Source: an uncultured Pseudomonadota bacterium (GTDB lineage Bacteria > Pseudomonadota > Alphaproteobacteria > JACZXZ01). From it: DNA of 64,000 nucleotides. The translations under genes were made by a program, and so were the position numbers. Each line of letters begins with the position of its first letter. The stretch's first letter is position 1. The stretch lies in NCBI GenBank assembly GCA_963749075.1, contig CAVVLJ010000021.1:640001-704000 (forward strand), read 5' to 3'. Shown in pieces: positions 1 through 64,000 of this stretch. A model generated the notes under the pieces. It was not told the DNA's origin. It made no database searches and saw only the letters and a program-made list of their open reading frames with translations.

Positions 1-264
1 CAGCAGCCAATCGCCTTGGCTCTTGCCCTCGACATGCGCCGTCCGGATTCCCGCGGCCTTGAGCTTCTCCATGAGATGCTCGGCCATTGCGCCCACCTGC
101 CGCTGCGAGGTCCCGCTTGCGATCATCATGTAGTCGGCGATCGTCGATTTGTGCTCCAGGCTGATGATCACCGGGTCGATCGCCTTGTCGTCCTCGAGCG
201 AGCGCTCGATCAGTCGGCAAAGCGCCTCAGCGGGGGTGGACGGCTTTCTCTGGCGTCTCGCTAT
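1..264 (-). CDS. rsfS: Ribosome silencing factor RsfS (Iojap), 3' end runs off the window
   Basis: Manual translation: IERSLEDDKAIDPVIISLEHKSTIADYMMIASGTSQRQVGAMAEHL...GDWLL. Lies downstream of nadD as is usual. Start uncertain (ATA at 264 after a Shine-Dalgarno, SD). Confidence 0.9.
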   Translation of the reverse strand, partial: MARRQRKPSTPAEALCRLIERSLEDDKAIDPVIISLEHKSTIADYMMIASGTSQRQVGAMAEHLMEKLKAAGIRTAHVEGKSQGDWLL

Positions 265-916
265 GGTTGCCCTCTCCTTTGTTTTGCTCCGCGTGCCTGC
301 CGCCGCGCCGCGCCCGGATGGCGCTTGCCGAGGCCTTGTGCAGGGGGATGCGGAGAAACACCCATGCAGGCGGCCTGAGCTCGCCGATCCGCTTGGCCCG
401 GTGCTGCCGCACGCGGAAGGGTGCGTAACGGCGCGCGGCCTTTCCAGCCAACGCCTTGAAAGAATAGGAAGGTCGGTCGAAAACTGCAATGGACAGTTCC
501 GTGAAGATTTTCGCCCAGCGCTGCCAGCTTGGGATCTGCGCCAGGTTGTCCGCTCCCATCAGCCAGACGAAGCGATGCCGCGGAAAGCGCCGCTTCAAGA
601 CCGCGACCGTGTCGGCGGTGTAGCGCGTGCCGAGCAGCTCCTCGATGCCGCTCACCTTGATGCGGGGGTGGCGGACGGCCGCGCGGGCGGCCTTGAGGCG
701 CGCCCTGAAGGGCGCCATGCCGAGGCGCGGCTTGAGCGGGTTCTGGGGCGAGACGAGCCACCAAATCTCGTCCAGATTCAATAGCTTGAGCGCAAAGAGG
801 CTGATGTGGAGGTGGCCGGCGTGGGCGGGATTGAAGGAGCCGCCCAGGAGGCCGATCCGGCGCCGCCTGCGCGCGGCTTGGGCCGGCTGCCTCACCCCTC
901 GGGCCTCTCGCGCCAT
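227..916 (-). CDS. nadD: Nicotinate-nucleotide adenylyltransferase
   Basis: IGLLGGSFNPAHAGH (HxGH), WWLVSPQNPLK, FVWLMGADNL motifs; proA-nadD-rsfS synteny. Confidence 0.93.
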   Translation of the reverse strand: MAREARGVRQPAQAARRRRRIGLLGGSFNPAHAGHLHISLFALKLLNLDEIWWLVSPQNPLKPRLGMAPFRARLKAARAAVRHPRIKVSGIEELLGTRYTADTVAVLKRRFPRHRFVWLMGADNLAQIPSWQRWAKIFTELSIAVFDRPSYSFKALAGKAARRYAPFRVRQHRAKRIGELRPPAWVFLRIPLHKASASAIRARRGGRHAEQNKGEGNHSETPEKAVHPR

Positions 917-924
917 TGCCGCTC

Positions 925-2208
925 TCAGGGCCTGAGCTGTCCCTTGCCGCGGACCAGGTATTTGAAGCTGGTGAGCTGCTCGGCGCCGACCGGCCCGCGC
1001 GCGTGGAGCCTGCCCGTGGCGATGCCGATCTCGGCACCCATGCCGAACTCGCCGCCGTCCGCGAACTGGGTCGAGGCGTTGTGCAGCACGATGGCGCTGT
1101 CGACCTCCTTGAGGAAGCGCTCCGCGGCGGCCGGGTCCGCGCTCACGATGGCGTCCGTGTGGTGCGAGCCGTAGCGGTTGACGTGGTCGATGGCCGCCTC
1201 CAGGCCGCCCACCACCTTGATCGAGAGGACGGCATCGAGATACTCGGCCGACCAGTCGGCCTCGCTCGCCGGGGTGATGCGCGCGTCGGCCTCTCGCGCC
1301 TCCGCGTCGCCGCGGAGCGCGCAGCCGGCCGCGATCAGCGCCGCGGCGATGACCGGGAGATGGCTGCCTACGACCGCGCGGTCGATCACCAGGCTCTCGG
1401 CGGCGCCGCACACGCCTGTGCGGCGCATCTTCGAGTTGAGCACGACCCGCCGCGCCATCTCGAGCTCGGCTGCCGCGTGCACATAGACGTGGCAGTTGCC
1501 CTCGAGGTGGGCGAGCACGGGGATGCGGCTCTCGCGCTGCACGCGCTCGATGAGCGACTTGCCGCCGCGCGGCACGATCACGTCGATGAGCCCGCTCATG
1601 GCGAGCATCTCGCCGACCGCCTCGCGCGAGCGCGCGGGCACGAGCTGGATTGCCGCCTCGTCGATGCCGGCCGAGCGCAGCCCTTCGGCCAGGCATTCGG
1701 CGAGCGCCTGAGACGAATGGAAGCTCTCCGAGCCGCCGCGCAGGATTGCCGCATTGCCGGCCTTGAGGCAGAGCCCGCCCGCGTCCGCCGTCACGTTGGG
1801 CCGCGACTCGTAGATGATGCCGATGACGCCCAAGGGCACGCGCACGCGCTCGATGCGAAGGCCGTTGGGCCGTTGCCACGCCGCCATCACCTGGCCCACG
1901 GGATCGGGGAGGGCGGCGACACTCTCGAGCCCGGCGGCAACCGTCTCGATCCCCGCCTCGTCGAGGGCGAGCCTGTTGAGGAAGGCGGCACTCGCGTTGC
2001 GGCTCCCCGCCTCCGCAAGGTCGCGCGCGTTGGCCTCGAGAATCTTCGCCTTGCTGCGGCGCACGGCCGCGGCGGCGGCATTGAGCGCCTGCACCTTCCG
2101 CTCGGCCGGCGTGCGCGCGAGCTCGAGTGCGGCCGCGCGCGCCCGCGCGCCGAGCCCTTGCATGAGGGCATGGATGTCCCGACGCTCGATCGCCTCGACT
2201 GCGCTCAC
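925..2208 (-). CDS. proA: Gamma-glutamyl phosphate reductase
   Basis: [52 protein letters not shown]; GTG start inferred. Confidence 0.96.
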
Positions 2209-2249
2209 GGCCTCGCTCCCTGCCCCCGCCCCCTCACGAGGGCGCCACA

Positions 2250-3642
2250 CTAGCCGGAATTTCCGCGAAATTCCAGGGGCTTGCGGCTTCGGCGGCGCGA
2301 TGCTCTCGCGCGCTCCCTCAGCAGTTGCGCAACGTCCTGCGTCCTGATGAGCGTGCTGCCCGCCTCTTCGATGGGCCAGTCGCGATATTTGATTGCGGCA
2401 AGCTCTTCGATGGCGTCGCGATGTTTGCGAGCCTGCCCGAGCCGGCCTTTGCCGTCGAGCCCATCCGCAGCGAAATGATCGTCCAATGCTTCGCGGCTGA
2501 TGGCGCAACGGACCGGATGGTTCCCAGCGAGGCCCGTGAAGACGGCAACGTCCCGCTCGAAGTCATAGTGCATGGCCGACGCATCGAACCGCAGCGCCAA
2601 GTCGGCAAGGATGTTGCGCGGCCGGCCAAGCGCCTTGAGCGTCACGTCCCGCACGGTCGGATCGACCATGTGCAGCCCATCGAGCAGCAGTTGCGTCCAT
2701 TTTCTGCCGCGCTCCAGGACCTCGCCCCAGGCGGCGCGGAGATCGCTCTCGCGCTGGTTGGCGAGAACACCAAGAAGCGCTTGCGCTTGAAGCAGATCCT
2801 TGTCGGCCTTGGCGTGGCCTCCTTGGCGGCGCCGAGAGACGATCAGCTTATGGAGGGCAAATCGCTCCGGCGCCGGGACAAGGGCGTAGACGCCGGGCCG
2901 GTGGAGGACGACGGCCGGCACCGGGTCGCGGATGAGGAAATCGAGAAAACGAAGCGGCAGCGCATCGGTCCCGAGCGCCTTGAGCTTCACCGGCGCGTCC
3001 CGCTCCGCATCTCGATTGGTCGCCAGGAAATCGACCCGCAGCCCCCTCGTTGCGTAAGTTGCCGTGCGGCGCGCTTCGTGCGCGTAGGGGAGAGGCCGAA
3101 ACGACGGATCTGCGCCGCGCAGGACGCCGAGCATATTCGGAATGGCATCTGCGACGGCGACGGAGATCGCGTAGTCTTGCGCGATGTCTACGTCTGCCGT
3201 CTGCACGGCGCCGACGGGCAGCCGCGCGCCAAGCATGGCCGAGTAGGTCTGAAAGGCGACCGTGCCGACCAGCACGGCACGGAGGCGGAAGACCCCGGCC
3301 TCGGCGAGTGCCGAGAGGACGGCGCCGGCGGCCGGATCGGGCCGTGGCAGATGGGCGGAGCGAACCAAAGCGGAAACCAGAAGTCTGGCGCTCGCGCAGA
3401 TCGTCGCGCACCTGCTTGTGGCGGGCGATCCGCTCCAGAAGCTCCCCGGTTTCCGCTCCGACGTAGCGCTGCTTGCGCGTGCCGTTCGCGCTCACTTGGA
3501 AATACCAGTAGCGCCGCCCTCGGATCGTCTTCGGCGTGAATACGCCCTCTTCGGCGAACGCCTGCTCGAACTCGGCGGCGGCACAGCGTTCGAGAAGCTC
3601 GGCGTAGGCCGTCCTCAGCGAGAGGGGGATTTCGGCAGCCAT
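2250..3642 (-). pseudogene. GSU2403-like nucleotidyltransferase-fold protein with C-terminal DUF1488-like domain, frameshifted near 3381
   Basis: The N-part (AYAELLERC...RRYWYFQ...QRYVG) and C-part (LVSALVRSAHLPRP...VLVGTVAFQTY...TADVDIAQ...PERFALHKLIVS...KDLLQA; [14 protein letters not shown]) are in different frames. Removing one base at CAG ACT T CTG joins them. Confidence 0.75.
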
Positions 3643-3660
3643 GGAGCCCGTGCAAATAGT

Positions 3661-3747
3661 ATTATACGCATTTTGCGATATGCGTATAATAATATGGCCG
3701 AGCGCCGCGTCAAGTTGAATTTATACGCAAATCGCAATCTGCGTATA
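3661..3747. promoter_or_regulatory. Two palindromic operator-like sites TATACGCA-N10-TGCGTATA
   Basis: 3661-3690 ATTATACGCA ttttgcgata TGCGTATAAT and 3722-3747 TATACGCA aatcgcaatc TGCGTATA, in an AT-rich gap just upstream of the GSU2403-like gene. Confidence 0.75.
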
Positions 3748-3773
3748 GCACCGCTCCGCCCCGCGCCGCCCCC

Positions 3774-6840
<3,067 letters not shown>

Positions 6841-6911
6841 GTCAAACCGAGTGTCGGGGACGAATAAAAGCGCGCGCGCGGCCGCAGCGGCCCTCGCGCA
6901 AGCGAGGCGGC

Positions 6912-6939
6912 ACTATAGCCAGGGACGTGCCCCTGTCAA
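6912..6939 (-). promoter_or_regulatory. Sigma70-like promoter of rplU
   Basis: Minus strand TTGACA-16 nt-TATAGT. Confidence 0.65.
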
Positions 6940-7715
6940 GGCATTGCGCCGCGCTTTGCGCCGGAGGACTGCCGCGGCGCCGGCGCCCGGTAGGGCCGCC
7001 AATGGCCGGGCCGCTGCGCCAGGCGGTCGGCGAGGACCGCGAGGGCGGCTGGATTGCGCCCGATGGTGCTGTGGGCGCCCTCGACCTCGATGTTCTCGGC
7101 CAATGCCGCCTCGCCGTTGAGGCAGCTCTGCCAGGCGACGATGCCGTCGCGGCGGGTGAAGATGGCGCTTGTCGGCACGGGCGGCGGCAGGGCCAGCGTC
7201 GCGAGCAGATGGTCGAAGGAGGCCGCGTGGCGCGCCGCGGCGAGGCGAAAGAGGAGCTCCAGGTTCGAGGCCGTGGGCAGGCGGAAGGGACTGCACAGCG
7301 TGATCACCTGGCGCACCGCGGCCGGTTGGCACTTCGCCGTCTCGCGGGCGAGCACGCCGCCGAGGCTGATGCCGACGAGGCTGAGCGGCGAGCCCTGGCG
7401 GCGCGCGAGCTCGGCCACCAGCGCCGTGGTGCGCGCGAGCAGGGCGTCGCTCGGGCCGAGGCAGCGGCCGAAGCCCCAGCCGAACGGGCGGTAGCCGAGC
7501 GCTGCCAGATAGCGCCTGAGCGGCATGGTCATGCGGTCGCCATGGAGGAAGGGCGGAAAGACGAGCACCGCATGGCCGTCCCCGCGCGGCAGCTCGACAG
7601 CGGGCGGCGGCGGCGGCGGGTCGCGGAGCAAGGCGGAGAGGTCGCGCAGCAGGAGGGCGAGGGAGGGCCGTGCGACGGCGCCGTCCGCGGCGAAGATGCG
7701 GGCATCGGCGCTCAT
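6936..7715 (-). CDS. Alpha/beta hydrolase (esterase/lipase-like)
   Basis: GISLGG nucleophile elbow, FTRRDGIVAW, GAH. Confidence 0.8.
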   Translation of the reverse strand: MSADARIFAADGAVARPSLALLLRDLSALLRDPPPPPPAVELPRGDGHAVLVFPPFLHGDRMTMPLRRYLAALGYRPFGWGFGRCLGPSDALLARTTALVAELARRQGSPLSLVGISLGGVLARETAKCQPAAVRQVITLCSPFRLPTASNLELLFRLAAARHAASFDHLLATLALPPPVPTSAIFTRRDGIVAWQSCLNGEAALAENIEVEGAHSTIGRNPAALAVLADRLAQRPGHWRPYRAPAPRQSSGAKRGAMP

Positions 7716-7788
7716 GGCGCGTTCCCCGCTCCGGCGGCCGGCTCGGCACCTGCGCGCTGCCGCGCGCTTTTTCGCCAAATCGACGCTC

Positions 7789-9819
7789 TCACTGCTTTCC
7801 GGCGAGCTTCCGCATGTAGCTCAGCAGATCGGCGTTCGCCGTCCCGTTGGCCGGCAGCCCGGTCTCGTGCTGGAATAGGCGGATGGCGGCGACCGTCCGC
7901 GGGTCCAGCCGGCCGCTGGCCGGGCCCGGGCTGTAGCCGAATCCGTCGAGCAGGCGCTGAATTTCGGCGATCTCCGGCGCGTTTTCGCCGGCGGCATGCG
8001 CAGGGGGTGCGGCGGCCGACGCCGGACGAGCGGCGGCGGGACGCGCCGCCGGCCGCCGGACCGGTGGCGCTTGCGCCGTGCGCGCTGCGGCGGCATGGGC
8101 GGGGGGCCTGGCGGCGGCGGCCCCCGGCACCTCGGCCGGCTTGGGCACGGGCTCGGGGAGCGCTGCCGCCTCCACCGCCGGCGCCGCGGGCGTCTTCGCA
8201 GCAGCCTGGACCGGGGGGTTTGCGGGCGGCGGTGCGGCGGAGGCCGCGCGGGTCTCGGCCGGCTTGGACGCGAGTTGCGCAGGCTGTGCCGGGGGCGTTG
8301 CGGCAGGCGCTCGGACCGCTGCGGCTGCGGCCGGCGCGGCTGCGGCCGGCGCGCGCGTCTCGGCCGGTTTCGCTTCGGACGGCGGAGCCGGCGTTGCCTG
8401 CGCCGAGGCTGCCGTCGGCGTTTCGGCAGTGCCTTGGGCGAGGGCGCTCGGCGGCGGCGGTGCTGCGGTGGCAGCGCTGGCCTCGGCCGGTTTGGGCGCG
8501 GGCGCGGGGAGCGGCAGCGCCTGCGCCGCGGGCGCCATCGCGGCTGCGGAAGCACCCTGCGCCGGGGCGCTCGCGGGCGGCGGTGCTGCGGCGGCCGCGC
8601 GAGTCTCGGCCGGCTTCGGAATGGGCAGCGGGAGCTGGTACGCTTCCGCGACGCTGGCCGCCGGCGGCGCCGCCGCGACTTGGGCCGCGACTTGGGCCGC
8701 GGCGCCGGCGGGCGGCCGTGCCGCGGGCGCGCCTGCCGCAGCCGGCGCTGCGGCCTGCGGCGGCTCGGGGGCTGCGGGCGCCGCGGCGCTCGCCTCCTTG
8801 CCGCGCCGCGGTGCCGCGGCATCCACCGCGGCTGCGGCGCCGATCTCGGCGCGCGACGCCGGCCGGATCTCGATCGACGCGGCCGCCGCCTCGTAGCGGC
8901 GGTCGCCCTCGGCGATCTCCGTAGCACTCAGCTTCGGCCTGAGCGACTTGAGATAGTCCGCCGCAGCCGGGACGTTGCCGCGCTCCGCGACGCGGAACCA
9001 TTTGTAGGCCTCGACGGCATCCGCAGCACCGCCGCGCCCGCTCTCGTAGAGCGTGCCGAGATTGAGCGCCGCGAGCGGGAGGCCGTCCTCCGCCGCCTTG
9101 GCGAACCACTTGCGCGCCTCGGCGTCGTTTTGCGCCACGCCCTTGCCTTCGGCATAGGCCGTGCCGAGGTTGTACTCGGCCGGCGGGTAGCGCTGCTGGG
9201 CGGCGCTCAGGTACCAAAGCAGCGCCAGGCGCGGCTCCTTCTCGACTCCCAAGCCCTTCTCGTAGAAGACGCCGAGGTTGTACTCGGCGGCCGCGAGGTT
9301 CTGCACCGCCGCCAGGCGCATCCAGTGCGCCGCCCCGCCGTAGTTCCGCGGCACCTCGCCGCCGATCACATAGAGCATGGCCAATTCGTACTGCGCGTCG
9401 GGGTCGCCCTTCTTGGCGCGCGCCTCGAGCTCCTTGAGCTTCCGCGCGGCGGCGCGCGGCGGCTCGGCGCTACCCGGCTGGGGTGCTGCTTGCGCCTGCG
9501 GCGTTGCCGCGGCCGGATCCTGAGGGGCCAGCAGCTGGCTGCCCGCCGCCTCGCTCGTGGCAATGAGGCCCCAGCCGATCTGAGAGAGAGCCGCGGCGAG
9601 CAAGAAGGCCCGCAGCAGCGCCCGCCTGCGGGCGGCCGGGCGCAGCCCTGCCGCCGTGCCAAGCGGCGCGTGCGCCTCGCCTTCGCCCCTCGCCGGAAGC
9701 GTGGGGGCAGCAGCCCGAGCCATCGACCCTCTCCAATGCATCGCCCCGATCATAGCAAGAATCGCGGCAGGCCTGTACGGTGTCGCAGCCCCGGGCCGCG
9801 GCCGTGCCGGCGCTGCCAT
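7789..9819 (-). CDS. Sel1-repeat protein with Ala/Pro-rich linker and C-terminal peptidoglycan-binding domain (PodJ-like architecture)
   Basis: AQYELAMLY / AEYNLGVFYEKG / AEYNLGTAY repeats; IQRLLDGFGYSPGPASGRLDPRTVAAIRLFQ; start uncertain. Confidence 0.8.
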   Translation of the reverse strand: MAAPARPRPGAATPYRPAAILAMIGAMHWRGSMARAAAPTLPARGEGEAHAPLGTAAGLRPAARRRALLRAFLLAAALSQIGWGLIATSEAAGSQLLAPQDPAAATPQAQAAPQPGSAEPPRAAARKLKELEARAKKGDPDAQYELAMLYVIGGEVPRNYGGAAHWMRLAAVQNLAAAEYNLGVFYEKGLGVEKEPRLALLWYLSAAQQRYPPAEYNLGTAYAEGKGVAQNDAEARKWFAKAAEDGLPLAALNLGTLYESGRGGAADAVEAYKWFRVAERGNVPAAADYLKSLRPKLSATEIAEGDRRYEAAAASIEIRPASRAEIGAAAAVDAAAPRRGKEASAAAPAAPEPPQAAAPAAAGAPAARPPAGAAAQVAAQVAAAPPAASVAEAYQLPLPIPKPAETRAAAAAPPPASAPAQGASAAAMAPAAQALPLPAPAPKPAEASAATAAPPPPSALAQGTAETPTAASAQATPAPPSEAKPAETRAPAAAAPAAAAAVRAPAATPPAQPAQLASKPAETRAASAAPPPANPPVQAAAKTPAAPAVEAAALPEPVPKPAEVPGAAAARPPAHAAAARTAQAPPVRRPAARPAAARPASAAAPPAHAAGENAPEIAEIQRLLDGFGYSPGPASGRLDPRTVAAIRLFQHETGLPANGTANADLLSYMRKLAGKQ

Positions 9820-9935
9820 GGCGCAGTTGCCGCGCCCCCTGCCGTTGCGCTAGTCTCGCGCCCCTCGCCGACCTCGGCTTGCCCGGATCGAGCGCCCGCT
9901 AGCGCGCTCGAGGGGCTGCCTAACTGTCCCCGCGC

Positions 9936-10025
9936 GGAGGGGTGCCGGAGCGGTCGATCGGGGCGGTCTCGAAAACCGTTGTACCCGCAAGGGTACCGTG
10001 GGTTCGAATCCCACCCCCTCCGCCA
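9936..10025 (+). tRNA. tRNA-Ser(CGA)
   Basis: GGAGGGG/CCCCTCC acceptor stem, anticodon arm GCGGT-CTCGAAA-ACCGT, long variable arm, GGTTCGAATCC, encoded CCA; 90 nt. Confidence 0.97.
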
Positions 10026-10131
10026 AACCTACCGTTCGCAGTTGTTCGCAGGCGTCGGCGAACGTATTGAAAAATATCTTAATTTTCCAGTATTATCTGC
10101 TCGTAATCGTCCGTCCGCGTTCGCCCGAGAT

Positions 10132-10173
10132 TGTGGGTAAACGCGTTAGCGGCGTGGGTAGGGATGCGGGTAG
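10132..10173 (+). repeat. Putative integrase arm-type binding repeats (YGYGGGTAR)
   Basis: TGTGGGTAA 10132, CGTGGGTAG 10153, TGCGGGTAG 10165; similar CGCGGGTAA 16747 and TGCGGGAAC 16759 near the other att site. Confidence 0.55.
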
Positions 10174-10190
10174 AAATCGGTTAAGCGGAT

Positions 10191-11435
10191 ATGGCGCAAT
10201 TCATCGGTAGGCTCACCGCCCTCAAAGTTCTCAGGACGAAGAAGTCTGGCATGTACGCCGATGGCGCCGGCCTCTATCTGCAAGTGACGGGCGATGGCGA
10301 TGCGCATATAGCGAAATCTTGGATTTATCGATTCACGCTTCGCGGCAGAGCCCGCGAAATGGGGCTGGGCTCGCTTTCGACATACGGCTTGGCGGAAGCG
10401 CGCATCAAAGCCGCGGAGTGCCGACGGCTCACCTATGAGGGCATAGACCCAATCGATACGCGCAAAGCTGAGCGCGCCAAGGTCGCACTCGATGTCGCCA
10501 AAGCACTGACCTTCAAGGAATGTGCCGCGCAATACGTCACGGCGCATCGCGTCGGCTGGCGCAATTCCAAGCACGCGGCGCAATGGAATGCCACCATTAA
10601 AACCTACGCCGAACCTGTCATAGGTTTCCTGCCCGTCCAGACCATCGATACAGCTTTGGTAATGAAGATCATCGAGCCCCTTTGGTCGAAGAAACCGGAA
10701 ACAGCATCGCGACTACGCGGGCGAATCGAAGCCGTACTTGATTGGGCAACGGCGCGCGGTTACCGCGAGGGCGAGAATCCTGCGCGATGGCGCGGCCATC
10801 TCGACAAACTGCTCCCCGCGCGCGCCAAGCTGCGCAAGGTGAAGCACCATGCCGCCCTACCCTATGACGAGCTGCCCGAGTTCATGGCCACGTTGCGCAC
10901 TCATGACGGTGTTTCGGCCCGCGCACTTGAATTCCTGATCCTCACGGCGGCCCGCACGGGCGAGGTAATCGGCGCCCGCCCGGATGAGATCAAGGAGAGG
11001 GTTTGGGCGGTGCCGGCCGGGCGCATGAAGGGTGGCACGGAGCATCGCGTGCCATTGTCCGCGCCCGCCCTGGCAATCGTCGAGACGCTCCAGAAGGAGC
11101 CCACCGGCACGTTCCTATTCCCCGGCGGAAATCGCGACAAGCCGCTCAGCAACATGGCGATGCTGGCGCTACTTGAGCGCATGGGCCGCGCGGACCTGAC
11201 CGCTCACGGCTTCCGCTCGACGTTCCGCGATTGGGCGGCGGAGCGCACGAACTACCCGCGCGAAGTGGTCGAGATGGCGCTGGCGCATGCGATCGAGAAC
11301 AAGGTCGAGGCCGCCTATCGGCGCGGTGATTTGCTCGAAAAGCGCCGCTCGCTGATGGCCGAGTGGGCGAAGTTCTGTGCCCGCATCAAGCGCACGGGGG
11401 ATGGTCAGGTCGTGCCGATCCAGCGTCGCGGATAG
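10191..11435 (+). CDS. P4-like tyrosine integrase with arm-binding domain
   Basis: YADGAGLYLQV...AREMGLG N-terminus; catalytic TAARTGE, HGFRSTFRDW, LAH, AAYRR. Confidence 0.95.
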   Translation: MAQFIGRLTALKVLRTKKSGMYADGAGLYLQVTGDGDAHIAKSWIYRFTLRGRAREMGLGSLSTYGLAEARIKAAECRRLTYEGIDPIDTRKAERAKVALDVAKALTFKECAAQYVTAHRVGWRNSKHAAQWNATIKTYAEPVIGFLPVQTIDTALVMKIIEPLWSKKPETASRLRGRIEAVLDWATARGYREGENPARWRGHLDKLLPARAKLRKVKHHAALPYDELPEFMATLRTHDGVSARALEFLILTAARTGEVIGARPDEIKERVWAVPAGRMKGGTEHRVPLSAPALAIVETLQKEPTGTFLFPGGNRDKPLSNMAMLALLERMGRADLTAHGFRSTFRDWAAERTNYPREVVEMALAHAIENKVEAAYRRGDLLEKRRSLMAEWAKFCARIKRTGDGQVVPIQRRG

Positions 11436-11641
11436 ACGGCGCTTTCGATAACCGTTTTGGATCGCTGGCAGTTGCGGGGAGCCGCATTGGCCGAGACCGA
11501 CATTCGTTGAAGGCGGCAATCTAACCTAACCTCTAGCAATATCGCGGACGGCTACACATTCGAGGGGAACCGTGAATATCAATCACGCCCGTTGTCCATC
11601 CCTCAAGAATACCCCTGGCATCAAGGCGACAACACTGTGCG

Positions 11642-12439
11642 TCAGGATGCTAATGAAGCGCAGCTTGAGACTGAGCACCATTTCACCCCGAGTGCGGTAG
11701 CGCATTCGCTACACTCAGCAGCGAGCCATTCATATTTAGTGCGAACCTTTGGCCTGCCGATGTTCGCCGCAAGACCATCCTGGATCTGCTTATTTGCTGC
11801 TTTGAGGAAATCTGTAGCATCAGTCGGGACCGGGTCAGGTGACGGTATAATCTCGGTCCACGGAATAAAATTCGGCCCCCATTCTGGATTGAAAATATCG
11901 ATGAAGTGTTGTCCGTCGCGATCACGCTTTACCAACGATTTAAGATGAGGATGCGCGGACCCCTGCCCAAACTCGTCCAATCGAAACTCATGTTTCCAAT
12001 GCGCCATTGTCGCGTCGTCCAAAATGACACGCGGATAGATGGCAACAGATTGTTCCAGCCGATATGCGTCGACGAATGCCGGGCCGACCACGATCCGTTT
12101 GTGATGATAAAGTGACCCGACGGTGATCGCTCCCCTGCACGGGAAACCCAATAGTAAAAGATGTCGGCAAAGATATCCGATCTCTCTAACCATATAGAAC
12201 ACACGGTCGGCCTGCATCATGGAGAGAACGAAGGAGTCGGAGAAGAAACTGGCGGTCGCAAAGGGGAGCTTCTTCATGAACTGATCAAATAGTTTGTTGG
12301 TGCCAATCAGCTTGCTGATCTTGGCCCGCGCAGCTGGGTTCGCGTCACTCGCTTTCACAAGATCGGCAAAGCCCAGTACGTCGATAAAAGCAACCGCCCG
12401 CTCCTGGTAGTCGAAAGAGTTGGTATCGCTTGCGAGCAT
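11642..12439 (-). CDS. Divergent class III nucleotide cyclase-like protein
   Basis: AFIDVLGF, FSDS, RGAITVG, GPAFVDAYRLEQ motifs in cyclase order; SD GGAGGT before ATG. Confidence 0.65.
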   Translation of the reverse strand: MLASDTNSFDYQERAVAFIDVLGFADLVKASDANPAARAKISKLIGTNKLFDQFMKKLPFATASFFSDSFVLSMMQADRVFYMVREIGYLCRHLLLLGFPCRGAITVGSLYHHKRIVVGPAFVDAYRLEQSVAIYPRVILDDATMAHWKHEFRLDEFGQGSAHPHLKSLVKRDRDGQHFIDIFNPEWGPNFIPWTEIIPSPDPVPTDATDFLKAANKQIQDGLAANIGRPKVRTKYEWLAAECSECATALGVKWCSVSSCASLAS

Positions 12440-12531
12440 TCCCACCTCCCGGCGGTCGATTTCGCTACTTTAAGCAGCCTGGAGCACGATTTCGCCTAAT
12501 CTAATCCTATTCGACATTCCCCAGAAGCCAA

Positions 12532-13470
12532 TCATTTCGGCTTCCATTCGCGCGCAAGCCGCTGGGCCTCGGCAATCTCCTGTGGCGTCATCTTCGCCGC
12601 GATCATGTCGCGTGCCTTGACGGCATCATCACGATTTTCAGTCTCCGACGCTGGGAAGCGCATGGCAGCCAGATTAAGCCATTTGTGCGCCTGTATATAG
12701 TCTTGCCGCACCCCCTGGCCGTTGCGGTACATGACACCGAGGTTGTACTGCGCGTCGGCGTCTCCCTGGTCAGCAGCCTTGCCGAACCACTTCACGGCCT
12801 CCGCATAGTCCTGCGGCACGCCAGTGCCCTTATCGTACATGATCCCGAGGTTGTATTGGGCGATGACGACGCCCTGGTCGGCAGCCCTCCGGTACCACGT
12901 CGCCGCTTGCGCGTCGTCTTGTGGCACCCCGTCACCGTTCTGGTATTTGACTCCGAGGTTGGATTGGGCCGGAGCGTAACCCTGAACCGCGGCCTTGCGA
13001 TACCACGTCACCGCCTGTGCGTGGTCCTTCTCCACGCCTTCGCCGTAATCGTACATCACCCCAAGATGGCCTTGAGCCTGGGCCTGCCCCTGGTCGGCAG
13101 CCTTGCGATACCACTTCACCGCCTCAACCTGATCTTTCGGCACGCCACGGCCCGAGGCAAACATGTTTCCGAGGGCACTTTCAGCCCCAGCATGTCCCTG
13201 GTCGGCCGCCTTGCGGTACCACTTCGCCGCCTCGGCATCGTCCTGTGGGACGCCATGGCCACTCTCATACATAGTCCCAAGTATCAATTGTGCCGGGGCC
13301 GCACCCTGGGTTGCCAGTGGGCGGATAAGTTGAAGTTCTGTCGCGTAGTCCCCGCGTTGATCAGCCGCCTGAGCGGCGGACACATCCTCAGCCACGCTGG
13401 CCAGCACTGGACGGGCAAGGTTCACAGACAGAACAAGGGCCACAAGCCCGGCCTTAATCAAGCTATGCAT
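12532..13470 (-). CDS. Secreted Sel1-repeat protein
   Basis: Signal peptide; about six AxxxLGxMYxxGxGVxxDxxxAxxWYxKAA repeats. Confidence 0.92.
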   Translation of the reverse strand: MHSLIKAGLVALVLSVNLARPVLASVAEDVSAAQAADQRGDYATELQLIRPLATQGAAPAQLILGTMYESGHGVPQDDAEAAKWYRKAADQGHAGAESALGNMFASGRGVPKDQVEAVKWYRKAADQGQAQAQGHLGVMYDYGEGVEKDHAQAVTWYRKAAVQGYAPAQSNLGVKYQNGDGVPQDDAQAATWYRRAADQGVVIAQYNLGIMYDKGTGVPQDYAEAVKWFGKAADQGDADAQYNLGVMYRNGQGVRQDYIQAHKWLNLAAMRFPASETENRDDAVKARDMIAAKMTPQEIAEAQRLAREWKPK

Positions 13471-13553
13471 GGTTCATGCCCACGGCCAAGGTTCCATTGC
13501 TCATCAATATCCCGAGCGACCCTACACCTCGTACATCACTGAAAAATCGGATT

Positions 13554-14159
13554 TTACTGGCCTGCATGCTCCATGGCCGAGGCGGTTTTCGTGATGGTTT
13601 GGATCAAAGCGGCGTCTCGATCATCATGCGAAGCGACACCCGTACGTAGCTTTGGCAGAACACCTCGGGCGTACTTGCACGCCTCCAAAAGTGCCTCCGC
13701 GACCGCTGCAACCAGGCTAGGCTGGATATCGTCTGGCGTCCGATGGCGCATCAATCGACCTACCCCGTCACGCGCAATCTCAATGAGCCCATAGATGATG
13801 ACGACATCCATCGCATCACTTCCAAGAAGTCCAATTTTATGAGTATTGGCAGGATATACGATCGGGACAGGCATGCGCGACAAGCTCTCCACCGTACGGG
13901 CCGTGATCGGTCCATCGGCTTTGTTGACCAATCCTTGGAGCGATATATGCGCTCCGAAGGCTCCCGGGATTAGTTGACGGAGCTCGATCGCGAGTGACTT
14001 GCGAAGGGCCTCGATCTCTCGATCAACCTTCCGCTGCTCGATCCTTAATGTCACGCACACTGCGATGATCGCTGCAAGTAACGCTATCAAGCCGGCGAGA
14101 AGCGACTGCCAATGATCCAGGAGATCTATGATGGTTGTATAGTGCCACGGCGCGGCCAT
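13554..14159 (-). CDS. Hypothetical protein with N-terminal transmembrane helix
   Basis: WQSLLAGLIALLAAIIAVCVTL; SD GGAGGAGG. Confidence 0.7.
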   Translation of the reverse strand: MAAPWHYTTIIDLLDHWQSLLAGLIALLAAIIAVCVTLRIEQRKVDREIEALRKSLAIELRQLIPGAFGAHISLQGLVNKADGPITARTVESLSRMPVPIVYPANTHKIGLLGSDAMDVVIIYGLIEIARDGVGRLMRHRTPDDIQPSLVAAVAEALLEACKYARGVLPKLRTGVASHDDRDAALIQTITKTASAMEHAGQ

Positions 14160-14703
14160 TCCCTCCTCCAAACTCATCTATGCCATAGCTCCCACAGTGA
14201 GATTAGGCTATCTCGAGGCGCGGAAAGGTCGGCAAACGGATTGAAAACGGGCTTTCGATAGCGAATTTGAGGCCGAAGAAAGGCTTGGATTTTGCTCGAC
14301 TATGCAACCGAATACACTTGCAAATTGCAGCCCGAACGACCGAAAGCGTGCTCAACTTTGTGCAGCGGCACCGATGCCTCCTGCCGCTGCCAAGCCTATT
14401 TTGAGGTTTGATTCTGCATCCTGAAAGCCCCGAATTTCCGACTACAATCGCCCATTGGCGGAATTGCCATTTCTCGAACAGGGATCGTAGTAGAGCGTAG
14501 TACGGCGCAGCGACGACGAAGAAGAAAATGAGGGCAAGTTAAAAGAACGGCACCATCCGGTGCCCAAGTGCTTGTCTGCACATCGTTTTTCATGGCGCCA
14601 CCCTATCGAGCCGTGACGCCATAATACTGGTAAAGCACGATTTTGGCGCGTTTTCTTCGGCGCCACCGCAAAACTCCGGCCAGGGCCACAGAGCGGTGCC
14701 GCA

Positions 14704-14846
14704 TTGCCATTGGTGCCTTCAAGCAAGCGTGCCGGGCCGCGTCGGGCTGTCAAGCCCGCAGCCGCGCAAGGCGCGGTGCCCCGGGGGGCAGGCTTGACAG
14801 CCCGCCTCATGCGGCCCGGCATAGGCTTGCCAAGCACCAATGGCAA
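14704..14846. other. Long nested inverted repeat (branched hairpin)
   Basis: TTGCCATTGGTGC/GCACCAATGGCAA, GCCGGGCCGC/GCGGCCCGGC, CGGGCTGTCAAGCC/GGCTTGACAGCCCG, plus two small apical hairpins. Confidence 0.8.
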
Positions 14847-14930
14847 AATGGGCAGCGGGCTTCCGTCTCTATCAGACGGCGACTTCCCTTTCAGATGCAA
14901 AGCGCCGCCGGATGAGGTAAACTTCCGCCC

Positions 14931-15110
14931 ATGGCGACAAAGCGCAAGACGGACGCGGACGCCTCGGCGCTCGACCCGGCCTATGTGGCCGCGGTCGAAG
15001 AAGCGCGTGCCGAGGTCGATGCTGGCAAGACCGTTCCTTACGAGGAGGTCCGCCGATGGCTGCTATCGTGGGGCACTAAGAAGGAATTGCCGCGCCCGCG
15101 ATGCAAGTAA
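14931..15110 (+). CDS. Short antitoxin (partner of a RelE/ParE toxin), 59 aa, absent from the ORF track
   Basis: MATKRK...AVEEARAEVDAGKTVPYEEVRRWLLSWGTKKELPRPRCK; overlaps the toxin start. Confidence 0.85.
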   Translation: MATKRKTDADASALDPAYVAAVEEARAEVDAGKTVPYEEVRRWLLSWGTKKELPRPRCK

Positions 15111-15376
15111 GGTTCGCTGACGCGGCCCTCGCGGATATCGAAAGCATCCGAGCCTATATCGCACAAGACAACCCATCGGCCGCGAGCCGAACGGCCGTCG
15201 CGATCGTCGCGGCGACCGACCGCTTGGGCGCCAACCCGCGCCTAGGCCGCCTTGGTACGATGCCCGGCACCTTCGAGCTGATCGTCCGGCCCTATGTGCT
15301 CGTCTATGAGATTCACCGGGCCGAGATCATCGTGCTACGCGTCTGGCATGGACGGCAACGGCGCCCGGGAACCTGA
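15101..15376 (+). CDS. RelE/ParE family toxin
   Basis: FADAALADIESIRAYIAQDNPSAA...PRLGR...PYVLVY...VLRVWHGRQ. Confidence 0.9.
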   Translation: MQVRFADAALADIESIRAYIAQDNPSAASRTAVAIVAATDRLGANPRLGRLGTMPGTFELIVRPYVLVYEIHRAEIIVLRVWHGRQRRPGT

Positions 15377-15716
15377 TTGAGGTTCGCACGCCGCTCACGA
15401 CGGCGCCAGGCGCACCGGGAGCGAACGAATTCTACCGCGCTCAAAGCTCTCCCGAATACGAGCGACTGCGCTTCGACTGCCTTTGTTCATGCTCTACTAT
15501 CCTTAACCCGACGCACTCGGGAAATCGCCATTGACGGCGCACGATGCGAGGCCCAATTCCGATTCTCAACGGATATTTTCTTGGAGGAGGGTGGCGGTGA
15601 TTGGGGACGACAATATCCGGGCCGGCGATCCGCGACGAGATCGGCATTCCGGTGCCGCGGATGCATCAAGGAGAAATGATGCCCGTGGCACGCCAAGGAG
15701 GTCGCAGGAACAACTT

Positions 15717-15941
15717 CCGACAGACGCGGCGACCACCGCCATCCCTTTTGCACAACGCCTCGCCTGTACCGTCGCGGAGGCGTGCGAGGCCACGGGCCTA
15801 GGTCGAACGAAGCTTTACGAGCTGATCGGCGAAGGGTTGCTCGACACGACCATGATCGGGCGCCGCCGGTTGGTGCTGGTGCGTTCGCTTCGAGCGCTGC
15901 TGGAGGAGCACGACGCGCAGCGTCGACCGACGCCCCGTTGA
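15717..15941 (+). CDS. Excisionase-like helix-turn-helix protein; start unclear
   Basis: RLACTVAEACEATGLGRTKLYELIGEGLLDTTMIGRRRLV; the nearest SD-ATG (15677) is in another frame. Confidence 0.65.
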   Translation, partial: PTDAATTAIPFAQRLACTVAEACEATGLGRTKLYELIGEGLLDTTMIGRRRLVLVRSLRALLEEHDAQRRPTPR

Positions 15942-16011
15942 GCTCGCTGTGATTTTGGCACTTATCGCTCTGTCAGTGTATAGTCGGCGGGCAGGATCAA
16001 GGACGAGAGCG

Positions 16012-16302
16012 ATGCGGCCATCGGAAGCTGTTGCGCAACACCGCCAGGCACTTTTGGAGATGGCCCGCCGCTACGGCGTCTCGAATGTGCGGGTATTCGG
16101 GTCGGTTGCTCGCGGGGAAGATGGCGAGGGGAGCGATGTCGATCTGCTAGTCGATGCGCCCCGCGGAACGACCTATTTCACCTTGGCCCGCTTGCAGGAT
16201 GAAGCGGAACGCCTGACCGGTATCAGCGTCGATATCCATACTCCCGAAGGATTGAAGGCCCGTGTCCGCGCCGAAGTGCTGGCCGAGGCACGGCCGTTGT
16301 GA
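16012..16302 (+). CDS. MNT (minimal nucleotidyltransferase) antitoxin
   Basis: VFGSVARGEDGEGSDVDLLV (GSx10DxD). Confidence 0.9.
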   Translation: MRPSEAVAQHRQALLEMARRYGVSNVRVFGSVARGEDGEGSDVDLLVDAPRGTTYFTLARLQDEAERLTGISVDIHTPEGLKARVRAEVLAEARPL

Positions 16303-16682
16303 CCGGAAAAACAGGTAAGGAGCATCGCGCCAACGTCGACGAATGCCTGGACGAGATGCGGGCGAGTGCCGCGGCCATCGCGCGGTACATTGATGGGCTC
16401 AGCGAGGAGCGCTTCACCCAAGAGGAGATGCGACAGGATGCCGTCGTGCGGCGGCTGGAGATGATCGGCGAGGCGGCCGACCGTATCATGAAGGCGGATC
16501 CTGAATACGAGAAAAACCTGCCGGGCATAGCGCTTGTCGAAGCCAAGCGCATGCGAAATTTCGTGATCCATGGATACGATCAGGTCGACATCAGTGTCGT
16601 TTGGCACACGGCGAGGCATGACATTCCGAGCTTGCGGGCAGCGATCGAGAAGGTGCTATCCAGCCGTAGATTGAAAAGCTGA
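16299..16682 (+). CDS. HEPN (DUF86/HepT-like) RNase toxin
   Basis: DAVVRRLEMIGEAA, RNFVIHGY (Rx4HxY); GTGA overlap with MNT. Confidence 0.9.
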   Translation: MTGKTGKEHRANVDECLDEMRASAAAIARYIDGLSEERFTQEEMRQDAVVRRLEMIGEAADRIMKADPEYEKNLPGIALVEAKRMRNFVIHGYDQVDISVVWHTARHDIPSLRAAIEKVLSSRRLKS

Positions 16683-16806
16683 CCGCACCAGGGAGCCAAA
16701 TCGACCGCTGTCATCCGCACACACTCGCCAGAATCCGGCGCACCCGCGCGGGTAACGCTGCGGGAACAGCGAAGGCCATATACGGTACGTATTTGATAAT
16801 ATTGCG

Positions 16807-18447
16807 TTATTCAGCCTCGAAGGGCGGACACCCCCTCCGCCACTTCAGAACAGAACTGCGAACGCCGGGCGCAGCCGGCTTTACGCCGGCTGCGGCGGTC
16901 AGCGTCTGAAGCAAGTTGCTTTTCGAGCCGATGATGCGGACCTCGCGGTCGGCGACCTCGACGCGCTGGGCAAGCGCCCGAAGGTGGTCGCGGCGATAGC
17001 CGCCGCCGTCGATCCTGATCCGCTCGCGCGCCGTCCTGGCGAACCTCTGGACCATCTGCGGCGTGATCGCCTGCTGACCTGACGACTCCAGCATCGCGGC
17101 AGCACGCGCGGCGTCGGCTTGCGCCTGGTCGCGGATCGCCTTGAGGCTTGCGACGCGCTCCTTCAGCGCTGGGTCGTCGAGATCGGCAACGCCGGCCTCG
17201 ATGGCGTCGTAGAGCCGCTTGAGGCGCAGATCGGTCTCGGTTGCGCGCTTGTTCAACTCGACGATGTGCTCGCGGCGGCGGCCGGCGCGCTCCTGCCGGC
17301 TGTCCAGAACGGACGCCAGAATCTCCTCGAGCCGCTCCGGCTGGAGCAAACGGTCGGCGAGGTGCTCCGCTACAAGGGTGTCCAGCTTCTCCATCGGGAC
17401 CGAACGGCCCTTGCAGCCGGTCTCGCCCTGCCGCGCCTTGATCGAGCAGGTGTAGTAGCGATACCGCCCTCCCTTCCCGGTCCTGAGCGTCATGGCGCCG
17501 CCGCAGTCGGCGCAGAAGCAAATGCCGGTAAGGAGGGTGGGGCCGCTCACGACGCGCGCCGGCGTGACCTTCGGATTGCGGGCGCGGAGATGCGCCTGGA
17601 CCGCGTCGAATGTCGCCTGATCGATCAGCGGCGGCACCTCGACGGTGACGATCTCGCTGGCAGGCTTCAGCGTCTTATTCTTCGCGCGCTTGTTGAACTC
17701 GTGGCGGCCGACATAGGTCGTCCGCGTGAGGATGCGGTGCACTTGGCCGATGCCCCAGCGTCCGCCGTCGCGGGTGAAGATGCGATGTTGGTTGAGATAA
17801 ACCGCGATGTTCTTGACGCCCATCGGGCCGCTCGTCGCGTCGCCCTCCAAAGCCAGCCGATAGATCAGCCGGATCGTGTCGGCGTGCAGCGGATCGATTT
17901 CGAGCTTCTTCTTGACCTTGGCGCCGCGCTGCTCGGCCGCGACGACGCGGTAACCGATCGGCGGCAATGAGCCGTTCCAGAAGCCTTGCCGCGCGTTCTC
18001 TTTCAGCGCACGAAGAACATGCTTGGCGTTTTCCTTCGCTTGGTACTCGTCAAACAGCGCCATGATCTGCCGCATCATGACGTGCATCGGATCGTCACCC
18101 ATCTCCTGGGTAATCGAGACAAGCCGAACGCCATTCTTGGCGAGCTTGCGGACGTAGAACTCCAGCTCGAAGTGGTCGCGGAAGAACCGCGAGAAGCTGT
18201 GAACGATGACGATATCGAAGGGCGTGGGCTTGCTGGTGCCCGCTTCGATCATGCGCTGGAACTCGGGCCGGCGATCATTGGTGGCTGATGCGCCGGGTTC
18301 GACGTAGGTCTCGGCGAGCTGGTAACCGCGCGACTGGCAGTACGCCTCGCCTTGCCGCTTCTGATCCGGGATCGAGACATCATGCTCGGCTTGCCGCGCC
18401 GTCGAGACGCGCAAGTAAAGGGCGGCGCGCAACGGCACGGTCATCAC
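16807..18447 (-). CDS. Large serine recombinase whose 3' end crosses the att site
   Basis: ALYLRVST catalytic Ser, recombinase domain, CADCG...YYTC zinc ribbon, coiled coil; ends KWRRGCPPFEAE across the tRNA-derived repeat. Confidence 0.95.
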   Translation of the reverse strand: MMTVPLRAALYLRVSTARQAEHDVSIPDQKRQGEAYCQSRGYQLAETYVEPGASATNDRRPEFQRMIEAGTSKPTPFDIVIVHSFSRFFRDHFELEFYVRKLAKNGVRLVSITQEMGDDPMHVMMRQIMALFDEYQAKENAKHVLRALKENARQGFWNGSLPPIGYRVVAAEQRGAKVKKKLEIDPLHADTIRLIYRLALEGDATSGPMGVKNIAVYLNQHRIFTRDGGRWGIGQVHRILTRTTYVGRHEFNKRAKNKTLKPASEIVTVEVPPLIDQATFDAVQAHLRARNPKVTPARVVSGPTLLTGICFCADCGGAMTLRTGKGGRYRYYTCSIKARQGETGCKGRSVPMEKLDTLVAEHLADRLLQPERLEEILASVLDSRQERAGRRREHIVELNKRATETDLRLKRLYDAIEAGVADLDDPALKERVASLKAIRDQAQADAARAAAMLESSGQQAITPQMVQRFARTARERIRIDGGGYRRDHLRALAQRVEVADREVRIIGSKSNLLQTLTAAAGVKPAAPGVRSSVLKWRRGCPPFEAE

Positions 18448-18462
18448 GATTGTCCTCTCAGA

Positions 18463-18645
18463 TCATCGGCACGGCCCCAACAGCTCATCGAAGACATCGC
18501 CGAACCAAGCCTCGAACACGTCGAGCTCGGCATCGGTAATCGGCACGGCGTCAGGCCAATCGTCCGTGACGGTCCACGTCTCGAAGGTCATGCTTCGGCG
18601 GGCGCCCGATGCGGGGCCAGGGCTCGATCGGAATGTAAAGGTCAT
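18463..18645 (-). CDS. Small acidic hypothetical protein upstream of the recombinase (candidate directionality factor)
   Basis: WTVTDDWPDAVPITDAELDVFEAWFGDVFDELLG; ends 15 nt before the recombinase start. Confidence 0.6.
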   Translation of the reverse strand: MTFTFRSSPGPASGARRSMTFETWTVTDDWPDAVPITDAELDVFEAWFGDVFDELLGPCR

Positions 18646-18982
18646 CGGGCAAGATGCCCAGGCTGGCACGCGGGCGAGGCATCCCGACAGGATCGCGCCG
18701 AGCACTCCCAGGATGAACGGCCGATCTCTATCCCGCAGCATCCTTCCCCCTCCCGGCGGTCTCGCGGCGTAGATGGATGGCGGTTTCCACGTTGATATGA
18801 TTGACGTTTTTGTGAAAACGTATGGCACGGGTTTTCCGGCGGATGGCCGAAAAGCTAAATCATTCCAATCCACTGCGCGCGCCGGACGGCCTCGCTTTTC
18901 CCTTGCCGTCCCGACACCGCTTCGCCGAATATATCCGAAAACGCGAGCGCGCAGTTAGCCGGTTCGCCGCGGCGAGGAACCG

Positions 18983-19642
18983 ATGGGCAGAACGAAATTT
19001 GAGATCGAACATGTCCCGGGAGTGTCGGTCTCGACCGACGATATCTTATTGGATCTTCGCCGGGTGGCCGAATGCGCCGGCGCAAACGTCATCTCCGCAA
19101 GGCTGTATCAGCAATACGGAAAATATTCTTGGAGCACCGCCGCCAAGCGATTCGGCAGCTGGAATAAGGCCGTCATAGCGGCTGGGTTAGAAATAGCGAA
19201 TGAAATCAATGTCTCCGACGACCGCCTTTTCGAAAACCTGATGCGTCTCTGGGAACATTACGGTCGGCAGCCGCGCCGCCGCGAACTCGCCCATCCGCCT
19301 TCGCTGTTTTCTGAAGGCGCCTACCGCCGGCTTGGCTCATGGACGGATGCACTGAAGCAATTCGTCGCATACGCAAACGCGCAAGACATGGAGCCCCCGG
19401 CTCCGGGCGAAGCTTCAACCGGTCACAAAACAGGACGAGATCCATCCCTAAGACTCCGATTTCGCGTGATGAAGCGAGACAATTTCTCATGTCGTGCTTG
19501 CGGAGCAAGTCCCGCTTTGACGCTTGGCTTGTCGCTACACGTCGATCACGTCAAGGCGTGGAGTCTTGGCGGCGAGACAGTCGAAGAAAACCTGCAGACG
19601 CTGTGCGAGCCGTGCAACCTCGGCAAGAGCAACGTACTCTAA
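18983..19642 (+). CDS. HNH endonuclease with two N-terminal helical (homing-endonuclease-associated-like) repeats
   Basis: FGSWNKA / LGSWTDA repeats; CRACG...HVDHV...GG...NLQTLCEPCN. Confidence 0.88.
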   Translation: MGRTKFEIEHVPGVSVSTDDILLDLRRVAECAGANVISARLYQQYGKYSWSTAAKRFGSWNKAVIAAGLEIANEINVSDDRLFENLMRLWEHYGRQPRRRELAHPPSLFSEGAYRRLGSWTDALKQFVAYANAQDMEPPAPGEASTGHKTGRDPSLRLRFRVMKRDNFSCRACGASPALTLGLSLHVDHVKAWSLGGETVEENLQTLCEPCNLGKSNVL

Positions 19643-19658
19643 GCCCCGGCGACACAGT

Positions 19659-19712
19659 TCATAGGGCTATGGCGTAGACATAGTGCTCATCATCGTCGGT
19701 CGTGGCCCGCCA
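19659..19712 (-). other. Detached alternative 3' end of the serine recombinase gene
   Basis: TGG CGG GCC ACG ACC GAC GAT GAT GAG CAC TAT GTC TAC GCC ATA GCC CTA TGA = WRATTDDDEHYVYAIAL*, in frame with the recombinase W-R at the shared core. Confidence 0.7.
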
Positions 19713-19932
19713 CCCTTCGCCCTTGGGGCTACGGGTGGCATGCCGCTTATGAGATCGACGGGCGTGGGGAGACTGTCGCCGCGCATGCGGCGCGCCCAAA
19801 GACGGCGTTTGCTGCGCGAAGCCGCCCACATCTCGCCGCTTGACGCCCAAGACGTTCTTCGGTCAGTCTCGCCGGCCTCGGGGGGAAGCCTTCGAGCCGA
19901 ACGATTGAACATAGCAGCGCGGAGCAATGGAA

Positions 19933-20187
19933 ATGGCTACCCATGGTTTTATTGCCTGGCTGATCATCGGCGCCGTCGCCGGCTGGCTCGCGGGGCTTCT
20001 CGTCAAGGGTGGCGGCTTTGGTCTGATCGGCGACATCGTCGTCGGGATCATCGGCGCTTTCATCGGCGGCTGGCTCGCCGGCTTCCTTCACATCAATATC
20101 GGCGGCGGGCTGATCGCATCCATCATCACGGCGACCGTCGGGGCGGTCGTCCTGACCGTCATCCTGCACCTCGTCAGGCGAGCCTGA
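19933..20187 (+). CDS. GlsB/YeaQ/YmgE (transglycosylase-associated) membrane protein
   Basis: WLIIGAVAGWLAG...GLIGDIVVGIIGAFIGG. Confidence 0.9.
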   Translation: MATHGFIAWLIIGAVAGWLAGLLVKGGGFGLIGDIVVGIIGAFIGGWLAGFLHINIGGGLIASIITATVGAVVLTVILHLVRRA

Positions 20188-20363
20188 CGTAGCCCCCGCC
20201 GCCGGCCTGCCGACTGGCGGCGCGGCCGGGCGGCTGCCCGCTTCGCTTGGCCGCAGGGCTTAGCCGCGGCACCGTGCTGCCCGCGATCCCTCGCTGACCT
20301 AGATCAAGGCACGCCGGTTGCCGTCCCATGTAGGCTCGGAAGTGGCTTGGCTTGGAGAGGCAC

Positions 20364-20936
20364 ATGCAGCTTCCGGTACAAATCACCTTCCGCAACATGG
20401 CGCCGTCGCCGGCCGTGGAAGCGCACATCCGCGAGCGCGCCGACGCCCTCGAGCGCTATTTCGCAAGGATCATCGCGTGCCGCGTCGTCGTGGAGGCGAG
20501 CACGCGCCGCCAGCGCAAGGGCCGGCTGTACCATTTGCGCGTCGATCTCACCGTCCCGGGGCGAGAGATCGTGGTCAAGCGCGATCCCTCGGAACACCAC
20601 GCGCATGAGGACATCCTGGTCGCCGTGCGGGACGCCTTCGACGCCGCCCGCCGGCAGCTCGAGGACCACGCCCGCGCCGCGCGCGGCGACACGAAGGTTC
20701 ACGAGACGCCGCGCCATGGCCGCGTCGTCCGGCTCTTCAAGGAGAACGGCTACGGTTTCATCCGGTCGAGCGGGGGCGAGCAAATCTATATGCACCGGAA
20801 CGCCGTGGCCGGCGACGCCTTCGACGCCCTCGCGGAAGGCGACGAGGTTCGCTATGCCGTCCATGAGGGCGAAGGGGAGAAGGGCCCGCAGGCCAGTACG
20901 GTGGTCCCGCTCGGAAAGCACCACCTGGCGCCGTGA
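20364..20936 (+). CDS. HPF/RaiA-like ribosome-associated domain fused to a cold-shock domain
   Basis: MQLPVQITFRNM...AVRDAFDAARRQL; GYGFI...IYMHRNAV...GPQAS. Confidence 0.88.
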   Translation: MQLPVQITFRNMAPSPAVEAHIRERADALERYFARIIACRVVVEASTRRQRKGRLYHLRVDLTVPGREIVVKRDPSEHHAHEDILVAVRDAFDAARRQLEDHARAARGDTKVHETPRHGRVVRLFKENGYGFIRSSGGEQIYMHRNAVAGDAFDALAEGDEVRYAVHEGEGEKGPQASTVVPLGKHHLAP

Positions 20937-20968
20937 AAGCCGGCTGCCGGTCGGGTGCCGCGTGCGGC

Positions 20969-21268
20969 TCAGCAGGTCATGCCGCCGCTTGCCGTGCGAT
21001 GCACGTCCGGGCCATGGCCAAGCGCCGATCCGTGGGCGAGCGCCTGCTCGACGGCGTGGCGTACGTGCGTCTCCGCATAGAGGGTGCCGTGCGCCAGCGC
21101 GGGCGCCAGCAGTATCGCGGCGCCGAACGCCGCCAGCAACGCCCACGACGCCAGCAGCGTCCGCGTGGTGGCGAGGACGCGTCCGAGATCGACCGCATAG
21201 TCTTTGACGTATTCGGCGAACACCGCGCATGTCGAGCTACCGTGCATCATTTCGTCCTTCCTGGTCAT
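20969..21268 (-). CDS. Small hypothetical membrane protein
   Basis: SD GGAGG before ATG; hydrophobic LLASWALLAAFGAAILLAPALA. Confidence 0.45.
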   Translation of the reverse strand: MTRKDEMMHGSSTCAVFAEYVKDYAVDLGRVLATTRTLLASWALLAAFGAAILLAPALAHGTLYAETHVRHAVEQALAHGSALGHGPDVHRTASGGMTC

Positions 21269-21448
21269 GACATCCTCCAACAGCACGCATGCCGCTCTAG
21301 ATGTGTTGCGCCGCACCATACGAGTACGGCCGTACGAGCAGGGAAACCATGCATCCGCAGCAGGGGTCGCCTGTGCCGGGCGTTTTCCCGCGGCATCTCT
21401 TGTCGATGACCGCGCGGCGGCCGCCGCCATTCGCACCATCACAAAGAT

Positions 21449-21538
21449 TTGACAGCGGCGCGGCGGCTGGCGCGCCTGGGCGGCAGCGAACCCGGTCTGG
21501 CGCGGGTGCCGCGGCGGCGGCGGCCGGGGTGCGCGTGA
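21449..21538 (+). pseudogene. C-terminal remnant of a VapB-type antitoxin
   Basis: AARRLARLGGSEPGLARVPRRRRPGCA*; GTGA overlap with the PIN gene; N-terminal DNA-binding part missing. Confidence 0.7.
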
Positions 21539-21909
21539 TCCTGGTCGACACCTCCGTCTGGATCGACCATCTGCGCGCCGGCGAGAGCTCGCTCGCCGAG
21601 CTCCTCGATGGCGGAGGCGTCCTCGCCCACCCCTTCATCATCGGCGAGCTCGCGCTGGGCCGTTTGCGGCGGCGCGCGCTTATTCTCGGCGCCTTGTCGG
21701 ATCTGCCGCAGGTGCGCGTCGCCTCGGACGCCGAGGTGCGGCACTTCATCGAGCGCCACGCCCTCCACGGGCTCGGCATCGGCTATGTCGACGCCCATCT
21801 GCTCGCCGCCGTCCGGCTTACGGCAGGGGCGGCGCTATGGACGCGCGACAAGCGGCTGAACGGCATCGCACGGCGGTTGGGGATGGCGACGAGACTTCCT
21901 CTGCGCTGA
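21535..21909 (+). CDS. PIN-domain VapC toxin
   Basis: ILVDTSVWIDHLR, HPFIIGELALG, GIGYVDAHLL, LWTRDKRL. Confidence 0.9.
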   Translation: MILVDTSVWIDHLRAGESSLAELLDGGGVLAHPFIIGELALGRLRRRALILGALSDLPQVRVASDAEVRHFIERHALHGLGIGYVDAHLLAAVRLTAGAALWTRDKRLNGIARRLGMATRLPLR

Positions 21910-21935
21910 GGCGTTGGGCCCTCGCCTGAGCGGCT

Positions 21936-22346
21936 TCAGCCGAGGGCGAAGAACGGCAGCCTCTGGGAGGCCGTGTGCTGCACGAAGACGACCCTGACCG
22001 CGCGGCCGACCAGGCCCTCCTCCTTGTGGGGCGGGCGTGCCAGGCGGCTGAACATCGTAGGTCCCTCGCGCAGCCGCACGGCGATGAAGTAGTAGGGCAC
22101 CTCGTCGACGAAGCTCTCGGCCTGCGGCCGCATGATGCGCGTGAAGGAGAGGATGGTGCCCTGCCCGGAGACGTCCTCCCAGCGAAGCTCGTCGCATCCG
22201 CAGTGGGGACAGCAGGGACGCGGGTAATAGATGAAGCGGCCGCAGTCTTCCGCGGTGCAGCGCTGCAAACGCAGCGTCCCGGCATTGCAGGCCTCCCAGA
22301 AGGGCCGGCTGATCTCGCTGATGCGCGGCATCGGTTTCTCGGCCAT
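21936..22346 (-). CDS. Zn-ribbon/OB-fold (DUF35) thiolase partner
   Basis: PFWEAC...LQRC...CG...YPR..CPHCG; adjacent to a thiolase. Confidence 0.9.
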   Translation of the reverse strand: MAEKPMPRISEISRPFWEACNAGTLRLQRCTAEDCGRFIYYPRPCCPHCGCDELRWEDVSGQGTILSFTRIMRPQAESFVDEVPYYFIAVRLREGPTMFSRLARPPHKEEGLVGRAVRVVFVQHTASQRLPFFALG

Positions 22347-22354
22347 GGCCCGCC

Positions 22355-23506
22355 TCAGGCCCGTGCCAGGATGGCGGCGCTGGTGGAGAGCCCGCGGCCG
22401 AAGGCGACCATGCCGTAGCCCGAGACCACGCCCCGGCGGCATTTGATCTGCCGCTTGCCGGCCTCCCCGCGCAATTGCTGCACGGCCTCCACGACCGCGA
22501 TCATGCCGCCGCTCCAGCCGGCCTGGCCGGCCGAGAGCTGGCCGCCGCCGGTATTGACCGGGAAATCGCCGTGCACGCTGAGATCGTGCTCGCGCACGAA
22601 GCGCGCCGCGGCACCCTCGCCGCAGAGGCCGAGCGCCTCGAACTGGAGGAAGCTCATGGCCGGATAATCGTCGTAGACTTGCGCGAAATCCATCTCGCCG
22701 GGTGCAGCACCCGCCTGGCGGTACATCTCGTCGCGGAAGACGTTCCAGCCGCCGGCGAGCGACAGGGGCTCGGCGGCGGGATGATTATGCAGCTCCCCGC
22801 CGCCCAGGATGCGGACCTTGGGCACCTCGAGCTCGCGGGCGGCCCGCTCGCTCGCCAGCACGACCGCATCGCCGCCGCTGCAGGGATAGACGCAGTCGTA
22901 GAGATGGATCGGGTCGGCGATGACGCGGGCAGCCAGGTAGTCCTCGAGGCTGAGCGGCGTGCGGAAGAGGGCATTGGGATTGAGGATGGCGTTCTTGCGC
23001 TGGGCCACGGCGAGGCGGCCGAAATCCTCGCGCGTGGCGCCGTATTCGTCCATATAGCGGCGCGTATGAAGGGCAAAGAGGCCGTTGGTGCCGCCCCAGC
23101 CGAAGGGCTTCATGTAATCGCGCTGTCCGGTGTTGCGCTCCTGGCCGAGATGCATGTCGAGGGTGAAGGTATCCGCGGCGGCGCAGAGGACCACCTCCGC
23201 GTCGCCGGCCTGGATGGCGCGGGCGGCGCGCAGGACGGCAATCACGCCCGAGGCGCCGCCCGAGACGCCCTGGTACACCCAGCGGAGCTCGAGGCCGAAC
23301 TGCTCGGCGAGCGTGGTGGCGTTGTCCGGCGCCATGCCGAGCGAGATGGCGGCCCAGCCGTCGACCTGGCGCTTGGCGAGGGTTGCCGAGCGCAGCGCCC
23401 GCCCCGCGGCCTCCCACATGAGCCGGTGCGCCGACTTCGCCGTGCGCTTCTCGTAGGCGGTCTGCCCGGCCCCGACGATGAAGACGCCGTCGTAGTTCGC
23501 GGCCAT
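22355..23506 (-). CDS. Thiolase-family (SCP2/lipid-transfer type) protein
   Basis: AQVYDDY, PVNTGGGQLSAG, EAVQQLRGEAG. Confidence 0.9.
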   Translation of the reverse strand: MAANYDGVFIVGAGQTAYEKRTAKSAHRLMWEAAGRALRSATLAKRQVDGWAAISLGMAPDNATTLAEQFGLELRWVYQGVSGGASGVIAVLRAARAIQAGDAEVVLCAAADTFTLDMHLGQERNTGQRDYMKPFGWGGTNGLFALHTRRYMDEYGATREDFGRLAVAQRKNAILNPNALFRTPLSLEDYLAARVIADPIHLYDCVYPCSGGDAVVLASERAARELEVPKVRILGGGELHNHPAAEPLSLAGGWNVFRDEMYRQAGAAPGEMDFAQVYDDYPAMSFLQFEALGLCGEGAAARFVREHDLSVHGDFPVNTGGGQLSAGQAGWSGGMIAVVEAVQQLRGEAGKRQIKCRRGVVSGYGMVAFGRGLSTSAAILARA

Positions 23507-23777
23507 GTCCCTAGGGCCGGAAAGGCATGGCGAATGACCCCGTTCCCCTGGCGAGCTTGCGCTTCGAATCCTTGCTCGGCCCGAGAGGGAAAATACGCTG
23601 CCGGCGGCCGTCCTGATAGATGTCCTATAACGCGAAATTGACCGCGCCGCGCGCCACCTTAAATCGTCATGCCGCACGCCGGCGCCCCCGCCGACGGGGC
23701 CGCATCGCCCGTCCCTGCCGAGGAGCGTGTCATTGCCCGGCTTGGCGGCGATGGCGCGGAGGCTCGGGACGAGGGAT

Positions 23778-23810
23778 GTCGCAAACGTCGAGATTGCGGA
23801 CTATCATTGA
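23778..23810 (+). pseudogene. C-terminal remnant of a HigB-like toxin
   Basis: VANVEIADYH* resembles the HigB terminal VEIVDYH; directly upstream of higA. Confidence 0.65.
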
Positions 23811-23839
23811 AGGCGGCAATAGCAGGTAAGGACTGACCC

Positions 23840-24142
23840 ATGGAGCTGTTGCGCAACCCGCACCCGGGCGAGATTCTGAAGGACGAGTTCTTGCGCGAGA
23901 TCGGCATGAGCCAGAATCGGCTGGCTCGTGCGATCGGCGTTCCCGGCAACCGCGTCCATGCGATCGTCAACGGCACGCGGGACATCACGGCCAACACCGA
24001 CTTGCGCCTGTGCAAGTTCTTCGGCCTTTCCGAAGGCTATTTCCTGCGCCTGCAGAACGCGCACGACACGCTTGAGGCCAAGCGCCGCATCGCGGGCGAC
24101 GTGGCCAAGATCACGCCTTATAAGCAGGAGCGGGCCGCTTAG
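23840..24142 (+). CDS. HigA family antitoxin
   Basis: HPGEILKDEFL...SQNRLARAIGVP...RDITANTDLRLCKFFG. Confidence 0.92.
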   Translation: MELLRNPHPGEILKDEFLREIGMSQNRLARAIGVPGNRVHAIVNGTRDITANTDLRLCKFFGLSEGYFLRLQNAHDTLEAKRRIAGDVAKITPYKQERAA

Positions 24143-24177
24143 AGTAGAGGAGAGACCATTCGCGCCGCCGGGCGCCC

Positions 24178-25239
24178 TCAGCACGCCTCGAGCGGCACGC
24201 TGAGCCGCATGCCGGGGACGCGCACCCCGCCGCGCTTGCCGGGCTCGACCGAGCCGTAGCGCTCGGCGAAGACGGGCGGCAGCGCCCGTGCCTCGGACGG
24301 TGCCAGCCAGAGGCGGAGGAGATGGCGCCTGCGCTCCGGCTCGGGCCAGTCCTCGAAGCCCGTGCGGTCGTGGAGAAGGGTGTGGTTGTGCACGAGCTGG
24401 ACGTCGCCGGGCGCGAACGCCATGTGCAGGCACAAGGCCGGGTCGTTGGCGAGCGCGTCGAAGAGGTCGAGCGCCTCGCGCTGCGTTTCGCTCAACGGCG
24501 GCACCCCGGGGAAGCGGCGCGCGGAGTCGATGTACTGCCGCTGGTAGATGGCGCTCAGCCGTCCGGCGTGCCAGTTGAAGACGGGGATGCGAAAAAAGGG
24601 CAGCGCTCCCGCCGGCACCTCGCCGCGGCGGTCGGTCTCGATGGGTGCTAAGAGCACCTCCGCAAGATCGGGCCGCCGCGCGCGCATCTCGTTGTAGATG
24701 GTGAGCGAGCTCACCAGGCTCGAGAGCCCGCCCGCCCTCGCCGGATGGAGGCAGAGGAGCCCGACCACGTCGGCCGAATCCGTGTGATAGGTCTGGCGCT
24801 CGCGGGTCTGGTAGATGCGCACGTTGGGATCGCTCGAGGCGAGGCCCAGGTCCTTGACGTGGCCGAGGAGGTGGCCCTTGGCGTTCTGCGGCAGGAGCGT
24901 GCCGAGGTGGCTGCCGAGGCCGAGGAACGCCGCGGCACTCCGCCGCACGCCGTAGCGCTCGACGGGAAGCCCGCGGATGACGGCGAAGCCGCGCCCGTCC
25001 AACACCTCGGCCAGGATGCGCGCGATGCGCGGCGCCAGCGCCGGGAGCGGGAAATCCTCCTTGCGCATGGCGGCGAGTTGGCGCCCCTCCGCCGCGGCGT
25101 GCGCGCTCGCCGCATCGAGCTCGGCGAGCTCGTTCTCGCCGAGCTGCTCGATCCAGTCGCCGCGCGCCGCCATCGCGGGTCCGTACCAGGCAGCCGGCCC
25201 GCCGATGCGCGCCGGCACCTCGGCGAGGGCGGCGCTCAC
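24178..25239 (-). CDS. TauD/TfdA family Fe(II)/2OG dioxygenase
   Basis: YHTDSAD (HxD), HNHTLLHDR, RHLLRLWL. Confidence 0.9.
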   Translation of the reverse strand: MSAALAEVPARIGGPAAWYGPAMAARGDWIEQLGENELAELDAASAHAAAEGRQLAAMRKEDFPLPALAPRIARILAEVLDGRGFAVIRGLPVERYGVRRSAAAFLGLGSHLGTLLPQNAKGHLLGHVKDLGLASSDPNVRIYQTRERQTYHTDSADVVGLLCLHPARAGGLSSLVSSLTIYNEMRARRPDLAEVLLAPIETDRRGEVPAGALPFFRIPVFNWHAGRLSAIYQRQYIDSARRFPGVPPLSETQREALDLFDALANDPALCLHMAFAPGDVQLVHNHTLLHDRTGFEDWPEPERRRHLLRLWLAPSEARALPPVFAERYGSVEPGKRGGVRVPGMRLSVPLEAC

Positions 25240-25949
25240 GTGCTCGCCTCGGCCAGCGCCTCCATCCGGGGCTCTCCCCGGTAGCCGCAGGCCGCAAGCG
25301 CTGCGAGCATGTGGGCGGGCGGCGCTGCCGTTGCGGCGATGGGCGGCCTCGCGGGATAGAGCGGGATCGCCACCGCGCGCGCGTGGAGGTGGAGGGGGCG
25401 GGCGCCGGCGTTATCTCCGCCATAGACGCCGTCGCCGCGCACCGGGCAGCCGAGTGCCGCGAGATGGACGCGGATCTGGTGGGTGCGGCCGGTCAGCGGC
25501 CTGAGCTCGAGCCAGGCGATTCCGGGGGCCGTGCCAAGGACGCGGTAGTCGGTCACCGCCGCCTGGCCCGCGGCATCGACCGCCATGTGCCAGCCGTGCC
25601 CGGGCGTGCGCTTCTTGAGCGGCAACGCGATGCGGCCGGCGGGCTCGGGCGGCTCTCCGTCGGTCACCGCCCAATAGGTCTTCTCGACGCGGCCTTCTGC
25701 GAAGAGGCGGCCCAGGCGTGCCAAGGCCTTGCGGTGCCGGCCGAGCACGAGGCAGCCGCTGGTGTCGCGGTCGAGGCGGTGGGCGAGGGAAGGCGGGCGC
25801 GGCAGGCCGAAGCGGAGTGCGGCGAAGAGCGCCTCGAGATTGGCGCCGCCCTTGGGCCCCGCATGCACGGCAAGCCCGGCCGGCTTGTCGATGATGAGGA
25901 CGAGGCCGTCGCGGTAGAGCACGCGGGCCTGCAGCTCCTCGGGAGTCAT
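25236..25949 (-). CDS. RluA family pseudouridine synthase
   Basis: DKPAGL, HRLDRDTSG, TGRTHQIRVH. Confidence 0.93.
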   Translation of the reverse strand: MTPEELQARVLYRDGLVLIIDKPAGLAVHAGPKGGANLEALFAALRFGLPRPPSLAHRLDRDTSGCLVLGRHRKALARLGRLFAEGRVEKTYWAVTDGEPPEPAGRIALPLKKRTPGHGWHMAVDAAGQAAVTDYRVLGTAPGIAWLELRPLTGRTHQIRVHLAALGCPVRGDGVYGGDNAGARPLHLHARAVAIPLYPARPPIAATAAPPAHMLAALAACGYRGEPRMEALAEAST

Positions 25950-26536
25950 GGCGGCGCCGGACGCAGCGCTCGGATGCGCCAGGCATTGCCCGAGGCCTTG
26001 TGGCTTACGAACACCTCGTCGAGGGTCTCGTAGGGTGGTGCCGCGAGAGCGGACCACAGCGCGTCGATCTTGCGGTCGAAGCTGCCGCCCTCGGGGCGCG
26101 CGCGCGTGATGGAGACGATGAGCACGCCTTTGGGCGCGAGATGTGCCGCGTAGCGTGCGATCTCGCCCAAGGGGTTGCTGAGGAAATAGACCACCTCGTT
26201 GAAGAGGATGGCGTCGTAGCGCTCGTCCGCGGGCGGGCTGAAGGCCTCGGCCGAGGCTACGACGAAGCTCGCGCGCGGGTCGGCGAAGGGCACGGCCTCG
26301 ATCGCCGCTGCGGCGAAGTCGACGCCGGTGTAGGCGACGAGGCAGGGCTCGTCGAGATGCTGGAAGAGCTGCCCGCTGCCGCAGCCGATGTCGAGCACGC
26401 GCCCGCCGCCGAAGAGCCGCACGTAGAGCGCCGCCACCGCGAGCCGCGCCTGCTCCTTGGGCGCCCCAAGATAGCTCCAGCGTCCGGCGCGGTAGTCGCG
26501 GTCCCAGCTTGCGGGCTCGCTCTCAGCAATCGCCAT
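25946..26536 (-). CDS. Class I SAM-dependent methyltransferase
   Basis: VLDIGCGSG, YTGVD, YDAILFNE. Confidence 0.85.
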   Translation of the reverse strand: MAIAESEPASWDRDYRAGRWSYLGAPKEQARLAVAALYVRLFGGGRVLDIGCGSGQLFQHLDEPCLVAYTGVDFAAAAIEAVPFADPRASFVVASAEAFSPPADERYDAILFNEVVYFLSNPLGEIARYAAHLAPKGVLIVSITRARPEGGSFDRKIDALWSALAAPPYETLDEVFVSHKASGNAWRIRALRPAPP

Positions 26537-26669
26537 GGTCACTCCTCGCGCGGCTGCCGGGATTTGTAACACTCAACGCCGGCCGCGAACAGCGCTCGCC
26601 CGCTTGCCGGCCCGCGGGCGGGGGACTAAGGTGGGCGCCAAATCAGTCCCAATTCCGAGGAGACGCGCC

Positions 26670-28169
26670 ATGGCCGAGATGCTGTCCGCCGAGGACTGGA
26701 AGCGCAATGCTGCCCGTCTCGCCTTCCCCAAGCAGGCCTTCATCGACGGCAAGTACGTCGATGCCGCCTCGGGCAAGACCTTCGATTGCGTCAACCCGGC
26801 GACGGGCGAGGTGCTCGCCAAGATCGCCGCCTGCGATAAGGAGGACGTGGACCGCGCGGTCGCGGCGGCTCGGCGCGCCTTCGAGTCCGGCAAGTGGTCG
26901 CGCCTGGCGCCGGCCCAGCGCAAGCGGCGCTTGCAGAAGCTCGCCGAGCTCATGCTCAAACACGCGGGCGAGCTCGCGCTCCTCGAGACGCTCGACATGG
27001 GGAAGCCCATCCGCGACAGCTCGGCGATCGACGTGCCGGGTGCCGCCAACTGCATCGCCTGGAACGGCGAGGCGATCGACAAGCTCTATGACGAGGTGGC
27101 ACCGACCGATCCCAACGTGGTGGCCATGATCACGCGCGAGCCGCTCGGCGTCGTCGCTGCCGTGGTGCCGTGGAACTTCCCCCTCCTCATGGCGTGCTGG
27201 AAGATCGGCCCGGCGCTCGCCACCGGCAACTCGATGGTGCTCAAGCCCGCCGAGCAGTCGCCGCTCACCGCCTTGCGGCTCGCCGAGTTGGTACTCGAGG
27301 CCGGCATCCCCGAAGGCGTCTTCAACGTAGTCCCCGGCTTCGGCGAGACCGCGGGCCAGGCCATCGGGCTTCACATGGACGTGGATGCGGTCGCCTTCAC
27401 CGGCTCGACCGAGGTCGGCAAGCTCTTCCTGCAATACGCCGGCCGCTCGAACATGAAGCACGTCTCGCTCGAGTGCGGCGGCAAGACGCCGCACATCGTG
27501 ATGGCGGACTGCCCGGACCTCGAGAGTGCCGCCAAAGCCGCGGCCTTCGGCATCTTCTTCAACCAGGGCGAGGTGTGCAACGCGGGCTCGCGCCTGCTCG
27601 TCGATGCGCGCATCAAGGACGCCTTCCTCGAGAAGGTGGTGGCCGTCGGCCAGCGCCTGCAGCCCGGCGATCCGCTCGATCCCAAGACGCGCATGGGCGC
27701 CATCGTCGACAAGACCCAGCTCGAGCGCGTGCTCGGCTACATCGAGGCGGGGAAGAAGGAGGGCGCCGAGCTCAAGATGGGGGGCAAGCAGGCGCGCGCC
27801 GAGACGGGGGGCTATTACGTCGAGCCCACCGTGTTCGACAAGGTGGAGAACCGCATGAGGATCGCCCAGGAGGAGATCTTCGGGCCGGTGCTATCGACCA
27901 TCACGTTCAAGGACGCCGAGGAGGCGGTGCGCATCGGCAACGACACCATCTACGGCCTCGCCGCCGCGGTGTGGACGCGCGACGTGAACACCGCACTCCG
28001 CACCGCCAAGGCGCTCCGCGCCGGCGTGGTGTGGGTCAATTGCTTCGACGAGGGCGACATGTCGACCCCCTTCGGCGGCTTCAAGCAGTCGGGCTTCGGC
28101 CGCGACAAGTCGGTCCACGCGCTCGCCAAATACACCGAGCTCAAGACGACGTGGATCAGGCTGCAGTGA
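26670..28169 (+). CDS. Aldehyde dehydrogenase (PuuC-like)
   Basis: PWNFP, FTGSTEVG, LECGGK, NQGEVC, EEIFGP. Confidence 0.95.
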   Translation: MAEMLSAEDWKRNAARLAFPKQAFIDGKYVDAASGKTFDCVNPATGEVLAKIAACDKEDVDRAVAAARRAFESGKWSRLAPAQRKRRLQKLAELMLKHAGELALLETLDMGKPIRDSSAIDVPGAANCIAWNGEAIDKLYDEVAPTDPNVVAMITREPLGVVAAVVPWNFPLLMACWKIGPALATGNSMVLKPAEQSPLTALRLAELVLEAGIPEGVFNVVPGFGETAGQAIGLHMDVDAVAFTGSTEVGKLFLQYAGRSNMKHVSLECGGKTPHIVMADCPDLESAAKAAAFGIFFNQGEVCNAGSRLLVDARIKDAFLEKVVAVGQRLQPGDPLDPKTRMGAIVDKTQLERVLGYIEAGKKEGAELKMGGKQARAETGGYYVEPTVFDKVENRMRIAQEEIFGPVLSTITFKDAEEAVRIGNDTIYGLAAAVWTRDVNTALRTAKALRAGVVWVNCFDEGDMSTPFGGFKQSGFGRDKSVHALAKYTELKTTWIRLQ

Positions 28170-28187
28170 CGCGTCGCCTATGTGTCT

Positions 28188-28211
28188 CCCTCTCCCGCAC
28201 GCGGGAGAGGG
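28188..28211. repeat. REP-like palindrome between convergent genes
   Basis: CCCTCTCCCGC-AC-GCGGGAGAGGG. Confidence 0.65.
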
Positions 28212-28286
28212 ACTTATCGCCACTGCCGATGTGCGCTTGAGCTAATCCTCAGAGGGCGAGGGCCGCGGCGAGCGTGCCGCCCGGCA

Positions 28287-28718
28287 TCACTGCGCGCTCT
28301 TCCAGTAGAAGCCCTCGGAGACAGCGCCCTTGGCCGGGACGTCGATGGTCTTGCTGAGCTCGACGCCCTCGGACACGGCTACGACCCGATAGCGCCCGGG
28401 GGCGGCCTTGGCGTAGAAATAAGGTCCCTCCGAGACCGCGTCGACCAGCGTGGTCCCCTTGGCATCGAGGATCTTCACCTTCACGTCGGCGAGGAACTCG
28501 CCCGAGCCCTGGGCCGCGAAGAGGAGGTGCAGGTTGTAGTCGCCCCTCACCTCGCGCAGCATCTCCACGTCGTCGAGGCCGACGCCGCCGCTGATGTAGC
28601 TGACGCCGTTCTGCGTCTCAGCCTGCATGGTGGATTGCGCGCCCGCCGGCACGGCGGCAAGCGAGAGGACGAGGACGAGCGAGAGGACGAGGGCCTTGGT
28701 CATTCCGTTCGACTCCAT
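28287..28718 (-). CDS. Secreted protein with carboxypeptidase-regulatory-like beta-sandwich
   Basis: Signal peptide; YISGGVG...YNLHLLFA...LADVKVKI...PGRYRV. Confidence 0.75.
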   Translation of the reverse strand: MESNGMTKALVLSLVLVLSLAAVPAGAQSTMQAETQNGVSYISGGVGLDDVEMLREVRGDYNLHLLFAAQGSGEFLADVKVKILDAKGTTLVDAVSEGPYFYAKAAPGRYRVVAVSEGVELSKTIDVPAKGAVSEGFYWKSAQ

Positions 28719-28855
28719 TGTTCCATTGTCCGCGGCGGAGGATTTATCGCCCGAGCAGCTGCCGAGCCGGACGAGAATGCGCGAACATCAAGGCATTTCA
28801 AGGGCAAATGTCGTCGGCGGGGCGACGGGCGGCCGAAGATCCGGCGCGTGCGCGC

Positions 28856-29323
28856 TCAGCGGGTCCGGGCGCCCCGCCGAGGTGCGAGCTCGCTCGCGCT
28901 GACGGCGCGCAGCAGGCTGCGCAGTGCTGCGGCGCGCTTCTGCCCGATCGCCGCCTCGAATTGCGTCTGCGCCTCGGCCCAGGCCTTGACCGAGCCGCGC
29001 AGCCGCGCGGCACCGGCCTCGGTCAGCCGCACGTCCTTGTTCCGCCGATCGCCGCTTGCCGCCGCGACCGTGACGAGCCCGTCGCGCGCGAGCGGCAGGA
29101 TGTTGCGGCCGAGCGTGGTGCGGTCCATGACGAGCTCGGCGGCCAGCGCGTTGATCGTCAGCGGCCCGAGGTGCCTCAGCTTCGCGAGGATCGAGAACTG
29201 CGTGGTGCGCAACCCCGCCGGCGCCAGAAAGCGGTCGTAGAACTGCGTCACGTGCCGGGCCGCCTGGCGCACCGCCAGGCAATTGCACTCCGCCAGCCGC
29301 GGCCGGGCCTCGGCGGGGGTCAT
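28856..29323 (-). CDS. MarR family regulator
   Basis: CNCLAVRQAAR...GLRTTQFSIL...MDRTTLGRN...VRLTEAG. Confidence 0.92.
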   Translation of the reverse strand: MTPAEARPRLAECNCLAVRQAARHVTQFYDRFLAPAGLRTTQFSILAKLRHLGPLTINALAAELVMDRTTLGRNILPLARDGLVTVAAASGDRRNKDVRLTEAGAARLRGSVKAWAEAQTQFEAAIGQKRAAALRSLLRAVSASELAPRRGARTR

Positions 29324-29448
29324 GGCGCTCTTCCGGCTGGACAAGTCTCCATAGGCGACCATATTGGGTGCATATACGCTGATGTCAACCGTGTCCGCGA
29401 GGCCGGGGAGCCGCGGGCCGCCGCTCCCTTGCGCAGAAGAGGTGCCGA

Positions 29449-29895
29449 ATGAGCGTCCGCTATCTGGAAGACTTCGCCGTAGGCCAGACCTTCGGCTCGG
29501 AGAGCCTCACCATCGACGAGGCCGCGATCAAGGCCTTCGCCGCCGAGTTCGACCCGCAGCCCTTCCACCTCGACGACGAGGCCGCGCGCGGCACCTTCTT
29601 CGGCGGCCTCGCGGCGAGCGGCTGGCACACTGCGGCCTTCACCATGCGGCTCCTCCTCGCGAGCGACTTCAAGCCGGCCGGCGGCATCCTCGGCGCCGGC
29701 GGCGAGCTCAACTGGCCGCGGCCGGTGCGACCCGGCGACGAGCTCCGCGTCGAGAGCGAGGTGCTCGAGGTGCGGCCCTCGAAGTCGCGGCCCCGGCAGG
29801 GCATGATCAAGGTGCGCACCACGACGCTCAACCAGAAGGGCGAGGCCGTGCAGGTGCTCATCGCCAACCTTCTGGTGCCGCGCCGGCCGGCCTAG
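29449..29895 (+). CDS. MaoC family dehydratase
   Basis: FDPQPFHLD...LAASGWHT...PVRPGD. Confidence 0.92.
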   Translation: MSVRYLEDFAVGQTFGSESLTIDEAAIKAFAAEFDPQPFHLDDEAARGTFFGGLAASGWHTAAFTMRLLLASDFKPAGGILGAGGELNWPRPVRPGDELRVESEVLEVRPSKSRPRQGMIKVRTTTLNQKGEAVQVLIANLLVPRRPA

Positions 29896-30008
29896 CGGGC
29901 GCTGGCAGAGGGCGCTCCGCGGCCGCCGATCACGCGTTCGAGATTCGCTTTCGCGCCCGCGCCGTGCCAACCTCCGGCTTCGCTCAAGCCTCGCACGGGA
30001 GTTCGCCC

Positions 30009-30752
30009 ATGACCCGCTCCGCCAAGATCCGTCCCATGGCACGGCTCGTCCGCTCGGCCCTGGTGGGAGCGGCGGCGCTCGCCGGACTCGGGCTCGCGAC
30101 ATACGCCTATAGAGGCGCCTACGGCGGCGAGGAGGCGCATCTCGTGCCGCCGCCGGCCGTCGACGAGGCGGCCGGGCCGCAGGCGGCGAGCGAGACCGCC
30201 GTCCTCGCAGGCGGCTGCTTCTGGGGCGTCCAGGGCGTCTTCCAGCACGTGAAGGGCGTCATCAACGCCGTCTCGGGCTATGCCGGCGGGGAGGCGGCGA
30301 CGGCGCACTACGAGATGACCAGCGAGGGCGACACCGGGCACGCGGAATCGGTCGAGATCACCTTCGACCCGCACACGGTGAGCTACGGGCGCCTCCTTCA
30401 GGTCTTTTTCTCGGTGGCCCACGATCCGACCGAGCTCAATCGCCAGGGACCGGACAGCGGCACGCAGTATCGCTCGGCCATCTTCCCGGCGAGCGACGAG
30501 CAGGCGCGCGTGGCGAAGGCCTATATCGCGCAACTCGACAAGGCGCGCGTCTTCGGCAGCGCCATCGTGACCACGATCGAGCCCGGCAAGACCTTCTACC
30601 GGGCCGAGGACTATCATCAGGACTTCCTCACGCGGAACCCCAGCTATCCCTATATCGTCTACAACGATCTGCCGAAGATCGCGAACCTGAAGCGGCTCTT
30701 CCCCGCTCTCTACAGCGCCGATCCCGTGCTGGTCATGGCCGGGCGCTCCTGA
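30009..30752 (+). CDS. msrA: Exported peptide-methionine (S)-S-oxide reductase
   Basis: GGCFWG, GHAE, HDPTELNRQGPD, AEDYHQ; N-terminal signal-like region. Confidence 0.93.
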   Translation: MTRSAKIRPMARLVRSALVGAAALAGLGLATYAYRGAYGGEEAHLVPPPAVDEAAGPQAASETAVLAGGCFWGVQGVFQHVKGVINAVSGYAGGEAATAHYEMTSEGDTGHAESVEITFDPHTVSYGRLLQVFFSVAHDPTELNRQGPDSGTQYRSAIFPASDEQARVAKAYIAQLDKARVFGSAIVTTIEPGKTFYRAEDYHQDFLTRNPSYPYIVYNDLPKIANLKRLFPALYSADPVLVMAGRS

Positions 30753-30772
30753 GGTAGTATGGCCGGCGGGCG

Positions 30773-31048
30773 CTAAGCCGCCGCCCCGCGCCGCTCGCGG
30801 CGGATCAGGTAGAGGTTGCGGATATAGATGAGGAAGCCGCCGGCCTGGCTCACGATGAAGACCGGGTCGCGGCGATAGATGGCATAGGCGAGCACGATGG
30901 CGGAGCCGGCGATGCTCAAATACCAGAAGGCGAGCGGGATGACGCTCCTCCCCTCGCGCTCGCTCGCCAGCCACTGCAGCACGAAGCGCATGCCGAAGAG
31001 CGCCTGGCCCAGGAAGCCGATGCCGATCCAGATCTCTTGCGCGGTCAT
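30773..31048 (-). CDS. Lipid A biosynthesis N-terminal (LAB_N) domain membrane protein
   Basis: GQALFGMRFVLQWLASE...IPLAFWYLS...DPVFI...YIRNL. Confidence 0.88.
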   Translation of the reverse strand: MTAQEIWIGIGFLGQALFGMRFVLQWLASEREGRSVIPLAFWYLSIAGSAIVLAYAIYRRDPVFIVSQAGGFLIYIRNLYLIRRERRGAAA

Positions 31049-31051
31049 TAT

Positions 31052-31813
31052 TTACTCCTCGGGCTCGATCGCGGGTGCCGCCTTGCGCCGCATCAGCCAA
31101 TAGACGCCCGCAAGATCGACGATGCCGACGAAGGCCCGGTTGCCGAGCCCGTATTTCGATAGACCTGAGAGCCGCGGCCGGTCCGTCACCTCGACGAAGG
31201 CCACCTTGCCGCCGTCTCGCCGCACGAGGGCGGGGAGGAAGCGGTGGCTGTGGTCGAAGCGCGGCAGGCGGAGGAAGGCGTCGCGCCGGCAGAGCTTGAG
31301 CCCGCAGCCGGTGTCCGGTGTTGCGTCCCTGAGCACGGCGCGCCGCACGCGGTTGGCGATGCGCGAGGAGAGGCGCTTCATGAAGCTGTCCTGCCGCCGC
31401 CGCCGGGTGCCCGCCACCATGGCGAGATCGGCGCCGCCCGGCTCGCTCAATTTGGCGAGGAGGCGAGGGATATCGGCGGGATCGTTCTGCCCGTCGCCGT
31501 CGAGCATGACGAGCCAATGGCCGCGCGCCGCATCGACGGCCGTCCAGAGGGCGAGGCTCTTGCCGCCCTGCTCGCGGTGCCGCACCGCGCGCAAGGCGGG
31601 ATAGCGTGCGCGCGCCGCCTTGAGCCGCGCGGCCGTCGAGTCCGCGCTGGCGTCGTCGCAATAGACGATCTCGAAGGGCTCGCCCAGGCCCTCCATGACC
31701 GGATAGAGCTCGGCGAGCACGGGCTCGATGTTGCCTTCCTCGTTGTAGACGGTGATCACGACCGAATATTTGGGCGAGTCTTTCGCCGGCGGGCTCGGAG
31801 CGCTCGGGGCCAT
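31052..31813 (-). CDS. GT2 polyprenol-phosphate glycosyltransferase
   Basis: YNEEGNI, DDASAD, LDGDGQNDP, DTGCGLK. Confidence 0.9.
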   Translation of the reverse strand: MAPSAPSPPAKDSPKYSVVITVYNEEGNIEPVLAELYPVMEGLGEPFEIVYCDDASADSTAARLKAARARYPALRAVRHREQGGKSLALWTAVDAARGHWLVMLDGDGQNDPADIPRLLAKLSEPGGADLAMVAGTRRRRQDSFMKRLSSRIANRVRRAVLRDATPDTGCGLKLCRRDAFLRLPRFDHSHRFLPALVRRDGGKVAFVEVTDRPRLSGLSKYGLGNRAFVGIVDLAGVYWLMRRKAAPAIEPEE

Positions 31814-32129
31814 CGTCTCTCTGCTGCTCGCTCTCTCGGACGGCCGGGATGGCAGTGAGGGCTAGCCTGACCTATTCATGACCGTAGCGCGTGTTTCGCC
31901 GGCGCGCACGATTTTTCGCAAGGCTCATGCCGGCCCCCTGCGTCGCGCTCTCGCTGAGGCGGGCGTCCTATGTCTCTTTTGGGTCTTGGTCGGCGATCCG
32001 AGGACGACCGATCTCCGTCCGCTCTCGAGTCCCGCGGCCGCGCTTTCGGTCAAGGCGCGGTTGTGCTACCGTCCGCGGTGTTCGGGAGGGAGCCATCTGG
32101 GGAGTCCCGCGAAAAAGGGGGGAGCGAAA

Positions 32130-32450
32130 ATGCCGAAATTCCTGATCAAGGGGAGCTACAGCGCCGAGGGGCTGAAGGGCCTGCAGAAGGACAAGGCGTC
32201 AGGCCGCGAGAAGTCGATCGCGGCCGCCTGCAAGGCGCTCGGCGGCAAGCTCGATGCCTTGTACTACGCGCTCGGGGATGACGATGTGTTCGCCGTCGTC
32301 GATATGCCGAGCCACGTGCACATGTCCTCGCTCTGCGTCGCGGTCGGGGCGAGCGGGATGGTGAGCACGCGCACCGTGCCGCTACTCACGGTCGCGGAAA
32401 TGGACAAGGCGCTCGGCGAGGGCACGAAATACCGGCCGCCCGGCGGCTAA
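32130..32450 (+). CDS. GYD domain protein
   Basis: YSAEGLKG...LGGKL..LYYALGDDD...TVPLLT. Confidence 0.8.
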   Translation: MPKFLIKGSYSAEGLKGLQKDKASGREKSIAAACKALGGKLDALYYALGDDDVFAVVDMPSHVHMSSLCVAVGASGMVSTRTVPLLTVAEMDKALGEGTKYRPPGG

Positions 32451-32570
32451 GCTGCGCGACCGGCCCTGCCGCCCACGCGATTGGCGCCCGGCGAGGATAC
32501 GGGGCTGGGCGGGCATTGGGCCGTGGCCGCTCGCCGTCGCATGACCGTTCTGGCGTTCCTCCTCGCCCAA

Positions 32571-33559
32571 GCCGACGAGGTGATCGAATGATCTCGCGGC
32601 GCGAAATCTTGGGCGCGCTGTTCGGCTGCGGCGCGCTTGCCTGGACCATCGCTGCGCGGGCCCAGCAAACGGCACGAGTACCCCGAATAGGCCTCCTCGA
32701 TCCCGGGCTTGCACAGCTCTTTGCGGCCTTTCTCAAAGGGATGCAGGATCTGGGCTATGAGGAAGGACGGAACGTGGCCTACGTGCGGCGTTCCGCCGAG
32801 GGCCACGCCGAGCGCATTCCCGCCCTCGCCGCCGAGCTCGTGGACCTCAAGGTCAATGTGATCGTGACTGCCGCCCCGCAGGCGGTCCGTGCCGCCATGG
32901 CCGCCACCGCGACGATCCCGATCGTCTTCGCGGCGGTCGGCGATGCGGTCGGACAAGGCATCGCGCTGAGCTTGGCGCGGCCCGGCCACAACGCGACCGG
33001 GTTCTCGTTCCTCAACACCGAGATCAGCGCCAAGCGCCTCCAGCTGCTTCACGAGGCGTTTCCGTCCGCGCGGCAAATCGCGGTGCTCGCGGATGGCAGC
33101 GGCCCGTCGAACAGCCTGGATGCCACCAAAGAGGCGGGCAGCAGCCTGGGGCTAGCACTTCAGATCCTGAGCGTGAGCGGCTCCGGCGAGTTCGAGGGCG
33201 CCTTCCAGGCCGCCGTCGCCGGCCGCGCCGAGGCGCTCGATGTTCTGGCATCGGCCTTCTTCAACGCAAACAGAGTACGCCTCGTCGAGCTGGCCGCACG
33301 CTACCGCCTTCCCGCCATGTACGAAACCGACGACTATGTGCATGCGGGCGGGCTCATGTCCTATGGGCCCAGCCTCACCGACCTCTTCCGGCGTGCCGCG
33401 AGCTATGTGGACAAGATTCTCAAGGGAGCGAAGCCCGGCGACCTCCCGGTCGAGCAGCCGACCAAGTTCGAGCTGGTGATCAATCTCAAGACCGCCAAGG
33501 CGCTCGGCCTCGCCATCCCGGCGTTGCTGCTTGGCAGCGCCGACGAGGTGATCGAATGA
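32571..33559 (+). repeat. 21-bp direct repeat flanking the SBP gene
   Basis: GCCGACGAGGTGATCGAATGA at 32571-32591 and 33539-33559. Confidence 0.9.
32588..33559 (+). CDS. ABC-type substrate-binding protein (ABC_sub_bind-like), with no transporter genes nearby
   Basis: Tat-like SRRE signal; GGLMSYGP, YVDKILKGAKPGDLPVEQPTKFELVINLKTAKALGL...ADEVIE. Confidence 0.92.
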   Translation: MISRREILGALFGCGALAWTIAARAQQTARVPRIGLLDPGLAQLFAAFLKGMQDLGYEEGRNVAYVRRSAEGHAERIPALAAELVDLKVNVIVTAAPQAVRAAMAATATIPIVFAAVGDAVGQGIALSLARPGHNATGFSFLNTEISAKRLQLLHEAFPSARQIAVLADGSGPSNSLDATKEAGSSLGLALQILSVSGSGEFEGAFQAAVAGRAEALDVLASAFFNANRVRLVELAARYRLPAMYETDDYVHAGGLMSYGPSLTDLFRRAASYVDKILKGAKPGDLPVEQPTKFELVINLKTAKALGLAIPALLLGSADEVIE

Positions 33560-36500
33560 GGCGCTTCAAGCTCAGCCTCTTCGTCAAATACGCCGCCCTC
33601 ATCGTCGGCCTGGTGATCGCCGTGCTGGTGATCAACGGCGCAATCGATCTCTGGTTCACTTATCAGGACAAGAAGCAGGAGCTGGTCGACCTGCAGAAGG
33701 AGAAGGCCGAGGCGGCGGCCCAGCGCATCGAGGAGTTCGTCACCGAGATCGAGCAGCAGGTGGGCTGGACGACCTTCGCGCAGTGGGCGCTGACGCCGGT
33801 CGAGCAGCGCCGCTACGATTACGTGCGCCTCTTGCGCCAGGTGCCGGCGATCACCGAGCTCGTCGAGCTCGACGGCCAGGGCAAGGAGCAGCTCAAGGTC
33901 TCGCGCCTCGCCATGGACGTGGTCGCGAGCGGCGCCGACCACTCGCGCGACGCGAGCTTCACCGAGGCGGTCGCCAAGCGCGTCTATTTCGGCCCGGTCT
34001 ACTTCCGCAAGGAGTCCGAGCCCTACATGACGATGGCACTCGCCGGCAGCGGGCGCAATGCCGGCGTCACCGTGGCCGAGGTCAATCTCAAGCTCATCTG
34101 GGACGTGGTCACGGCGCTCAAGGTCGGCAGGGAGGGCTACGCCTATGTGGTCGATCGCCGCGGCCGGCTCATCGCACACCCGGACATCAGCCTCGTGCTG
34201 CGCGACACCGACCTTGGGTCCCTGCCCCAGGTCGCGGCCGCGCGCGCGGGTGCGGGCGACACCGTGGCACTCGCGCGGAACCTCGCGGGCCGCCAGGTCT
34301 TGAGTGCCAGTGCCGCGATCCCGGAGCTCGGCTGGCACGTCTTCGTCGAGCAGCCGCTCGCCGAGGCCTTCACCCCGCTTTACGCGGCGGCCCTCCGGGG
34401 TGCCGCCATCGTCTGCTTCGGCCTCCTCTTAGCAGGACTCGCCGGGCTCTACCTCTCGCGCCGCATGATCGGGCCGATCCGCACGCTCGAGGCGGGCGCA
34501 CGGCGCATCGGCGGCGGCGAGCTCGCGCACAAGATCGAGATCTCGACCGGCGATGAGCTCGAGGAGCTCGCCGGCCAGTTCAACCGCATGAGCGAGCAGC
34601 TCCAGGAATCCTACGCCGGCCTGGAGCGCAAGGTGGAGGAGCGGACCAGCGAGCTGCAGGAGTCCTTGGCGCAGCAGACGGCGACGGCGGACGTGCTCAA
34701 GGTGATCAGCCGCTCCACCTTCGACCTCGAGCGCGTTCTCGATACGCTCGTAGAAACCGCCGCACGGCTCTGCGCTGCGGACCGCGGCAGCGTCTTTCGG
34801 TTGGAGGGCGATGCTTTTCGGGTGGCGGGGTCCTATGGCCAATCACAGGAATTCATGAGGTTCCTCGAGGAAAATCCCCTCCGCCGGGACCGCGGATCGC
34901 TCGCCGGCAGAACAGTTCTGGAGGGCCGCTTGGTTCACATCGTCGATGTCCTGGCCGACCCCGAGTATATAGTGGCGAACTACGCGAAGCTTGGGGGTTT
35001 CCGGACGGGGCTTGGCGTACCGCTGGTGCGGGAAGGGGTGCCTTTTGGGGCGTTCGTGCTCGTCAGAAAAGAAGTGCGCGCCTTTACCGACAAGGAGATC
35101 GAGCTTATCGCCACCTTTGCCGACCAGGCGGTCATCGCGATCGAGAACGTGCGCCTCATCACCGAAACCCGCGAGGCGCTGGAGCGGCAGACCGCCACGG
35201 CCGAGGTGCTACAGGTCATCAACGCCTCGCCCGGCGACTTGGCGCCGGTCTTCGACGCGATGCTGGAGAAGGCGACGCGAATCTGCGAGGCGGGTTTCGG
35301 CACGCTTTATCTTCGCGAGGGCGAAGCGTTCCGCGCGGTCGCCATGCACGGCGTCTCACCGGCGTTCGCCGAGACCCGGCGTGGCCTCATCCAACCCGGC
35401 CCCAACACCGCCCTGGCACTCGTTGCCCAAACCAAGAGCACGGTTCATATGGAGGACATTCGCACGCAGCAGGCCTATGCGGAGCGCGATCCGATGGCCG
35501 TCGCCAGCGTCGAGCGCGGCGGATTCCGAACGCTCCTCGCTGTGCCGATGCTGAAGGAAAGCGAGCTGATCGGCGTATTTTCCATATACCGCCAAGAAGT
35601 GCGTCCCTTCACCAAGAATCAGATCACGTTGGTCACGACCTTCGCCGACCAGGCGGTCATCGCGATCGAGAACGTGCGCCTCATCACCGAAACCCGCGAG
35701 GCGCTGGAGCGGCAGACCGCCACGGCCGAGGTGCTACAGGTCATCAACGCCTCGCCCGGCGATCTGGCCCCGGTCTTCGAGGCGGTGCTGGAGAAGGCGC
35801 TGCGCCTCTGCGCGGCGTCGTTCGGACACGTCTTTCGCTATGACGGTACGTCCATGCGCCTTGCCGCGAGCCAGGGCATGCAGATCGAGGAGGCCGGCTA
35901 TTTCCGCGAATGGGTGCCCGACGCGGGCAGCGCCGTGGACGAGGTGGTGCGGGGTGCCGCCAAGGTTCACATCGTCGACGTGGTCGATACCGATGCCTAT
36001 CGCTCCGGCATCGTGTCCCGCGTGAAGCTCGTCGAGATTTTCCGCGCCCGCACCGCGCTGTGGGTTGCCTTGCGCAAGGACGAGGCGCTTCTCGGCGTCA
36101 TCGTCATCTACAGACGGGAAGTCCGCGCCTTTACCGACAAGCAGATCGCACTCCTCGAGACCTTCGCCGATCAGGCGGTGATCGCGATCGAGAACGTCCG
36201 CTTGCTCAACGAGCTGCGCGAGCGGAGCGCCGAGCTGGCGCGCTCGGTCGAGGAGCTCGAGACGCTGGGCGAGGTCGGCCAGGCGGTGAGCTCGACGCTC
36301 GATCTCGAGACCGTGCTGACGACGGTCGTGACCCGCGCGGTGGAGATCGCCGAGGCGGATTCCGGGGCGCTCTTCCGTTATAGCCGCGAGCGCCGCGAAT
36401 TCCGTCTCTACCGGGCCGTCGGCTTCGACGCGGCGCTCTTGGCCGAGGCCCGCGCCGTCCGCATCCCGCTCGAGCAGAGCACGCTCGGCCTCGCGGCAAC

Positions 36501-37481
36501 GCGCCGCGCGCCGGTCGAGACAACGTCCTTGGCCGACATGCCGGCGAACGCGATGCGCGATCTCCTGATCGGGGCGGGATTCCACTCGAGCGTGGTGGTG
36601 CCGCTCGTCTATGGCGAGCGCATCCTCGGCGGCTTCACGCTGCAACGCCGGACCGAGAAGCCGTTTCCCGCCAACGTGCTGAGCCTGCTGCTCACGCTCG
36701 CGAACCAATCGGCCATGGCCATCCAGAACGCGCGCCTCTTCCGCGAAATCCAGGAGCAGAGCCGCCAGCTCGAGCTCGCGAGCCAGCACAAATCGCAGTT
36801 CCTCGCCAACATGAGCCACGAGCTGCGCACGCCCCTGAACGCGATCCTCGGCTATACCGAGATGATGGCCGACGGGCTCTACGGCGAGCTCGGCGAGAAG
36901 GCGAAGGGCGTCCTGGAGCGCGTGCAGGCGAACGGCAGGCACCTCCTCGGCCTCATCAACGACGTGCTCGATCTCTCCAAGATCGAGGCCGGGCAGCTCA
37001 AGCTCAGCATCGACAATTACTCGCTGCCCGCCGTCGTGCAGCAGGTGCTGTCCGCGACCGAGTCGCTCGCGCGCAACAAGTCGCTTCAGCTGACCGCGAC
37101 CATCGCGGAGGCCATGCCCGCGGGACGCGGCGACGAGCGGCGGCTGACCCAGGTGCTGCTCAATCTCGTCGGGAACGCGATCAAGTTCACCGACAAAGGC
37201 TCGGTCACGATCCGCGCCTTGGCCGAGGGCGGGCGTTTCGAGATCGCGGTCGTCGACACCGGCCCGGGAATCAAGCCCGAGGACCGCGCGCGCATCTTCG
37301 AGGAGTTCCAGCAGGTCGACGACACCAACACGCGCAAGAAGGGCGGCACCGGGCTCGGCCTCGCCATCTCGCGGCGCATCGTCGAGATGCACGGCGGCCG
37401 CATCGAGGTGGACTCGGCCGTGGGACAGGGCTCCACCTTCCGTGTCATCATCCCCCAACGCGCCGAGGAGGTACTGGCCGC

Positions 37482-37485
<4 letters not shown>
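33556..37485 (+). CDS. Sensor histidine kinase: TM-Cache-TM-HAMP-4xGAF-HisKA-HATPase
   Basis: Repeated FADQAVIAIENVRL, ANMSHELRTPLN, NLVGNAIKFT, DTGPG, GGTGLGL. Confidence 0.95.
35119..35762 (+). repeat. Two identical ~119-bp intragenic repeats (inter-GAF linkers)
   Basis: 35119-35237 equals 35644-35762 by eye (GCCGACCAGGCG...CCCGGCGA). Confidence 0.88.
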
Positions 37486-37847
<362 letters not shown>

Positions 37848-37865
37848 TCGGACTGGTGCGGCACC

Positions 37866-38981
37866 ATGCGCAACCCCGCCCGCATCCTCGTGGTCGACGA
37901 CACGCCCGACAACGTCGAGGTGCTCAAGGTGCGCCTGGAGAGCCAGGGCTACGAGGTGGCGACCGCCTTCGACGGCGAGGAGGGGCTCGCGAAAATCCGG
38001 TCGGAGAGCCCCGACCTCGTGCTCCTCGACATCATGATGCCCAAGCTCGACGGCATCGAGGTGTGCCGGCGCGTCAAGGCGGATGCCACGCTGCCGTTCA
38101 TCCCCATCATCATGGTGACCGCCAAGGCGGACACGCGCGACGTGGTCGCCGGCCTGGAGGCGGGCGGCGACGACTATCTCGCCAAGCCCGTCGACCACGC
38201 CTCCCTCACAGCACGGGTGCGCTCGATGCTGCGCATCAAGGCGCTGCACGACCAGGTCCAGGCGCAAGCCCGCGAGCTCGCCGCCTGGAACCGCAGCCTC
38301 GAGGAGCGCGTCCAAGCGCAAGTGAAGGAGATCGAGCGCGTCGGCCGCCTCAAGCGCTTCCTGCCGCCCCAGGTCGCCGAGCTCATGGTCGGCTCCGGCG
38401 ACGAGCGCATCATGGAGAGCCACCGGCGGGATATCGTGGCGCTCATGTGCGATCTCCGCGGCTTCACCGCCTTCGCGGAGACCGCCGAGCCCGAGGACGT
38501 GATGGCGCTCCTGCGCGGCTATCACGAGACGGTCGGCCCCCTCGTCTTCGCGCACGAGGGCACCCTCGAGGGCTTCATCGGCGACGGCATGCTGGTCTTC
38601 TTCAACGATCCGCTGCCGTGCCCGGATCCCGCCGAGCGCGCGGTCAGGCTCGCCATCGCCATGCGCGAGGCGGTCGAGCGGCTCAAGGGCGAATGGCGCC
38701 GGCGCGGCCACGCGATCGGCTTCGGCGTCGGCATCGCTCAGGGCTATGCCACGCTCGGCCGCATCGGCTTCGAGGGCCGGCAGGAATACAGTGCCATCGG
38801 CACGGTCATCAATCTGGCAGCCCGGCTCTGCTCCGAAGCAAAGGACGGTCAGATCCTGATGAGCGAGCGCGTCGCCGTCGCCGTCGAGCACATCGTCGAG
38901 GCGAGCTCGATCGGCGAGATTGCGCTCAAAGGGCTGTCGCGCCCGGTCGTCACCTTCGACATAACGGGTCTCAAAGCATGA
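37866..38981 (+). CDS. REC-domain adenylate/guanylate cyclase
   Basis: REC domain followed by DLRGFT, FIGDG, IGTVINLAARL. Confidence 0.93.
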   Translation: MRNPARILVVDDTPDNVEVLKVRLESQGYEVATAFDGEEGLAKIRSESPDLVLLDIMMPKLDGIEVCRRVKADATLPFIPIIMVTAKADTRDVVAGLEAGGDDYLAKPVDHASLTARVRSMLRIKALHDQVQAQARELAAWNRSLEERVQAQVKEIERVGRLKRFLPPQVAELMVGSGDERIMESHRRDIVALMCDLRGFTAFAETAEPEDVMALLRGYHETVGPLVFAHEGTLEGFIGDGMLVFFNDPLPCPDPAERAVRLAIAMREAVERLKGEWRRRGHAIGFGVGIAQGYATLGRIGFEGRQEYSAIGTVINLAARLCSEAKDGQILMSERVAVAVEHIVEASSIGEIALKGLSRPVVTFDITGLKA

Positions 38982-39017
38982 TCGCCTGACCCGCGCGCTC
39001 GGCGGCGGCGGGCGATC

Positions 39018-39206
39018 TCAATCGCTTCCCGCTGCGCGCCCGGCGAGGCGCGCGAGGATCGCCGCGCGCTCGGCAGGCTCCAGCCCCGGCCAGCCGGCGA
39101 TCTCGGCGATGGTGCGCCGGCAGCCGAGGCAAAGCCCGCTTCTCGGGTCGAGCCGGCAGATGCCCACGCAGGGCGAGGCGGCAGGGGCGAGGCGCTCGCC
39201 CGCCAT
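39018..39206 (-). CDS. DUF1289 family protein
   Basis: SPCVGICRLD...CLGCRRTIAEIAGW. Confidence 0.85.
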   Translation of the reverse strand: MAGERLAPAASPCVGICRLDPRSGLCLGCRRTIAEIAGWPGLEPAERAAILARLAGRAAGSD

Positions 39207-39207
39207 G

Positions 39208-40320
39208 CTAGCTCCCCTCGCGCCCGGCGAGCCGGGCCTCGGCGGGCGGCGCCGGCGCCTCGGGCTCGTCGAACTCGAGCTGCTCGATGCGCTCGGCGCG
39301 CCGGGTCACCTTGTCGCTCGAGATGCGGATCTGGCGCACGTCCTCGCTGGTCTGGGCGAAGTGGCTCTGCAGCTTGGCGACGCGCTCGTCGAGGCGCACG
39401 ATGTCCTCGAGCAGGACATGGACCTCCTTCTGCACCACGCTTGCGAGCTCGCGCATGCGCACGTCCTTGAGCACGGCGCGGATGGTGTTGAGCGTGGCCC
39501 AGAGGGTCGTGGGCGAGACGATGAAGACGCGCTTGCGGTAGGACTGCTCGACCACGTCGGCGAAATTGACGTGGAGCTCGGCGTAGACCGCCTCGGAGGG
39601 GAGGAAGAGGAGCGCTGATTCGGCCGTCTCGCCGGGGACGATGTATTTCTCGGCGATGTCGGCGATGTGCTTCATCATGTCGCTGCGGAAGCTGCGCGCC
39701 GCCTGCTGGCGCTGGGCGTCGTCGGCCGCCAGGTGCAGCGCCCTATAGCTCTCGAGCGGGAACTTGGCGTCGATCGCGATGGGACCCGGCGGCGTCGGCA
39801 GGGCGAGCAGGCAATCGACGCGCTTGCCGTCGCCGATCTGGGCCTGGAAGCGGTAGGCGGCGGGCGGCAGCACGCTCGACACCAGCTCCTCGAGCTGCAG
39901 CTCGCCGAAGACGCCGCGCTGCTGCTTGTTGGAGAGGATCTGGTTGAGGCTCACCACCTGGCTCGAAAGCTCGCTGATGTTGGCCTGCGCCGCGTCGATG
40001 CGGGCGATGCGCTCGCGGAGCTCGCCGAGCTGCGCCGCCTGGGCCTCCGCCGTCCGCCCGAGCGTCTCGGCAACACGGCTCGCCACCTGGTCGAGGCGTT
40101 CCTCGAGGAGCTTCGAGAGCAGGCGCTCTTGGGCCTGCAGGCGCTCCGCCATCTGCGCGAGCGAGCCCGACTGGGCGCCCGCCATCTGGTCGAGCCGGCC
40201 GGCAAGCGATGCCATCTGGCGCTCGCCTTCCCCAGAACCGCCGCGGCGGAGGAGCAAGAGCAGTGTAGCGACGGCCGCCAGGACGACTAAACCGGCCACA
40301 ATGGCGGTAACGCTCTCCAT
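39208..40320 (-). CDS. rmuC: DNA recombination protein RmuC
   Basis: RGVFGELQL, IDAKFPLE, FLPSEAVY, VSPTTL. Confidence 0.93.
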   Translation of the reverse strand: MESVTAIVAGLVVLAAVATLLLLLRRGGSGEGERQMASLAGRLDQMAGAQSGSLAQMAERLQAQERLLSKLLEERLDQVASRVAETLGRTAEAQAAQLGELRERIARIDAAQANISELSSQVVSLNQILSNKQQRGVFGELQLEELVSSVLPPAAYRFQAQIGDGKRVDCLLALPTPPGPIAIDAKFPLESYRALHLAADDAQRQQAARSFRSDMMKHIADIAEKYIVPGETAESALLFLPSEAVYAELHVNFADVVEQSYRKRVFIVSPTTLWATLNTIRAVLKDVRMRELASVVQKEVHVLLEDIVRLDERVAKLQSHFAQTSEDVRQIRISSDKVTRRAERIEQLEFDEPEAPAPPAEARLAGREGS

Positions 40321-40472
40321 CTCTCCATCTCTCGTTGGTCCGGGCCAAGGCTATCACGCCCGCCGCGCGCTTATCGAGACGCTGATATCGGTCGGGACTC
40401 TTGACGCGCTTGCGGCGAAGCCATACCTAAGGCAAGACGCAACCGATTGGAACCGTTCCAAAGTACCTTGCC

Positions 40473-40997
40473 ATGGCCCTGCTGCCGATCATCACGGCCC
40501 CGGACCCGCGCCTCAAGGTCAAATGCACGCCCGTCGAGCGCGTGGACGGCACTGTCCGCCGCTTGATGGACGATCTGCTCGAGACCATGTATGCCGCCCC
40601 CGGCATCGGCCTTGCGGCCCCCCAGGTGGGCGTCGCCAGCCGTGTGCTCGTCGTCGACATCGCCAAGGAGGGCGAGGAGCGGGCGCCGCTCCGCATGGCC
40701 AACCCCGAGGTGCTGTGGCGCTCGGACGAGCTCGCGAGCTACGAGGAGGGCTGTCTCTCGCTCCCCGATCAATATGCGCCGGTCGCGCGTGCCTTGCGCT
40801 GCCGCGTGCGCTACCTCGACGCCGAGGGCGAGATGCGCAAGCTCGAGGCGGAGGGCCTGCTCGCCACCTGCATCCAGCACGAGATCGACCATCTGGAAGG
40901 CGTCCTCTTCGTCGATCACCTCTCGGCCTTGAAGCGCGGCATAATCCTGCGCAAGCTCCAGAAAGCGAGGAAGCAGAGGGAGGCCGTCTCCGCGTGA
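40473..40997 (+). CDS. def: Peptide deformylase
   Basis: GIGLAAPQ, EGCLS, QHEIDH. Confidence 0.97.
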   Translation: MALLPIITAPDPRLKVKCTPVERVDGTVRRLMDDLLETMYAAPGIGLAAPQVGVASRVLVVDIAKEGEERAPLRMANPEVLWRSDELASYEEGCLSLPDQYAPVARALRCRVRYLDAEGEMRKLEAEGLLATCIQHEIDHLEGVLFVDHLSALKRGIILRKLQKARKQREAVSA

Positions 40998-41028
40998 GGC
41001 GCTCTCGAGGGCGCCTGCCATGAGCCTC

Positions 41029-41949
41029 ATGAGGCTTGCCTTCATGGGAACCCCCGACTTCGCCGTCCCGGCGCTGGCGGCCTTGGTTGCGGCCGGCCAT
41101 ACGGTCGCGGCCGTCTATAGCCAGCCCGCGCGGCCGGCCGGCCGCGGGCGGCACTTGAGGGCGACGCCGGTCGCGCGCTTCGCCCAGGCGCACGCGCTCG
41201 CCGTGCGCACGCCCGAGAGCCTGCGCGCGCCGGAGGAGCAGCGAGAGTTCGCCGAGCTCGGGCTCGACGCGGCGGTGGTGGCCGCCTATGGCCTGCTGCT
41301 GCCGCCGGCGGTCCTCGCCGCGCCGCGCCTCGGCTGCCTCAACATCCATCCCTCGCTCCTGCCGCGCTGGCGGGGCGCCGCCCCCATCGAGCGCGCCATC
41401 CTCGCGGGCGACGCCGAGACCGGGGTCAGCATCATGCAGATGGACGAGGGGCTCGATACCGGCGGCGTGCTCCTCCAGGAGCGCCTGGCCATCGACCCCG
41501 ACATGACGGCGGGCACGCTCGGCGAGGCGCTCGCCCGGCGCGGCGCGCGCCTCATGCTCGAGGCGCTCGGCGGCCTCTCGGCAGGCCGCCTCGCCGCGGT
41601 GCCGCAAGGGGAGCACGGCTTGAGCTACGCGCGCAAGATCGACAAGGCCGAGACGCGCCTCGACTGGCACCGCACGGCCGAGGACGTGGCACGCCAGGTG
41701 CGCGCCTTGAGCCCCTCGCCCGGCGCCTGGTTCGAGCTCGCGGGCGAGCGCATCCGCGTGCTCGCCGCCGTGGCGCTGGCGGGGAGAGCCGCGGCCCTTC
41801 CCGGCATGGCGCTCGACGACCGGCTGACCGTCGCCTGCGGCGCCGGCGCCTTGCGCCTCCTCAAGCTGCAGCGCGCGGGCGGCAAGGTCATGGCGGCCGA
41901 GGTCTACCTCCGCGGCCGAGCGCTCCCGGCCGGCACGGCGCTGGCGTGA
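41029..41949 (+). CDS. fmt: Methionyl-tRNA formyltransferase
   Basis: [24 protein letters not shown]. Confidence 0.96.
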
Positions 41950-42683
41950 CGCGCTACAGGCTCACCCTCGAATACGACGGGCGCGGCTTCGTCGGCTGGC
42001 AGCGCCAGGCGAACGGCCTCTCGGTGCAGGAGGTGCTGGAGACGGCGATCCGGCGCTTCTGCGGCGAGACCGCCTCCGTGCAGGCCGCGGGCCGCACGGA
42101 TGCCGGCGTGCATGCGCTCGGCCAGGTGGCGCACGTCGATCTCGCGCGCGAGGCGGCGGCCGACACGGTGCGCGACGCGCTCAATTTCCACTTGAAGCCT
42201 CACGCGGTCGCCGTGCTGGCGGCCGAGCGGGCGGCGGCCAACTTCCACGCGCGCTTCTCGGCGCGCGAGCGTGCCTACCGCTACCGCATCGTGAACCGCC
42301 GCTCGCCCTTGACGCTCGAGAGCGGCCGCGCCTGGCTGGTGCAGCCGCCGCTCGACCACGCGGCGATGCAGGCGGCCGCAGCCGGGCTCGTCGGCCGCCA
42401 CGACTTCTCGAGCTTCCGCGCCGCGGAGTGCCAGGCGAAATCGCCGCTCAAGACGCTCGATGCGCTGACGCTCGAGCGCGAGGGCGAGGTCATCGCGGTC
42501 GAGGCGCGCGCGCGCTCCTTCCTCCACCACCAGGTGCGCAACATGGTCGGTACCTTGAAGCTGGTGGGCGAGGGCAGCTGGACGCCCGCCGACGTGGGAC
42601 GCGCGCTCGCCGCGCGCGACCGCACCAAGGCGGGGCCCACGGCGCCCGCGGAGGGGCTTTATCTCGTCGAGGTGCTCTATTGA
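41946..42683 (+). CDS. truA: tRNA pseudouridine(38-40) synthase
   Basis: [26 protein letters not shown]. Confidence 0.96.
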
Positions 42684-42690
42684 GGGCGTC

Positions 42691-43263
42691 TCAGGCGAGG
42701 CCGAGGCGGCCGGCGACGATGCTGTTCACGGCGATGGTGAGCACGAGGTCGAGCGCCACCAGCGCCGCCGCGGTGAGCCGCGAGATCTGCAGCGCGGTGC
42801 GCGCGATGAACCACAAGATGACGACGGTGACGGCGAGCACCAGGAGGTCGACGAAGTTGGCGACCTCGGGTGCCACCCCGCTCGCCACGAAGGCCTTGGA
42901 CGGCAGCTCGAGCCCGTTGAGCAGCACGCCCGTCCAGTTGTAGGCGACGATGTAGAGGATGTAGTTGCGCTGGCGGCCGAGCGCCTCTGAGATGTAGTGC
43001 ATGGCGAGCGGGTAGAGGAAGACGAGGATGATGTAGGCGAGGCTCTCGAGGAGGAGGATGCGCGCGAGGCTCGCCTCGATGGCGTCGAGATCGAGATCGA
43101 GGAAGACGATGATGAAATAGATGGGTGCCGCCAGGAGCGCCGAATAGAACGAGCGCCAGAAGCCCTCGACCGTCGCGTTGAAATAGCCGAGCCCCTGGGG
43201 ATCGAGACGGCAGAGGCGATAGCCGCCGTAGAGCCCGTGGAGGATCTCCGGGAGGCCGATCAT
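42691..43263 (-). CDS. Conserved hypothetical membrane protein
   Basis: GFWRSF, YIVAYNW, several hydrophobic segments; ATGA overlap with dapE. Confidence 0.75.
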
Positions 43264-44420
43264 GGCGCCTGGAAATAGCCGTCGAGCACGGCTTCGTAGA
43301 TGCGTGCGAGCTCCTCGAGATCGGCCGTGGCCACGCGCTCGTCCACCTTGTGCATGGTGCGGCCAACGAGGCCGAACTCGACGACCGGGCAATGGTCCTT
43401 GATGAAGCGCGCGTCGGAGGTGCCGCCCGTGGTGCTGAGCTCGGGCGTGAGCCCGGTCACCCGCTCGACCGCCGCGGCGACGGTTTGGCTCAAGGGGCCG
43501 GGTGCCGTGAGAAAGGCCGTGCCCGAGACCTGGATGGCGAGATCGTAGTCGGCGCTCACGGCGTCGAGGCGGCTCTTGAGCCAGCGCTCGAGGCTCGCCG
43601 GCGTGTGCGCGTCGTTGAAGCGGATGTTGAAAGAGGCCATGGCCTCGCCCGGGATGACGTTCGCCGCCGGATTGCCGATGTCGATGCTGGCGATCTCCAG
43701 CGTCGAGGGCTGGAAATGGGCGGTGCCCTCGTCGAGCGGCCCGCGGATGAGTGCTGCCAGCATGCGCACGATCTTGTGCGCGGCGTTGTCGGCGAGATGG
43801 GGATAGGCGGTGTGGCCCTGCACGCCGCGCACGGTGAGCCGCCCGTTCAAGCTGCCGCGGCGGCCGATCTTGATCATCTCGCCGAGCCGCGCGGGGTTGG
43901 TCGGCTCGCCCACGACGCAGGCGTCGAGCCGCTCGCCGTTCGCCGCCATCCACTCCAGCACCTTGCGCGTGCCGTTGATCGAGGGTCCCTCCTCGTCGCC
44001 GGTGATGAGGAGGCTGAGCGAGCCCGCGAAGCCGCCGCCGCGCCTGGCCAGGAAGCGGCTCGCCGCGGCGACGAAGGCGGCGATGGCACCCTTCATGTCC
44101 GCGGCACCACGGCCGTAGAGCTCGCCCGCCCTGAGCTCGGCGCCGAAGGGCTCGGCCGTCCACGCCTTGGCATTGCCCACCGGCACCACGTCGGTGTGGC
44201 CGGCGAAGCAGAAATTTGGCGCAGCACTGCCGATGCGGGCGTAGAGGTTCTCCACCTCCGGCGTGCCCGCTTGGCTGAAGGCCAAGCGGCGGCAGGCGAA
44301 GCCGAGGGCGGCGAGGCGGTCCTCGAGGAGGGCGAGTGCTCCGCCCTCGTGGGGTGTTACACTCGGGCAGCGGATGAGCGCCTGGGCGAGCTCGACCGGG
44401 TCGACGGCGACGTTGCCCAT
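43260..44420 (-). CDS. dapE: Succinyl-diaminopimelate desuccinylase
   Basis: [33 protein letters not shown]. Confidence 0.95.
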
Positions 44421-44458
44421 GGCTGCCATCGCGTGTGGTGCCATCTCGTGCGGCGTCC

Positions 44459-45316
44459 TCACGTGCGCAACAGCTCGTTGATCGAGGTCTTGGCGCGCGT
44501 GCGCTCGTCGACCCGCTTGACGATGACGCAGCAGTAGAGCGCCGGCGCTGTCTGGCCGTCGCGTGCGGGCTTGGCCGGCAGCGCACCCGGTACCACGACC
44601 GAATAGGCGGGCACGCGGCCGCTCAGCACCTCGCCCGTCTCGCGGTCGACGATCTTGGTGGCGGCACCTATGTAGCAGCCCATCGACAGCACGCTGCCGG
44701 TCTCGACCACCACCCCCTCGACCACCTCGCTGCGCGCGCCGATGAAGCAATCGTCCTCGATGATCACGGGTCCCGCCTGCAAGGGCTCGAGCACGCCGCC
44801 GATGCCGACCCCGCCGGAGAGGTGGCAGTTCTTGCCGATCTGGGCGCAGGAGCCGACGGTCGCCCAGGTGTCGACCATGGTGCCGGCGCCGACATGGGCG
44901 CCGAGGTTGACGAAAGAGGGCATGAGCACGACGCCGGGGGCGATATAGGCCGAGCGGCGCACGATCGAGCCCGGCACGGCGCGGAAGCCGGCTGCGCGGA
45001 AGCGCTTGTCGTCCCAGCCCGCGAACTTCGAGGGCACCTTGTCGAACCACGCAGCGCCGCCCGTCTCGGGCGCACCCGGTCCGCCGGGGATCGTCGCCAT
45101 GTCGTTCAGGCGGAAGGAGAGCAGCACCGCCTTCTTGGCCCACTGCCGCACGAGCCAGCCGCCGGGGCCTTTCTCCGCCACGCGCAAGCTCCCGGAATCG
45201 AGCGCCTCGAGTGCCGCCTCGACCGCCTCGCGCACCTCGCCCCGCGTCGCCGGAGTGAGCGCCTCGCGCGTCTCCCAGGCGGCGTCGATGACGCGTTCGA
45301 GCTCGAGGAAATCCAT
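44459..45316 (-). CDS. dapD: Tetrahydrodipicolinate N-succinyltransferase
   Basis: [39 protein letters not shown]. Confidence 0.97.
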
Positions 45317-45473
45317 GGCGGGCGCTGCCTTAAGGATCGGATGCGGCGGCACAATGGGACAGCGCCGCCGCCCCTGTCAACCGGGCGGGGATGGCTACGC
45401 CCTTGTAAACCTCGCCGCCAGTCCCTCGAGGGTCGCGGTGGTCGCCTTAGCCTGGTTCACCGGGTCCGATAGC

Positions 45474-45545
45474 TCATTTGAACTTGCGGGCATTGTCGAG
45501 AATGTCGTTGAGATAGTCGATAAAGTCGCGCTCCGCGGGATTCAC
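45474..45545 (-). pseudogene. Truncated HEPN/DUF86 toxin (N-terminal 23 codons only)
   Basis: VNPAERDFIDYLNDILDNARKFK*; GTGA-coupled to MNT; no Rx4H motif remains. Confidence 0.65.
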
Positions 45546-45835
45546 AGCATCACGACCTCGGACATGATCCGCCGGCCGATCCGTCGCCTGAGCGCGTCCT
45601 TCATGACGAGATCGACCTTGACGCCCAGGGCGTCGCTCAATGCCTGCTGAAGACCGGCGACTTCCAGGAGGCCGATCCCCTCGCCTAGCTCCACGAGCAC
45701 GTCCAGATCGCTCGACTCGGTTTGCCGCCCATGGACGCAGGAGCCGAAGACGCCCATCCCGCGAATGGGATAGCGGCGCCGCAGGTCCGGCTGCATGCGG
45801 CGCAATCGGCTGATGACTTCGTCGAGGCTGGGCAT
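45542..45835 (-). CDS. MNT antitoxin (orphaned)
   Basis: GVFGSCVHGRQTESSDLDVLV...GVKVDLV. Confidence 0.9.
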   Translation of the reverse strand: MPSLDEVISRLRRMQPDLRRRYPIRGMGVFGSCVHGRQTESSDLDVLVELGEGIGLLEVAGLQQALSDALGVKVDLVMKDALRRRIGRRIMSEVVML

Positions 45836-45889
45836 GAGCGTCGCCTTTCCGCGTCCGCATCATACGCGAAAGAGGGCCCGGTTGCCAGT

Positions 45890-46597
45890 TCAGGGCGCTG
45901 CGCCGCGCGCCGCGAGGACCGCTTCGAGGAAGCCCGTGAGATCGTCCGTGCGGTGATGGATGTGGGCGTCCGTCTCGTCGAGTTTGCCGAACTCGCTCTC
46001 GGCCATGAGCCAAACGGTCGTCATGCCGAGGGCCGCGGCCGGCTCGAGGTTGCGCGGGATGTCGTCGACCATGGCGGCCGCCTCGGGGGCGATGCCGTGG
46101 CGCTCGATGAGGAGGCGGTAGGAGGCCGGGTCGGGCTTGGGGAGGAAGCCGGCCGCGACCACGTCGAAGACGGCCTCGAAGTGGTGGCGCACGCCCAGGC
46201 GCGCCATCACCTTCTCCGCATGGTCGGCGGAGCCGTTGGTGAAGACGAGCTTGCGCCCGGCCAAGCGGCCGAGGGCGGCGTCGAGGGCGGGCGCCGCCGG
46301 CACCGCGCTGCGGTCGATCTCGTGCACGTAGTCGAGGAACTCGTGCGGGTCGACGCCGTGCTCGCTCATGAGGCCGCGCAGCGTCGTGCCGTGCGCGCGG
46401 AAATACTGCTTCTGCAGCGCCCGCGCGGCCTCAGGCTCGAGCCCGAAGCGCTCGGCGATGAAGGCGCCGATGCGGCGGTCGACCTGGTCGAAGAGCCGGC
46501 ACGACGCCGGATAGAGCGTGTTGTCGAGATCGAAGATCCACACCTCGACGTGGGCGAGGGAGAGGGGGGGCGCTCCTGGGTCGTGTCGCGCGGTCAT
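45890..46597 (-). CDS. Pyrimidine 5'-nucleotidase (HAD)
   Basis: WIFDLDNTLY, HGTTLRGL, FTNG, PKP, DDIPRNL. Confidence 0.9.
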   Translation of the reverse strand: MTARHDPGAPPLSLAHVEVWIFDLDNTLYPASCRLFDQVDRRIGAFIAERFGLEPEAARALQKQYFRAHGTTLRGLMSEHGVDPHEFLDYVHEIDRSAVPAAPALDAALGRLAGRKLVFTNGSADHAEKVMARLGVRHHFEAVFDVVAAGFLPKPDPASYRLLIERHGIAPEAAAMVDDIPRNLEPAAALGMTTVWLMAESEFGKLDETDAHIHHRTDDLTGFLEAVLAARGAAP

Positions 46598-46636
46598 TGG
46601 CTTGCTTGACAAGGGGAGTGCTCGGCCGACGCGGCG

Positions 46637-47049
46637 CTAATCCGACATTGGCCGCGCGCGCCAGGATGCGGCCGCCGCGAGCTCGACGGCGTGCTGCTTC
46701 TGGATGTCGCGGCCCTCGCTGGCATGGGGGACATTCAATTCGATCTCGGCGTGATAGGGATTGCCCGGTAACGGCGCCGGTCGGACGCTTCTCCGGCCTC
46801 GAGCGGCATTTGCGCCGTCACGGCGGCCCAACCATGAAACGCCTGTCTTCGCTGCTGGGCATTTGCATCCCCTATTTCTGCCAATACTGTGTCGTCGGCA
46901 AGGCCCAACTTGTCCACGGAGAGCGTCTCGGCCTCGAGCTACTCGAGAAATATCTTGTGCGCGACGTTGACTCGCGCGGCCCCGACTGCGTCTCTTTGCG
47001 AAAACACCTCGCGCCCGAGCAGGTCCGCCGGCCGTATGGGCTCGGTCAC
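46637..47049 (-). pseudogene. Disrupted putative toxin gene (possible ART/RES-like fold)
   Basis: GTG overlaps the upstream stop; in-frame TAG at 46939-46941 and a frameshift near 46812. Reconstructed: LLGREVFS...LSVDKL...FHGWAAV...NPYHAEI. Confidence 0.55.
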
Positions 47050-47477
47050 ACCGAAGTCATGCGACTGAGCTCGGCCCGGACGAACGCATCGGGGACCGCG
47101 CTTGCACGGTCATATCGCGCTCTGCGGTTCTCGCCGGCAATGGAGGAGAGGCACATCGCGCCGCCGGACGCATCGCAAAGCACGAGCACCGCTGCGGGTA
47201 CATCGCGCCTCTGAAACATGATGCCGATTTCGCCGTCCTCCGTGGGATAGGCCGCCGGGCATGGCAAGGAGCCGCCGGCCAGACCGCGAAGAATTCGCCG
47301 CGCATGGGTCTTGGCCGAAGCGGATGGCTCCGGATAGCCTTCCTCGAGCGCTTCCTCCTCCACGCGCGCAAGCTCGCCGAGAGCGTCCGCGAGCCATGCC
47401 GCAACGTGCAAGTTACGCTGCCGATCCCTCCCGATCGTCATCCAGAAACTCCCAGCATGCGCTCCCTCCGCTGGCAT
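47046..47477 (-). CDS. Hypothetical protein, putative antitoxin partner
   Basis: EEGYPEPS...PAAYPTEDGEIGIMF; start uncertain. Confidence 0.55.
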   Translation of the reverse strand: MPAEGAHAGSFWMTIGRDRQRNLHVAAWLADALGELARVEEEALEEGYPEPSASAKTHARRILRGLAGGSLPCPAAYPTEDGEIGIMFQRRDVPAAVLVLCDASGGAMCLSSIAGENRRARYDRASAVPDAFVRAELSRMTSV

Positions 47478-47628
47478 GACTCACCGAAGCGGCTAGTCGC
47501 GAGTCTCGACGATAACCCGCATGAGGGCACCAAAACCAATCTGCCATAGCGCAGGACAGCGGACAAGCGTTGCACCGCGCGCCGCGCAGGCAATCGGGCG
47601 GCAATGGAGCAGCCGCGGTCGGCCTGCC

Positions 47629-48540
47629 TCAGCCCCGCGCGATCATGGTGCCGACGCCCGTCGCGGTGAAGACCTCGAGCAGCAGCACGTGCTGCACGCG
47701 GCCGTCGAGGATGACCGCGGCCTCGACGCCGCCCTCGACCGCCGCCAGGCAGGTCTCGACCTTGGGGATCATGCCGCCGCTGATGGTGCCATCGGCGATG
47801 AGCTCGTGCACCTGGCGCACCGTGAGGTCGGCCAGGAGCTCGCCCTCCTTGTCGAGCACGCCGGGCACGTCGGTCAGGAGATAGAGGCGCGCGGCACCCG
47901 CGGCGGCGGCGATGGCGCCGGCCACCGTGTCGGCATTGATGTTGTAGGTCTCGCCGTCGGGTCCGGCGCCCACGGGTGCGATCACGGGGATGATTTTCGA
48001 GTTCTTGAAGATCTGCAGCACCTCGGTGTTGATGCGCGCGGGCTCGCCCACGTAGCCAAGGTCGAGCACCTCCTCGATGCGCGAATCGGGATCGCGCTTG
48101 GCGCGCGCGAGCTTGCGCGCGACCACGAGGTTGCCGTCCTTGCCCGAGAGCCCGACGGCGAGGCCGCCGGCGCGGTTGATGGCACCCACGATCTCCTTGT
48201 TGATCTTGCCCGAGAGCACCATCTCGACGACCTCGACGGTGGCCGCGTCGGTGACGCGCAGGCCGTCCACGAAGGAGCTCGCGATGTTGAGGCGCTTGAG
48301 CATCTCGCCGATCTGCGGGCCGCCGCCGTGCACGACGATGGGGTCGATGCCGATCTGCTTGAGCAACACGATGTCGCGCGCGAAGTTCTCGGCCAGCCGC
48401 TCGTCGCCCATGGCGTGGCCGCCGTACTTGATGACGAAGCTCTTGCCGGCGTAGCGCCGCATGTAGGGCAGCGCCTCCGAGAGGATGCCGGCCTTGGCGA
48501 GCCACTCGATGTGCCGCGTGCGATGGTCCTTGGTCGCCAT
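47629..48540 (-). CDS. argB: Acetylglutamate kinase
   Basis: [28 protein letters not shown]. Confidence 0.97.
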
Positions 48541-48551
48541 GGGCGCGGACT

Positions 48552-49220
48552 TTAGCCGAACTGCCGGCCGCCTGCCAGCGCTGCGAGAACGGCGCGCAGC
48601 TCGGGAATGCCGCGTCCGCCCGCCGCACTCGTCGGCAGGGTCTCCGGGTGCCCGGCTGGATGCCGCGCGAGCTCGCCCGCGAGTGCGGTCGAGCACGCGG
48701 CAAGCGCCGCCTCGCTGCATTGGTCCGACTTGGTGAGCACGAGCTGGAAGCCGACCGCGGCCTCGTCGAGCCGCCCCATCATCTCGCGGTCGCTCTCCTT
48801 GAGCCCGTGGCGCGCATCGACGAGCAGCATGAGGCGCTTGAGGCTCGCGCGCCCGCGCAAGTAAGCGCCGATGAGGCGCTGCCAGGCCGCGGTCTCGGAT
48901 TTCGACACCTTGGCATAGCCGTAGCCCGGCATGTCCACGAGGAGGAGCTTGCCGCCCAAATCGAAGAAATTGAGCTGGCGCGTGCGGCCGGGCGTATTCG
49001 AGATGCGCGCCAGGCCCTTGCGTCCGGCGAGCGCGTTGATGAGGCTCGACTTGCCGACGTTCGAGCGGCCGGCGAAGGCGACCTCCGGCAGCGTCGCCGC
49101 CGGCAGCCCTCCGGCATCGGTCGCGGCGAAGACGAAGCGCACCTCGCCCGCGAAGAGGCGGCGGCCGGCCTCGAGCGCCGCCGCCTTCTCGGCGGCCTCC
49201 GCTCTGCCGGCCTCCGTCAG
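48552..49220 (-). CDS. engB: GTP-binding protein EngB/YihA
   Basis: [24 protein letters not shown]; start uncertain (CTG 49220 or ATG 49253). Confidence 0.93.
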
Positions 49221-50983
49221 GGCTTGACCCCGGCGCGGCGCATGATGAGCCATTGCTGCAGGATCGAGAGGCAGTTGTTCCACGCCCAATAGATCACCAG
49301 CCCCGAGGGGAAGCGCGCCAGCATGAAGGTGAAGACGACCGGCAGCACCATGAACATCTTGGCCTGCACGGGATCGGCCGGCGCCGGGTTGAGCTTCTGC
49401 TGCGCCCACATGGTGAGGCCCATGATGAGCGGCCAGACGCCGATCATGAGGAAGGGAGGCGGCATCCAGGGGATGAGCCCGAAGAGGTTGAAGACGGTCG
49501 ACGGGTCCGGCACCGAGAGGTCGTGGATCCAGCCGTAGAACGGCGCCTGGCGCATCTCGATGGTGACGAAGAGCACCTTGTAGAGCGAGAAGAACACCGG
49601 GATCTGGATCACCATGGGGAGGCACCCCGAGGCCGGGTTGGCCTTCTCGCGCTTGTAGAGCTCCATCATCTCCTTGTTCATGCGCTCGCGGTCGTCCTTG
49701 AAGCGCTCGCGGATTTTCACCATCTCGGGCTGCAGCTTCTTGAGCTTGCTCATCGAGCGGTAGGATTTGTTGGCGAGCGGGAAGAACAGGCCCTTGATGA
49801 TGACGGTGAGCAGCAGGATGGCGATGCCGAAGTTGCCGACCAGCTTGTTGAGATAGTCGAGCAGATAGAAGATCGGCTTGGTGAAAAACCAGTACCACCC
49901 CCAGTCGATCGCGTAGGAGAGCCGGACGATGCCGTCCTTCTCCTCATAGCGGTCGAGCAGGTGGACCTCCTTGGGCCCCGCGAACATGCGGCTCGAGGCT
50001 TGCGCGGACTGTCCGGGCTCGACGGTGAGCCCCGCGGTCGTCACGTAGTCGGCCTGGTACTTGTTGCGTCCGCCCGTGACGGTGTCGCTGAAGCGGCCGC
50101 GGATCGCGACTTTCTGATCCGGGATGAGGACGACGAGCCAGTATTTGTCCGTGAAGCCGAGCCAGCCGCCGGTCGTGGTGTCCGCGAAGGGGGCCTTCAC
50201 AAGGTCGCCGTATTTGATTTTCGCGTGATCGAGGAAGGAGCCGTCATGAAGGACGCCGTTGAACACGCAGAGCGGCCCCTCGGTGAGGATATAATAGCTG
50301 GTCGTCGGCGGATTGCCGCTGCGCGAGACGAGCCCGTAGGGGAAGAGCGTCACCGGCGCCGAGCCGTTGTTCTCCACTTTCTGGGTGATCTGCAGCATGT
50401 ACTCGTCGTCGACCGCGTAGGTGCGCAGGAAGGTGAGGCCCGCGCCGTTGTCCCAGCTGAGCGTCACGGGGGTCTGAGGCGTCAAGTTGGTGCGGTCGGC
50501 CCGCCACAGGGTGTCGGCGTCCGGCAGCTTGACGCCCGAGCCGCCCGCCACCCAGCCGAACTCGGCGTAATAGGCGTCGGTCATGCCGGGCGGGGTAAGG
50601 AGGATGATCTTCGGACTCTTGGGATCGACCGTCTCGCGGTAGTCGGCCAGCACGAGGTTGTCGAGGCGGGCGCCCTTGAGCGCGATCGAGCCCTTGAGCC
50701 GCGGGGTCGCGATGACGACGCGCGGGCTCTCGGCGAGGAGGGCGGCCTTGTCCGGTGCCGCGGCTGCGGCCGCCGCCGCCGCCGCCGCGGGCTGTCCGCC
50801 CGGCACGGGAGGTGCCGTCGCCGCGGGAGCCGCCTCTTTCGCGCCATGCTCGGCGGTCGCGTGCGGCAGCGCCTGCTGGCGCTCGCGCTCCTTCTCGTGG
50901 CGCGGCATCTCGACGAGGAACTGGAAGCCAAGCACGATCGCGATGGAGAGGAGGATCGCCGCGATCAGGTTGCGTTGTTCCAT
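49217..50983 (-). CDS. yidC: Membrane protein insertase YidC
   Basis: [37 protein letters not shown]. Confidence 0.97.
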
Positions 50984-51047
50984 CAGGGTCCGCTTCCAGG
51001 CTGTCGGGCGTCGTCAGGGGCTGCGGCCCGCGCGCTGCGGCGGCACC

Positions 51048-51314
51048 TCAAGAGGGGCCGCCGGAGGGGAGCCGCGATAGAGATTCCTCGCCCTTCCCGG
51101 GCAGCGGATCGTAGCCGCCGGCGCTCCACGGGTGGCAGCGCAGGAGCCGTCTCAGCGCCAGGAGCGAGCCCTTCACGGCACCCTCCTCCCGGAGTGCTGC
51201 CAGCGCATAGTTGGAGCAGCTCGGATGGAAGCGGCAGGCGCTCGGCAGGAGCGGGCTTAAGAGGAGCTGATAGCCGCGCACGAGCGCTGCGAGGAGCCGG
51301 GTGATCGCCGTCAT
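51048..51314 (-). CDS. yidD: Membrane protein insertion efficiency factor
   Basis: CRFHPSCSNYA...RCHPWSAGGYDP. Confidence 0.95.
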   Translation of the reverse strand: MTAITRLLAALVRGYQLLLSPLLPSACRFHPSCSNYALAALREEGAVKGSLLALRRLLRCHPWSAGGYDPLPGKGEESLSRLPSGGPS

Positions 51315-51431
51315 GGTCGAGCCTCTATGATGCTTGCCGGCAGCACCCTGCGGCAGCTTGCCGCAGCGCCGCCCGAGCGTGCGCCGCTCGTTCGTCGGCA
51401 GGCGAACTCTTACACCCTTCCCCCATCGCCG

Positions 51432-51806
51432 TCACGCCTTGGCGCCGCCGACGCCAAGGCGCTCGAGGGCGGTCCGCAGGTCCTCGAGGAGCGCCGCGAA
51501 GGGCCGCCGAAGCGTGCCCGCGCGCGCGACGAGGACGAGGTCGTAGCCGGCTGCGGCAGCGGCCGGCAGGAGGCGGCGAGCCGCCTCGCGCAGACGCCGC
51601 CGCGCGCGGTTGCGGGCCACCGCTCCCCCCACCTTGCGGCTCGCGGTGAGGCCGAGGCGCACCTCATGCGCCGGCACGCTGGCGGGCTCCGCCGGCTTGC
51701 GCTGGTAGGCCTGGAGGATCAGCCCCGGCGCCACCCATTTGCGCCGGGCGGCGGCGACCCGCAGGAATTCCGGGCGCCGCTTGAGGCGGCCGAGCGGCTC
51801 GGCCAT
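51432..51806 (-). CDS. rnpA: RNase P protein
   Basis: RLGLTASRKVGGAVARNRARRRLR. Confidence 0.95.
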   Translation of the reverse strand: MAEPLGRLKRRPEFLRVAAARRKWVAPGLILQAYQRKPAEPASVPAHEVRLGLTASRKVGGAVARNRARRRLREAARRLLPAAAAAGYDLVLVARAGTLRRPFAALLEDLRTALERLGVGGAKA

Positions 51807-51811
51807 GGCGC

Positions 51812-51946
51812 TCAGGCCGAGAGGCGCTTGCGCCCCTTGGCCCGGCGTGCCGCGAGGACGTTGCGCCCGCCGACCGTCTTCATGCGCGCACGGAAGCCGT
51901 GCCGGCGCTTGCGCACGAGGCGGCTCGGCTGATAGGTTCGCTTCAC
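51812..51946 (-). CDS. rpmH: 50S ribosomal protein L34 (absent from the ORF track)
   Basis: [44 protein letters not shown]. Confidence 0.97.
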
Positions 51947-51975
51947 GGGTCTTTCCTCCGTCGATCGAGGCGGGC

Positions 51976-52004
51976 TTTGTAGGGGCTCCGGCCGGCGCTG
52001 TCAA
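51976..52004 (-). promoter_or_regulatory. Sigma70-like promoter of the rpmH operon
   Basis: Minus strand TTGACA-17 nt-TACAAA. Confidence 0.5.
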
Positions 52005-52086
52005 TTGCGCGCCTGGCGCTAAACTTGCCGGGCCTTGGCCGCATTAGGGTGCTGCATGCCTGCCGGCGTCGGTTATGATCGCCGCC

Positions 52087-52815
52087 ATGCGCGCACCGGA
52101 GCAATCGACGGCAGGTCCCTTCCCGCTCAAGCGCTGGCTGCCGCTCGCCGTGCTGCTCCTCGGCCTCGCCCTCTTCTTCGCCCTCGGCGGGGAGCGCTAC
52201 GTGAGCTTCGAGACGCTGCGCGAGCGCCGCAGCGAGCTCATGCAGTTCGTCGCCGCCCACGCCCTCTTGGCCCCGCTTTGCTATCTGCTGGCCTACGCGG
52301 CGATGGCGGCCTTCTCGCTTCCCGGCGGAGCCGTCATGACCGTGCTCGGCGGCTTCCTCTTCGGGCCCTATGCCGGCACCGCCTATACCGTGGTGGGGGC
52401 GACGCTCGGTGCCTCCGTGGTCTTCCTCGTGGCGAAGAGCGCCTTCGGCGCCGTGCTCGCCGCCAGGGCCGGGCCGCAGCTCTCCAAGATGGAGGCGGGC
52501 TTCGGGAGGAATGCCTTGAGCTATCTTCTCGTGCTCCGCCTGGTGCCGCTCTTCCCCTTCTGGCTCGTCAATCTCGTCCCCGCCGTGCTCAACGTCCCGC
52601 TCGGCACCTATGTCCTCGGCACCTTTCTCGGCATCATTCCCGGGAGCTTCGTCTTCGCCCTTCTGGGCAGCGGCGTCGGCAGCGTTCTGGAAGCGGGCGA
52701 GCGGCCCGACCTCGGCGTCATTTTTCAGGGGAGGGTGCTTCTGGCACTCTCAGGCCTCGCGCTCCTCGCACTCCTGCCGGTCGCCTGCAAGGCGCTCAGG
52801 GCGAGGCGGCGCTGA
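52087..52815 (+). CDS. TVP38/TMEM64 (DedA superfamily) membrane protein
   Basis: SLPGG...GGFLFG...LRLVPLFPFWLVN...GIIPG. Confidence 0.9.
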   Translation: MRAPEQSTAGPFPLKRWLPLAVLLLGLALFFALGGERYVSFETLRERRSELMQFVAAHALLAPLCYLLAYAAMAAFSLPGGAVMTVLGGFLFGPYAGTAYTVVGATLGASVVFLVAKSAFGAVLAARAGPQLSKMEAGFGRNALSYLLVLRLVPLFPFWLVNLVPAVLNVPLGTYVLGTFLGIIPGSFVFALLGSGVGSVLEAGERPDLGVIFQGRVLLALSGLALLALLPVACKALRARRR

Positions 52816-52850
52816 GGTGCCGAGGCGGGCAGCAGGCGGAGGGAGAAGCG

Positions 52851-54275
52851 ATGGTTGAGCCGCTCGAGGTCGACATCTGCGTCGTGGGAGGCGGCTCGGG
52901 CGGGCTGCTCGTCGCCGCCGCGGCTGGCCTCCTCGGCCGTCCCGTGGCACTCGTCGAGCGCGGCAAGATGGGCGGCGACTGCCTCAATTACGGCTGCGTG
53001 CCCTCGAAGTCGCTCATCGCGGCGGCGCGCATCGCCGCACTCGCCCGCAAAGGCCCGGCGTTCGGCATCGACTTGGGCGAGCCCGCCGTCGACTTCGCGC
53101 GCGTCCACGATCACGTCCACGGCGTCATCGCCGCCATAGCGCCCCACGATTCGGCGGAACGCTTCGAGGGCCTCGGCTGCAAGGTGATCCGCGCCGAGGG
53201 CCGCTTCGTCGGCCGCGGTCTTCTCGCGGCCGGCGAGTGGCGCATCCGCGCGCGGCGCTTCGTGATCGCGACCGGCTCCTCGCCCACAGTACCGCCGCTT
53301 CCGGGCCTGGCCGAGGTGCCCTATCTCACCAACGAGACGATCTTCGAGCTCAAGGGGCTGCCAAAGCATCTCGTCGTGCTGGGCGGCGGGCCGATCGGGG
53401 TCGAGCTCGCCCAGGCTTTCGCCCGGCTCGGCGCTCAAGTGAGCGTCGTCGAGCTCCTCGGCATCCTCGGCAACGACGATCCCGAGGCCGTGGACGTAGT
53501 GCGCCAGGCCCTCAGGCGCGACGGCGTGGCGCTCTATGAGGGGAGCCGGCTCGCGGCCCTCGAGCGCGCGGACGAGGGCATCGCGGCCGTGATCGAGCGC
53601 CAAGGCGAGAGCGTGAGGCTCGCGGGCTCCCATCTCCTCCTCGCCGCCGGACGCAGCGCCAACGTGGCCGGGCTCGGCCTCGAGGCGGCAGGGGTCGCCT
53701 ATAGCGCGAAAGGGATCGCGGTCGACCGCCGGATGCGCACCACCAACAAGCGCATCTTTGCCGTGGGCGACGTGGCCGGGCGCTTCCAGTTCACCCACAT
53801 GGCCGCCCATCATGCCGGCGTCGTCGTGCGCAACGCGCTCTTCCGCCTGCCCGCCAAGGTGGAGGAGCGCGCCATACCGTGGGTCACCTACAGCGATCCC
53901 GAGCTCGCCCATGTCGGCCTGAGCGAGGCCGCGGCTCGCCAGGCGCACGGTCGCTTGCGCATCCTGCGCTGGGCCTTTGCCGAGAACGACCGCGCGCGGA
54001 CGGAGCGCGCGTGCGACGGCTTCGCCAAGGTGATCGCCTCGCGGCGCGGCCGCGTGCTCGGCGCCACCATCGTGGGCGCGCAGGCGGGCGAGCTCATCCT
54101 CCCCTGGTGCCTGGCGGTCGCACGCCGGCTCAAGCTCGCGGCGCTCGCCGGGCTCATCGCCCCCTACCCCACGCTCGGCGAGATCAGCAAGAGCGCCGCC
54201 GGCAGCTATTTCACCCGCACGCTCTTCAGCGAGCGCACCAAGGCGCTCGTGCGGCTCCTGGCGCGGCTCGGATAG
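52851..54275 (+). CDS. Pyridine nucleotide-disulfide oxidoreductase (dihydrolipoamide dehydrogenase-like)
   Basis: GGGSGG, GGDCLNYGCVPSK, GGGPIG, YPT; no MerA C-terminal Cys pair. Confidence 0.9.
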   Translation: MVEPLEVDICVVGGGSGGLLVAAAAGLLGRPVALVERGKMGGDCLNYGCVPSKSLIAAARIAALARKGPAFGIDLGEPAVDFARVHDHVHGVIAAIAPHDSAERFEGLGCKVIRAEGRFVGRGLLAAGEWRIRARRFVIATGSSPTVPPLPGLAEVPYLTNETIFELKGLPKHLVVLGGGPIGVELAQAFARLGAQVSVVELLGILGNDDPEAVDVVRQALRRDGVALYEGSRLAALERADEGIAAVIERQGESVRLAGSHLLLAAGRSANVAGLGLEAAGVAYSAKGIAVDRRMRTTNKRIFAVGDVAGRFQFTHMAAHHAGVVVRNALFRLPAKVEERAIPWVTYSDPELAHVGLSEAAARQAHGRLRILRWAFAENDRARTERACDGFAKVIASRRGRVLGATIVGAQAGELILPWCLAVARRLKLAALAGLIAPYPTLGEISKSAAGSYFTRTLFSERTKALVRLLARLG

Positions 54276-54326
54276 GGGGAAAGTCCGCACTGCCCCGCCA
54301 CCCGCTTTCGGCTATAATCCGGCGAA

Positions 54327-55736
54327 ATGGCGGAGACCCATCCGAGCCTTCCCAAGCCCCAGCACAGCCTTTCGGCCAAGCTGCTGGTCTTCACCGTGCT
54401 CTTCGTCATGGTCGCCGAGGTGCTGATCTACACGCCCTCGATCGCGCGCTTCCGCTACGACTACCTCATGGGGAAGATCGGCATGGCGCACTTGGCTGCC
54501 ATGGCGCTCGAGGCCACGCCGACCCACATGCTGAGCCCGCAGCTCGAGATCGAGATACTGCAATACGTCGACGCCTATTCGGTGGTGCTCGACATGCACG
54601 GCACCGAGCGCATGCTGGTGATGAACCGCGACATGCCGCCCACCGTCGACAAGAATTACGACCTGCGCAAGTCCAACCTCTTCTCCCTCATCGCCAACGC
54701 CTTCGTGACGCTGGCGCAGACCCAGAACCGGGTGATCCGCGTGGTCGGCCCCTCGCCGCACAACCGCGGCATCTTCGTCGAGCTGGTGATCGACGAGGGG
54801 CCGCTGCGCCGCGCCATGTACGAGTTCTCCTGGCACATCCTCTCGCTCTCCATCGTCATCTCGCTGATCACCGCGGGCCTCCTCTATTTGAGCCTGCAAT
54901 GGCTCCTCGTGCAGCCGATGCGGCGCATCACCGAGGGCATGGAGCGCTTCCGCACGGCGCCCGAGGACGAGGAGAGCGTCATCGTGCCGAGCCAGCGGCG
55001 CGACGAGATCGGCATCGCCCAGCGCGAGCTGCAGCGCATGCAGGCCGACCTGCGCTCGGCGCTCCACGAGAAGACGCGGCTCGCCGCCCTAGGTGCTGCG
55101 GTCACCAAGATCACCCATGATCTGCGCAACATGCTGGCGACCGCCCAGCTCGTCTCCGACCGCCTCGGCGACAGCAAGGACCCCACGGTCAAGCGCGTGA
55201 CGCCGACGCTGGTCGCCTCGCTGGACCGCGCCATCTCGCTCTGCGTCAATACGCTGCGCTTCGCGCGCGAGGAGAAGCCGGTGGTCGAGGCGCGGGTCTT
55301 CTCGCTCTCGCTCCTCGTCGAGGACGTAGGTGCGGTGCTCAGGCCCCAGGCGCCGGAGGGGAGCCGCTGGGTCAACGAGGTGGCGGACGGCTTCGCGCTC
55401 GCCGCCGACCGCGACCAGATGTTCCGCGTGCTCGTCAACCTCGGGCGCAACGCCTATCAGGCGGGCGCCACCGAGGTGGCGCTCGCCGCCTACCGCAACG
55501 AGGAAGGCGTCGTCCTCGAGATCCGCGACAACGGCGAGGGCATCGCACCCGCCGCGCGCGAGCGCCTCTTCGAGGCCTTCTCCGCCGCCGGCAAGCCGGG
55601 CGGCACCGGCCTCGGACTCGCCATCTCGCGCGACCTCCTGCGCGCCCACGGCGGCGACATCGAGCTCGCCGAGAGCCGCCCGGGCGAGACGCGCTTCCTC
55701 CTCATCCTGCCCCAGCGCCGCGCGGCGGCGGAATAG
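54327..55736 (+). CDS. HAMP-domain sensor histidine kinase
   Basis: Two TM segments, ITHDLRN, NLGRNA, DNGEG, GGTGLGL. Confidence 0.92.
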   Translation: MAETHPSLPKPQHSLSAKLLVFTVLFVMVAEVLIYTPSIARFRYDYLMGKIGMAHLAAMALEATPTHMLSPQLEIEILQYVDAYSVVLDMHGTERMLVMNRDMPPTVDKNYDLRKSNLFSLIANAFVTLAQTQNRVIRVVGPSPHNRGIFVELVIDEGPLRRAMYEFSWHILSLSIVISLITAGLLYLSLQWLLVQPMRRITEGMERFRTAPEDEESVIVPSQRRDEIGIAQRELQRMQADLRSALHEKTRLAALGAAVTKITHDLRNMLATAQLVSDRLGDSKDPTVKRVTPTLVASLDRAISLCVNTLRFAREEKPVVEARVFSLSLLVEDVGAVLRPQAPEGSRWVNEVADGFALAADRDQMFRVLVNLGRNAYQAGATEVALAAYRNEEGVVLEIRDNGEGIAPAARERLFEAFSAAGKPGGTGLGLAISRDLLRAHGGDIELAESRPGETRFLLILPQRRAAAE

Positions 55737-55776
55737 GGCGCCGCCCGCCGCGCTCCAGCAACGGCAATCGGACGTC

Positions 55777-56286
55777 ATGACCGACCTGCGGATCGAAGCG
55801 ATCGCGATGCAGGACGGGGCGACGCAGGCGGCACTGCTCGCGCTCAACAACGCGAACGCCCAGGCGACATCGCTGCTCGCGCCGGAGGAGTGGCGAAGGA
55901 TGGCCGGCCGCGCCTTCGCCGCCACTTGCGCGGGCGGGTCGGCTGCCCTTCTCATCGCCTTCGAGTACAATGCCGATTACGGCAGCCCCAACTTCATCTG
56001 GTTCCGCGAACGCCTCGCCCGCTTCGTCTATGTCGACCGCATCGTCGTCGCCGGCAGCCACCGCGGAGGAGGGCTCGCCACGCTCATGTATCGCGATCTT
56101 TTCCGTCTGGCACTGGCAGCGGGGCATGACCGCGTCGTCTGCGAGGTCAATCTCTCCCCGCCCAATCCCGTCTCCGACGCCTTCCATGCCAAGCTGGGTT
56201 TCACGGAGATCGGGCGCGCCGCTTTCGCCGGGAGCGGCAAGACGGTGCGCTATCTTGCGAAGCATCTGGCCGCAGCGGCGATCTGA
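55777..56286 (+). CDS. GNAT family acetyltransferase
   Basis: YVDRIVV...RGGGLA...CEVN..PPN..S.AFH..LGF. Confidence 0.88.
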   Translation: MTDLRIEAIAMQDGATQAALLALNNANAQATSLLAPEEWRRMAGRAFAATCAGGSAALLIAFEYNADYGSPNFIWFRERLARFVYVDRIVVAGSHRGGGLATLMYRDLFRLALAAGHDRVVCEVNLSPPNPVSDAFHAKLGFTEIGRAAFAGSGKTVRYLAKHLAAAAI

Positions 56287-56416
56287 TTGGGGCCGGCTGA
56301 CTGCGGCCGGCTGATTGCGGCAGGATGACGCCCGCGGGTTTGCCCCACTCGCGCTCCCATGCCATCTTGCCGCTGTCGCGCGCCTTCTTGCGCGCGCAAG
56401 CGGAACGCAGGTGCCG

Positions 56417-57340
56417 ATGTTCGCGCATGTCATGTCGTGGGTGTGGATCCCCATCACCGTCTGGGCAGCACTCGCCCAGACCTTCCGCAATGCCGCACAG
56501 CGCCATCTCACCAAGGATCTCGGGACCTACGGTGCCACGCTCGTGCGCTTCGTCTACGGCCTGCCCTTCGCGGTGCTCTGGCTCGCGGTCCTCGATGACC
56601 TGCTCGGCCTCGAGATCCCGGCGCCGAACTGGCGCTTCCTCGCCTGGACGCTCGCCGGCGCGTTCGGCCAGATCGTGGCGACGGCGCTCCTGCTGCGCAC
56701 CATGGAGGAGCGTAATTTCGCGGTCGGCGTCATCTATTCGAAGACCGAGATCGTGCAGATCGCCCTCTTCGCCATCGTGCTGCTCGGCGATCCGCTCTCG
56801 CTCGAGGCCGCGGCGGCGATCCTCCTCGTGACGGCCGGCCTCGTTTTCCTCTCGCTCCGGGGCGGGGAGGCGGGTGCGGAGGCCCTGGCGCGCTCCTGGA
56901 GCTCGCGGGCGGCCCTCATGGGCCTCGGCTCCGGCGCCACCTTCGCCATCTCGGCCGTGGGCTACCGCGGTGCTGCCCTGGCACTCCACGCGGACTCGGC
57001 CTTCATGGCGGCGAGCTACGTGCTCGTCTGGGCGCTCGCCATCCAGGTGGCGGTGCTCGGCGGCTGGCTCGCGGCGGGGAACCCGCGCGTGCTCGTCGCC
57101 GTGGCGCGCGAGTGGCGCCTCTCGCTCGGCGCCGGGTTCGCGGGTGCCGCCGGCTCGGCGGGCTGGTTCACCGCCATGACCCTCGAGCCCGTGGCGCACG
57201 TGCGCACGCTCGGCCTCGTCGAAGTGTTCTTCAGCCTCGCTGTCTCCCGCCGCATCTTCAAGGAGCGCTTTGGCCGCCTAGAGGTCGCCGGCATCATCCT
57301 CGTCGCATTGGGCGTGGCGCTCATCGCAGCCGCAAAGTAG
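56417..57340 (+). CDS. EamA/DMT family transporter
   Basis: About 10 hydrophobic segments; QTFRNAAQR, RNFAVG..YSKTE. Confidence 0.85.
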   Translation: MFAHVMSWVWIPITVWAALAQTFRNAAQRHLTKDLGTYGATLVRFVYGLPFAVLWLAVLDDLLGLEIPAPNWRFLAWTLAGAFGQIVATALLLRTMEERNFAVGVIYSKTEIVQIALFAIVLLGDPLSLEAAAAILLVTAGLVFLSLRGGEAGAEALARSWSSRAALMGLGSGATFAISAVGYRGAALALHADSAFMAASYVLVWALAIQVAVLGGWLAAGNPRVLVAVAREWRLSLGAGFAGAAGSAGWFTAMTLEPVAHVRTLGLVEVFFSLAVSRRIFKERFGRLEVAGIILVALGVALIAAAK

Positions 57341-57354
57341 CGGCCGCGGTGGAA

Positions 57355-57405
57355 TTGACAGGAGGAGCGTGGTGCAGTAAATCATACGATAAGGAGTATG
57401 ATTTA
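57355..57405 (+). promoter_or_regulatory. TA promoter with operator palindrome
   Basis: TTGACA at 57355; TAAATCATAC-GATAAGGA-GTATGATTTA (57378-57405) overlapping the -10 region and SD. Confidence 0.75.
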
Positions 57406-57980
57406 TGTCCGTGTCCTCCGCACCTCGGCGCTACACGCCCCAGGAGGCTGCAGCTCTCGCTGGGGTGCGACTCCAGCGCATCCAGAATGCCATTACGGAT
57501 CGCCTGATCCGCGGCGCGTTCAAGCGCGCGCGGGGCGGCCGGCGCAGCGTCGATCTGCCGGGGGTCCTGACCTTCGCCGCGGTGGAGCGGCTCGGCGAGG
57601 TGCGGATAGCACCGGCCGTCCTCTACAAGGCGTTCCGCAAGACCGGCCTGCCGCGGGGGCCCGTCGCCGTGAGCGAGGCGGTCACCATCGACGCGCCGCG
57701 GCTCCTCCGTACCGTCGTGCGCAATGTGGAGCTCTATGAAAGGGCACGCGAGAGCATCGTGTCGGACCCCGAGGTCATGGGGGGTCTGCCCGTCGTGCGC
57801 GGAACGCGGATTCCGGCGCGCACGCTCCACGCGCGGGTCAGGGGCGGCGATACGATCGAGTCGATCTTGGCAGACTATCCCTATCTCGACCGGGAGACGG
57901 TCGAGGCCGCCGTTCTCTTTGCCGAGGCCAACCCCGCGCGTGGGCGCCCGCGACGGCGCGTCGGCTCGGCCGGCGAGTGA
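57405..57980 (+). CDS. HTH plus DUF433 antitoxin
   Basis: YTPQEAAAL; DPEVMGGLPVVRGTRIP...ILADYPYL...AA..FA. Confidence 0.88.
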   Translation: MSVSSAPRRYTPQEAAALAGVRLQRIQNAITDRLIRGAFKRARGGRRSVDLPGVLTFAAVERLGEVRIAPAVLYKAFRKTGLPRGPVAVSEAVTIDAPRLLRTVVRNVELYERARESIVSDPEVMGGLPVVRGTRIPARTLHARVRGGDTIESILADYPYLDRETVEAAVLFAEANPARGRPRRRVGSAGE

Positions 57981-58375
57981 CGCGGCCACTTCGTCTCCTG
58001 ATCGACGCCTGCCTGACGCCCGCCGCCGCGGCGCACTTGAACGAGGCGCTCGGCCGGTCCGTGATCGACGTCATCCACCTCGATAGAGTGCTACCGCGAG
58101 CGACGCCCGATGACGAGGTCTTGGACTGGGCTATCGCCCATGAGCGGATCGTCGTCACCGCTGACCGCGCCGGCTTTCCGCTCCTCGCCCGACGCCGGCC
58201 GAGGCATTGCGGCATCGCCCTCATCGAAGATCAAGACACGCAAGCCCGACAAGTCGCGGCGGTCGCGCGCTTGGCGCGTGCGCTGCTCGTCCATAGAGCC
58301 GGCGGCAAGTCCATCATAGGGCACGTCTTCACGCTTCGAAGGTCCGGGCGGCTCGCGGCCCGCCGCATCCCATAA
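57977..58375 (+). CDS. DUF5615 PIN-like toxin
   Basis: LLIDACL...PDDEVLDWA...RIVVTAD...HCGI; GTGA overlap. Confidence 0.82.
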   Translation: MTRPLRLLIDACLTPAAAAHLNEALGRSVIDVIHLDRVLPRATPDDEVLDWAIAHERIVVTADRAGFPLLARRRPRHCGIALIEDQDTQARQVAAVARLARALLVHRAGGKSIIGHVFTLRRSGRLAARRIP

Positions 58376-58394
58376 GGACAGATGGGGCCCCTTC

Positions 58395-59582
58395 TCAATC
58401 GAGCTCCAAGAGCTGCGACTTGAGATAGGCGGACTCGGGCAGGAAGGGGTGCACCGGGTGGTCGGGGGCGGCACCCGCACTCCGGAGGATGCGCCCGCTG
58501 CGGCCGGCCTGGGCCAAGCCGCGGCGGACCTCCTCGGCGAAGCGCTCGGGCGTCACGTTGTGCGAGCAGGACGCGAGGAAGACGAAGCCGCCGGGCAAGG
58601 CGAGCTCGGCCGCGAGGCGGGCGAGCTTGCGATAGCCCTTGGCACCCGGCTCGAGCTCGCGCTTCGACTTCACGAAGGCGGGCGGGTCGCAGATGACGAG
58701 CCCGAAGCGCTCGCCCGCGGCAGCCATGCGCTCCATCTCGCCGAAGGCCTGGCCGCGGCGGAAGTCGAGGCGCCCGGCCAGGCCGTTCAAGGCGGCTGCC
58801 TCGAGGGCGAGCGCCAGGGCCGGCTCCGAGCGGTCGATCGCCAGCACCTCGGCCGCACCGGCGGCCGCGGCCTGCACGGCAAAGCCGCCGCTGTAGCAAT
58901 AGAGGTCGACGACCCGCCTGCCGCGCGCGAGCGAGGCCGCGAAGGCGCGGCTCTCCCGCTGATCGTAGAACCAGCCGGTCTTCTGTCCGAGGCTCAAGTC
59001 GGCGAGAAAGCGGCAGCCGTTCTCCTTGAGCTCGACGGCGCCCTCGATCGTGCCCTTGGCAAGGCGCACCTCGTTAGCCAAGCCTTCGAGGGCGCGGGCC
59101 GGACTGTCGTTGCGCAAGAGAATGGCGCGCGGCGCCAGGAGCTCGTCGAGGGCGGCTATGAGCTCGTCCGTGAGACGCTCCATGCCGGCGCCATTCACCT
59201 GGACCGCGAGCACGTCGCCGTAGCGGTCGACGGCGAGACCGGGGAGGCCGTCGGCCTCGGCGTGGACGAGGCGGTAATAGGGCTCGCCATAGAGGAGGCT
59301 GCGCAGGGCGAGGGCGCGGGCGAGGCGCTCGCCGAGGAAATGCCGGTCGATGACGGCCTCGGTGTCGCCCGTCACGAGGCGCGCCGCGACGAGGGTGTGG
59401 GGATTGAAGAAGGCCAGGCCGAGCGCTTCGCCGTTCGCCGCCGCGAGCCGGACGAGCGTGCCTGGCTGCAGCGCCTTCGCCGCGGCGTCCAGCGCCACCT
59501 CGTTGGAATAGACCCAAGGGTGCCCGTGGCGCACGCGCTGGTGGCGGCCCGGCAGGAGGCGGACGAGGGGGGATGCGGACAT
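58395..59582 (-). CDS. RlmI-like rRNA methyltransferase
   Basis: GHPWVYSNE, EADGLPGL, GQKTGWFYDQR, DPPAF. Confidence 0.92.
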   Translation of the reverse strand: MSASPLVRLLPGRHQRVRHGHPWVYSNEVALDAAAKALQPGTLVRLAAANGEALGLAFFNPHTLVAARLVTGDTEAVIDRHFLGERLARALALRSLLYGEPYYRLVHAEADGLPGLAVDRYGDVLAVQVNGAGMERLTDELIAALDELLAPRAILLRNDSPARALEGLANEVRLAKGTIEGAVELKENGCRFLADLSLGQKTGWFYDQRESRAFAASLARGRRVVDLYCYSGGFAVQAAAAGAAEVLAIDRSEPALALALEAAALNGLAGRLDFRRGQAFGEMERMAAAGERFGLVICDPPAFVKSKRELEPGAKGYRKLARLAAELALPGGFVFLASCSHNVTPERFAEEVRRGLAQAGRSGRILRSAGAAPDHPVHPFLPESAYLKSQLLELD

Positions 59583-59657
59583 GGCGCGGCAGCATAGCGG
59601 CGCGCGGCGGGCGGGCAAGGGGAATGGTGCTGCGGTTGGGGCGCGCGGGCGCTCTCG

Positions 59658-61418
59658 CTAATCCCCCGCCGCGGTGCCGCCGCGCCGCGGGTCGGCGACG
59701 CCGTAGAGCGTGCCGTCGCGGAGCTGGATGGCGTTGAGCCCGCTCTCCATGGGGAGGAGGGCGATGTCGTGGCCCATCGCCGCGAGCGCGTCGGCGCGGT
59801 CCTCGAGCTCGCTGCCGCTCTCGATCTCGGTGCGGCCGTTGCGGTTGTCGATGTGGGGGAGGGCGATCGCCTGCTCGATCGGCAGCTTCCAGTCGAGGGC
59901 CGCCACCAGCGCCTCGCTCACGAAGCCGATGATCTCGGCGCCGCCGGGCGTACCGATGACGAGGGCCAGCTTGCCGTCGGCGCCCACCACGATGGTCGGC
60001 GCCATCGCACTCCTCGGCCGCTTCCCCGCCTCGACGCGGTTGGCGACGGGCTTGCCCTCGACCGTGGGGCGGAAGGCGAAGTCGTTGAGCTCGTCGTTGA
60101 GGAGGAAGCCCCGCACCATGAGGCGGGCGCCGAAGGGCTGGCCGATGTCGGCGCTGAGCGCCGCCGCGTTGCCGGCGCCGTCGACCACCGAGACGTGGGT
60201 GGTGGAGGGCGGCTCGTGGCCGCCCGAGCCGGAAAAGGGCCAGAGTGCGGCATGGCGCGGTGCGCCGGGTGGCACGTGGCCGCCGCGCGCGCGGCCGGGT
60301 GCGATGAGCTTGGCGCGCTCCGCGAGATAGCCGGCCGAGAGCAGCTGGGCGACCGGCACCGGCACGAAATCCGGATCCGCCACATACTCGTCGCGGTCGG
60401 CAAAGGCCAGGCGGCCGGCCTCGGCGAGGAGATGGAGGGCGGGCGTCGAGAGCGGCGCCATCTTGCCGAGGGGGAAGCGCTCGAGGAGGCCCAGGGTCTC
60501 GAGCACGGCTAAGCCGCCCGAGCTCGGCGGCGGCATGCCGCAGACGAGCCACGCGCGATAGGGCTGGCAGAGCGCCTGGCGCAGGCGCGGCTTGTAGCCG
60601 GCGAGGTCGCCCGCCTTGAGCCGGCCGGGCCGCGCGCCGCTCGCGGCGGCTGCCACCATGTCGGCGGCGATGTCGCCCTCGTAGAAGGCATGGGCACCCT
60701 CGGCCGCGAGCTTGCGCAAGGTGGCGGCGAGTGCCGGGTTGGCGATGCGGCTCCCCGCTGGCTTGGCGATGCCGCGGCCCTGGTAGAAGAGCTGCGCCGC
60801 GGCGGGCGAGGTGCCGAGCCGGCGGTCGCCCGCGAGGAGCTCGTGCAAGCGCGGGCTCACGGTGAAGCCGCCCGCGGCGAGCGCGATGGCCGGCTCGAAG
60901 AGGGTCTGCCAGGCGAGCTTGCCGCGCCGCGCATGGGCCGCCTCGAGCATGGCGAGGAGTCCGGGGACGCCGACGCTGAGGCCGCCCACCGCCGCCTCGC
61001 TCGCCTCCAAGGGCGTGCCGTCGGGCTTGAGGAACATGTCGGCGGTGGCGGCGGCGGGGGCAGTCTCCCGTCCGTCGAGCGCGTCCATGTCGCCGGTTGC
61101 GGCGTCGAAATAGAGGAGGAAGCCGCCGCCGCCGATGCCGACCGCCTCGGGTTCCTCCACGCCGAGCACCAGGATGGCCGCGATCGCCGCGTCGACGGCA
61201 CTGCCGCCTTGGCGCAGCATGGCGCGTCCGGCCTCGGCCGCCTCCGCGGTGTCGGCGACGACCATGTCGCGCCGCCCTTCCGCGGCGCGCGGGACCGCGG
61301 ACGCGTCGGGGACGGCACTCTGCGCCGATGCCGCTCCGGGCATTGCCGCAAGGAGGGCGAGCGCCACGGCGGCGCCGTAGGGCGAGTCGTGCTGCCGGCG
61401 CTCGGGAGGTGCCGCCAC
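59658..61418 (-). CDS. Gamma-glutamyltransferase family protein (exported)
   Basis: GGSAVDAAIA, GIGGGGF, DGRETAP, PPPSSGG, TTHVSVVD, GTPGG. Confidence 0.92.
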   Translation of the reverse strand: MAAPPERRQHDSPYGAAVALALLAAMPGAASAQSAVPDASAVPRAAEGRRDMVVADTAEAAEAGRAMLRQGGSAVDAAIAAILVLGVEEPEAVGIGGGGFLLYFDAATGDMDALDGRETAPAAATADMFLKPDGTPLEASEAAVGGLSVGVPGLLAMLEAAHARRGKLAWQTLFEPAIALAAGGFTVSPRLHELLAGDRRLGTSPAAAQLFYQGRGIAKPAGSRIANPALAATLRKLAAEGAHAFYEGDIAADMVAAAASGARPGRLKAGDLAGYKPRLRQALCQPYRAWLVCGMPPPSSGGLAVLETLGLLERFPLGKMAPLSTPALHLLAEAGRLAFADRDEYVADPDFVPVPVAQLLSAGYLAERAKLIAPGRARGGHVPPGAPRHAALWPFSGSGGHEPPSTTHVSVVDGAGNAAALSADIGQPFGARLMVRGFLLNDELNDFAFRPTVEGKPVANRVEAGKRPRSAMAPTIVVGADGKLALVIGTPGGAEIIGFVSEALVAALDWKLPIEQAIALPHIDNRNGRTEIESGSELEDRADALAAMGHDIALLPMESGLNAIQLRDGTLYGVADPRRGGTAAGD

Positions 61419-61427
61419 CTGCGAGCC

Positions 61428-61916
61428 TCAGCGCAGCCGATCCATGCCGGCGAGCGGCTGGACGAATTGCAGCTCCGTGTCCCAGGGGAAGTGGATCCAG
61501 GTGTCCTGGCTCACCTCGGTGACGAAGGTGTCGACGAGCGGCCGGCCCGCCGGCTTGGCATAGACCGTCGCCATGTGGGCGAGCGGCAGGAGCTCGCGCA
61601 CGACGCGCGCGGTGGCGCCGGTATCGACGAGGTCGTCGACGATGACCCAGCCCCGGCCGTCGCCCGGCGGCGCGCTCAGGATGCGCACCTCGGCTTGCGA
61701 CTGATGGGCGTAGCTCGCGACGCAGATCGTCGTGATGAGGCGCAAGTTGAGCTCGCGCGCCACGATCACCGCCGGCACCAGCCCGCCGCGCGCGATGCCG
61801 ACCACGCCGCGCCACGGCCCGGTCTCGTTGAGCCGCCAGGCGAGCGCCTTGGCATCGCGGTGGAGCTCCTGCCACGACACCGGAAAGGCCTTGGCGAAAC
61901 GGTCGTTGGCGCTCAC
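61428..61916 (-). CDS. gpt: Xanthine-guanine phosphoribosyltransferase
   Basis: [38 protein letters not shown]. Confidence 0.95.
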
Positions 61917-62004
61917 GGCGGCTCCCCCATCAAAGTTGCGGCGATTTAAGCGGATCGGCGGGGGCGAGGCAATCGCGGGGACGGACATTCGCGCCGCTGC
62001 GGGC

Positions 62005-62439
62005 TCAGGTGGTGCGCTCCTCGGGCTTGACGAGGACGCAGCCCGAGATGCGCCAGCTGCCGTCCGGCTCGCGCTCCATGCAGTAGAGCGCCAGCACCAG
62101 GCGGCCGTCGGGACCGGCGAAGAGCACCTTCTGCACGGGACCGTCGGCGGTGACCACGAGGCTTGCGAATTCCGTCCCGCGCGGCCGGTAGACCGGCGCA
62201 TAGCCGCGGCGCACCATCTCCATGAAGGCCTCGGCGGTTCCGAAGATGGCCTGGATGGCGGGTGCCGCAAAGGCGAAGGCCGCGGCGTCGTCGTCGCGCT
62301 GGAAGGCCGCGAGCTGGCGCTCGATGACGCTTCGGATCGCCGCCGCGTCGGCACTGCCGAGGGTGCTGCCGCCCGCATCCTGGCCCCAGCTCGCGAGCGG
62401 CCAGACGACAAGAGCGAGAACGACGAGCATGCGCTGCAT
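62005..62439 (-). CDS. DUF4864 family exported protein
   Basis: [18 protein letters not shown]...FMEMVRRGY...WRISGC. Confidence 0.85.
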
Positions 62440-62600
62440 GGCGAGTGCTCCGGGAAGAGGCGATCCTAGCGGAAGTCGCGGGCGAGCGCCATGCGGCAGC
62501 CGCGGCTCAGCCGCCGAGGCTTGATCGAATCGGTTGCGCCGCCGCCGCCGCCGCATTAGGGATGGGTACACTCGCAACGGCGCGGACGCGGACAATTGCC

Positions 62601-64000
62601 ATGCTGAATACCTTGAGGGCGACGCGGGGGATGGTCGTAGCACCCCATCACCTGGCGGCGGAGAGCGGGCTGGCCGTGCTGCGCGAGGGCGGCAACGCGA
62701 TCGAGGCCATGGTCGCGGCCTCGGCCGTCGCCATGGTGGTCTATCCGCACATGACCGGGCTCGGCGGCGACGGCTTCATGCTGATCTCGCCCCGCGGCGG
62801 CGCAGTGTCGGCGATCGAGGCCTGCGGCCGCGCCGCCGCTGCCGCCGATCTGGCGCTCTACCGCCGCCACGGCCTCGCGGCCATCCCGGCGCGCGGCCCG
62901 CTCGCCGCCATCACGGTCGCGGGCACGGTCTCCGGCTGGCAGGCAGCGCTCGCGGCAAGCGCCAGGCTCGGCGGCCGCATGAGCCTGGCACGCCTCCTCG
63001 ACGACGCCGCGTTCTACGCCCGCGAGGGTTATGCCGTCACCGCCACCCAGGCGGAGAACGCTGCTGCGAAGTGCCGCGAGCTCGCCGAGGTGCCGGGCTT
63101 CGCCGAGATCTACCTTCCCGGCGGTGCGGCGCCGGCGGAGGGCGGCCGCTTCAAGAACCCGGCACTCGCGGAAAGCCTGACCCGGCTCGCCGTGGCCGGC
63201 CTCGACGATTTCTACCGCGGCGAGCTGGCGCGGAGGATCGCCGCCGATCTCGCGCGCGCGGGCAGCCCCTTGGCGTACGCCGACCTCGCGGCCCATGGCG
63301 CGCGCGAGCCGGCTCCCCTCTCGCTCAAGCTCCGCTCCGCGCGCGTCTATAACGTGCCGCCGCCGAGCCAGGGCCTGGCCTCACTCGTCATTCTCGGCAT
63401 CTTCGACCGTCTCGGCGTTGCCGAGGCGGACGGCTTCGCCCATGTGCACGGCACCGTCGAGGCGACCAAGCACGGCTTCCGCGTGCGCGACGAGCAGCTC
63501 ACCGACCCCGACCATATGCGCGTGCCCGCCGAGGATTTCCTCGCCGATGGGGCGCTCGCGGAGATGGCGGCAAGGATCGACCGCGCGCGCGCCGGCCCCT
63601 GGACGCTCAATCCGGCGCCGGGCGACACCGTGTGGATGGGGGCGGTCGACGGGAACGGGCTCGCCGTGAGCTTCATCCACAGCATCTATTGGGAGTTCGG
63701 CTCGGGCGTGGCGCTGCGCGATACCGGCATCCTGTGGCAGAACCGCGGCATGGCCTTCTCGCTCCGGCCCGGCGCGCTCCACGAGCTCCTGCCGCGCCGC
63801 CGGCCCTTCCACACCAACAACCCGGCGCTCGCGCGCTTCGACGACGGGCGCGTCATGGTCTACGGCGCCATGGGCGGCGACGGCCAGCCGCAGAGCCAAG
63901 CCGCGGTCTTCACGCGCTACGGCCTCTTCGGCCGGCCGCTCCAGGAGGCGGTGACGGCGCCGCGCTGGGTGCTCGGGCGCACCTGGGGTCAGGAACGCAC
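62601..64000 (+). CDS. Second gamma-glutamyltransferase family protein, 3' end runs off the window
   Basis: MLNTLRATRGMVVAPHHLA...GLGGDGF...PPPSQG...GDTVW...NRG...MGGDGQPQ. Confidence 0.9.
   Translation, partial: MLNTLRATRGMVVAPHHLAAESGLAVLREGGNAIEAMVAASAVAMVVYPHMTGLGGDGFMLISPRGGAVSAIEACGRAAAAADLALYRRHGLAAIPARGPLAAITVAGTVSGWQAALAASARLGGRMSLARLLDDAAFYAREGYAVTATQAENAAAKCRELAEVPGFAEIYLPGGAAPAEGGRFKNPALAESLTRLAVAGLDDFYRGELARRIAADLARAGSPLAYADLAAHGAREPAPLSLKLRSARVYNVPPPSQGLASLVILGIFDRLGVAEADGFAHVHGTVEATKHGFRVRDEQLTDPDHMRVPAEDFLADGALAEMAARIDRARAGPWTLNPAPGDTVWMGAVDGNGLAVSFIHSIYWEFGSGVALRDTGILWQNRGMAFSLRPGALHELLPRRRPFHTNNPALARFDDGRVMVYGAMGGDGQPQSQAAVFTRYGLFGRPLQEAVTAPRWVLGRTWGQER

Follow-up and report, generated by a model that had tools for sequence, protein, structure and literature searches.

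What becomes of a recombinase whose attachment site lies within its own gene? This question is raised by a locus in a 64,000-nucleotide stretch of DNA from an uncultured alphaproteobacterium, hereafter referred to as the window, where the open reading frame (ORF) of a large serine recombinase runs across one end of the element that encodes it. For unidirectional DNA insertion, serine integrases are the chief tools, and the control of their direction and dosage is a central question. In the characterised serine integrases, attP lies outside the int ORF, and the targets are mostly protein-coding genes. Here, we describe the ends of the element, its relatives and the peptide that its recombination would exchange. 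The whole is best explained by an element that carries attP in its recombinase gene and whose C-terminal tail is exchanged on integration, a reading to which we give a probability of about 0.78.

Results

The recombinase can be described as composed of three domains. The N-terminal resolvase catalytic domain (PF00239, E 3.6e-30) covers residues 8-155 and is followed by PF07508 at residues 188-290 and PF13408 at residues 305-363, the Recombinase and zinc-ribbon domains with an embedded coiled coil. Long helices span residues 369-416 and 425-453 in the AlphaFold2 model, itself weak, of the homologue P0124. The Pfam search gave no match to the Phage_integrase domain of tyrosine recombinases in this protein. 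Among the NCBIfam models it scores highest against CcrB, with 144.8 bits for a cut-off of 900, and it is therefore placed outside the CcrB equivalog. The enzyme is predicted to recombine attP with attB. The ORF ends in ...SSVLKWRRGCPPFEAE and a stop codon. Translation confirms the original prediction that it traverses the crossover core, which encodes W (16842-16840) and R (16839-16837). Conservation with the homologues stops at ...KWR (residue 537). Because the crossover lies inside the ORF, the integrated and excised forms differ at their C-termini; all three domains, and 537 of the 546 residues, stay in one ORF after integration, without the gene splitting of the SSV1 type.

The element occupies positions 16844-19713 (2,870 bp) and is flanked by 7-bp CCGCCAC repeats, the left of which is the final bases of the tRNA-Ser 3' end. 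A metagenome contig (run X1; depth 13.8) carries the empty site: it fuses 16836 to 19707 and omits 2870 bases, with 7 letters that fit either side and a shorter side of at least 94 letters. Its loose end before 19707 is part of a tRNA 3' end. Two genomes of the same genus agree with this joint. In G005, an intact tRNA-Ser adjoins the recombinase gene at the identical junction, with no island in between, and in G001 an empty-site-like tRNA-Ser end is followed by sequence that matches window positions 19714-19723 at 9 of 10 positions. The element is thus a discrete one, with attL, attR and an exact empty site. Homology with genomes G003 and G004 picks up again at 19827. The synteny of the right flank is uninformative, as the flank gene sits in another context in these two genomes, with no tRNA close by.

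Could the repeat be a product of chance and the ORF simply run on too far, in the absence of any discrete 2.9-kb element? The 7-mer is frequent in the window, with 32 copies against an expected 21.2 +/- 4.7, and 32 copies were reached in 3 of 100 shuffles. As it is as frequent as chance permits, we rejected the repeat alone as evidence of the element ends. However, the empty-site contig, the identical junction beside an intact tRNA in G005 and the recurrence of the same design, tail block included, in related loci refute a chance repeat, to which we give practically no weight. The two copies of the core lie exactly where the original prediction had put them, its proposed ends hold, and its right boundary agrees with the 16836/19707 joint. 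It was also right in counting three genes in the element, namely the recombinase, a small conserved gene and an HNH nuclease.

No circle junction of the element was seen in the Logan contigs. The sole joint of the kind that goes back, X2, leads from 19691 to 17317 in one contig with a shorter side of 41 letters and 85% likeness; it belongs to another organism and maps uncleanly.

Table 1 Features of the serine-recombinase element and its surroundings in the window.
Feature	Position	Strand	Basis or remark
tRNA-Ser, anticodon CGA	9936..10025	+	ARAGORN; original target of both elements
P4-type tyrosine-integrase island in tRNA-Ser 3' end	10026..16828		Pfam; GC drop; G003 homologue (tRNA-Ser and integrase)
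Large serine recombinase ORF, integrated state, 546 aa	16807..18447	-	Translation; Resolvase, Recombinase and Zn_ribbon_recom domains
14-nt direct repeat of tRNA-Ser 3' end, displaced remnant	16829..16842	+	Exact copy of 10012-10025
Left core CCGCCAC, recombinase/tRNA-side junction	16837..16843		Repeat search and empty-site contig
Small conserved companion gene, 72 aa if intact (as in L038)	18463..18682	-	tblastn; alignment
HNH endonuclease cargo with homing-endonuclease-associated repeats	18983..19642	+	Pfam PF18780, PF01844
Tail block, 17 codons and stop, WRATTDDDEHYVYAIAL	19659..19712	-	In frame with recombinase only after circularisation
Right core CCGCCAC	19707..19713		Within 12-nt near-palindrome GTGGC-CC-GCCAC at 19702-19713
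Native sequence 3' of tRNA-Ser, right half of attB	19714..19830		Genome comparison and X1 contig

The tRNA-Ser gene now lies several kilobases from the recombinase. A P4-type island was inserted later, between the tRNA-Ser and the serine-recombinase element, and left the 14-nt copy of the tRNA end. Besides int (10191-11435), this island carries a Sel1-repeat gene, a RelE/ParE-like pair, an HTH_17 gene and an MNT/HepT pair. The island is separate from the serine-recombinase element, and it sets the present C-terminus of the recombinase; read antisense, the 14-nt remnant specifies W-R-R-G and a portion of the C codon. From the GC drop, the region from the tRNA to 19.8 kb could be taken for a single island, which we rejected in favour of two tandem elements because of the 14-nt tRNA repeat at 16829 and the arrangement in relatives. 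The tRNA-Ser target, the neighbouring tyrosine-integrase island and the Mx8 IntP/IntX precedent (see Discussion) had no place in the original prediction.

The recombinase family is very widespread and spans many alphaproteobacterial families; its carriers include named isolates of Breoghania, Aureimonas and Xanthobacter. Relatives are encoded by 553 of 597 candidate stretches of genome contigs, the best 80 of these being 77-96% identical, and 2,412 family proteins were found at E <= 1e-20 among 8,000 scored candidates. Of 158 related loci, 118 have a convergent tRNA gene that the 3' end of the recombinase gene overlaps. In genomes, this is seen in 61 of 79 loci (55 Ser, 4 Glu and 2 Arg), and in metagenomes in 57 of 79. 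The family-wide core is 6 bp long (7 bp in the window) and reads TGGCGG in the recombinase sense; in 29 of 41 pairs of element and tail block, the two junctions have exactly 6 nt in common. The sixth base is G at tRNA-Ser elements and T at four of the five tRNA-Glu pairs; the fifth, L064, has C at the recombinase junction and only 5 nt in common.

The companion gene is present in 155 of 167 loci (tblastn). Its protein has no Pfam or NCBIfam match and, in the Atlas, falls in unnamed clusters only; it is a candidate directionality or regulatory factor. In the window, the gene has a +1 frameshift near 18584, where the alignment shows an extra base, and this copy may therefore be decaying.

At the opposite end of the element, the minus-strand frame from 19712 encodes the tail given in Table 1, with its stop codon at 19661-19659; here the predicted continuation of the recombinase frame from the distal core was found as described. 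The original prediction had proposed a search for this tail in homologous elements, and the block indeed recurs, with at least one copy in each of 43 of 158 recombinase loci (52 profile matches). Its conservation begins at the core and collapses past the stop codon. In blastn matches, the DNA identity of the block is 90-100% and exceeds that of the recombinase gene; some of the constraint must therefore be that of an attP half-site.

Forty-seven unique blocks, which are related and not independent sequences, were compared, and none has an insertion or deletion. The first in-frame stop falls at codon 18 in 38 of them (TGA 25, TAA 9, TAG 4), at codon 19 in six and at codon 20 in one, and two have none by codon 21. 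Over codons 3-17, differences from the consensus number 46, 37 and 84 at the first, second and third codon positions, respectively, and the first- and second-position changes concentrate at codons 4-5. Y11 and A14 never vary, although their codons show 9 and 19 synonymous variants, respectively. With each distinct single-base variant codon counted once, there are 8 synonymous and 26 non-synonymous variants, the same ratio as the 31:104 expected by chance. Divergent elements of 11-22 kb retain the tail as protein (WRAATDSDDYYVYAIALQ, WRAATDSDDHYAYAIALQNDA and WRATTDEDEHYVYAIAL), and the amino-acid pattern persists where the DNA differs at many sites. Judged from these variants, the tail is conserved at the protein level.

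The block was not found in 115 of the 158 loci searched; many of these either have less than 3 kb of upstream sequence (47 of the 115) or are large elements. There was none in the 4.4 kb of sequence available for the G005 element and no profile match in L021. Of five genomes of the divergent type, the four other than G041 were traced further: three have the block, and the G042 contig ends after 9.4 kb without one. A pattern and clustering search for tails of this group, which covered 7 kb, yielded nothing but cargo genes of a relaxase region. The far ends lie 11-22 kb away. A degenerate tail pattern matched in one of the five divergent genomes. BLAST with a natural 69-nt block gave one convincing match in four genomes and missed the block of G044, which the profile later caught.

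Joined recombinase-tail forms exist in nature. In the tandem arrays of G043, 3' remnants of the recombinase gene are fused in frame to the tail, and the tail stands at the C-terminus of 6 of the 120 database proteins listed, two of them full length, P0123 (554 aa) and P0124 (547 aa). No joined full-length form was found among the 120 best homologues or among the 158 recombinase loci, and the exact P0124 contig was not recovered from the metagenome contigs, where the best match is 90%. In the AlphaFold2 model of P0124, which is weak overall (mean pLDDT 60.3), residues 518-547 are coil, and segments 518-536 and 538-547 have pLDDT below 50. A predicted complex of the 48 C-terminal residues of P0124 with the small companion protein scored 0.00, which counts neither way.

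Discussion

In the mechanism that we propose, the serine recombinase would recombine an attP situated within the final codons of its gene with an attB at the 3' extremity of a tRNA gene, made up of the final two bases of the acceptor stem, the discriminator G and the encoded CCA. The shared core, TGGCGG in the recombinase sense, supplies the W-R codons. In the circle, the ORF would run from ...KWR directly into the 15 codons from the opposite end of the element, ATTDDDEHYVYAIAL, and a stop. On integration, these 15 codons would end up 2.9 kb distant, and the ORF would read the antisense of the tRNA gene instead; in the window, it reads the 14-nt tRNA remnant and then the end of the later P4-type island, giving RGCPPFEAE and a stop. 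The catalytic and DNA-binding domains would all be left intact, the exchange being confined to the tail. The ORF, the core and the recurrence of the block support the original prediction that attP lies inside the recombinase gene, whose last 15 codons are replaced by junction sequence on integration. The tail itself may be a flexible peptide with a regulatory role, confined in its action to enzyme produced from the excised element, where it would tune the activity, partners or lifetime of that enzyme, as integration alters Mx8 IntP.

The block might, however, act as DNA only, as the outer arm of attP and maybe a site for the companion protein, with its frame and stop incidental and the recombinase alike in both states. 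A recombinase half-site must occupy the first ~25 nt, a 12-nt near-palindrome surrounds the centre, the block is more strongly conserved than the gene, and the distinct variants are synonymous and non-synonymous at near the chance ratio. Yet conservation extends ~54 nt from the centre, about double the usual half-site of serine integrases, and ends at a stop codon that keeps its place but varies in identity between TGA, TAA and TAG. Moreover, the lack of indels, the prevalence of third-position changes, with the others clustered at codons 4-5, and the amino-acid pattern retained in tails of strongly differing DNA speak against a purely DNA role, which we regard as quite improbable.

A peptide role could take several forms. 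The original prediction held that an ssrA-like tail is present in the excised form only, so that ClpXP (or ClpAP or Lon) would make the circle-made recombinase short-lived and leave the integrated-copy enzyme stable. Its first part stands, as the tail is in frame only after circularisation; a strict likeness to ssrA is doubtful. The tail has an acidic stretch, then a Tyr and an Ala/aliphatic C-terminus, and in its acidic residues, Tyr and Ala-rich end it may loosely resemble the host tmRNA tag ANDNYAEARLAA, a comparison made without an alignment statistic. Some divergent tails read DENYVYAIAL or ETENYTYAIAL, and the weak model predicts disorder. But the tail terminates in A-L, not A-A, and its likeness to DDDEHYVYAIAL is loose. 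For ClpX to recognise ssrA, the carboxylate of the terminal LAA is required. In 38 of 47 unique blocks, an AIAL-type end is followed at once by the stop, seven carry one or two residues beyond AIAL, and other tails end in ALQ, ALQNDA or ALQSGG, a poor fit, therefore, to a tag read at a free C-terminus; these extra residues appear to argue against a strict ssrA-type tag. Furthermore, the tail does not co-vary with the host across many alphaproteobacterial families, and an excised-state degron looks costly for elements of 2.6-2.9 kb that lack replication or transfer genes. We consider a proteolysis tag unlikely. A motif for activity or partner binding is a possible function to which we would give somewhat less than even odds, and the rest of the weight falls on some role that is neither of these.

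The degron reading is modelled on the integration-dependent immunity of mycobacteriophage BPs. Phages of clusters G, I, N and P have attP in an ORF, and integration removes an ssrA-like tag from the C-terminus and alters the fate of the protein (PMC4557955). Common to BPs and the present element are an attP inside an ORF and a C-terminal peptide that is lost on integration. In BPs, the repressor gene is the one that is split, and the integrase, a tyrosine enzyme, bears a fixed tag of its own; here, in contrast, the recombinase edits the gene that encodes it, and a degron role is putative.

The closest precedent is IntP/IntX of the Myxococcus phage Mx8, a tyrosine integrase with which the element shares an attP inside the integrase gene. 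Integration is reported to yield a recombinant gene whose 3' end is new, and the integrase of the integrated form is not inactivated but changed in behaviour (PMC6070905). By analogy, the present recombinase may work like Mx8 IntP without being a relative, and the change of its C-terminus may affect activity. Mx8 IntP is a tyrosine recombinase, whereas here we find a large serine recombinase, a 6-bp core and a design that runs across a very large family. The Islander authors state that the Mx8 and SSV integrases extend over attP and that, as of 2014, tRNA genes were not known as targets of serine-family integrases (PMC4383910). The 'suicidal' SSV1-type integrases of archaeal viruses and plasmids have att inside the integrase gene, a compact int-att module and tRNA targets; they are tyrosine recombinases, their gene is broken into inactive pieces, and they are called exclusively archaeal (PMC8371274). 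Here, in contrast, the exchange affects the last 15 codons alone, and the domains are all kept in one ORF. With the large serine integrases phiC31, Bxb1, A118, SPbeta SprA and CcrB, the element shares the domain architecture and the short core, and like them it encodes a small partner gene and has an attP distinct from attB; it differs from them in the attP inside the recombinase ORF and in the tRNA target. We found no description in the literature of a serine recombinase that spans its own attP or targets tRNA 3' ends; att-site tables of surveys (e.g. PMC10083194) could hold cases.

The recombinase, the 72-aa partner and the 54-nt tail block form a natural compact module that aims at the near-universal 3' end of tRNA genes and in which the integration state is written in the C-terminus of the enzyme. 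For annotation, the tail block also precisely marks where such islands end on the far side and flags remnants stacked at tRNA genes. More tentatively, and with the odds against it, the tail could be a directionality or commitment device: the circle enzyme, with the tail, would be integration-competent and possibly short-lived or partner-bound, and the enzyme of the integrated copy, without it, would be inert or excision-prone. If this doubtful reading is true, a two-gene module would toggle by editing its own recombinase gene, the gene of the integrated-copy enzyme would be read into a convergent tRNA gene, and the same would be a general rule for the family, which would then be a large, undescribed class of tRNA-targeting serine integrases.

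Relatives of the recombinase and their tRNA targets

The recombinase in the window currently ends in SSVLKWRRGCPPFEAE. The heptamer CCGCCAC is present at 16837-16843 and again at 19707-19713, and minus-strand translation starting at 19712 gives WRATTDDDEHYVYAIAL. The original prediction described this repeat, the end of the open reading frame and the distal frame exactly, and both copies and both translations were reproduced. By itself, the repeat was rejected as evidence, as the window contains 32 copies versus 21.2 ± 4.7 expected.

Table. Features of the two elements and of the adjoining tRNA gene.
Feature	Position	Strand	Remarks
tRNA-Ser (CGA)	9936-10025		
P4-type tyrosine integrase	10191-11435		adjoins tRNA-Ser; Arm-DNA-bind_3, Phage_int_M, Phage_integrase
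Island ORF	11642-12445		no Pfam match
Sel1-repeat protein	12532-13470		island
Island ORF	13554-14177		no Pfam match
RelE/ParE-like pair	14931-15376		island
HTH_17 gene	15531-15941		island
MNT/HepT nucleotidyltransferase-RNase pair	15949-16682		island
Large serine recombinase, 546 aa (ORF)	16807-18447	minus	Pfam: Resolvase 8-155, Recombinase 188-290, zinc ribbon 305-363
Companion gene	18463-18682	minus	one extra base near 18584

The arrangement holds across the family. When one genome per species was scanned, 553 of 597 candidate stretches proved to encode relatives of the recombinase. The best 80 are 77-96% identical; one, with its best match on the other strand, was dropped, leaving 79 genome loci. 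In 61 of these, about 12 nt at the 3' end of the recombinase gene are shared with a convergent tRNA gene (4 Glu, 2 Arg and 55 Ser, the last covering all four anticodon types), and the other 18 include contig ends and cases of another inserted island. The same overlap is found in 57 of 79 metagenome loci, one of the 80 having been dropped for want of a C-terminal match. The conserved part of the recombinase always stops at KWR and is followed by 0 to more than 300 residues of antisense tRNA (beginning xGWDSNPR). In 29 of the 41 pairs of element and tail block, both junctions have a core of exactly 6 nt in common. Its sixth base is G at tRNA-Ser elements and T in four of five tRNA-Glu pairs, while in the fifth (locus L064) it differs between the two junctions; this pattern is as expected if the crossover includes the sixth base.

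Directly upstream of the recombinase, 155 of 167 loci have a small gene with an intact length of 72 aa and the core GRPPKHDLSxWTVTDDWPExVPVTxAEVDVFEAWFGDLFDELFGP, for which no known family was found. If the element encodes a directionality or regulatory factor, this gene is the obvious candidate. Relative to loci L038, L059 and L073, the extra base at 18584 splits the window copy into two frames, a break hidden by a 136-aa ORF in another frame. The cargo of the element in the window is an HNH nuclease.

Element ends and the neighbouring island

Contigs of four metagenome runs (X1-X4) were aligned to window 16600-19900. One X1 contig links 16836 to 19707, skipping 2870 bases, with 7 letters fitting either side, a depth of 13.8 and at least 94 letters on the shorter side; one X1 contig also has a tRNA 3' part directly before 19707. 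This makes the element 2,870 bp long and bears out its predicted ends. The empty form may be the product of excision from a tandem array, or it may be a site that never held the element. In G005, a genome of the same genus, no island separates the recombinase gene, of 84% DNA identity, from an intact tRNA-Ser, and the junction is the same as in the window. In G003, the tRNA is followed by a homologue of the window tyrosine integrase, and in G001 the sequence after the tRNA end agrees with 9 of the 10 bases of window 19714-19723.

The last 14 nt of the tRNA-Ser recur exactly at 16829-16842, and the CCGCCAC core is therefore the tip of a tRNA remnant, a point absent from the original prediction. 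This repeat, the P4-type integrase and a drop in G+C from about 0.70 to 0.52-0.66 across 10.0-19.8 kb together indicate two tandem elements: a tyrosine-integrase island of 6.8 kb that sits in the tRNA-Ser 3' end (10026-16828, with a 14-nt repeat of its own) and the serine-recombinase element. Most simply, the island arrived second, the reverse order being possible. Some recombinase homologues terminate in WRxGCPP, and these endings show that the same tandem recurs in other genomes. Just upstream of the tRNA-Ser lies a 676-aa Ala/Pro-rich ORF (7789-9819) with a Sel1-like middle part. G+C reaches 0.81 in this stretch, and repeats with a period of 105-135 nt are found at 8060-8753.

Conservation of the tail block

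Related elements have the tail block (19712-19659) at 90-100% identity, with the match starting right at the core and unrelated sequence in the flanks. A profile search gave 52 matches, with at least one block in 43 of 158 recombinase loci, and the distal tail is kept in these homologous elements, which is the test that the original prediction proposed. Among the 115 loci without a block, the upstream sequence is shorter than 3 kb in 47, and most others are large elements. The 47 unique blocks, which are related to one another, have no indels; 38 of them reach their first in-frame stop at codon 18 (TGA 25, TAA 9, TAG 4), 6 at codon 19 and 1 at codon 20, and conservation is gone beyond the stop. 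Over codons 3-17, differences from the consensus number 46, 37 and 84 at codon positions 1, 2 and 3, respectively, those at positions 1 and 2 being concentrated at codons 4-5. Tyr11 and Ala14 are invariant, with 9 and 19 synonymous variants, respectively. If every distinct variant codon is counted a single time, the tally is 8 synonymous against 26 non-synonymous, the chance ratio, which weighs against protein-level constraint. The block must additionally serve as an attP arm. The tail frame cannot be the continuation of an ORF from the host flank, since an in-frame stop lies at most 22 codons upstream in 27 of 48 blocks.

The structural interpretation, in which a serine-integrase gene runs across its own attP and its tail is swapped upon integration, is supported by the ends, the relatives and the conserved block, as the original prediction had it.

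The tail block alone is common to many unrelated contigs of wetland, peat and wastewater metagenomes. In X2-X4, depth spikes over window 19597-19707 (X3: 668 versus 0 and 25 in neighbouring bins), and loose contig ends lie at 19659/19663 and 19712/19715. Genome G000 has a second, degenerate block with internal deletions (C17:631878-631920), which lies some 700 nt away from a tRNA-Ser (GCT), has no recombinase and looks like what is left of an older element. On the host side, its flank is similar to window 19714-19745 and to the G001 sequence after the tRNA-Ser; this stretch is partly palindromic and includes the GCCA end of the tRNA.

Large elements and joined forms

In larger, divergent elements of the TQGLKWR type, whose cargo is relaxase-like, the tail persists at a distance of 11-22 kb, as WRATTDEDEHYVYAIAL in G043, WRAATDSDDYYVYAIALQ in G045 and WRAATDSDDHYAYAIALQNDA in G044. 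A MobA/MobL-like relaxase region is conserved 2-5 kb upstream of such recombinases (L076-L104), which therefore appear to serve mobilisable or conjugative elements of 11-22 kb. At a tRNA-Ser (GGA) of G043 (C1:897500-920000; L109/L110), three tail blocks are stacked upstream of one intact recombinase; a recombinase 3' remnant precedes every block, and one is in frame, ending in VPTRGGKWRATTDSDDHYVYAIAT. This suggests that a new element inserts into the junction of the resident one that is nearest the tRNA, with older copies decaying outward. Loci L062, L158, L169 and L189 have 2-3 blocks apiece.

Joined recombinase-tail forms exist in nature. With the natural in-frame G043 piece as query, 6 of 120 proteins among the matches listed end in the tail, and two of these are full-length recombinases, P0123 with 554 aa, found on a contig of 2,946 nt, and P0124 with 547 aa; the best 120 homologues of the window protein include no joined form.

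Possible role of the tail and relation to known systems

For P0124, a weak AlphaFold2 model (mean pLDDT 60.3) shows residues 518-547 as coil, nearly all with pLDDT below 50, in keeping with a linear motif on a flexible linker. The tail may act as an ssrA-like degron or set directionality, as originally proposed; the likeness of DDDEHYVYAIAL to the host tmRNA tag, ANDNYAEARLAA, lies in general character only. Some tails carry extra residues after AIAL, which speaks against a tag read at a free carboxylate, and a degron in the excised state seems costly for 2.6-2.9-kb elements without transfer or replication genes. We therefore favour a motif that would change the activity or the partners of the circle-made enzyme. 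This reading is modelled on Myxococcus phage Mx8, where a new 3' end alters the behaviour of the integrase without inactivating it (PMC6070905), much as proposed here.

In mycobacteriophages of the BPs type, attP lies within the repressor gene and integration strips an ssrA-like tag (PMC4557955), whereas in the window element attP lies in the recombinase gene. Suicidal integrases are described as exclusively archaeal (PMC8371274). The literature, supplements apart, yielded no published serine-recombinase gene that spans its own attP. Integrase genes that span attP are a known kind of arrangement, and here such genes occur in a large, apparently so far undescribed clade of tRNA-targeting serine integrases.
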